DNA of 63,237 nucleotides, filler included, from Octopus bimaculoides (taxonomy: Eukaryota): NCBI RefSeq assembly GCF_001194135.2. It is 5 parts of 4 records of this genome, joined end to end, with 100 filler letters (N's around TTAATTAATTAA, not from the genome) between each part and the next. Parts side by side here need not be neighbours in the genome. Positions count along the whole stretch, not along the records: positions 1 to 20,124 come from NC_069010.1; 4 more parts are not named here. One strand, 5' to 3'. The notes beneath the pieces were generated by a model. That model was given only the letters and a program-made list of their open reading frames with translations. It made no database searches and had not been told where the DNA came from. This document shows, piece by piece, positions 1-63,237 of the stretch (its first letter is position 1; the number at the start of each line of letters is the position of its first letter). The position numbers were made by a program, and so were the translations under genes.

Positions 1-292
1 ATTCGTGTGTTCGTTTCCTGGATAGGGTTGAACGTTGTGTCCTTAAACAAGGCACTTCATTTCATTTTGTTCCAGTGTATTCCACTGAAAATGGTTTCCA
101 GCCTAGTGATGGTCATCCATTTCTCCCTTCGATCGTCACATCCTTGTTGTCTCATTGAGTCATGCATAAGAAGAACGATAAGGTGTCAGTGTCTACAGAG
201 GCACCTAAAACAATTAGCAAAATCATACTACAAGCTACCTAGTCCAACTGGCTTACGAGTGACGGCTATCAGTATATTTTAATGGACAGGAA
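1..292 (+). mobile_element. tRNA-derived SINE, family C (5' end outside window)
   Basis: B-box-like GTTCGTTTCC followed by GTGTCCTTAAACAAGGCACT. Colinear with the copy at 5507-5742 (shared GATAAGAAGA...GGCACCTACAACAATTAGC block). Confidence 0.7.
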
Positions 293-393
293 ANNNNNNN
301 NNNNNNNNNNNNNNNNNNNNNNNNNNNNNNNNNNNNNNNNNNNNNNNNNNNNNNNNNNNNNNNNNNNNNNNNNNNNNNNNNNNNNNNNNNNNN

Positions 394-845
394 CCTACAA
401 GTTTAAACAGATGCAATTTCCCATCAAACTCTGCTTTCTCATGCCAATGAACAAGGCACCGGGACAATCAGTGCAAGCGGTTGGTTTGTATCTGACAGAG
501 CAAGTTTTCTCACACGCACAACTGTACGTTGGCTGTCCCCATGGTCTTTCTATTTGTGCACCCGAGCGAAGGACGAAGAATGTTGTCTACCAAGAGGCAT
601 TCCAATGATAACAACTGCAACTTCAAGTGCTCCAATTTCAACTCCGCAATTTTTTCATCGTCCTGCCAGCCCACGTAAGTCCAGTCTTGCTTTGCTCTCC
701 TTACTAACTCACCATGACATTCTTTGTTTTCTACCAAGATCCGTCGCCCAAACACCACTTCGTATCCACTTCTTCCTCTTTTTTATGTCTTCGTTTCTCT
801 TTTCACGTTGTTCTTTGACCGGGTGAAACCGGGCTTAGCTGCTAG
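394..845 (+). mobile_element. Helitron 3' end with degenerate PIF1-like helicase C-terminus
   Basis: 394-608 translates as FKQMQFPIKLCFLMPMNKAPGQSVQAVGLYLTEQVFSHAQLYVGC...TKNVVYQEAFQ*, matching the Helitron QFP-x-LAFAMTINKSQGQ...FSHGQLYVA motif. An imperfect GC hairpin CCGGGTGAAACCGG (819-832) is followed by CTAG (842-845) and then T. Confidence 0.85.
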
Positions 846-1459
846 TNNNNNNNNNNNNNNNNNNNNNNNNNNNNNNNNNNNNNNNNNNNNNNNNNNNNNN
901 NNNNNNNNNNNNNNNNNNNNNNNNNNNNNNNNNNNNNNNNNNNNNNNNNNNNNNNNNNNNNNNNNNNNNNNNNNNNNNNNNNNNNNNNNNNNNNNNNNNN
1001 NNNNNNNNNNNNNNNNNNNNNNNNNNNNNNNNNNNNNNNNNNNNNNNNNNNNNNNNNNNNNNNNNNNNNNNNNNNNNNNNNNNNNNNNNNNNNNNNNNNN
1101 NNNNNNNNNNNNNNNNNNNNNNNNNNNNNNNNNNNNNNNNNNNNNNNNNNNNNNNNNNNNNNNNNNNNNNNNNNNNNNNNNNNNNNNNNNNNNNNNNNNN
1201 NNNNNNNNNNNNNNNNNNNNNNNNNNNNNNNNNNNNNNNNNNNNNNNNNNNNNNNNNNNNNNNNNNNNNNNNNNNNNNNNNNNNNNNNNNNNNNNNNNNN
1301 NNNNNNNNNNNNNNNNNNNNNNNNNNNNNNNNNNNNNNNNNNNNNNNNNNNNNNNNNNNNNNNNNNNNNNNNNNNNNNNNNNNNNNNNNNNNNNNNNNNN
1401 NNNNNNNNNNNNNNNNNNNNNNNNNNNNNNNNNNNNNNNNNNNNNNNNNNNNNNNNNNN

Positions 1460-1517
<58 letters not shown>
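1460..1517. repeat. (GT)n microsatellite
   Basis: Direct sequence. Confidence 0.95.
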
Positions 1518-1520
<3 letters not shown>

Positions 1521-1581
1521 ATATGTGCAGAAAGAAAGAAAGAGAAAGAAAGGAAAAGAGAGAGAACAAATATCTACTCAC

Positions 1582-1658
1582 AGCTCTTGATATGCTCTCC
1601 ACAGAGATTTTATATTCTTTGAAGTTTTTAAAAGTCAAATGGAAAAAATTGGTCCAGT
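1582..1658 (-). CDS. Exon E (77 bp, phase 1 to 0) of the LRR-LRRCT-LU protein; encodes (D)WTNFFHLTFKNFKEYKISVESISRA
   Basis: Acceptor TTTATCATTTCATAG, donor GCT|GTGAGT. Joins in frame to the phase-1 end of exon D. Confidence 0.8.
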
Positions 1659-1920
1659 CTATGAAATGATAAAGAAGATAATCATTGCCTCTATAAATGA
1701 GGCACACATCAAAGATTCGCACAAACCCACATACGTAGATAAATATACACTCAACATAATCACATATACACTCAAAAATACATACAAAAAGAACCATATC
1801 GCTCTCACTATCTCTCTGTATACATACATACATACATACAGACAGACAGACATAATACATACATACATATACATACATATATATGTGCGGAGTGTGTATA
1901 ATTAATGAGGGAAACTGAAA

Positions 1921-2494
1921 TTGGAGTTCTTCGAAAGTATTTTTATCGGCAGATAACTTGGAAACGTGCCTGCCGAATGTTCTTAAGTAGTTGTTCAATG
2001 ACTGCTGGAAGATGGTTGGAGCCTATGTCGATATACGAGGCTTCCTCATTTGGTTTGTGATGGGGTTTAAATTTGGTTGTAATAAGGTTCATGTTAATAT
2101 CTAGGAAGTTGACTTCTTTAAGGTTGGTACTAACTGTGGTCCTTAAATAAAATTGGCGTAATATTTTGCATAAGGTTTTCCTTATCCTATCCATATTGTG
2201 TCCGTTTTTATTGTCTACCACTTCCAGGCCATTGTCCCTATATAAACCTATGTTGATTTCTTTTCCAAGGATATTTAGGATATAGAGGCCTAAAATGTCA
2301 GCCATCTCTACACCATTATAGCTCCCTATTGCCATTTCAAATAGATCGTCCTTATTCTTTTTTACCCGGTAGGAATTATCATGAAAATGTAATGACACCC
2401 TTGCGTTCATAATTATATCTACATCAGTGTTTATTATGGTAATATATGCCTTACTATATTCAAGTGCCTTTTGACGAAAGCTGTAGGAGATCAA
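1921..2494 (-). mobile_element. Penelope-like element RT fragment (degenerate)
   Basis: LFEMAIGSYNGVEMADILGLYIL...GLYRDNGL...VNFLDINMNL...KPHHKPNEE...SNHLPAVI corresponds to the PLE RT motifs GSYDGAE / LYRDDGL / FLD / SNHPP. Confidence 0.85.
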
Positions 2495-2527
2495 AGGATA
2501 AAACTCTACGAGTGGTAAAACTCATTT

Positions 2528-3010
2528 GACATCGGCTTCAGCCACCCACCAGTAGTCATTAAACAACATTAGCAGGCGCGTCTCCAATTTATCCTCCGAT
2601 AAAGATACTTTTGAAAAACTCATTGCTAAAATCAGAAAATAGAGAACACACTAAAATACTAAATATCATACAATCAACAGACAACATCCTAAATATTGGG
2701 GACGAAACCTTTTCTCCCTGCATACACAAGCAACATCTCAGACTTGGACACTTCAAAGAGGAACCACCACCCGCGCCGCTAAGACAACAAGGATAGTTTC
2801 TTTTCCTGAACATGAAAATTGAATAAATACAACGCAAGAACCCCACAGCTAGAAGAAACATGTCCATATGACGAACTACCTCAGGACACAAACATACTTA
2901 CATCACATTTACCTAGAATGCAATATAATGTAAACAAATTTAACCTCCTACAAAAGTCAAATCTAAGGGAGATAACCACTCAAAATGTGTCATCCAAGAG
3001 TAGCGCCCCT
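2528..3010 (+). mobile_element. Penelope-like fragment, inverted relative to 1921-2494
   Basis: 2528-2620 aligns by eye to the reverse complement of 1921-2030 and encodes NNISRRVSNLSSDKDTFEK. The extent beyond about 2620 is uncertain. Confidence 0.6.
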
Positions 3011-3621
3011 TGATTTATTATTTATTATTTTCCTTACGAGATTTTCTGCGAATTCACGGGAGTTTGTGTTTTCATCCGAATTGGAGATGAGCACCATTCC
3101 TCCATGTGATCAACGTGAAAAATTGTTAAAGTAATAAGATGTTGTCCNNNNNNNNNNNNNNNNNNNNNNNNNNNNNNNNNNNNNNNNNNNNNNNNNNNNN
3201 NNNNNNNNNNNNNNNNNNNNNNNNNNNNNNNNNNNNNNNNNNNNNNNNNNNNNNNNNNNNNNNNNNNNNNNNNNNNNNNNNNNNNNNNNNNNNNNNNNNN
3301 NNNNNNNNNNNNNNNNNNNNNNNNNNNNNNNNNNNNNNNNNNNNNNNNNNNNNNNNNNNNNNNNNNNNNNNNNNNNNNNNNNNNNNNNNNNTATATATAT
3401 ATATGCGTGTGTGTGTGTGTGTGTATGTATATGTACATACATGCACACATCTGTATGTATGTATGCACGGCCGCTTGTGTATACACATATATACACACAT
3501 GCACACATATATACATACAACAAAATATGTTCCCATACATTAACTATCATATTATCTTTTTATTAACTATTAATCTGTAATAAATCAGGTTTAGTTATAT
3601 TAGGCAATAAATAAGACTTAC

Positions 3622-3805
3622 CAAGGAAATCATTCTTGTTACATAAGGCTCCGTTGCAACAACCAACACAAGAAGTGCCTTTGGTCCATTTGTTGCATGT
3701 AAGGGTATTGTTTCTCATAGCTTCAACACATTTTTTGTATGTGCTGCAAGACTTTTCAGTCTTCAGTTTAACACCGTTTGTTGATAATGCCAATCGGCAT
3801 ACTGG
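3622..3805 (-). CDS. Exon D (184 bp, phase 0 to 1): C-terminal part of the Ly6/uPAR three-finger domain, PVCRLALSTNGVKLKTEKSCSTYKKCVEAMRNNTLTCNKWTKGTSCVGCCNGALCNKNDFL
   Basis: Acceptor TCTATTATTACAG, donor TG|GTAAGT. Contains the CC-x4-CN motif typical of LU domains. Confidence 0.9.
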
Positions 3806-5506
3806 CTGTAATAATAGATATGAAAATCATACACTACAACCACAACATTTACTACTACGACTACTGCTAACTACAGCAACAACTTTGGAAATATTTATCA
3901 TGCAAGAAGGTTTAATCATTGCTTAAAAAATAGCCTAAAGCAACAAATGAAACCGAACAACATAAGTAATTCTCTATAAAGTTTATGGCTATTTACGACT
4001 TATAATAGATAATGTTTTGAATGCTTACAGTATTCAAAGTTCTCTGATCACATATAGATATGGCAATCGTATCACGGTTCAAATCAAAACCACTTCACCC
4101 TGTCACTCACCATCAAACTTGAAATAGGTCAAATAATCCCAACAAATATGTATCATTCCGCCAAACTTTCCTCTGCATCGGGGAATGCAGACGAGGACTT
4201 TTTTTTTTTTTGATGCAAAATTTACGAAACATCATACGCGCAAAACTCACCAGCAACAGCAAATCATTCACCTATACCCAAAGATGATAATTAGATAAAT
4301 TTATCAGATTGAATACCTCAGGCTTTGCAAATAAAACAGAAAATGCATAAATAGACACAAGAGAAATATGCTTTTATTTTTTAAGTATAATTTATAGTCA
4401 CGAAATGAAAATAGGATAACTTAGTATAAAATGTAGAGAGATAATAGCCAAGATTTAAATGTATCATCGGACCTCAATAGACTTAATAAGATACATTCTG
4501 AAAACGAAAAATATCAGAAATTGAAAGGAACATTTAAAGGGGAAAATGCACCACAAGACAATTAATGATTTCATACACCTAACAACGATAAAAGCAAAGA
4601 AAATGTAGTTCACGAAATTAGAAATATGTGTTGCCTTAATTTGAACCTGAAACTCGTTTCTTTGAAACGAGGAGAATTTTCAGAAATAAAAATCCATATC
4701 CATGAAACTGAGTTACGACGCCATGAACAAATAACCAATAGAAACTACACATAATATCGGTAGACTGGCGTCTTCAAAAAAGCCAATGGAGTCGGCGATT
4801 GCAAACGAAGGAAGCTTTAAATAAGCTAACTCAGCTTCAAGAAAACAGAAAGGTCTGAGAGCAGGACAGACAATAAAATAGAGAACAGAATGCAGCCATG
4901 CACTTATATCAAGCTCTGTTCTCCTATATTCCCGCAAATCAGTTAATGTGAAGCATTGATCTGTGCCATTACCGGTGTCCTTTATTGCTTCTCTCGTGTT
5001 TCTTCGTTCATCAATGTACTGGAGTACAACTACGTGCTCAGAGATACGCCTGGCAATTTCAACTCGTGTTTTAGCTGCGTTTTAAACGTATTGCTTGTGT
5101 CTTTTCCACTTGAAATAATACCACCCACCCATCATGTTCTGAAGAGTTTGTTGTACTACTTGATGAGAGCGAAGATTTAATACACTTTCAATTTTTCATA
5201 AGTAGAGATATATAATATTTCTCTGTTCTTGTACTTTTCAACTTCGTCTATCAAACAGCCTCTTTTGCTATAGCGACCAGACAAAGGATAATTGTCATTT
5301 TCTGCTTTAACTAATTCATTGATCCACTCTTAGTAATCTTTGCGAACTGAAGGGGTCACGTCCGACTTCCAACTACCCCCTCTAAGTCTAGCGACCCCAG
5401 ATCGTTCCATAGGAACCTTGATCTCAAGTTGCCTCCTGGCCACGTACATTCACACACCCCACTCTAAGTACAGCTATGTTTAACGGAGAAAGGTCCCTCA
5501 TAAGTA

Positions 5507-5742
5507 CTTGTGTTCGATTCTTGGACAGGGTTCAATGTTGTTTCCTTGCACTTTGTTTTAGTCTACTCAAATGAAAAGGGCTCCCAGACTAGTGTTTGTC
5601 ATCTTTTTCTCCCTTCAATCGTCAGATCTTTGTTGTCCCATTGCGTCATGGATAAGAAGATCAATAGGGTGTCCATGTCTACACAGGCACCTACAACAAT
5701 TAGCGAGTGACAGTCATGGATATATTTTAACGGAAAGGAAGA
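5507..5742 (+). mobile_element. tRNA-derived SINE, family C
   Basis: GTGTTCGATTC B-box. Colinear with 1-292. Confidence 0.7.
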
Positions 5743-5761
5743 AAGTAAGATCCTAGTTTAC

Positions 5762-5853
5762 CTTTGCTCTTGGACAACTGGTCACATCTGAATCATTGCA
5801 AATCATCCTTGAACATGTTTGACACTGCAAATTCCTTTGAAATAACGAGTAAT
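5762..5853 (-). CDS. Exon C (92 bp, phase 1 to 0): N-terminal part of the LU domain, (N)YSLFQRNLQCQTCSRMICNDSDVTSCPRAK
   Basis: Acceptor TTGTATTCTGTAG, donor AAG|GTAAAC. LxCxxC start of an LU domain; in frame with exons B and D. Confidence 0.9.
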
Positions 5854-6138
5854 CTACAGAATACAAGTAAATATCTGTATTTATGAACCAAATAGTGCGA
5901 TGCATAGCTATAACAAGAAATATTTTCTTTCTGATGTAAAGCAAATGTATACGCATTAGTGTTGGAATCAATACATGTTAGACATATAAACCAAATTATT
6001 AACAAAGACTATAAACCTATTTTTATATTCATTTAGAAATGTTTCAATTGTCACAAATTCAACTGAGAAAAGCATGAAAGCTATCTGTTGCCCTTCTCTT
6101 TTAGTATTCTGATCTCACACAAAAATGTGAAACTTGTG

Positions 6139-6202
6139 GAACAAGTCAAATAAAGGGATGAACAAGTCAAATAAAGGGATGAACAAGTCAAATAAAGGGA
6201 TG

Positions 6203-6204
<2 letters not shown>
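6139..6204. repeat. 21-bp tandem repeat GAACAAGTCAAATAAAGGGAT x3.1 abutting (TA)n
   Basis: Three identical units at 6139, 6160 and 6181. Confidence 0.95.
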
Positions 6205-6238
<34 letters not shown>

Positions 6239-6387
6239 TTATATGCATACATGCGTACATACATACACACACACACATATATATATATATATATGCATGT
6301 ATATACATACACATACACACACAAACACACACACACATATATATATACACATACATGTATATACATGCCCATATATATACGCACATA

Positions 6388-7170
6388 TGCGGGGTCATCG
6401 AAAAAGGTTTCCGTGATTTCAAAATGAAATAACTAAGTCCGTATTAAAGATATACTATTTATGCACTGATCCCGGATTTTTTCTGCGTAGACAATGTTCT
6501 TAAGATAATCCCAAAAGAACTCCGTAGGAGTTAGATCAAGGTTTCTAGGTGGCCACAAAATAGGACCATCCCTTCCAATCCAGCGGCCAGGAATCTGTTG
6601 TTGAGAACTTGTTGCACATTATGGTTGTAGTGAGCCGGTGCTCCGTCCTGCTGGAAAATTACACTTATTCCCTTTTCTCTTTCAATGTCTGCAATTTGAG
6701 GAACAGATAAATTTCTAGCATGTCCAAGTAACTAGCGCCTGTAATCGTGTTTTCTACGAATATGAAAGGGCCAAGATCACGATCATGCAGAGATCTACAC
6801 CATACATGAAACTTGGGCGAATTACAGACGTACTGGAAAACTTCATTGGGTTGTTGAGCTCTCCACATCTGACTTTTATATCGGTTAACACAACCATTTA
6901 TGTGGAATGTTGCTTCATCACAAAATAAAATTCTGTTAAGATAACTATTATCGTCATCAATTTCTCTCACTATCGTTACATCAAATTTAGCGCTTTTAGG
7001 CCTATCTGTCTCCTTAATCTTATGTCTCATTTGAATTCTGTAAGCATGCAGTCTTAGGCGTTTGTGCAGCACATTTTGAATTATTGCTTTAGACATACGA
7101 AGTTACAAACTGCATCGATGGACTTCTTAGGACTATGCAAACATGATCTGCATACTGGACGATAGGATCA
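6388..7170 (-). mobile_element. Tc1/mariner-superfamily transposase remnant, DD41D (rosa/VS)-like
   Basis: ILFCDEATFHINGCVNR...HVWC...GPFIF...YLDML, then IFQQDGAPAHY...F(frameshift)PGRWIGRDGPILWPPRNLDLTPTEFFWDYL. There are 41 residues between the second D and the position of the third acidic residue, with one inferred frameshift. Confidence 0.8.
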
Positions 7171-7705
7171 ATGACATCTTAGAGCATCATAGAGCATTGT
7201 GTCATCTGAGTCAGCAACGAGTCGATACTCACGCGATATTTCCACTTCACCGACCACTCTGCCTCACGCCTCTCGGTTTTCGATTTAAACCTTCAACACC
7301 GGATTTCCTATCTCTCGTTTCTTTAGGGAAGACGAGTACATCTTTCTGAAAACTTATGCGCTTTTTGATTTAAGTTCCCACCATCACATTCTTTCATCTA
7401 CATTTTAACTCCCCACCATCTGCTGTGCCAATGTATGCTTTAATTGTCTACTTCGTTTTCTTTTTCCTTTTCCCGCTGCACCACATCCACCAACCCACAG
7501 CCATACATTATTTGTCCCTGCTCCCATATTTACACTTTACACACACTTCACATGCTAGCTCACAGTTTCTACATACATACCTCACTTCAGCACCACAATT
7601 ACTCTCGTCACACTTTATTACACCCTCTACATCTTTCCCAGTGTATGTTCTATCTTTGACACATACATACAGACACATACACACTGGTACATAGATTCAT
7701 ATACA

Positions 7706-8260
7706 TTCAGCGTGACCAGCTGAGACTATGGGTATTACTAGCCATCTTGACCTTGGTCTACCCCTACATATCCTGCCAATTGTAGTGGTAGAGGCTTCAG
7801 GTACCTCCAGCATATGTCCTATCAGAACCTACTGTCAATACACTTTCCGACTGGGCTCCCAAGTGTGATCAAAGGAAACTGTTATCTAGTCATGTGTTCT
7901 TGTTCAACCCCTAGATTTCCTGTCGGTTTGCATGGGTTGAATGGTATTGCGATTTTCTCGTGTGACATTCTAATCGCATACCCGTATAACCCAAAAGGTA
8001 GTGCCTCAATGTAGAAAACGAACGACTCGATCTGGAGAGACTCCGTCATCTCCAGGGTACGCACTGGGTCGAGTAAAATTACTCCAGGGATTCTTCGGAG
8101 AAGTCCCATTTCAGCCGCTTCTATTTGCGATCAAACCCTTTCGATCGTTAGTCAACATTCATTACGGTAGGTGAGGATCGGCACGAAAACCAAACTGAGG
8201 ATACCGTTTTTGACCCTTTTTTTTACTAAGCTGTTCTCTTCTGAGGATCGAATACTGGAA
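7706..8260 (-). mobile_element. RTE-clade LINE 3' fragment
   Basis: VFVPILTYRNEC...IEAAEMGLLRRIPGVILLDPVR...GLYGYAIRM matches the RTE C-terminal consensus (PILTYG.E.W / QAAEMRFLRRI / WYGHV.RM). Confidence 0.75.
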
Positions 8261-8296
8261 CATTTGTCTATCTCAGAAAAGTGATTATGCCAATAA

Positions 8297-8722
8297 TAAA
8301 CCCACGCACTGGTTCTATTTCCTTTTATTATCCATCCCTTTGTTAACAATTTGTTAACACATTATCAAAACGAATTCTCGATGAAACGTTCGGCCAATCA
8401 ATCAGTTATGATTGTAAGAAATCCTTTGTTGTCATTCACGACCTCTTCAATGACCGTTTTAATGTTTTCGTTCTATACTTACATAGTTGTGAGTGAGAAT
8501 GTNNNNNNNNNNGAAATAAACCCACGCACTGGTTCTATTTCCTTTTATTATCCATCCCTTTGTTAACAATTTGTTAACACATTATCAAAACGAATTCTCG
8601 ATGAAACGTTCGGCCAATCAATCAGTTATGATTGTAAGAAATCCTTTGTTGTCATTCACGACCTCTTCAATGACCGTTTTAATGTTTTCGTTCTATACTT
8701 ACATAGTTGTGAGTGAGAATGT
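8297..8722. repeat. ~206-bp direct duplication across a 10-N gap (probable assembly overlap)
   Basis: 8297-8502 and 8517-8722 appear identical; the ORF track gives identical peptides at 8351 and 8571. Confidence 0.85.
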
Positions 8723-9088
8723 ACATGAAAGAGGAAGGGAGTTAGAAAGAGAGAGTGTCTGTCTGTGTGTATGTGTGTGTGTATGTGCACGCACATTCAT
8801 GCATATGTGCGCTGTCGTGTGTCTGTTTGTGTGTGTATGTGTTTGTGTGTGTGTGCCTGCGTGTGTTTGTGTGCCGATGACGGTTTGTGTGATACAGTTT
8901 AATCTGTAAGTGCATTAGAGAGAAAATGTGAATGTGAAGCGTGTAGATGGTAAAACGTTTATTTCTTTATACCTTTATCTATTGTTTCAGTTTCACAAGA
9001 CATTATATGGAGAACTTCAGAGAATAACCCGGATTTTTGTTAGTTTTAATAGTAAAAGAAAAACAGAAGCAAGGAAGATTTTACTAAC

Positions 9089-9246
9089 TTTGACATTGCG
9101 AATAATCCAGTATAAATATTTCTCTGCTTGGAGTTTCCCGACACGTGCCTTGGACAATCACATTTCTGGTATAGACTTTTTTAATATGTTTTACGAAGGC
9201 TGGTAGGTGACAGCCACACTTCATATTCTTATTGTTTGTGAGGTCA
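9089..9246 (-). CDS. Exon B (158 bp, phase 2 to 1): last LRR strand plus LRRCT, (L)DLTNNKNMKCGCHLPAFVKHIKKVYTRNVIVQGTCRETPSREIFILDYSQCQ
   Basis: Acceptor TTTATAATTACAG, donor AA|GTTAGT. LDLxxN followed by CxC...C...C is the LRRCT pattern; phases match exons A and C. Confidence 0.9.
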
Positions 9247-9839
9247 CTGTAATTATAAAGAGAACTCTAACTGAATGCGCTTCAGATCACCAGAGAAACT
9301 CCTGTTTGATTTGACAAGAAGCACAGATTAGAAAATTCGAACAGGTGTATAAAAGTTATGACATTCATGGTTTTTTGCCCCCAAATTGTTAATAACATCA
9401 ATAATTTGAAATGGTTTCTAGTGGAAAGTGAACATATATCACGCTTCTATTATTTTTTAGCTTACATATTGAATAATAAAGTACCTTTAAGTAAGAAGAT
9501 TTTTATCCACTTAAAACGATTCCATTTTATTGTGTTTTAGGGACATTTTAGTGACGGATATTTGGTGGTAGCCACTTTGTGCCGCTGTCTCTGAGAAAAA
9601 CTCATTTAGATGGGAGGTTTTGGTGCTAAGAAGGTTGTATTTATTCAGTGCGGCAAATATTTTTTAAGTCAGAGATTGACCAGTGCAGAAACTGAAAAAT
9701 TACAGTGTTGTACTTCTTTAAGTTTCTGCGGTACAGACATGTATAGTAATGTTCTTAATTAACAAGGGGGAATTTATATACATTTTTCGAAATATCAATT
9801 TAAATCTTTTCAGTTTTTTAAGAAACAACAACAACAACA

Positions 9840-10525
9840 ATGGTTTCAAATTTTGGGACAAGGCCAGCAATTTAGGGTAGGGGTAAATCAACAACATCGA
9901 CCCCAGTGTCCAACTGGTACTTATTTTAACGATTCCGAAAGGATGAAAGGTAAAGTCAAACTCGGCAAAATGTGAACTCGGAACGTAAAAACGGACGAAA
10001 TGCCGCTCAGTATTTTATCCGGCGTGATAACGAGTCTGCCAGATCGTTACCTTAACAACTATAATAATAATGGTTTCAAATTTTAGTACAAGGCCAAGTA
10101 TTTTGGGGGTGGGTGCTAGTCGATTACATCGACCCCAGAGTTCAACTGGTACTTAATTTATCGACTCCGAAAGATGAAACGCAAAGTCGACCTCGGCGGA
10201 ATTTGGACTCAGAATGTAGCGACCGGCGAAATACCGCTGAGCATTTCGTCCAGCGTGCTAGCGAATCCGTCAGCACGCCGCCACAACAACAGCAACAATA
10301 ACAATAATAATCCTTCTACTATAGGTACAAAGCTCGAAATTTTGGAGGAAGGAGCTAGTCGATTACATCGACCCCAGTACGCAACTGGTATTTAATTTAT
10401 CGACCCTTAAAGGATGAAAGGCAAAGTCGACCTCGACGGAATTTGAATTCAGAACGTAACGGCAGACGAAATACAGCTAATCATTTCGCCCGGCGTGCTA
10501 ACGATTCCGCCACCTAGCCGCCTTA
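9840..10525 (-). mobile_element. Three head-to-tail copies of tRNA-SINE family A
   Basis: Copies at about 9840-10055, 10070-10282 and 10310-10525, each carrying the GGTCGACTTTGCCTTTCATCCTTTCGG...AAGTACCAG core and separated by (AAC/AAT)n. Confidence 0.9.
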
Positions 10526-10559
10526 AGAAGAAGAAGAAGAAGAATGTTTAACCAAATTA

Positions 10560-13500
10560 GAGGAAACAGATAATGATAACAATAAGTATAAGGTGCAATA
10601 TGTCTCATTTCAAACAGAGAGAAAAAGTAGATATGCTCGCGAATAAAACTTCAAAAACAAATTTTTATCCATGAGTTCGAGGCACTCAAGATACGAAAAC
10701 GGAAATAGCACACACCCAGAGACGGTGATCTGCCAAAAAGTTAAATCTGAACAGGCAGACCCTTTCCTAATGTCACTGCCTAAGTGAAAAACAAATTCAA
10801 AAGAGAAAGGTGGACATGTGACGACTACATCTAAGTGCTTTATGCATTTTACACTGCATAACTATAGCCGGGGAATAGAGAGATAACAAGAGAAACATTT
10901 TAAATATGGAGAAGAAGCAATTTTGATAGAAGGTCTCGGAGAATACTCTTGCGAATGTCCGGCGATATATCCTGAAAGAGGGAAAAGTGTCCCAAACCTA
11001 AATATATAAACTAATAGATAAAGTACGCACGGAAAATAAAATAAAACCTCTCAAAATACAAAACAATGGACTGCAATCAGGCAAAGTCATCGCATTAGAC
11101 ATTATCTCTCCGGAAACGCAGAAGACACCACAAAAGAAAGAAGGGAACACAACAGAAATAACAATACAAACAGTAAATAAAAGGCTAAACCAAAGTAAAC
11201 TCCCTACACTGTTACCCAACCCCAAAATAAATAGAAGAGTACAGCAAATAAATAACACACATAAATAGGCAAATACTGAAGCACAAAGCAACAACAAACA
11301 AAATATCATACACCACAATAGACCAACTATAACCGAGGACTGAGACGAACCGACTGAAGATATAACAAAGGTAGAAGAACTCAATATCATACAGTCAGTA
11401 AATATGGACCAGCGTAAACGTCTCCCCTGGCTACAGAAGAATAAACAGCTCTATGAAAGGATAAATAGATACAACAGAGCCTCACAAGTAATAATGAGCA
11501 TATCGATATTTATACACTAGATATCAACAAACTAAATAACTTGATCTTCTCAACGACTGCAGTAATAACCAAGGAAACTGGACTTTACTCTGACAAGGAG
11601 AATAAAAAAATTCAGCCAAATCTCAAACCTCAAAATGGAAACAGATTTTAATAAATAAAAAGAGACTTATCACTACTTTGTGAATTAGAGAAAATGAGAT
11701 CAAATATGAAGAAATAAAAAAAAGGCCCATATAACAAAACAATACAATATAGACAATAAATAAAATACCTGAAAGGTAAAAGAAAAAATTAAACAGGGCA
11801 TAGCAGCAAAGACTTGCCGCATAAAACGGTATGAAAAACGGGAAGGCTTCTTCCAACAAAATAGAGAATTCAGAATAAACACAAAAAGTTTTTACAGAGA
11901 GTTAAACAAAGAAGATTATATCAATAGACATCATGCCAGCAACATCAGTGATTCAGTTATACTGGGAAGCAATATGGAACAAACCAAAACAATACAACAG
12001 AAATACTTAGCGGATTAATAGGGAAACGGAAAGGAAGAACACAATAGAACTACAGATATGTCCCACAATCACAGGCCAAGAGATCACAGACAGCTGAGGA
12101 GTACCAGCAAGTGGAAAACTTCAGGAATATAGAAGGTTCTCAACTTTTAGTTGAAACACCTCATCAGTACTCATAAGCACGCAGCGACAGCATTCAATTT
12201 ATTGATAAGAGAGCCAGAATCAACATCGAACGGAAATGCTGGAAAAATAGAGATACCGCCCTACCACAAAATCACAGACCAATAGCATGCCTATCGACAT
12301 CAAACTAATTCCTAGCATCAGTATTCCATAACCGGCTTATAAAGCATCTGGAAAATTACAATGTTTTACCAGAAGTACAAAAAGGGTATCGGATAGGGAT
12401 GTATGGTTGTAAGGAGCAACTTCTGGTAAACCGAGCCATTACAGAGAATTGTAAGAGGAGAAAGACAAACATGAGCATGACTTGAATTGATTACTAGAAA
12501 GCATTCGACAGCCTTCCACACTCATGTATACAGGAATTTCTCCACACAAATAAGATAGCCTCACCACTACTAAAATATTTTAAACACGCAATGGCAAATT
12601 GGAAAATCAGTATAACATTAAAACTTACCCGACCCCGGAAGAAGAGGGATTTTTCAGGGAGACTCACTGTCAGACCCCTGCTGTTCTGCCTTTCTCCGCC
12701 CCCGCTAACAGACTTGTTAAGCGAAACCACTATGCTATAGACAAAAAAATAAAACATCTCCTGTACATGGGTGACCTAGAACTTTTCACTAAAAGTACTA
12801 TGGAACAGAGAAACCTTATCAAAATTGTCCATAATTTAAGTAAGGACATCGAAATGAGCATGGGGCTGGACAAATGTGCCAGATTCACTCCGAGAGAGGC
12901 AAATTAATCAGTACTGAAAACTCTGCACTCAACATAGACACAGAAATTAAAGAATTAGACCACGATCGCTTATACAAATATCTGGGAATATACGAAACAG
13001 CGAAAATCCAACACAGAGAAATGAAAGAAACTTAGGAGAGAGTATTATAGAAGAGTATAGAAGAGTTAGACTAATATTAAACACTGAACTTAATGCTAAA
13101 AATAAATAAGATAATAGGGATAAACACGCTAGTCATACCAGTCATAAATTATAGCTTTAACATAATAAACTGGAAGATCAGTAAATTGAGAAACCTAGAT
13201 AGAAAATCCAGAAGACTAATAACAGCGCACCGAAGTCACTACACCAAAGCAGACGCAAGCAGAATATATTTATCCCGCTTAGGAGGAGATTGTGACCTGA
13301 TACAGAAAGCACTAAGAACAAACTACATAAAATACAGAGTAGGCAATACATCAGAAAGTAATAAGTGCAGAATCTGTGAACAAAATGGTGAAACCGTATG
13401 ACATATTACCAGCCAATGTATGCCACTAGCTCAGAAGGAATATAAGAGACGCCACGACAATATAGCAAGGCTTGTCCATTGGACACTTTGCAACAAAGTA

Positions 13501-14013
13501 TGGACTTGACAGAGCAAAAAATTGGTACAACCACAAGCCCGAAAGCATCATCGAAAATGATAACGCAAAGACCCTGTGGAATTTTATGATTCAGTGCGAC
13601 CATGAGATAGAGAATAGGAAGCTGGACATAGTCTTAGTTGAGAAAGAAAACAAACTCTGCTGGGTCATAGATATAACATGCCCAGTTGACAACAAGGTAT
13701 GCGATAAGGAACAAAGAAAAGTCGAGAGATATGACAGGTTAGCTTGCGAGGTAAAGCAGTCATAGTCGATGAAGAAGGTGGTAGTAGTACCAATTATTGT
13801 CGGAGCCTTGGGAACAGTGAGTAAAAATCACGAGAAGTTCATGGAACAAATAGGGGCTGCAATAAGGGTGGAGCACGTGCAGAAAACAGCACTGCTTGGA
13901 AGCGCTCGAATACTCCAGAAGGTGCTCGAAAAACAAGAGGTGTTACCTTAGTTCACTGGTAGTGAACAACTGGCAACGTGGTACATCTCCAACGTTAGAA
14001 GCTGTGCAAAGGC
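10560..14013 (+). mobile_element. Near-full-length degenerate R4/Dong-clade LINE (RT plus restriction-like endonuclease)
   Basis: KIKQGIAAKTCRIKRYEK; NHRPIACLST; IDY*KAFDSLPH; RGIFQGDSLS; HLLYMGDLELF; CRIC...HI..C (CCHC); RKLDIVLVEK...VIDITCP; VPIIVGALG. Ends in a 3' UTR followed by (AAT)n. Many stops and frameshifts; the 5' boundary is approximate. Confidence 0.92.

Positions 14014-14094
<81 letters not shown>
14014..14094. repeat. (AAT)n microsatellite at the R4/Dong 3' junction
   Basis: Direct sequence. Confidence 0.95.
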
Positions 14095-14824
14095 CTTTTC
14101 TTGAGTTTGTAAGTCATGTAATAGAAGATAACTATTTCATTTTCATTTCAATACATTTTAATATTTCTGTATGCCTTTGAGTCTGTCTCATTCGGTGTGT
14201 TCTAACCGCTACCAAATAATCCATTGATAAGGAGGCAATCAGGTAATCACTAAAGCCAAAAAAAAAAAAAAAACTCAATTCGATTGTCCTATTCAGTTAT
14301 ATGTGATCGAAGTATTGTCTGAGTAGAAATTAAAGGAAAGATGACTAAGAGAAGACTGAACCTCGAGCAGACAGGTATGAATGTAGGCCATTCCCACCAC
14401 TCTGTATTACATACTGCAGTAGATTTATTCGAAAGGAGAAATGATAAAGTGATAATTAAAATAACAGCAACCAAAACGATATTTGCAGATAAAACATGAG
14501 GTAAGTTTACATGTTCTTCTTTCGGTCTTGAATTGTTCTTCACACATAAGCACAAAGAAAAATATGTTAATATTACAATCTTAAAACATATTAAAGAGTT
14601 GATCAAAAATAAGAATACAAGTTATTATTTTTAGGAGATGTTAATTGTTCTATGTTCCATGTATCAGAATTGGTAAAGTAAAATTAAGTAGGATGTAGTT
14701 AGAGAAACTTTAGATGACATTCTAGATATAATATGGAATCATAAGACAAAAATGGTGGAAAGTAAAATGTATTGGGCAAACAGATTACACACAGCTGACA
14801 GAAGAGAAAGAGATGAGATGCAAT

Positions 14825-14955
14825 ATATAGATGACGTACAATATATAGATGACATACTAGATATAGAAGATATACTAGATACAGATGATATACTGGACAG
14901 GTGACCTACTAGATTTCGATGATATACTTGACAGAGATGACATACAAGATATGGA
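14825..14955. repeat. Degenerate 18-bp minisatellite (consensus ~ATAGATGATATACTAGAT), about 7 units
   Basis: ATAGATGACGTACAATAT / ATAGATGACATACTAGAT / ATAGAAGATATACTAGAT / ACAGATGATATACTGGAC and further units. Confidence 0.8.
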
Positions 14956-15173
14956 TAAGTCTACTATTTGTTACTAATTTGCAATATATAAATTACCAGA
15001 TACTAGATACAGGTGACATTCTCGTTAAAGCACAATATTCGGAAATCGTGCTGATCCACTGAAATTTAGACCAACTCTTCGCTATATTTTATCACCTACA
15101 CTTAGCAAAGAACTGATAATTTGGTGACCTCATTTTACGATTTGAGTTTTCCAACAAAGAGACTTGTCCTTAC

Positions 15174-15245
15174 AGTTTCTTTATACTGGGCAGGAACAGG
15201 AAAGCGCCATCTTCATATTCTTGTATTTGGTTGTTCTGCAACTCT
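15174..15245 (-). CDS. Exon A (72 bp, phase 2 to 2): single leucine-rich repeat ELQNNQIQEYEDGAFLFLPSIKK(L)
   Basis: Acceptor TTTGTCTCTTTATTTTCAG, donor CT|GTAAGG. A 72-bp phase-2/2 exon is the classic one-LRR-per-exon unit, and the peptide fits LxxNxIxxxxxxAFxxLxxIxxL. Confidence 0.9.
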
Positions 15246-15961
15246 CTGAAAATAAAGAGACAAATATTACACACGTTAAGATAAGTAAAAGTAAATAAAT
15301 TTGTTTTCTGTTGTTCGATACTGTCTAAATTGCTCTTTTGTCAACACCAACAGAATGAAAGCTGATGCTCAAAGACAATTGTTTATTTCTCTTTATAGTT
15401 CTCATGGAAGTGTTGTTTGGACAGGAATTAGTTCCTTCATTCTAACTTAATTATCCTTAGGGAATACCTTCTACTAAACCAAACAGCAAAAGATGAATGA
15501 TGATAAAATATAAAAAAATAACAATGAGACTTTGTTATGTGCACAATATGGGTTTTACATAACATTTCATTCATGTATCATATATATATATATANNNNNN
15601 NNNNNNNNNNNNNNNNNNNNNNNNNNNNNNNNNNNNNNNNNNNNNNNNNNNNNNNNNNNNNNNNNNNNNNNNNNNNNNNNNNNNNNNNNNNNNNNNNNNN
15701 NNNNNNNNNNNNNNNNNNNNNNNNNNNNNNNNNNNNNNNNNNNNNNNNNNNNNNNNNNNNNNNNNNNNNNNNNNNNNNNNNNNNNNNNNNNNNNNNNNNN
15801 NNNNNNNNNNNNNNNNNNNNNNNNNNNNNNNNNNNNNNNNNNNNNNNNNNNNNNNNNNNNNNNNNNNNNNNNNNNNNNNNNNNNNNNNNNNNNNNNNNNN
15901 NNNNNNNNNNNNNNNNNNNNNNNNNNNNNNNNNNNNNNNNNNNNNNNNNNNNNNNNNNNNN

Positions 15962-16215
15962 TTTCTGGGTCTTTCATAATACTATTAAATAGTATTACTA
16001 ACATTTCGTGTGCGGACGAGAGTGATGAGAGCCAGAAATTTGGTACTCTATCAGTACCAGGGGATTTCCACTTATGAGCCTTCGTTAGCGCCCTCCTAAA
16101 GTCGGCGATTCAGATGTCTTCCCATACCTGTTCTTGTAGATTTTTATAGGCATTTTGGGTGCGTTTGATCCAGTTTCCATTTTCGTTGTATGGTTCCTCA
16201 TCAGATCCCTTTCCA
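15962..16215 (-). mobile_element. R4/Dong-clade LINE fragment (pre-RT region), 5'-truncated at a trinucleotide repeat and cut by a gap
   Basis: EEPYNENGNWIKR...ALTKAHKWKSPGTDRVPNFWLSSL...FNSIMKDPE. Confidence 0.8.
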
Positions 16216-16227
16216 AATATGAAAACG

Positions 16228-16269
16228 ATGAGGAGGAAGACGATGATGGTGATGATGATGATGATGATA

Positions 16270-16301
<32 letters not shown>

Positions 16302-16323
16302 AATGATGATGATGATGATGATG
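16228..16323. repeat. (GAT)n microsatellite
   Basis: Direct sequence. Confidence 0.95.
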
Positions 16324-16475
16324 AAAAACAGAAAAAGTAACATAAGAAAAAAGAAAAACGAAAGAATGAAACAGAATAGGACGGCCTGAAAACGAAGCTG
16401 CTGAGAAGATAAAACCGTAGAATAATTCGTTTCTCTCGTCTAACAGTATCTCTGACTGTTGCGCATATGTGCATA

Positions 16476-18867
16476 TAGTATATTTCCATGTATAAGATGA
16501 CCATCAGATAACACGAGTTCAAAATTTGTAAAAGAATTCATGAATTCATCTTACATCTGTAGTATAAGACGACTGATAAATTACAAAACGATCTGTGCAC
16601 AGGCTAGCTTTTGCCACAACAGGTATCTTTAGAAAGGTTATGTAAAGACGATGTTATTACAAATGTTTTTTTTACTTACTTTATCCTTAGAAATTAAAAT
16701 AAACAAAATAAATCCGTTTCTACATCATGTGTTTTCATATACACGTCGCCTAGAAGAGAACCTGATTATTCTTCTTCGTTATGAAAACTGTATCGCTGAC
16801 ATAACAACCGCTAACAACAATACGACAATATGGGTTCATATGACTGAAATGTTCTAAACAGTTACAGTCAGCCTGGAGTATTAATAACCATTTACCTATA
16901 CTTCATATAAAATCACAAACTGTCTAGTCAAGTGAAATTTATAATTATTTTATACCCATACCAATATGCAACCACCAGCAAAAAGAAGAAAATATGCGGC
17001 TAGTTTCAAATTGAAAGTTATAGAAATAGCCAAGAGTTTGAATAATTGTGCTTCTGCTAGAACACTCGATGTTACTGAGAAGATGGTAGGAGAGTGGACA
17101 AAGAATGAGGAAAAATTAAGACAAATGCCCAAACAAAAACGTGCAATGAGAAGAGGAAGCACTCGTTGACCGAAGCTGAAAAATGATGTAGCAGAATGGG
17201 TACTCTAACAGATGGTTACATTGTAGCACAAAATAAAATAAGATTTTATGCCCTAAGAGGGATTAAATCATATAAAGAAGAGAAAGTAAATATTTTAAAG
17301 CAACAGTAGGCTGATGCAATCGTTTTATGTACAGAAAAAATCTGGAAATAAGGGAAAAAAACAAAAATCGTCAAAAAGCTCCCCGAAAGATCTTGATCAC
17401 AAAGTAATCAGTTTTCACCAGTTCATCATCCAGTTGAGAAAAAGGCATCAGTTTCCATTGTCTCATATTGGAAATATGGATGAAACTCCATTAAACTTTG
17501 ACATGCTCGGTAACAAAACGGTAGATTTGAAAGGAGTAAAAACAGTGCACGTTAAAAGCACAGGATATGCAAAAACGAGGTTTACGGTGGTATTATCTTG
17601 CATGGCTGACCGTGCAAAAGTAAAACCATGGTTATTTCTAAACGTGGAACAAAACCCAAAATAGATTTTTCTCCTGTCGTTTTTGTTCATTTTCACGAGA
17701 CAGGGTAGCTGGACGGGAGCGGTGTGAAATTATGGGTTGAGAATATCTGGAACAAGCAGCCAGGAAGAATATGAAACAAACATAGTTTCTTGGTTTGGGA
17801 TATGTTTGGTAGCCACGTAACGGCAAATACTAAAACTCTGGGTGTCCAAAACCAATACTGATATTGTTGTTGTAGTGTAGTCACTTTGATACCACTTTAA
17901 ACAAACCATTTAAATTAAAGATAATGTGAGATAACAATGGAATGACTGGTGATGAGTGGGGAAAAATCTTTTACAAAAGGTGGAGCTATGCGTGCTGCCT
18001 CACTTGATGTTCTCTGTGATTTTGCTATAAAATTAAAGTAGGAAATGTGATAAAATCATTTAAAAAGTGCGGTATCTCTAAAACCATGGATGGTACCGAA
18101 GATGATAATCTATACAACAGCGACGACGAAGTCGAAGTCTATTCACAAGGAAGAGATTGTAATCATTACGATGAAGGTATATATGATAAACCTTGTGGTA
18201 TGTATGAAAAACTTTTAGAAACCGATAGTGGTGATTGTGAGGAATTTGATGGATTTTAGATAAATGCATGTGGCAGGTTTGATGTTTCATTAATATTATT
18301 TACCTTGAAAGGAAATAAAAAAATATCATAAAGTCATGTTTTAAATGCAACTACTGTAAAATAATTTTATTGAAAAATACAGACTGTTGTAATCCAAATT
18401 GTGTTATTTACCACCAAATGATAATAAATATTTTATAAAAAATATAAATATGTTATTCTAAATGCTATTACTACAGTTACATATCACCATTAAAATGTTT
18501 GAAAGGTTAGTAAAAGATAAAGGTTACTGTGAACGCAACCATAACTCGACGTTTCTATTTTCTCAACAAAGCTCGTATAGATAAAAGTTGATTTCAATGA
18601 TATAGAACCATCTCTCAAATAAACTATTTGTTGTGAAGATATGCCAATAATATATAAAGTAAATATGTTTTTATTGCCTGTATTATAATTTTTTTAATGT
18701 TAATTTATTCACGTATGTGTGGTTATCGCACCATGGTCGAAACTAGCTTTCTTATAAAATCACTTAAAATTCTAAGTTTGATTTTTAGAATGGTGGTATA
18801 AGACGATCCCAATTTTTTAGTGTAAATTTTAGGTTTTAAAGGTCGTCTTATACGCGGAAATATACGG
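16476..18867 (+). mobile_element. pogo/Tigger-family DNA transposon, full-length and degenerate
   Basis: Right end GGTCGTCTTATACGCGGAAATATACGG|TA matches decayed left end TA|TAGTATATTTCCATGTATAAGATGACC. Transposase remnants: MQPPAKRRKYAASFKLKVIEIAK (Brk-like DBD), IGNMDETPLNFDM...KTVHVKSTG...RFTVVLSC (DDE_1), DGTEDD. Confidence 0.9.
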
Positions 18868-20223
18868 TACCTATATGTATGTATATATGTATATATACAG
18901 AATATGAGGGGTTTAGTTCACTTGTGATCTAAAAGAATACGTACGCTGAATAATTGCTATAATTAGTCGAGCTTTAGGTTCCAAGAATAGAGCTAAGGCT
19001 GGATCTAGTGATTTATTTTAGGGTTTCGTTATAGTAGGCATATATTATATTATAGGAAAAATCAAAACCAAAGCAGAACTAGTATCTCAAGACATTTAGA
19101 ATAATTTAAATAGGGTAAGATGAATCTGAAACCTTACAGCCGTTTCTGGGATAACCCAAATGGTAGATTAGTATATCCATGCACTGGGAATTCAAGGTAT
19201 GAATATTCAAGAAAGTTATGAATATTTTAGACAAGAAAAATTTACAGTTTACAAGGAATAAAATACAAGAATAAATGAGTAAAGAGAATAAAGGGCAAAT
19301 GTAGTTAGAAGAATATAGACAGGAGAATAATGTCCACAACTCGTTTTTTCCAGAGAATATGGATGTTGGTCGGTACTTCCATGAAGTTTCAGGTTCTTAG
19401 CTAAAATCATAGGTAAATCCAGGCGGTATTTTTGCAGTATGATGAACGATGTATTCATATTGTAAATGTGTATATGGGACGAGAAAGTAAGATAGCCATA
19501 AATTGGTTTTGTGTGTGAGTGTATATAGGAGAGCGAGGAGAAAGAGAGAGAGAGGGAGAGAGAGAGAAGTGAGGAATAAAAATAAGATAGTGGTAAAAGG
19601 GTAAAAGTAAGAAGAAAAATAAAAAAATAAAATAAAAGCAAAGATAAAGAACAGAGATATAACAAATGTTTTTTGTGAGTGAGAGAGGAGTAAAATAGTG
19701 AGGAGAAAGTGAGATTGGTTAAAGGAATGAAAATAAAAATACGATAGGGGTTAAAAGATAAAAATAAGAATGAAAATAGAATAAAAGTAAAGGCCATGAT
19801 AGAGATATGTCAGTATTTCATCGGGAGATAGGGGAAACGTTAAAGTTTTAGTAAAGTGGATGTAAAAGGCCAATCTAGGTAAGGTTGCAAAGGACAGTAT
19901 TATAGTGGTTAGAAATCATATTTCAAGCTTAATAGCGATTAAATGATACGAGATAAAGGATTAAGAATTAAAGTTAAAATTGAAAACCAAAATAGCAAAC
20001 AAAGTAAAATATAACCTGAAAACTACAAAAACTAAAAATTATCGAATTGAAACTAGCTAGCTTTTAAGATAGTCATGTTCATAGAGAGGTAAAGGAAAAA
20101 GAAGAAAGCGTACATAATATATATNNNNNNNNNNNNNNNNNNNNNNNNNNNNNNNNNNNNNNNNNNNNTTAATTAATTAANNNNNNNNNNNNNNNNNNNN
20201 NNNNNNNNNNNNNNNNNNNNNNN

Positions 20224-20460
<237 letters not shown>

Positions 20461-22440
20461 AGTGTATTTGAAGATGAAATATTCCTAGCACTATATATGA
20501 TTGATTGAAAGTTCTTCATTTTAAAATTTATAATATAATAACCTTAATAACTATACTAAATTTTTCTGGTTTGCATAAGGTTTTAACGAGCCTTTTACAA
20601 CTTGATTTTAGTTATTTTCGAAAGCGTGTTCAGGGTAAATATATGAATTTGAATTAACAGTAAGCATTTTACAGTTTCTAATTAGCCTTTCCATTTTTAT
20701 TTTAAAAATATATACATATCGTTGGACTAATGCTTAATTCTAACATATGTTTTTTTAAGGACGTAAGCGACACAATTCGAATGGAAATTATTTATTTACA
20801 AGGAAACAAATATTGCAAAACAAAGTCTTTCCTATACTCTTAATGATATTTTCAGATTCTAACAGTTTTCTATGAGGGCCAAGCATAAGTTCTAATACTA
20901 GGACGTGGGTTACAAACAATGACATATTTCGGCATCTCCCGGGAACCTAGTTACAAAACGGAAGCTGGTCCGAAATAGATTGCAATAGATTGACTAAAGC
21001 CATTGCGCTCCAAAGCAGACAGAAGTGTCTTACAGAGTTACAATTACATCTACCACAAAAAGGAAAATCAGGAGCACTCTCTAAAATTCAATTCTACAGT
21101 TTCCCTACACTAACTTTCCAATTAAAGGCTTTGGCAGACCAAAATACAAGGTAGGTGATAGTTGCCAAAACTGCTGTGCGATGGAATTGGACAGGAAGTT
21201 GTATCATTATGGGACATGCATTTTAAGTGTCATTAAAGCAAGATATGGTTATGGAGATGCTTAATTTACTTATAGATAAAATTTTTAAATGAATGCATAC
21301 ATGTAAAATTATTTTGGATACTGGGAATGAAATGAAATAGGGTTGATATATGAGTGTATATATTAATATATATATATATATANNNNNNNNNNNNNNNNNN
21401 NNNNNNNNNNNNNNNNNNNNNNNNNNNNNNNNNNNNNNNNNNNNNNNNNNNNNNNNNNNNNNNNNNNNNNNNNNNNNNNNNNNNNNNNNNNNNNNNNNNN
21501 NNNNNNNNNNNNNNNNNNNNNNNNNNNNNNNNNNNNNNNNNNNNNNNNNNNNNNNNNNNNNNNNNNNNNNNNNNNNNNNNNNNNNNNNNNNNNNNNNNNN
21601 NNNNNNNNNNNNNNNNNNNNNNNNNNNNNNNNNNNNNNNNNNNNNNNNNNNNNNNNNNNNNNNNNNNNNNNNNNNNNNNNNNNNNNNNNNNNNNNNNNNN
21701 NNNNNNNNNNNNNNNNNNNNNNNNNNNNNNNNNNNNNNNNNNNNNNNNNNNNNNNNNNNNNNNNNNNNNNNNNNNNNNNNNNNNNNNNNNNNNNNNNNNN
21801 NNNNNNNNNNNNNNNNNNNNNNNNNNNNNNNNNNNTATATATATATAAGCATTTCGTTCAATGTTCATGTATGCGCAGGAACTGGGTATGCAGACATCCT
21901 TTTAAACTATTTCATTAATGTTACTTTGTCTTGCTCTCATTTGCTTTCTATTGTCGTGCTATCAAACTACGACTGCATAGATATTTTTAAGATTCTATGT
22001 ATTAATTCTAAAATTTTTAAATATCCATCTAAATTATCCATTAGCTTCAAATTAAGAATCCAGATAGATTCCACCACATCTAGTACGGAATATAATGCAT
22101 GTATGTAATTTATTTAAAACGCTCAAGTAGAATATTTTGTAATTCTAATTTCCTTTTATTACATTAAATACTAGAAATGATTTCAAATATATACGTAATG
22201 TATTTTAACTTCTAAGTTTTACTGCATTTTACCGCGGAGGGAATAATTCTCAATTATGATAAAAGTTGTAGAAATAACATTTCTCTTTAGTGATGCCTCC
22301 CATCGGACTCCTGGGTGCGTTTCTGTCTATTTACACTTCCTCAGTAGGAAATACCGAAGAGAGCGGCCCTGGGCAGAGAGAAGTCGTAGCTTTATAATGG
22401 AATAGTCAATTGTCAGTGACTGACATGAATAAATACAGAA

Positions 22441-22832
22441 GCAGTACGGTGTGGTAAGTAGCTTGCCTACCAACCACACGGTTCAGGGTTCATTCCCACT
22501 GCGTGGCACCTTGGGCAAGTGTCTTCTACTATAGCTTCGGCCCGACTAGAGCCTTGTGAGTGGATTTGGTAGACGGAAACTGAAAGAAGCCCGTCGTATA
22601 TATGTATATATATGTATGTGTGTGTATAAGCTTGTGTGTCTTTGTTTGTCCCCCCCCCAACATCACTTGACAACCGATGGGGGTGTGTTTACGTCCCTTA
22701 ACATAACGGTTCGGCAAAAGAAACCGATAGAATAAGTACTAGGCATCCAACGAATAAGTCCTGGGGTCGATTTGCTTGACTATAGGCGGTGCTCCAGCAT
22801 GGCCGCAGTCAAATGACTAAGACAAGTAAAAG
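22441..22832 (+). mobile_element. tRNA-SINE family B with CORE-like CACCTTGGGCAAGTGTCTT segment and internal TA/TG repeat
   Basis: A/B-box-like head. Colinear with the copy at 54405-54725. Confidence 0.85.
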
Positions 22833-36526: not shown

Positions 36527-39500
36527 CAGACAGGGAACGGTGAAGGGGAGAAGAAAAGAAGGTTGATAGAGGAAAACAAAAGGGAGAGAAGAGGAAAACA
36601 AAAGGGAGAGAAGAGGAGAAAAAGAGAATACAGAAAGGAAAAGAGAGGAAACGAAAGAGGGGAAGAAGAAAGACAGAAAGAGATAGGAAGAGAGGAAATG
36701 AAAGAGAGGAAGAAAAAGGACAGAAAGAGTGTCTCGTCGATATTATTTATTATTACGATAAAACTTACTTGAATGGACGTGTAGCGTTCAAAAAATATTT
36801 ATATATATATGCCTATTAATTTTGTTTGGTATATATAAATATAAATATATAGAGAAAAACACACATACACAGGGACAGAGAGAGAAAGAAATGCATGTGT
36901 TAGTATGTATGGAGCATACATGTGTTTATATTATCTTATATAAGTATATACGTATATATAAACAGAAGAAATCGAAGATGTGAATACGTAAAAAAATACT
37001 GAAAGAAAACTAAATTATGAAATAAAAGGAAGGAAAGTTTCCAGACTAAATCTTACAAATGTATTGTAACTATTCGTTGAAAAAGAATTTGAATATCAAA
37101 AGAGACAAAGTTTTATTTTCTTAATCAGTTTTATATTTGTTTCGAAGTACAGGAAAAAAGTTTTTCCTGAACATTTCACAATGACCAAATCATGTACTTG
37201 TATTTATATCTGAAATATTGCTTACTAGATTGTTCAATAGCTTTCTAATATTACTTTGTTACAAATTACGAATGCACTCAGTATCAGAAATATTGCTTGT
37301 ATATTTCTAATAGTGAATGCATTCATAACATCATTTTTATACTTAACTCATCTGTCTGCATACTTCTCTAGGTATATATGAATTAGCAATCCACTGATGA
37401 GTGAAGTAGAAATGTCACGTAATATGACACATGATGTGTTACAATATGTGTTAGACATTATAGAGTTATATCTTGGTATGTATTGTGTATGTATATTTTA
37501 ATTATCTACATTCTTCTGACGATCGACTTATTCCCAGATCAAAGCAAAGTATATCTATGCAATCGTCAGTATTGGTGAAGTACATCTTTCCTGTCTGATG
37601 TTTTAAAGGCATTTTGTTTCACTGGGATAGCTAAAGATAGATTGCTTCTCTAATAAGGTAGATCTAATGTATTTCTTCGAAATTTTGATAATTGCCATTG
37701 CTATGGGATTAGATACATGAGGTAACCTCAACAGCTTCGGTTATATACGTTGTAATTGCTTCTGACATCCATAAAATAAAGTGCCATTTATTTCAAGAAT
37801 GCGTTTAAAACCAAATGACATTGCACTGCATTTTCAAGCGTTAAGGTCTCCATTTCCCGCCGAAATAACATTTGACAAACACTTTCGAAAATCGGCTTCT
37901 GCTTACAAAATAATGGTTGCTCTCTCTTGATCAGTATTATGTAGCTATGTAAAAACAAAAACAATTCAAGATGACACAGAATTAAGGCAACAAAATACTA
38001 AATATGTTTCGTTTGCAGTGAATACGTATTGTACATAGAGAAATTCTGTAGAGGTAAATGTAATAATCATTTAAGTAGGATATGTTCATTTCGCTCGTGT
38101 TTACTGTAATTTCCCGCGTGCAAGTTGAAGTTTTCTAACCAAAATTTACTGCAATAATGTTAGGTTAATTTATACACCAAGACCGCTTTGGAGGACCATA
38201 AATTTAATACGAAATTCAGAAGGGTACAAAAGGATTCGAAAAGACGGCGACAATGTTTGGATGTTAATACTAACTACGTACTCTACATGCTATCTCGAAA
38301 TGCATGCCGTAAAATAATTTTGATAAAATTTGCAATAAGTGTAGCAATCAATTAAGTTTCATTGAAACAAATTTACTATGCTCTCTTTTAATCGCATACA
38401 TTACGCAGCTCACTTCTTAGAATCAACGGACATATCTTAATACATTTCATATGATTACATTTTTATGTAAACATAATAGTTATTAACGTGGTCATTTCAA
38501 AGCAGTTACATCCCTTTGCATGAGTTACGGTCCGTTATCAAGCACAGCCGTATCTGTCGCATAACAACAGTTAAAAGATATTTCATAACTAAGCATTGTG
38601 TACTCACAAAGGAAGTCGTTTGTAGGTTTTACGATATGCTGGAAAATGAACGTAAACATGTATGTAATAATTTTGTTTTAATACTTCTCACTAATTAGAT
38701 TCACATAAATATCCCAAGTGATTTTCATTGAGAAATCTGTTAATTCAATTAAATATTGAACGAAGACATGAAAGAATATTTCTTCTCCACATCTACATTA
38801 CACAGTTCGTATAAAGAGTAAAACTAGTATATAGATGTGCAAAGGTAAATGTATATATATATATATATATATNNNNNNNNNNNNNNNNNNNNNNNNNNNN
38901 NNNNNNNNNNNNNNNNNNNNNNNNNNNNNNNNNNNNNNNNNNNNNNNNNNNNNNNNNNNNNNNNNNNNNNNNNNNNNNNNNNNNNNNNNNNNNNNNNNNN
39001 NNNNNNNNNNNNNNNNNNNNNNNNNNNNNNNNNNNNNNNNNNNNNNNNNNNNNNNNNNNNNNNNNNNNNNNNNNNNNNNNNNNNNNNNNNNNNNNNNNNN
39101 NNNNNNNNNNNNNNNNNNNNNNNNNNNNNNNNNNNNNNNNNNNNNNNNNNNNNNNNNNNNNNNNNNNNNNNNNNNNNNNNNNNNNNNNNNNNNNNNNNNN
39201 NNNNNNNNNNNNNNNNNNNNNNNNNNNNNNNNNNNNNNNNNNNNNNNNNNNNNNNNNNNNNNNNNNNNNNNNNNNNNNNNNNNNNNNNNNNNNNNNNNNN
39301 NNNNNNNNNNNNNNNNNNNNNNNNNNNNNNNNNNNNNNNNNNNNNNNNNNNNNNNNNNNNNNNNNNNNNNNNNNNNNNNNNNNNNNNNNNNNNNNNNNNN
39401 NNNNNNNNNNNNNNNNNNNNNNNNNNNNNNNNNNNNNNNNNNNNNNNNNNNNNNNNNNNNNNNAGATAGATAGATAGATACATATACTTAGTGATGGACT

Positions 39501-39895
39501 AAAGCGACATGCCACCATACGAATTCAAACTTCGTTAAATGCCAATGTTCCTGTGATGCATTGTATAAAGTGACATAATTATGTCATCCCGAATGTTTTA
39601 ATATATAACAGAAAGTCTCTTGAGCTGCAAATTCCCTGCTGTCATTTTCAAGTCTCCCTCCTCCCAAGTTGATTTACAATCACCACGCCCAACTATGCTC
39701 ATACTTTGTTGCGTGTATGATTTTTGCCCCTGCTTTATCTTTAATGCCGTCATCTCTCTACTTTTTCTAAATCCTGTTGTTTACTTAATTAGTCTTTTTA
39801 AATTTCATCTGCAACATTCTTTCTTATGAAATTGCGTGTTGGAACAAATTTTATTATGTCTCTGGAGGATCATTACTTCAATTCCACTCCTTTAT

Positions 39896-40121
39896 TGGTT
39901 AAATATCTATCCGAATAACTAATGGGTCGTGTTTTCAACTTGTTCGTTAAACAGTCGATATTGTTTTTCTAGTGATTTATCTCTCTCCGAAGGCCCTCTT
40001 CGGAGGGAGAAATGTTTGCGATGGCGACGAAAAAAACTTTGACAAACGAAGAAAAAAAACATTGACTTTTTAAACAAGTTAAACAAATAATTGGTTTGAT
40101 ATTTGGATAGATATTTAACCA
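39896..40121. repeat. Palindromic MITE-like element
   Basis: 22-bp terminal IR TGGTTAAATATCTATCC(G/A)AATA, an internal IR, and a central 13-bp hairpin TCTCTCTCCGAAG-GCCCT-CTTCGGAGGGAGA (39980-40010). Confidence 0.75.
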
Positions 40122-40612
40122 TTTGACTAATAATAAAGGACTAGAATTTAACTGGCGCGCGTATTATCAATATTGGCGTAAGGACTCACCCGAAACACAA
40201 CCTAACTATTCTCGACTTTATTTTCATGTTTTTATGTATTAATTTACATTTAATATTCATTATTGTATTCTTCTTGCTTCTTTTGTTTTGTTTTGGGCTT
40301 ACTCTTGTTTTGTTCGTTGTTTCTGTATTTTCGGCTTCTCGTTAATCTGTTAGTTTCTTATAATTGTTATTCTTTATTTATCATTTATTACTCTGTCATT
40401 GTGTATAGGTTGTTCGAACATGATTCCTTGGTACATATAAGGACAATATTTACAATTTGTTTACAAGTATGATTATTTCATCTGATGACTATGATCAGTG
40501 AAAGATCATTGAAACACCTGTAATGAAAGATTCCGAATTTCAATAACGTGTTTTCTGTGTTAATATAAACGATGCACATGCATCCCACCACACGCAAACA
40601 AGCACACACGCC

Positions 40613-40672
<60 letters not shown>

Positions 40673-41357
40673 AACACACAGGCGCACGCATACACACATG
40701 CACACACAGACATATATATATGAATGCATAAATTATATGTGTATATGTTAACAACTGCACCATATGAAAATGAATATATGCATACTGCATATCTATATGA
40801 CATATGGATGTTAACCCTATAACCACAAATATATATTTATTTGCTCATATACTCATAATAAAGAGATTAATATCTGTATGGTTTTTATATGTTTATAGAA
40901 ATTCATTGAGATTCCGTGTTTGTTAACATTCTCTAAATTCTTGTATATGTATGAGTATATTTGATTTCACAGTTTCCTTGTATTTACATGGGAAATGCTG
41001 AATAATTTATTGATAAAAAATTCCAACTCTACTTTAGAAATATTCAAGCACAATACTGTCTGATAATTTTCTAAATAACTATCATGTGTATTAGAAATCT
41101 ATTAATATAGAAAAAATTGTTTCCGACATATTTATTTTATTTTATTATACTTTAATATATTCTATGCATGTCTCAGCTAAGGTAAACAGGTCTATTGCAG
41201 ATGTAATTATTGATACACTAATATATATGATATACCTACCTACCTCCATATATACATATATGTATACGTATACGCACACAAATACACACATATATAAATC
41301 TATACATATATGTAAACATATATGTATGCACAAATGCATGGAAGCATATATATGTTA

Positions 41358-41393
<36 letters not shown>

Positions 41394-42709
41394 AAATAAA
41401 TTCATATACATAAATACATATATTTAACTAACTATATGTGTGTGTATGTGTGAATTTATATATGTGTATATATTTCGATTCACACATGATTTGCTTTTAT
41501 GTGCTAACTTCTGTTTTAACGATAATCATACTATCGAATTTAAGTTCCCGATAGAATCCTGCTACGCGGTATAGTTCAATGAATTCACAATTTCAGTGAA
41601 ACAGAATGCATGCTGTAACTCATAATCACTTTCATAGGATCATGTATTTTTCAGTGATTCTGGACTGATCGTGTTCAAAATGTAGTATTTTCTGCCTACA
41701 TGATCTAATGTAGACAGTGTTCTCATTGATGGGAAACAGGTCACGTGAAACACGGTTATCATCATGTTGGCCGCAAACTAAAAAAATTCAAGAAGCATAT
41801 CCTTCAGAAAGTCCCGCGATCTGCGGTTTGCTCATGACTGAATTGATGTATAATTCTTTATAGGAAGGCAATGTATGATTTGGGAAGGATTTTGGCTTTT
41901 ATTTCTTGCCGCTTCAGCATCTGCATACATGTTTCTTTATGGCAGCTGTTGTCTTTTATCTCTATACCAAAGGGAACCGACGTATGGAAGAGAGAGTGTC
42001 CATGAGTTGTAATGGGGTTGTTTAGTTTAGGCGCAAGTCAAACCCCATTGAGCAGACTTATGACGAAGCGTATTGTAGCCGCTATTCCTACGTGAAAAGA
42101 AGCTGACAACACTTTGCATATCTAAAGAAATCCTTTGAACAGCAATAGGGTTAAATTTGATAGAGATTTGATTGAACGACTACTTAGAGGCTCGCACAAT
42201 GCTGAATATGGTTTAGTTGTGCGAGATGTTGATTTGAACTATGGTGTTCATAGATAATTGTTAGAAATACAACGATGATAGGTGTTAAAAACCCTTCTCT
42301 TGTATTGTGTGTAATTATTGTAATGGTGCTTATTAATTGTGGAGTGAAGTGTAACAGTGCACTGTAGGGGTATTCATTAGTTTTTGACATTTACCTGACA
42401 TATATAGTGTATCTTTTTTTCCCTGTCAATATTATTTCAAATCAAGGCAGGACTTACTCAATAGTTCACATTTTAGATGTTGCTGTTCACTCTAGGTTAT
42501 GTCTGATCGAACAGACATATAATCAAAAGCGTTTCGGTGGTAACTAGCTGTAAACTTTTTAACGAGACGCTGCATATAGAACTACATTGTCCAATATGGC
42601 GTTCATTCATTTAAAGCTATACTGTTCGGCTTGAAGTATATTTGTTTGGCTTTCCTAGACCGCTTCCTCGTTTGATCGTAGTGGTAAATGGTAGTGGAAA
42701 TAGTAGTAA

Positions 42710-42741
<32 letters not shown>

Positions 42742-42944
42742 TTGGTTGGGGCTAGTGGTAGCGATGATAGCAGTGTCACTGGTGGTGGTGGTGGTGGTGG
42801 TGGTGATGGTCATCGTCGTAGTCATAGTGATTGTCAAGGCTGTGGAAATTTATCAGTCACCTGCGAAAACATCTTTGGAAATTTGAGTCACAAATTTCAC
42901 ATCCACTTGGTTTCTTTCAGCAATTATCTCTCAGTCTGTTCATC

Positions 42945-43647
42945 TTAACCTTTGCTACCACAAGACCATAAGAAACAATACAGAATAGACAGCACATCAG
43001 AAATTAATAAGTGCAGAATCTGTGGACAAAACGGTGAAACCGCATGGCATATTACCAGCCAATTTACGCCACTAGCCCAGAAGGAATGTAAAAGACGTCA
43101 CAACAATATAGCCAGGCTTGTCCATTGGACACTTTGCAACAAGTATGGACTTGACAAAGCAAAAAATTGGTACGACCACAGACCTAAAGGCATTGTCGAA
43201 AATAGTAATTCAATGATCGTATGGGATTTTATGATTCAGTGCGACCATAAGATTGAGAATAGGAAACCGGACATTGTCTCAATTGAGAAAGAAAACAAAC
43301 TATGCTGGATCATAATATAACATGCCCAGCTGAGAACAAGGTATGCGATAAGGAAGAAAGAAAAGTTGATAGATATGACAGGTTAGCTTGGGAAGTTAAG
43401 CAGTTGTGGTCGATGAAAAAAGTACCAATAATTGTCGGAGCCCTGGAACAGTGAGCAAAAATCTTTAGAAGTACGTGGGAAAAAATAGGGCTGCAATAAG
43501 GGTGGAGCGCTTGGAGAAAACAGCATTGCTTGGAACCGCTCGACTACTTCGGACGGTGCTCGAAAAATAAAAGGTTTTACCTTAGTTCACTGGTAGTGAA
43601 CAGCTGACACTGTAGTACATCTCCAGCGTTAGAAGCTGTGCAAAGGC
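42945..43647 (+). mobile_element. R4/Dong-clade LINE 3' fragment (CCHC plus RLE endonuclease plus 3' UTR)
   Basis: CRICGQNGETAWHITSQ...RRHNNIARLVHW...RKPDIV. Colinear with 13310-14013 and followed by (AAT/AAC)n at 43648-43781. Confidence 0.92.
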
Positions 43648-43659
43648 AATAACAACAAC

Positions 43660-43700
<41 letters not shown>

Positions 43701-43716
43701 CAACAACAACAACAAC

Positions 43717-43780
<64 letters not shown>

Positions 43781-43944
43781 TATTTCCTCAACGTTTGCGA
43801 TGTTTACCGTAAAACGTACTCTTTGTTTATAAAGTTTGCCATCAACATTTCACAGATGACTGAAAATAACCTGGAAATAAATAGTTCTTTCAGCAACAGA
43901 TGTTACCGTTTGCATCCTGTTGGATTGCATTAGATGATGTTGAT

Positions 43945-44600
43945 AGGGCGACGAGCTGGCAGAAACGTTAGCACGCCGGGCGAAATGGTTAGCGATATTT
44001 CGTCTACTGCTACGTTCTGAGATCGAATTCCGCCGAGGTCGATTTAGCCTTTCATCCTTTCGGGGTCGATTAAATAAGTACCAGTTATGCACTGGGTTCG
44101 ATGTAATCGACCTAATCCCTATGTCTGCCCTTGTTTGTCCCCTCCATGTTTAGCTCCTTGTGGTCAATAAAGAAGTGGAAACGTTAGCACGCCGGGCGAA
44201 ATGCTTAGCAGTATTTCGTCTATCTTTACGTTCCAAGTTTAAATTCCGCCGAGGTCGACTTTGCTTTTCATCCTTTCGCATTCGATAAATTGAGTACCAG
44301 TTGCATACTGGGCGGAACTAATCGACCGGTCCTTTCCCTACAAATTTCAAGCCTTGTGCCTAGATTAGAAAAGAATATTTAAGGCGGTGAGCTGGCAGAA
44401 ACGTTAGCATGCCGGGCAAAATTCTTAGCGGTATTTCGTCTGTCTTTACGTTCTGAGTTCAAATTCTGCCGAGGTCGACTTTGCCTTTCATCATTTCGGG
44501 GTCGATTAAATAAGTACCAGTTACGCACTGGGGTCGATCTAATCGACTGCCTTCCTCCCCATCAAATTACGGGCTGTGTGCCTAAAGAAGAAAAGATTAT
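43945..44600 (+). mobile_element. Three tandem SINE family A copies
   Basis: Copies at about 43945-44172 (variant tail), 44177-44378 (5'-truncated) and 44380-44600. Confidence 0.9.
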
Positions 44601-44962
44601 ATGATTTTGATTTTCTTTGGAGTCATATTTTTGTACACGTTTAGTAAAGTTAAAGAATTCATGACAGAAGTTGAATATCCGACTACGAACGTATTCTTAC
44701 CCAACAATTACTTATTTCTGAAGTGGGACTAAGCGATATATTATTAGTCTTCAAGTTTCAAATGCTGTTGAAAATCTCGTCTCCAGTTAAGATACCGTTG
44801 ACTCGTTGTCTCACACAATAACATGTGTATCGGTAACATGTGTAAAGAAATTTGCTAAATTCAAAATGTCATATTTCACGCAGACGATTATGGTTTTGAG
44901 TATTTCTAATAAAGCAATTGTTAAATATTGATGATAAACGCAATTTCAATATGATAGGTTAT

Positions 44963-45220
44963 ATTTACAATATTTATATTGGACGGATATGTGTCCTAAT
45001 CTTGTCTGTTGTTACCACAGCGTTTCGGTTGATTTACTCTCCAGCCTTCATCAGGTGTCCTGGTGGAATTTTGAACCCAACCTTGGATTCTCATTCTCAG
45101 GGTTGGGTCCAAAATTCCACCAGGACACCTGATGAAGGCTGGAGAGTAAATCAGCCGAAACATTGTGGTAACAACAAACAAGATGAGGACACATATCCGT
45201 CCAATGTAAATAATGTAAAT
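44963..45220. repeat. 258-bp foldback palindrome (123-bp arms, 12-nt loop)
   Basis: Arms 44963-45085 and 45098-45220; 9 mismatches and no indels by manual alignment. Confidence 0.95.
45123..45170 (+). ncRNA. Hammerhead-ribozyme-like motif (mirror copy on the minus strand at about 45013-45060)
   Basis: GGACAC-CTGATGA-AGGCTG-GAGAGTAAAT-CAGCC-GAAAC-ATT-GTGGT: intact core and stem II; stem III and stem I are imperfect. Confidence 0.55.
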
Positions 45221-47759
45221 AATGTATAGAATTCATCATCTCTAAAATATAGAACCATAATAGGTTATACTTTAAAATGATGCGTTTCTTAAAACACCTT
45301 GTTTTTGTTGCATACGTTAGAAACTGACTACCACTCTTCTCCATTCTTTATTCCCCTTCATATCGTTCACTCTTCGGTCATTTCACAACACATTCGTTTT
45401 CCACTCTAGTTTATCCCACATCAATCCCCTTTAGTGCATTCGCAGCTTTTTATTTTTATCAACGCAGTAACATTTCTTTGATTTTTCTTTTTTTCAGATC
45501 CTCCACCTTCTACTGCATTTTAAGTTGCCTACCTCTTCTGTCAATTCTTTTACAGGCCATCACCACCTATATAGAACTGTGAATAAGGCTTTACATCTTC
45601 CTAAAATAAGTATTTTTTTTCCTTTCCTCCTCATGTTCATACAATCAATTTTTTGTTCTATTGCACATTTTCCCCGTATATGTTCATACACATTCCCTTT
45701 TAGCAAACTGAATTTCTACTTGTCTGGGACGGAATCTTCAAACGCCCACAAGATATTAAATACCAGCAAGTTTATAATCTAACTTTTCTACATTAATTCT
45801 CGGTGTTATTGATGTCAGCTGTCAACTCATTTGTATCAGATTGCAGACTGACGAAATTAATAACAGTCTGTATTATTAGAAAATATGTTAATAATATTTA
45901 TGGAGCTAATTCTATTTCTTTTCTCTGAGGAGAAACAAATTCAAACAATTCTTGAGCCGAGTATTTCTTTAAAGAAGTTAGATGTGAATTGAATAGCAGT
46001 AAACGGAATTGAGAAGTATTTTCAAAAAGGCTGAAGATCACAATGATTGTAATAGATAAAATGTTTCTTAAATCTCCGTTATATTCAGATACTAATATTT
46101 GAATATCCTCTTCCGTTAAAAAGATTTATGCAATATTACTCAATATGATTGACATGAACATCCAAAATCAATTCTTGGACAAATATGTTATAGATTGTTT
46201 TCTCACACTGTATTATTTTTTCTCCCATAAATAGCAACTGTTGAGCCTCTGAAAAAAGATGAACATCAGTAACTAAATTTGTACATATATTATCGCGTGT
46301 TTTATTACAATTGACGGCATGAGCATAGCGATTCAAGTAACATAGTGAGGGGTTTTAATTCTTGGAATATTGTTTCAAAACCAATCTTTTAATTATTCAA
46401 TTCATATTTTCCAATTCCAAGAATAGTAATGCAAGCCATCACTGATAAATTTTAAGCCTCTTATACATGAAAACAACGTATTGGACATGATTATTGTAGC
46501 AATTATATTTGTGCTTTGGGATATTATTTATAAAAACGTGGTGTACTTAAAGAATTTATGAAAGTTATTCTTTCATCTCATCGTTCTAACACCATTCATT
46601 CTACGTGTCATAAACATTTCTGCACAGCTGTGTTTGTACTATTGCAAGAATTCGTCTTTCTGTAATAATTCTGTCCAATTTGATCAATAAATATCCCTTT
46701 TGCAGCTGACAGATCGTTTTCCTGATTCTGAAAGAATGGCCGCTATGTTTGGGAGATTGGTGCCTACAAAACTTTATGCTAACTCAATAGAATGAAACGG
46801 TAAAATAACATTGCAACGAACATAATTGGTGACTAAGTATGTATGTGCATGCACGTATACGTTTTGTATATTTGCTTAATACTCAGCTCATGAAAGTAGA
46901 TCTTCTGAACGGAGAAACATGTTGTTTGTTCAAGCAAAATCCATTACTGATGCATGTGTGTCTATGTTGATTGACTGTAATTCAATAATAGCAAACTTTA
47001 TGTCTTCAAAAGTAAAAAAAAGTAAGTGCTTTTTGTAATTGCATACGTATCGCCAGTTATTAGGAATTTAGCTGAAGCATCATTGAGGCAATGTATGCAA
47101 AATCTATACGGTGATTATGCGATTTCAGGAGTCTAAAGTTATAACTGATGTTTTGATTTCAAATTCTTTCCTTATTTAAGGTTGACATGAAAAAGTCATT
47201 CATTAACGTAAACTCAATTCTTTAATAATAAAAAAACCTAATTGCTTCTTGCATTTGATGAAACTGTTTCTTTATTTCAAGTCTGAAATCAATATGACCA
47301 CTCATGAAATGAGACAGCGAAACACCGGCATGCATATGTATAACAATACCTACACAGACACAGAAAACAATAATGGGAAATACCCATTGACATTTGCAGG
47401 ATGGAATAAGAATAGAATAAGATAGAAGATGCGAGAATAGCTGATTACGTTAGGCAAATAATTTTTAAAATTAAAATATAACACTCAATGATCAGAGGAA
47501 GAAGTATCTAATTGACTACTAACGGGCTAGGACAAAGGTAAGAGTGTTAATCTAAACAATGCATTGAGAAGCAAGTTCATTTTTTAGCAGAACAGTAACT
47601 AGCACTAGAAAGTTTTTAAATGACTGTATATATATATATATATAATTTAGAGAAAAACCGCTATTAAACAATTCAATAATGAAGAATGTAATTCATACCC
47701 TCTAGAAAATACGCTGGAAGTTTTAAAGCAGTTCTCCATAGATATCCTCTTTGTCTTTT

Positions 47760-48780
47760 ATTTTCAAAGAGATATTTATAAAGGAAATTACCTTTTATTA
47801 ATAACTAAGGATTGCACCAATAGAACACTAGAATTATATAAGAAGAAACTATATAGTTTTTTTTTAAAGATATGGATTAAGCATAACTATATATAATGAG
47901 AACTATAATGTTAATTACTTAGATGCTAACTTGAATTTAATAACAGGTAAGTCCCAACCATTCCATAAAATTAATGAAAACATTAGATATACTAATGCTA
48001 ATCATCCACCCTCGATTAAGAAATCGTGGACAGATAATATAGGTAAAAGAATATCGTTACTTTCTTCTAATTTTGAGATTTTCCAAAAACACGCACCTTA
48101 TTATAATGACGCCCTGCGTGGAGCGGGATATAAAAATAATATTAAATTCTTTAATAATTCTATATATAATTATAATATAAAAGATTATAATTTAAATGAT
48201 TCCTATGTTTTTTATAATAATAAACCTGACAAATAATTATTATAAGTTTTATTTACATAATTATAGTATTAGTAATAGGGATCATGATAATACAAAACAA
48301 AAATATAATAATAGTAGACTAAAAAATAAGATTAAATTCAATTCTTTTATTGATAATAATAAATTCTATAATATGAAAAATAAATGTAATGATATAAATA
48401 AAAACAAAATTTGGTTCATTATTCCTTATGAAGGTCAAGTTAAAGCAAACATTATTAAAGTAATTTTAAATATAATTGAGGTATTCTTTAGAGATAATAA
48501 AAAATATAACATTTTTTCTAGTGATAATTTTGGAGTTGGTTACTCTACTACTAAAAATGTTGGTAATATAATTTCTTCTTTTAATAAATTTAAGCTGAAT
48601 AAGTTTTACGAAAACAAATCAAGTAATTATTCCAATAATAATGCAGACCAGAACATAATTAATTGTAATGCAGAGATAAAAATAAATGTAAATTTAATAG
48701 TAACTGTAATTTGGAGGATGTTGTATATAAAAGTGTAGTAACTTTGCTTGATGATAATAATATGAATGGTTATATAACAA
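47760..48780 (+). mobile_element. Penelope-like element, RT thumb through the start of the GIY-YIG domain, with AT-rich insert
   Basis: VNYLDANLNLITGK.QPFHK...NANHPPSIKKS...IGKRISLLSSN...APYYNDALRGAGY; KIWFIIPY; frameshift at about 48670, then NCNCRDKNKCKFNSNCNLEDVVYKSVV. Confidence 0.85.
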
Positions 48781-48955
48781 TATTTATCCTAAACAATCTC
48801 CAACCCTATATCCTTTGAGAATGTCGTAACCAGGTCTTTTTTATCTCAGGCAAATTCTAGACATACAGTTTCAAGTGATCCACGAAGAAACAGTGTGTAA
48901 TTCTGGCATTTCTATTTCTTTGTAAAACCAGTGAGATACCCTTCAGACTGCCTTC
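48775..48955 (-). mobile_element. R4/Dong RT core fragment
   Basis: NARITHCFFVDHLKLYV, matching the (Y/F)xDDLKLY motif region of this clade. Confidence 0.65.
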
Positions 48956-50144
48956 TGTATGTATGTATGTATGTATGTATGTATGTATGTATATATGTAT
49001 GTATGTATGTGTGCGAGCATGCGTGCATGCGTGCATGCGTGCGTGTGTATGTATGTATGTATGTATGTATGTATGCAGGCATGCATGCATTTGTTCTGAC
49101 ACTGAATTAAACAATTGATTTGGCAGTAGGGTATCCACGAACAGCTGCCTTATAAAACTTAATTATTTATGAAGGGTCAAGCTTACTTGATGCAGATAGG
49201 CAGGAGGAAGTTTTAACTTACGAGAATGAGAGTTTTAATTAAAATAACAATGATTAACTAAATTACAAATTCCTGACAAAAAGCTTTTCTCTGAGTTAGA
49301 CATTTAATTATTTTTCTAGTGATAATTTTGGAGTTGGTTACTCTACTACTAAACAATTATTTTCATGTGCTTAACTTCATTAAGTATGACAACACCTAGT
49401 TCAATATATTATGCAAATATACACACAAATGTGTAGAAAAGGAAAGTCTGCTGATGAACCGTTTTACGGTTTGTTGGTTAGCTTCAAACTCCCCTCCTTT
49501 CTCGATACATCAACATCAGGAAAATAATACTCGCACGTTCATATTACACCCACGTTAAGTCTTTCTAGCATTTACATTTATTCTAGTTTTTCTTTTACTG
49601 TGTTTCGTTGAAGGTAAATAATGTTTGCTTACTGGCCGGCAATCAAAAGATCAGCTACGATATTCAGATTAGATAGTCGGATAATGAGGTAGCCTATTTC
49701 ATGTTTGTTTTGTATAGCACTGATTTCTGTTATTGGCAGTGGGAGTAATGTCTTCTGTGAGAATGTTTTCTCTGGTGAGCGATCAACAAACCATGAACTG
49801 TCCGTCATAAGTTTCACATTGTCCCTCATCAGTTGTAAAAGAAAAGAAGAGAACGTGTTTGTTCTCTTACTATAGTCATAGAGACGCTTTATATACTTTA
49901 ATATACTTATACTTCAATTCATGTGATGTACGATATATATATACATACATACATGCATACATACATATATATATATATATANNNNNNNNNNNNNNNNNNN
50001 NNNNNNNNNNNNNNNNNNNNNNNNNNNNNNNNNNNNNNNNNNNNNNNNNNNNNNNNNNNNNNNNNNNNNNNNNNNNNNNNNNNNNNNNNNNNNNNNNNNN
50101 NNNNNNNNNNNNNNNNTATATATATATTTATATATATATATATA

Positions 50145-50177
<33 letters not shown>

Positions 50178-50287
50178 GTAGCAAGATAATTGAGATTCAG
50201 ATGACTTAGGGAATTAAGTACTTAAGTTGAGGCACCAAAAATGTGTACGGTATTATGAGTACAATTTCAAAATAAGGTGAATGAAAT

Positions 50288-50622
50288 CAAATGAGCAACA
50301 GGATACCAGAGGTGATGCAGTTTGACTGTTTCAAGCGATTTCGTTTAATTGATCAATGCAATCATTACATCATTTTTAATGCAGAGCTATCCTCAGCTGC
50401 ATAAATAAGTAAATAGAATAATTTAGACACTCGGACACATTTGTATAATTTGATTTAAGTCCTTAAAGAGGGCAAGAAGGCTTACAAAGTCCATGCTGTT
50501 TTCACTAAGAGCGGATAATAGCTCTGCATTTCAATTGATGCAATGATTGCCTTGTTCAATTAAATGGAGCCGCTTGAAACTGTCGTACTGCATCACTTCT
50601 GGATATCCTGTTGCTTATTTTG
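50288..50622. repeat. Inverted-repeat element, ~112-bp arms with ~110-bp spacer
   Basis: GCAACAGGATA-CCAGAGGTGATGCAG...TTTCAAGCG...TTTAATTGA...GCAATCATT...ATGCAGAGCTAT at 50288-50399 matches the reverse complement of 50509-50622. Confidence 0.85.
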
Positions 50623-51449
50623 GTATATATATATATACATCTACTATATATAGTATGTAAATAATATATCCGTTCGTAGAAAATATTTGATACAGCTATA
50701 TATGCACACACACGCACACATACACACACATATGTATATATACTTGTATACATATACACACATATATATATACACCTAAACATATATGTGTGTCTATGTG
50801 TTTGTATATGAGATATTTTGTGTGTACACATGTTAGATGAATGACAGATACTGACGAGTTTAGAGTTTCATGTAGATTATCATCGTCTAGTCTGCTTCCA
50901 GTATATTGGTTTGATTACTTCTCAACATCGTAATGTTACTATCTACGATATAAACAAGTGAAGGATAAATTATGATAAACACAAGTTGATAACACAAGTT
51001 TATATTATTATGAACAAATGTTATAAACTTGAGTATGTATATATGTATATGAGTGTGTGAGTATGTGTGTGGGTGCGTTTGGTTTTATGTATATATACTT
51101 GAAATTCCTCAACCAAACTTTCAAACAAATAATACTTTACACGTATAAATATCTAAATGCCCATACCTAATGACGTATATGTATTATTATCACGTGTTTG
51201 TTACAATTCTCTATGTTCCTTCGTCAGTATGATTTTATATGTTTCAGTTCATGTTTCATTTCTATGAGAATTGACGAATGACTTATTGATAAAAATCTGA
51301 AACAATAAACAATACTGTCTGATCACTTAATAAATATTTCCGCTCCGTTTTATTATCTTTTGTAATATTACCTTTGTAGGTTTCAGCTAAGTTAAACAGG
51401 TCTGTTGCTAACACAAGAATTGATACTACACGTGTGTGTGTGTGTGTGT

Positions 51450-51487
<38 letters not shown>

Positions 51488-51784
51488 TGTGTGCAGATAT
51501 ATGCGTGTGCTTACACATATGCGTGTCCATACATATATGTATGTGTGCGCGCATATATNNNNNNNNNNNNNNNNNNNNNNNNNNNNNNNNNNNNNNNNNN
51601 NNTTAATTAATTAANNNNNNNNNNNNNNNNNNNNNNNNNNNNNNNNNNNNNNNNNNNNTATATATATATATATACATGTATATATATTCATAAGTATACA
51701 CAAACGTATGTAAATATATATGCATGCATGTATCTGTAAATAAATTCATACGCACTCTATAAAATAGAAACTACACTGAAAGAA

Positions 51785-53300
51785 GACCAGGCATTGGAGA
51801 ATATAATGTCTTATCCCAAGTTCTTTTTCCACTTTGCTGAACAAAAATCTTCTCCACGAAACCAGATTGACCTTCTAATGGACCAAATTGGATCATGTAG
51901 TAATGATTCACCTCAAATATGCGCTCTTTTGAGTTAACAGCATGACAATGCATTTTCTCCACCCAAAATCAAAGTAATCCAAACGAATTCTTTGATCTCC
52001 AGAATTCAACAGCAGAGACACGTCTAGAAATTAATGATATTATGGAAGACTATATACTTGCAGCTATCAATGACCTAGATTTAAAGTCAGCATCTGCTTC
52101 AGATGGTCTCCTAGCCATCTTGTTAAAAACATGCAGAAACAGTCTCGCTGTTACTTCAAAAGTCGTTAGACACTGGCATATTCTCAGAACTACTGAAAGG
52201 TGCAATAGTAACACCTATACACAAAGGAAGTAACAGCATTGAAGCTAAAAATTACAGACCTGTTTCTCTCACATCTCACACATTTAAAATTATCGAACGC
52301 ATTGTCTGAAGAAGAATGATTGCGCACTTTGAGGAAAACAACCTCTTGGGTTTTCAGATTGGACGAAGTTACATGTCACAACTATTACATCATAACACTA
52401 TCTTCAATAGTCTTTTGAGAGGTACGAGCACTTGATTTTTCTAAAACGTTTGACAAAATTGTTCATGGAGTCATCTGTCATAGGCTATCTTGGTATCACT
52501 GGAAAACTCGGGGAATAGCTTTTTGATTTCTGCAAAGTCACATGTAATAAGTGGTATATTTCACGGTACGGTTTTCGGACCATTATTATTTATCCTCACC
52601 TTATTAGATATAAGCACACAAGTGCACTCGGCCAACCTGAAGAACTACGCTGGTCACACAAAATTATCGATGGCTATCGATATTTTTGTGTGATCCAGAA
52701 GATGCCCTCAAACTTAAAATGAGCTAAACCTCATTTATCAAAGGATAGATGAAAACAATATGAAATTTAATATATCAAAAATTTCATTCGCTGCATTACG
52801 AGGGGAATACACATGAATTACATTATTTGATACCAGATAATGATTCAAAGCGCCAATGACATACGAGATTTAGGAGTAATTATGTCAAATGATGCAGCTT
52901 CAATCAGGTACATCACCAGACTGGCCTCTAAATGCAAACATCTCACAGAATGGATCCTACGAACTTTCGTGACAAGAGAACCGGTAGTTATGCCGACACT
53001 ATGGAAAAGCTTTGTTCGGATCTGATTAGATTACTGCTCAGTTTTGGTCTCCAAACTCTTCCGGTCTCACAGAAGAGATTGGAGGGTTAATAAGAACGCT
53101 CATTAGTAAAATAATTTCGGTTAAAAGCTTTAATCACTGGTAACTTCTGAAAGCTCTGCATCTCTACTCTCCTGAATGCCATTACTATCATATACGTATG
53201 TCATATTTTGGAGGGGCAAGTTTCAAACTCCGGCATTAGAAAAAAATTTAACGAATTGATACATACTGTCAGCTTCTAATTATACCACCTTTAAAATCAC
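51785..53300 (+). mobile_element. CR1/L2-group LINE RT region, degenerate
   Basis: QALENIMSYPKFFFHF; AAINDLDLKSASASDG; KNYRPVSLTSHTFKIIERIV; HGTVFGPLLFIL; IRDLGVIMS; WILRTFVTREP...LDYCS. Confidence 0.85.
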
Positions 53301-53777
53301 GAGCAAAACACTTTATTGTACCAGTAATAATATTTAAAGGTCCTCAATTTATTTAAAGGAGGCATTATTTAAAGAAAGCATTGTAAATACACTCACGCCA
53401 TTAATACTTTCATTACATAAACATTATAAAATCTCAGAATTTCCATCTACTTGAAGAAATCTATATCAAGACTGCTCCTACATATAACGTGATCGCTGCT
53501 GCAAGACATTTTCGTCTCTCTCTGATATGTATTGTGTTTTAAACACAGCAAATACATAGGAGATATTGTCTCAGGACAAATATTGCAGTAGCCAATAGTG
53601 TGTATATATTAAGTTTGATACATGCATGGCTATTTTGATTAAATACTTCTTTAATTGCATATATTGGACACGCCTGCACGCATTAACATACACACACACA
53701 CGCATACACACACGTACGCACATACACACATATAGGCGCGCGCACACGCACACATACGTATATATATATATAGAGAG

Positions 53778-53818
<41 letters not shown>

Positions 53819-53823
53819 TAGAT

Positions 53824-53878
<55 letters not shown>

Positions 53879-54404
53879 TACACGCATGATTATGTGACCG
53901 ATCAACAGATATTGTTACACNNNNNNNNNNNNNNNNNNNNNNNNNNNNNNNNNNNNNNNNNNNNNNNNNNNNNNNNNNNNNNNNNNNNNNNNNNNNNNNN
54001 NNNNNNNNNNNNNNNNNNNNNNNNNNNNNNNNNNNNNNNNNNNNNNNNNNNNNNNNNNNNNNNNNNNNNNNNNNNNNNNNNNNNNNNNNNNNNNNNNNNN
54101 NNNNNNNNNNNNNNNNNNNNNNNNNNNNNNNNNNNNNNNNNNNNNNNNNNNNNNNNNNNNNNNNNNNNNNNNNNNNNNNNNNNNNNNNNNNNNNNNNNNN
54201 NNNNNNNNNNNNNNNNNNNNNNNNNNNNNNNNNNNNNNNNNNNNNNNNNNNNNNNNNNNNNNNNNNNNNNNNNNNNNNNNNNNNNNNNNNNNNNNNNNNN
54301 NNNNNNNNNNNNNNNNNNNNNNNNNNNNNNNNNNNNNNNNNNNNNNNNNNNNNNNNNNNNNNNNNNNNNNNNNNNNNNNNNNNNNNNNNNNNNNNNNNNN
54401 NNNN

Positions 54405-54725
54405 GTAAGAAGCTTGCTTCCAAGCTACATGGTTCCGTGTTCAGTCCCACTGCGTGGCACCTTGGGCAAGTGTCTTCTACTATAGCCTCGGGCCGACCAA
54501 AGCCATGTCAGTGGATTTGGTAGGCGGAAACTGAAAGAAGGCCGTCGTATATATATATTTCTGTATCTGTGTTTGTCCTCCCACCATCGTCGCTTCACAA
54601 CCATCGCCAAAAGAATAAGTGCTAGGCTTACAAAGAATAAGTCCTGGGGTAGATTTGTTCGACTAAAGGCGGTGTTCCAGCATGGCTTCAGTCAAATGAC
54701 TGAAACAAGTAAAAGAATAAAAGAA
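54405..54725 (+). mobile_element. SINE family B
   Basis: Colinear with 22441-22832. Confidence 0.85.
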
Positions 54726-54999
54726 TATATATATTCATGGATTGCTCGAAATACGGATTAGAAAAAACAGCCGACAACTGAGGAAGGGTCTTTGTGTTGC
54801 ATGTCTTGTTTTCCATTTGTTGCTTTCGTTGTTCACAAAAGAGTTCATATTCCATGCATTCGTATTTCGTAATTTATGTTGTTTAAGTTCTGTGAAGTCC
54901 TGTGCCCACATATGCATATGTATATACTTATATACGTAAGTATTTACATATACATATGTATATATGTATATATATATATATATATACACATGTACATAA

Positions 55000-55250
55000 A
55001 GGGTAAAGGCTTACCTTCGGTCATGAAAGTATATGGGATTGCACCTAGAAAGTTCCCTTTCGAGGCACAAATCCGAACGAGGTTGTTTATGGAAGACCAG
55101 CAGTCACCCATGCGTACAAACATGCCTTCACGCTACTCATGTTATCCAAGGGAAAGACACAAACCGATACAGCTGGCACCATCCATGTCATAACTCAGTT
55201 CTACAGCTAAGTGTACTGGGGCAACGTGAAATAAAGTTTCCTGCTCAAGA

Positions 55251-55252
<2 letters not shown>
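55000..55252 (-). mobile_element. SINE fragment (family C-like central and 3' part)
   Basis: Minus strand GTGTTCTTGAGCAGGAAACTTTATTTCACGTTGCCCCAGTACAC resembles the GTGTCCTTAAACAAGGCACTTCATTTC segment of family C. Confidence 0.55.
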
Positions 55253-55283
<31 letters not shown>

Positions 55284-56751
55284 TACATATATATATNNNN
55301 NNNNNNNNNNNNNNNNNNNNNNNNNNNNNNNNNNNNNNNNNNNNNNNNNNNNNNNNNNNNNNNNNNNNNNNNNNNNNNNNNNNNNNNNNNNNNNNNNNNN
55401 NNNNNNNNNNNNNNNNNNNNNNNNNNNNNNNNNNNNNNNNNNNNNNNNNNNNNNNNNNNNNNNNNNNNNNNNNNNNNNNNNNNNNNNNNNNNNNNNNNNN
55501 NNNNNNNNNNNNNNNNNNNNNNNNNNNNNNNNNNNNNNNNNNNNNNNNNNNNNNNNNNNNNNNNNNNNNNNNNNNNNNNNNNNNNNNNNNNNNNNNNNNN
55601 NNNNNNNNNNNNNNNNNNNNNNNNNNNNNNNNNNNNNNNNNNNNNNNNNNNNNNNNNNNNNNNNNNNNNNNNNNNNNNNNNNNNNNNNNNNNNNNNNNNN
55701 NNNNNNNNNNNNNNNNNNNNNNNNNNNNNNNNNNNNNNNNNNNNNNNNNNNNNNNNNNNNNNNNNNNNNNNNNNNNNNNNNNNNNNNNNNNNNNNNNNNN
55801 NNNNNNNNNNNNNNNNNNNNNNNNNNNNNNNNNNNTATATATATATATATATATATGCGTATGAATACAGGTATGTATGTATGTATATATGTATATACAT
55901 ATAAACATATGGTGCCACAAACAACAAACACATGGTCTTACCTTTCACTAAATATTTCCTATGAATTTCACTTCTTCAAAATGCTTCTTAGCATAACCTG
56001 ACGAAGTGTAACACTACAAATACAATAAATGACTCTTGAATATTTCTAACATACGTATCAGATATCAAACAGAATTCGATTCCTCTTCGCGAATCCAGAG
56101 AGATCATATTTATCAAGAATCTCAACGTTTGCAGCGGAGTAGTTATCTGCCTTTTGTCTTGTTTCTTTTTAATTTTTTCTCCTGCAGGTGTCTCTCTACA
56201 TCAGTATCTCACTCTGTCCTAATTGTTAGTAAAGCAGAAGAACCGCTCTAACGTTGAAAGTAATATTTTAACTGAATTCTAACGAGAATTGACATTCTGT
56301 CAGTGACGTGACAAAGGATTTTTTCTTTTATCTGACAGTGAAAGAAAAAGATATATACAAACATATGTAGAGTACATTTATAGCCTAGTTAATTTGCAAA
56401 AGAAACTCGGTATTTTCTTATACAACAATGTTGTAGAAATTGATTAATTCAGAAACAAGAATATTTTTGATTTATTAAAATTATCTCCCTTCTCATTCTG
56501 AAGATAGTCCTAAGTTAATATACCCTTATCAAAATAGGCATATGTATGTGTATATATACACGCATATATGTATGTATGCATATGTGTGTGTGTATAGATA
56601 GACGCATACATACATGCATACATATATACGTACCATACATATGCATATATANNNNNNNNNNNNNNNNNNNNNNNNNNNNNNNNNNNNNNNNNNNNTTAAT
56701 TAATTAANNNNNNNNNNNNNNNNNNNNNNNNNNNNNNNNNNNNNNNNNNNN

Positions 56752-56797
<46 letters not shown>

Positions 56798-56869
56798 TGC
56801 GCAACAGTCTCCTTCAGTTTTTATCTACAAATCCACTCACAAGGCTTTGATCAGCTTCAGACTATAGTA

Positions 56870-57537
56870 CGAGGGGAAGTAAAAAATTATCTATCCACAC
56901 TTTCACCATAACATATCTTTATTATTGTCTCACTGCCTTCAGTGCATGCATACTTATAGTTGGTTCTATTGTGGTCATGTGATCAAAGTTTGAGTCTGAT
57001 CACACCATTTTTCACTCTGGTTTTACAGTGTAACCATGGCTGCTCCACTAGCAATGTACACCAAAGAAGGACAAAAAGCAATGATCTGATTTCTCTGGCC
57101 GGAAGGTGTGTCAGGTGCTGAAATTCATTGGAAGCTTTTACTACAATACAGGGACAGTGCACTGCCGCATAGATCAAGGTGGATCAAGAAGTTTAAAAGT
57201 GGCCAGACAAGTGTGATACACAAAGAAGGAGCAGGACGCTCATCAACTTCCATCACTGATGAGAAAATTCAGCAAGCTCAAGAAATGGTAATGGTGAGCT
57301 AGTTCACTATTACCATCTCTCGGATCACTGATCTATGTTCGTCTTTGGTGCACATTGCTAGTGGAGAGTGACCATGCTTATATTGTAAAGCCAGAAAGAA
57401 AAATGGCATGATCAGGCTCAAACTTTATTCACATGACCACAATAGTACCAACTAAATGCACACATGTGCAGAAAGCAGTGTGACATTAATAAAGATATGT
57501 TATGATGAAAGTGCAGATAATTTTTGACTTCCCCTCA
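56870..57537. mobile_element. Foldback mariner derivative made of two inverted left ends, inserted at TA inside a SINE B fragment
   Basis: TA|CGAGGGGAAGTAAAAAATTATC...GATAATTTTTGACTTCCCCTCA|TA with ~215-bp inverted arms. Transposase 5' remnant (GVSGAEIH...RWIKKFKSGQTSV...GRSSTSITDEKIQQAQEMV). Confidence 0.88.
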
Positions 57538-57553
57538 TAGAAGATATTATGTA

Positions 57554-57584
<31 letters not shown>

Positions 57585-58029
57585 CTGTGAGTGTATATAT
57601 ATGTGTGTGTGTGTGTGTGTGTATTAGAAATCATAATTAAGAAATGTGTTGCAACTTTAGAATATATGGGTTTCTTTTTGTCATTATACATCCACTCCTT
57701 TTCTGTTTCCTTTATTCTCTCGCATCTTTTCTCTCACTTTTAAAAAAATAATAGTATGTAGATGTGTCTCAAGTTAAAGTAGTTTACTTGATCTACAGTT
57801 TAGTTATGATCTGCAATATCTAATTGAAATGAAAAATAAAACCCACGTGAGATTTCAAGTATTGTGAAAAACTGTGATGAGTAAAAGTTCGACTTTTTAT
57901 CAATTGGTGTTCAGAAATATATGTATATGACTTACTAAAATCATTTTTAAGTTATCAATTTAAAAAAAAAATTTGTATTGCATAAGTATTTACTGTGAAA
58001 TAGCTGTAGATTTGAATGAAGTCTCTTTA

Positions 58030-59303
58030 CAAGGGTAGGCTGAAAAATTCATAGTCTGATTATGAAGGAGTGAAGCTAGAGTTGGGAAATCTTGCATGCT
58101 TTAATTTCAGCTCTTCTTATTAATAAGTGCATTATTTCTTTTCAGGTGAACTGACATCCAACCGTTCGAAAAAAGACTTGAAAAGTAACTAGTAGCCACT
58201 TCTCTTGAAAATTGACAAAATTTGGCATCATGGTGTTATCAAGTACCTGAAGGAAAAGGGTTTAGCTCCCTAAAGATGTTCATGCTGACATGGTTGCTAC
58301 ATTAGGGGATGATGTTCCAGCTTCTTCAATTGTGTGAAAATGGGTAGCTGAATCTAAGAGGGAAAGGGAGTGTCTTAGAGATGACTTGAAGTCTGGACAT
58401 TCTGTAACTGCCACCACTGAAGAAAACATTGATTGTATTCACCATACAGAGATGGATGACAAACAATTAACTATAAGCCAAACAGCTTGTGCCATTAGCA
58501 TATCTCGTGAGAGAGTTGAGAACATTTTACACAATGCACTTGGCACGACAAAGGTTTCTGCTTGGTGGCTGCTATGTCTTCTGACACCAACTCAAAAGTG
58601 CACCAGACTGATCATATCATGAGAAAATCTGAAATTGTTCGAGTTAGATTTAGCTGGTTTCCTTAAACGTTTCCCTAAGCTAAGATGAGTGTTGGATTCA
58701 TCACTTTGAGCCAGAGACAAAGAGACAATCCATACAATGAAAACACCACTCCTCACTGCTCTAAGAAGGCCAAAGTCATTTCACCTACTGGGAAGGCGAC
58801 AGCCTCAGGTTTTTGGGATGTAAATGGCCTTGTGTTTATTGTGTATCTTCAAAAGGTCTGTATTATCAATAGAAAGTACTATACCAACTTGCTGAGGCAG
58901 TTATGAAAGGCCATCAAGATCAAACAGCCAGGGGTCTTGTTTCATCAGGACTATGTTCCAGCACACAAATCTGTTGTTTCTATGGCTACTGTACATCACT
59001 GTGACTTTGACCTGTTTGATCTCACCTTCCCTACTGATTTGGCCTCACCTGACTATCATCTGTTCCCCAACATGAAAAACACACTGGGCTGGGAACCAGT
59101 AGAGCAGAGATGATGTCATATCTACTGCTGATGACTTTTTTGACCAATAGGATGAAAGCTTCTCCACTGATGGGATCCAAGAAGTGCAACACCAATGGAA
59201 GAAATGTGTAGAGTGTAAAAAGGACTGTTGAAAAATAAACCTCATTTGGTCACATTCCATGAAAGTATCTTGGTGAGCTTATGAACATTTTAGCCAACCC
59301 TTG
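58030..59303 (+). mobile_element. Full-length (1274 bp) degenerate mariner, DD34D type
   Basis: TIRs CAAGGGTAGGCTGAAAAATTCATA / TATGAACATTTTAGCCAACCCTTG with TA TSDs. Peptides KVSAWWLLCLLT (WVPRLLT), DECWIHHFEPETKRQS, HQDYVPAH, DLASPDYHLFPNMK. Confidence 0.92.
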
Positions 59304-60303
59304 TACTTTAATGATTCTACTTTGAATGGAATAGTAAACTTTAAGATGCATTGAAAATTAATGTTTACTAAATATAACAAAACAAACACTTGATAAATTA
59401 TATAGTAAGGTATAATTAAATTGTGGCTCTATTTTCATACCCTTTATTTATTTATGTATTTTGGTTTGTTCCTGGAAATGTTGCTACTGATTTTTAAACT
59501 ATATATTTTACTTTTCATTTACAATATTGTTGTTGAATTTAATGACCTTTGCAAAATTTGAAATCATTATTTAACTTTTTTGAAATTAAAAGCAATTTAT
59601 AAAATAGAATTCCTATATGCCATATGTGTCTATCAAATTACAGTTGTTAAACAATGATATTCCCAGATATATCAATGTCATTCATCTCATAAGACTATTA
59701 AAAAGTCATTTCTTGGTCTCAAGTGATCTTGATGAATTAATGTGCCCAAAGGCACTGAGAAATGATGCAGCTGTTTTATTTGATAACATTTTGTACCACA
59801 TTAGTATTTGATAAACTGTTTAATATGTTTTGTAATAAAAATCTTTTGAAATTGTCAGCAAATAACTGAACAGTACAGTTTTAGATTTCCAGTATTGAAA
59901 CAGAGAAGTCTGCATATAAATGCCTATGTATGCATATGTGTGGCGGGTTGTCTGAATACATGTATACAACTTTACATTTGTGATTGGATATGGAGTATAT
60001 TAGTGAGTATATATAGCTTGTATATTTATGTGTCTATGTAGTGTTATCTGTTGACCTCCTAAACTAACTTCTCCTCTCACTTCGATCCCTGTTATCACCT
60101 CATAGCTTTTCTATCTCAAGGGTGTAGCATACATGTTTTCCTTTCCTTTCTCTGTTATTTTTTCCCCTTTATATCCCCTTCATCTTTTACTTCTGGGGCT
60201 GTGAAGTATAGATATTTTTGATTTCTTAGTACTACACACTCATCTATCTAGCAATGTCTATTTTTCCACACACACACATATGAATGCATATGTATATATA
60301 TGC

Positions 60304-60353
<50 letters not shown>

Positions 60354-60354
60354 A

Positions 60355-60536
60355 TGCATTAAATATTACAAAACATACACATTGGACAGACACCAGGACC
60401 CTAATTCTTCATCAGTTATCGACTGAAAATACTAATAAAGGCATGAAACTAGGTATTAGTATTTTTGGTTGATAGCTGATGAAGAATTAAGGCCATGGTG
60501 GCTGTTCTATGTGTATGTTTTGTAGTATTTAATGCA
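60355..60536. repeat. 182-bp palindrome (83-bp arms, 16-nt loop) next to (TA)n
   Basis: Arms 60355-60437 and 60454-60536; 11 mismatches and no indels by manual alignment. Confidence 0.92.
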
Positions 60537-60617
60537 ATTTTTGTTTATGGAATAACTGAACGCCACACATCTCAACTTTATATATATATACATATATATA
60601 TACATATATATATATAC

Positions 60618-60960
60618 CAGGGGCGTGCACTCTCAGGCATGCAAGGTAAGCGCTGCATGTTCTGTGATTTTTTATCCATATCATCGGAAAATTAGATAAA
60701 ATAGTTACTTTTGTTTCAAAGAGACTCCGTCCAGGTGTTTTCAAAATATTCTACCTTCCCCTCTCTCACTGACTCGTACGTCTGCTTTGAGAAGACCACG
60801 TGACACCCCCTCTCTGTCTCTTTGTTAGTGTAGAATTGTTGCTAACCTCGTTCCACTTTCTGACCTGAACAATAGCAATCCCATAATTCCTGAGTTAGCC
60901 AACTGAAATGTCGGAATAAACTGGCGGTAAATTAAAATTTTTTTTTATTCAAAACATCTG
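60618..60960 (+). mobile_element. Possible hAT-type terminus
   Basis: CAGGGGCGTGCAC start resembles hAT TIRs. No partner end or TSD is visible (gap follows). Confidence 0.3.
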
Positions 60961-61060
60961 NNNNNNNNNNNNNNNNNNNNNNNNNNNNNNNNNNNNNNNN
61001 NNNNTTAATTAATTAANNNNNNNNNNNNNNNNNNNNNNNNNNNNNNNNNNNNNNNNNNNN

Positions 61061-61101
<41 letters not shown>

Positions 61102-61111
61102 CACACCCGCT

Positions 61112-61770
61112 CGAGTTCTGATCAATAAGTATCCGGACTGTTGCCATGTTATCGAAGGTAAAGCCGCTTGGCATAGATTGATCTTGAACTCTGCTGCTTT
61201 AACGTTCTACTTCACCTCCATCGTTTACAGCAGAGAATCTGCATCAAATTTTGCAAATAGCTTGGCGGTTCCTGCCCAAAGGCCTACGCAAAGTTTTCGA
61301 AAAGTTTTCGTCGTTCTCGACACAATGAAGGAGATCTTGTGCAACTGAAACCCGAGTGACTTTTGGGTCAGCAAGAAAGCAGTTTTGGCACAACCCTGGC
61401 AGACATGCGTCTCATACCCAAATCTACAGTGGTAATGGACTGAACTGAACCGTAACTAGTCTGCATATACCTCTGATAACTCAAGGATTGTGATTCGACG
61501 ATTTCCTCTCACAGTTGCACGTACATCTGCGATGTTTTTCTCAGTTCTGCTGATTGCGGGTCTCCCAGAACTTTTGTCAATATCGACGCTTTCTCGGCCA
61601 TCTGGGAAACGTCTGAACCTCTCGTACATTCCTCTCCATACACTTTCTGCAAATCTGCGTAGACCTCTAAGCAGGTATCGCCATGACAACTTTCACTGTC
61701 ATGGTCAATGCGACGATCACACGCTACACACCTTCCTTCCAAGCACTCATCAGCCAATGCTTTATTGATA
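61112..61770 (-). mobile_element. Mariner remnant
   Basis: LQKVYGEEC...ERFRRFPDGRESVDIDKSSGRPAISRTEKNIADVRATVRGNRRITILELS. TIR-like CGAGTTCTGATCAATAAGTATCCGGACTG at 61112. Confidence 0.75.
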
Positions 61771-61863
61771 GTACACTCTGTGTTTCTCTCTCTCTCTATA
61801 TATATATATATATGTATTCCTCTTTCCGCTTCTCCCACTCTATATGTTTTCTGGTTTTCATTC

Positions 61864-61897
<34 letters not shown>

Positions 61898-62664
61898 AGT
61901 GAAATGCATTCAATAATTCTACTCGATATATTTTCGATTTCTGATTTGATTTAGCTTGGAATGGAGGTGTATTGACTTCCGTTCTGCATGCCGATCCATA
62001 GACGTAGATATGTATATATAATTATGGACTGACACCCCAAACACTCACCCACCCACCCATCCACAAGCGCGTGCATACTCGCCTGTGTGACTAATGATTG
62101 ACTGTATGAATGTATAGTGCACGTATATGTATATTTTGTTTTTACGTCAAGGTATGCTTGTAAATCCNNNNNNNNNNNNNNNNNNNNNNNNNNNNNNNNN
62201 NNNNNNNNNNNNNNNNNNNNNNNNNNNNNNNNNNNNNNNNNNNNNNNNNNNNNNNNNNNNNNNNNNNNNNNNNNNNNNNNNNNNNNNNNNNNNNNNNNNN
62301 NNNNNNNNNNNNNNNNNNNNNNNNNNNNNNNNNNNNNNNNNNNNNNNNNNNNNNNNNNNNNNNNNNNNNNNNNNNNNNNNNNNNNNNNNNNNNNNNNNNN
62401 NNNNNNNNNNNNNNNNNNNNNNNNNNNNNNNNNNNNNNNNNNNNNNNNNNNNNNNNNNNNNNNNNNNNNNNNNNNNNNNNNNNNNNNNNNNNNNNNNNNN
62501 NNNNNNNNNNNNNNNNNNNNNNNNNNNNNNNNNNNNNNNNNNNNNNNNNNNNNCGAAGATACAAGTAATACCGAGTAAGTGCTGTATACCGGCTAGGTAT
62601 GCCCCAATAGCTGTATGTACAGGATTGGGGATTATAATTCGTGTATTAGCGTGTGTATGTATAA

Positions 62665-62759
62665 ATATATAAAAGGATAAAGAGAACAATGGCAAAGCTA
62701 GAAATATATTTTATTTATCCATAAAATATATTTCTAACTTTACTATTGTTCTCTTTATC

Positions 62760-62770
<11 letters not shown>
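62665..62770. repeat. 106-bp AT-rich palindrome (48-bp arms) merging into (TA)n
   Basis: Arms 62665-62712 and 62723-62770; 3 transition mismatches. Confidence 0.92.
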
Positions 62771-62794
<24 letters not shown>

Positions 62795-62798
<4 letters not shown>

Positions 62799-63055
62799 CA
62801 TTGTACCAAAGGTACCGTCCACTCTATCGAAATTCAGGACTAGGTATTTCAGTAGTCTAGGGTCCAAAATCCCACAGTTCTTCAATGCCCTGCTACAAAA
62901 ATTAAGAAATGCTGCATAAAGTGGAAGTAGATGTCTTCAAAAAGGAACTAAACATCCACCTCACTACAATACTGGATGAACCAACAGCCCGACATGAGGT
63001 GCAAACAAGGGCAGCGGAATCAAATTCAATTATACACCAAATGTACCAACAGCTG
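62795..63055 (+). mobile_element. CR1-group LINE 3' end fragment
   Basis: CIVPKVPS...PQFFNAL...VDVFKKELNIHLTTILDEPT...RAAESNSIIHQ. Confidence 0.7.
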
Positions 63056-63173
63056 GGAAAAGGGCACATACAGGAGTGGTGAAACCCCCAGACTGAAGAA
63101 GACAGAACGACCATGGTGGTGCTCCAGCATGACCACAACCACATTGATATCCTTCTGTCTACCTATTTATCTG

Positions 63174-63237
63174 TGGAGGCACAATGACCCAGTGGTTAGG
63201 GCAGCGGACTCGCATTCATAGGATCGCGGTTTCGATT
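63174..63237 (+). mobile_element. 5' tRNA-like head of a SINE
   Basis: GGAGGCACAATGACCCAGTGGTTAGGGCAGCGGACTC...GGTTTCGATT: A and B boxes without a full cloverleaf. Confidence 0.6.

Follow-up and report, generated by a model that had tools for sequence, protein, structure and literature searches.

Five octopus exons encoding a capped leucine-rich repeat and a three-finger domain, probably part of a lineage-expanded adhesion GPCR

Analysis of a 63,237-nucleotide stretch of Octopus bimaculoides DNA, hereafter the window, confirmed five exons on the minus strand, which encode part of the outer, putative ligand-binding region of one receptor from an adhesion-GPCR family expanded in octopus. The exons probably represent an internal extracellular stretch of such a receptor; at this locus, assembly gaps appear to divide its gene among at least two annotated models, LOC106880013 and P0188. 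All the peptide pieces were located where a preliminary description of the window had placed them; the exons, the two gaps of the segment and the locus are the following.

Exon 1, 15245-15174, minus strand: 72 nt, phase 2/2, one leucine-rich repeat (LRR) unit (ELQNNQIQEYEDGAFLFLPSIKKL).
Exon 2, 9246-9089, minus strand: 158 nt, phase 2/1, last LRR and LRRCT cap (NNKNMKCGCHLPAFV...GTC...YSQC).
N gap, 8503-8512: 10 N in intron 2, within an assembly artefact region (8295..8722).
Exon 3, 5853-5762, minus strand: 92 nt, phase 1/0, first half of the LU (three-finger, Ly6/uPAR) domain, Cys1-4 (NLQCQTCSRMICNDSDVTSC).
Exon 4, 3805-3622, minus strand: 184 nt, phase 0/1, second half of the LU domain, Cys5-12, with the end CCNGALCNKND.
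N gap, 3148-3391: 244 N in intron 4, with TA/CA-rich simple repeats at the borders; no exon is expected here.
Exon 5, 1658-1582, minus strand: 77 nt, phase 1/0, opening of a SEA-like domain of about 100 aa (DWTNFFHLTFKNFKEYKISVESISRA).
Locus, CM046630.1, about 0.75-0.85 Mb, minus strand, O. bimaculoides.

Each of the five exons is bordered by an AG acceptor and a GT donor, the phases of neighbouring exons are compatible and the introns between them measure 5927, 3235, 1956 and 1963 nt; the spliced coding sequence of 582 nt gives 194 open codons and the same peptide proposed earlier, so that the exons, phases and intron lengths of the preliminary description are borne out. This peptide matches with 100% identity, over 100% of its length, a 238-aa NCBI model named 'uncharacterized protein LOC106880013 [Octopus bimaculoides]' (P0001), in which exon 1 corresponds to residues 33-56, also with 100% identity; the gene had been called hidden, wrongly, because it is already annotated. 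Exon-by-exon tblastn against independent paralogues returned E values from 1e-5 to 1e-37, with matches to exon 2 in at least 12 paralogues; these matches, together with the full identity to the NCBI protein, are far beyond chance. Compared with the five-exon segment, P0001 extends further at both ends, with one more LRR exon upstream and a dubious terminal exon of 12 aa downstream, both outside the window.

Both gaps fall in introns and touch no exon; therefore, continuity of the reading frame across them is immaterial. The 10-N gap is bordered by an exact 208-bp duplicate (8295-8502 = 8515-8722), which looks like an unmerged contig overlap, and the length of intron 2 is therefore probably overstated, the true one being shorter by about 220 nt. 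The exons on either side of the gaps are ordered as in the O. vulgaris locus L009, which is gap-free and whose introns matching 2 and 4 contain no additional exon; in the L009 model the second LU exon (LU-b) and the SEA-1 exon are adjacent.

An extracellular LRR region with an LRRCT cap, as first proposed for this segment, is supported by several lines of evidence. Pfam LRR_8 matches the annotated model P0001 with 56.2 bits (cut-off 27), the segment peptide alone giving weak LRR_8/LRR_4 matches; in a PDB profile alignment the 'CxC...C...C' cap aligned to the LRRCT of VLR and LGR4, and all four of its cysteines are retained. Residues 1-110 of the AlphaFold model have pLDDT values of 77-96, about 90 in the exon 2 part, and the Foldseek matches of the LRR part are capped extracellular LRR proteins, e.g. 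NGL-1/3, Nogo receptor, Slit2, LGI1 and LINGO-1.

The cysteine-rich domain encoded by exons 3 and 4 carries an N-terminal LxCxxC (NLQCQTC), a C-terminal CCxxxxCN (CCNGALCN) and 12 Cys, 11 of which are invariant among 22 family members, while the remaining one is at least 90% conserved. A profile built from the 22 family LU domains and searched against the PDB gave eight matches in all, each of them (8/8) a three-finger protein: the best is LYPD1 (6zss, E 0.004), with 12/12 Cys aligned, and the others, all sub-threshold, are candoxin, two ACVR1 ectodomain chains, two LYPD6 chains, Lynx1 and SLURP1. The AlphaFold model of the LU domain alone is of moderate confidence (pLDDT 70.6, pTM 0.61); its best 50 Foldseek matches in the PDB are all (50/50) three-finger folds, the first being Lynx2 (probability 1.00, TM 0.58/0.61), with CD59 and LYPD6B among the top matches and a best E value of 0.011. 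Moreover, Table S3 of Ritschard et al. 2019 (PMC6408891) reports an InterProScan match of SUPERFAMILY SSF57302 to residues 136-215 of A0A0L8GYR2 (E 5.7e-6), a stretch falling inside the LU domain (residues 128-220) of the same paralogue, here P0170. Profile search and Foldseek being two independent tests, joined by SSF57302 on a paralogue, the predicted LU/three-finger fold of the preliminary description is supported.

That the domain is LU-like by cysteine spacing only, and belongs to some other disulphide-rich fold, appears highly improbable. Pfam UPAR_LY6 gave no match at E up to 10 with either the segment peptide or P0001, the best E values in sequence and fold and the pLDDT are modest, and the model places a 17-residue helix in the third finger; however, three-finger proteins account for every sequence match and for all the best fold matches, the whole set of Cys aligns with LYPD1, SSF57302 was obtained independently, and CD59 and LYPD6B, which have a helix in the third finger, rank among the top folds. 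The earlier count of 12 Cys was correct, although not as a novelty, since human LYPD1/Lynx2 matches it Cys for Cys.

Exons 3 and 4 form a two-exon LU cassette with phase-1 introns on both sides; likewise, in PLAUR and the Ly6 genes LU is encoded by two exons with phase-1 introns on either side. Because of these symmetrical flanks, the cassette can be skipped, duplicated or shuffled with the frame intact. All of these states occur within the family: P0070 is without exactly the LU domain and in P0003 it is duplicated, while P0187 is without the SEA-like domain.

Octopus proteins with LRR and LU followed by HRM, GAIN and 7TM, which the preliminary description had put forward as unverified, do exist. 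Full-length relatives have the order SP-LRRNT-LRR-LRRCT-LU-(SEA-like)-HormR-GAIN/GPS-7TM, one of them with an additional C-terminal Death domain; LRR, LU, GPS and 7tm_2 occur in a single protein in P0163 (XP_052821851.1, 1535 aa), P0165 ('adhesion GPCR A3', 1204 aa), P0045, P0174 and P0178, and the complete 7tm_2 domain of the relatives scores 84-143 bits. P0090 (1155 aa) is encoded by one uninterrupted ORF on an intronless 4201-nt Logan contig, which is transcript-like. None of Pfam UPAR_LY6, SEA and HRM reaches its threshold: SEA has a full-length but sub-threshold match (16.8 bits vs 26.4) on the P0090 homologue, that member only, and HRM matches in the family have E values from 7e-4 to 0.05. 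At least nine distinct LU-bearing family proteins are found in O. bimaculoides, at least five of them at separate mapped loci; most family members are named 'ADGRG6-like' by NCBI.

The sequence of the locus also agrees with the proposal that the protein continues past LU, making it an internal domain of a larger receptor. Exon 5 opens the SEA-like domain and, beyond 23.6 kb with 49% N, SEA-like exon 3 and the HormR, GAIN, GPS and TM1-3 exons follow collinearly on the same strand. These downstream exons are annotated separately as P0188, a 5'-truncated 'ADGRG6 isoform X1' model that starts 16.3 kb downstream, same strand; SEA-like exon 3, bounded by AG and GT splice sites, is open upstream of the annotated Met of P0188. 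The GPS of P0188 scores 49.5 bits (cut-off 22.5) with the motif CCCDHL|TSFALLM (HL|T present), and a precomputed Pfam match assigns this model to GAIN_ADGRA3 (PF26588); a GAIN domain with a GPS motif is encoded at this locus, its cleavage being predicted from sequence. As for the 7TM region, exons matching P0174 residues 682-754 (about TM1-3) lie at 38798-41138 of L008, the rest being beyond the locus or in gaps. SEA-like exon 2, a small one of about 17 aa, was looked for at this locus and not found. In O. vulgaris L009 all these exons are present, in the same order, in one gene, and at the paralogous loci L003, L004 and L005, too, LU and GPS/7tm_2 fall in separate models.

LOC106880013 might instead be what its annotation implies, a stand-alone soluble LRR-LU protein of 238 aa ending in ERISTSLLGISP, acting as a secreted decoy or modulator and not as a receptor domain. 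Indeed, P0001 terminates with a short alternative exon, and several short family models stop after the LU or the SEA-like domain; however, P0001 starts mid-LRR without a signal peptide and includes just the first exon of the SEA-like domain, no paralogue has an equivalent of its terminal exon, which adjoins an N gap, and P0188 is demonstrably 5'-truncated. We consider a soluble protein very improbable.

The other possibility is that the five exons are a truncated tandem duplicate (LRR-LRRCT-LU-SEA'), i.e. a gene fragment or young pseudogene, upstream of a separate adhesion-GPCR gene; this appears unlikely, although it accounts for several features of the locus. An extra open copy of LU-b (L001 36245-36397), which would be the separate gene's own LU exon, lies between the two gene models, at a distance of 3.5 kb downstream from exon 5, and is cut off by a gap; it has a canonical acceptor and the preceding intron sequence is 82% identical. 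Because of this copy, the five exons could be part of an incomplete duplicate. Pieces of SEA-like and HormR exons in inverted orientation are found close by, fragmentary models are numerous in the family, and exon 5 is two codons shorter than its O. vulgaris relative, the deletion falling in the first SEA-like strand. Compared with the closest O. vulgaris locus, the five-exon coding sequence has a dN/dS of about 0.84, which may indicate diversifying selection or decay, and a dS of 0.17 vs 0.31 for the downstream exons; together, these values fit relaxed constraint or a different history of the two halves. Conversely, the five exons are open, the 12 LU and four LRRCT Cys are retained and eight splice sites are canonical; no stop codon was observed, against about 2 expected by rough estimate under neutrality among about 60 non-synonymous changes. 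Furthermore, a second LRR, LRRCT or LU-a exon was not found in the readable downstream sequence, and each exon is single-copy at the O. vulgaris locus.

An octopus-specific 'group 3' expansion of adhesion GPCRs, with GPS and adhesion 7TM and with LRR in 5/22 sequences, was described by Ritschard et al. 2019 (PMC6408891); its genes are co-localised in the genome, carry signals of positive selection and are expressed, with enrichment in axial nerve cord, suckers and skin. The LU-bearing receptors match this family: by UniProt accession, the Table S3 entries A0A0L8FLR8 (Death domain) and A0A0L8GYR2 are P0164 and P0170, respectively, and the locus of the five exons, whose models are fragmentary, would belong to it through these paralogues. 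LU and SEA-like domains are not described in that paper, where SSF57302 appears as a single row of Table S3, with no comment. Thus, the novelty initially claimed was overstated as regards the receptor expansion, because this was described in 2019; what is left is the LU module: a three-finger domain in the adhesion-GPCR class is essentially unremarked, and the accessible part of a 2026 adhesion-GPCR review (PMC13197933) makes no mention of Ly6/uPAR/three-finger domains, octopus or cephalopods.

Among known receptors, ADGRA2/ADGRA3 (GPR124/GPR125) share with the octopus proteins the N-terminal LRRs and LRRCT cap, followed by HormR, GAIN and 7TM. Pfam GAIN_ADGRA3 matches paralogues as well as P0188, one member carries the ADGRA3 name given above, and the tail of several octopus members, e.g. 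...AETNF, looks like a class-I PDZ ligand, similar to ETTV, the C-terminal tail of ADGRA. However, the order of the ADGRA subfamily is LRR, LRRCT, Ig, HormR, GAIN, 7TM, and in octopus LU and SEA-like domains replace Ig, so that the ectodomains are alike at both ends and unlike in the middle. The GAIN and 7TM part of P0174 is closest, among solved structures, to ADGRG2 (E 1e-66) and ADGRG6 (E 1e-60), no ADGRA 7TM structure being in its PDB match list. The membrane-proximal half of the ADGRG6 (GPR126) ectodomain has the order SEA, HormR, GAIN, 7TM, the same found in octopus (with the SEA-like domain); conversely, the entire order in ADGRG6 is CUB, PTX, SEA, HormR, GAIN, 7TM, while the octopus N-terminus is LRR, LRRCT, LU, and neither Pfam CUB nor pentraxin is among the reported matches of the full-length members scanned.

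The LU domain shares the three-finger fold, LxCxxC and CCxxxxCN with LYPD1/Lynx2, Lynx1, SLURP1, LYPD6, CD59 and PSCA, and its 12-Cys framework is that of LYPD1. These single-domain Ly6/uPAR proteins are small and GPI-anchored or secreted, whereas the octopus LU, about 20% identical to them, lies inside a receptor longer than 1000 aa and has no GPI signal. To our knowledge, TGF-beta/activin/BMP receptors are alone among well-known signalling receptors in binding their ligands through a three-finger ectodomain; their ectodomains are among both the sequence and the fold matches of the octopus LU, but they are single-pass Ser/Thr kinases, with LU as sole ectodomain module, and are unrelated to GPCRs and LRRs.

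As an adhesion GPCR, the full receptor would comprise signal peptide, LRRNT, LRRs, LRRCT, LU, SEA-like domain, HormR, GAIN with GPS and a family-B2 7TM, some receptors of the family having an extra C-terminal Death domain. From what is known of these domain families, the capped LRR arc and the LU module may form a two-part protein-binding head, with SEA-like and HormR domains as spacers, and GAIN would cleave itself at CDHL|TSFALLM; a head under force or bound by ligand would then expose the tethered agonist to the 7TM, leading to G-protein signalling. By analogy, the LU module might even serve as a tethered Lynx-like ligand, perhaps binding nicotinic-type pentameric channels in cis or in trans, a proposal to which we give very little chance. 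It comes from the LU having its closest sequence and predicted-fold matches in Lynx2/LYPD1, which modulates nicotinic receptors, and from the enrichment of the family in nerve cord, suckers and skin; candidate targets could include the nAChR-derived chemotactile receptors of octopus suckers. If true, touch-taste or cholinergic channels would be coupled to adhesion-GPCR signalling, and diversification of a recognition surface would underlie both the phase-1 cassette of LU and the high dN/dS.

Regarding annotation, several O. bimaculoides models named 'uncharacterized', 'slit-like' and 'ADGRG6-like' each seem to be one half of a gene that was divided at an assembly gap. The LU module, flanked by symmetrical phase-1 introns, is for this reason a clean case of exon-cassette shuffling. 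Ectodomain modules are the main basis for classifying and studying adhesion GPCRs. With LU following a capped LRR arc in a GAIN-7TM receptor, this family provides a concrete, testable handle on what the octopus-specific expansion recognises.

The five minus-strand pieces that the preliminary description had assigned to one gene segment were all found in the window, and their spliced coding sequence gives 194 open codons, identical to the peptide proposed there. The exons are the following:

15245-15174, minus strand, exon 1, phase 2/2, LRR
9246-9089, minus strand, exon 2, phase 2/1, LRR and LRRCT
5853-5762, minus strand, exon 3, phase 1/0, first half of the LU (Ly6/uPAR three-finger) domain
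3805-3622, minus strand, exon 4, phase 0/1, second half of the LU domain
1658-1582, minus strand, exon 5, phase 1/0, first exon of a SEA-like domain

They are separated by introns of 5927, 3235, 1956 and 1963 nt, and splice sites are canonical at all eight positions. Window positions 1-20124 correspond, in reverse orientation, to 34324-14201 of locus L001 (record CM046630.1, GCA_001194135.2). The gene had been described as hidden; however, the peptide matches the NCBI "uncharacterized protein LOC106880013" (P0001, 238 aa) with 100% identity from end to end, and all the other protein matches are from Octopus, mostly short or partial models. Upstream of the window, P0001 has an extra LRR exon (L001 10491-10571); downstream of the window it has a 12-aa terminal exon, ERISTSLLGISP (L001 40168-40206), which has a counterpart in none of the paralogues, stops some 10 nt short of an N run and is probably an annotation artefact. 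No further LRR, HormR, GAIN or 7TM exons were found inside the window. The segment was thus read correctly, but the gene is annotated and belongs to a known family.

Both assembly gaps within the five-exon segment are intronic:

8503-8512, N gap in intron 2, 10 N
3148-3391, N gap in intron 4

The gap of intron 2 lies between exactly identical 208-bp blocks (8295-8502 and 8515-8722), most likely an unmerged contig overlap, and the length of this intron is thus overstated by about 220 nt. In the gap-free O. vulgaris locus the exon order across introns 2 and 4 is identical, without any extra exon. Long microsatellites, perfect or almost so, also occur in the introns, (TG)29 by a gap at 1460-1518, (AAT)27 at 14014-14094 and (GAT)32 at 16227-16324, together with an ORF (12599-12907) that weakly matches RVT_1 (Pfam, E 0.012); several other intronic ORFs that by eye resemble transposase or transposon remnants have no Pfam match, and an Rfam scan of the window gave none.

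The LRR portion is readily recognized, with 56 bits for Pfam LRR_8 on P0001 and pLDDT values of 77-96 for residues 1-110 of the AlphaFold model. Foldseek relates this part to capped neuronal LRR ectodomains (NGL-1/3, LGI1, Nogo receptor, Slit2 D3, VLR, LINGO-1), and the profile alignment to PDB sequences extends through the CxC cap. The LU domain has no match in a Pfam scan. The 22 aligned LU domains of the family share eleven invariant cysteines and one nearly invariant; when their profile was compared with all PDB sequences (E up to 10), all eight matches were three-finger proteins. The best one, LYPD1/Lynx2 (E 0.004), aligns end to end with all 12 cysteines, followed by candoxin, the ACVR1 ectodomain (two chains), LYPD6 (two chains), Lynx1 and SLURP1. 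The AlphaFold model of the LU domain alone (pLDDT 70.6, pTM 0.61) displays two beta hairpins, a third-finger helix and the last strand, and its best 50 Foldseek matches in the PDB are all three-finger folds, headed by Lynx2 (TM 0.58/0.61, probability 1.00) and then by TGF-beta type I receptor ectodomain, Prod1, PSCA, CD59, LYPD6B, uPAR and snake toxins. Moreover, SUPERFAMILY SSF57302 is listed at residues 136-215 of A0A0L8GYR2 (Ritschard et al. 2019, Table S3, PMC6408891), the UniProt accession of the paralogue P0170, whose LU domain spans residues 128-220. Profile, predicted structure and this earlier entry all support the proposed three-finger fold. The 12 cysteines, which had been considered one pair beyond the canonical set, represent a LYPD1-type framework and are not new, since all of them align with those of LYPD1.

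Relatives were collected by an exhaustive HMMER search with a family alignment profile (A2) that held LRR columns; the best 150 matches are mostly giant LRR proteins, and family members were chosen by extent of match. This search, together with Pfam scans and source names, revealed that full-length members share one domain order. Octopus predicted proteins in which LRR and LU domains continue into HRM, GAIN and 7TM, as put forward in the preliminary description, do exist among database models:

P0163, XP_052821851.1, 1535 aa: signal peptide, LRRNT, LRRs, LRRCT, LU, SEA-like, HormR, GAIN/GPS, 7tm_2, Death domain
P0165, XP_014773211.1, "adhesion G protein-coupled receptor A3", 1204 aa
P0045, XP_052827273.1, "ADGRG6"
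P0174, P0178 and P0187: O. vulgaris family members

The homologue P0090 (1155 aa, with signal peptide) is encoded by one unbroken ORF on a 4201-nt Logan contig, transcript-like evidence for expression as a single mRNA; a word-index search with its LRRCT-to-HormR stretch gave no match. At paralogous O. bimaculoides loci, the model that carries LU has a GPS/7tm_2 model after it, on the same strand, indicating that split annotation is the rule in this assembly.

Exon 5 opens a domain of about 100 aa, which every longer relative has between LU and HormR. This domain is here called SEA-like on the basis of its position and of a weak Pfam SEA match, full-length but sub-threshold (E 0.0074, 16.8 vs 26.4 bits), given only by P0090; the SEA-like family profile (A4) produced only spurious PDB matches. 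A candidate for its second exon at window 65-91 ("PFSVEYTGTK") was discarded, having no usable splice sites, an immediate stop and an E of 1.6.

The larger receptor postulated beyond the LU domain would be encoded by SEA-like exon 3 and by HormR, GAIN, GPS and TM exons located downstream on the same strand. The next same-strand model, P0188 ("ADGRG6 isoform X1", 433 aa; HormR, GAIN_ADGRA3, GPS and TM1), begins 16.3 kb past the end of LOC106880013. Its annotated Met is part of a longer open exon, SDRNQTIFAIYSKLYSKITNKQLWCNISQVLKKSHTLRNFGVQRSHMKLFDE, that has a canonical acceptor and donor (about 9861-10018 of the downstream locus L008), which encodes SEA-like exon 3; thus the P0188 model is 5'-truncated. 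The HormR, GAIN, GPS and first TM exons follow collinearly. Exon 5 and SEA-like exon 3 are 23.6 kb apart; SEA-like exon 2 (about 17 aa) was not found in the readable part of this stretch, 49% of which is N, enough to conceal it. The closest long relative, O. vulgaris P0023 (73% identity over 219 aa), occupies a similar chromosomal position, where a single gene without gaps comprises every exon, LRR through 7TM.

Some features of the locus fit a different explanation, namely that the window's exons are a partial duplicate in early decay. An extra open exon for the second half of LU (PVCRFTLSTNGVTLKTEKSCSTYRKCVQAMRDNTAACDKWPSGTSCAGCC...) is present beyond the window, 3.5 kb downstream from exon 5 (L001 36245-36397); it has a canonical acceptor and 74.5% protein identity to exon 4, runs into an N gap, and its upstream intron is 82% identical to that preceding exon 4 (window 3982-4193). 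Inverted partial copies of SEA-like exon 3 and of a HormR exon (L008 7261-7368 and 3359-3403, minus orientation) sit between the LOC106880013 and P0188 models and suggest local rearrangement or misassembly. In pairwise Nei-Gojobori comparisons with the O. vulgaris locus (L009), the window's 194 codons have dS 0.169, dN 0.142 and omega 0.84, against dS 0.307, dN 0.151 and omega 0.49 for the 413 downstream codons (L008 exons); paralogue gene conversion or separate histories of the two halves are possible causes of the dS gap. Exon 5 also carries a 2-codon deletion. These observations can be taken in favour of decay; on the other hand, stops and frameshifts are absent from the window's exons, every cysteine is retained and every splice site is intact. 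The extra exon, the inverted fragments, the omega value and the deletion also fit diversifying selection or gene conversion among tandem paralogues, and positive-selection signals have been reported for group 3 adhesion GPCRs (Ritschard et al. 2019, PMC6408891).

Two exons make up the LU module, and phase 1 at both of its ends makes it a symmetrical cassette. P0070 is without LU, P0003 has it duplicated, P0187 is without the SEA-like domain and P0177 contains SEA-HormR three times; these variants point to exon shuffling as the origin of family diversity, and suggest modular exchange or, alternatively, annotation noise. One family member (P0163/P0030) carries a C-terminal Death domain (residues ~1455-1529) after a Ser/Gln-rich repeat, a feature unusual in a GPCR and noted as well by Ritschard et al. 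2019. P0174, P0173, P0201, P0178, P0016, P0018 and P0019 share a conserved C-terminal tail (...AETNF, AETKF or AETDL) that has the form of a class-I PDZ ligand and recalls the ETTV with which ADGRA2/3 end; in some short family models it follows the SEA-like domain immediately. The solved structures nearest to the GAIN and 7TM part are those of ADGRG2 and ADGRG6, and precomputed Pfam annotation gives GAIN_ADGRA3. The ectodomain resembles ADGRA at both ends (LRR ... HormR-GAIN) and, in its membrane-proximal half, GPR126, where the order is SEA, HormR, GAIN, and falls short of the full definition of either.

The expansion corresponds to the octopus-specific "group 3" adhesion GPCRs, where LRR was reported for 5 of the 22 sequences and a Death domain for one; its members are co-localised in the genome, show enriched expression in three tissues (axial nerve cord, suckers, skin), and include a single Euprymna scolopes member with a layout like P0090 (PMC6408891). 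Ly6 is nowhere mentioned in the main text of that study, Ly6 and uPAR are absent from the 2019 classification paper, and the available part of a 2026 adhesion-GPCR class review (PMC13197933) contains no mention of Ly6, uPAR, three-finger, LU domain, octopus or cephalopod; full-text literature searches returned no paper linking Ly6/uPAR domains with adhesion GPCRs. Thus, the gene and the family were already known, and what is added is the LU domain assignment, not taken up in the literature. In these receptors the LRR arc and the LU module may form a composite binding head, with the SEA-like and HormR domains acting as spacers; the GAIN domain would undergo self-cleavage at HL|T (CDHL|TSFALLM in P0188), after which the tethered agonist would activate the 7TM domain.
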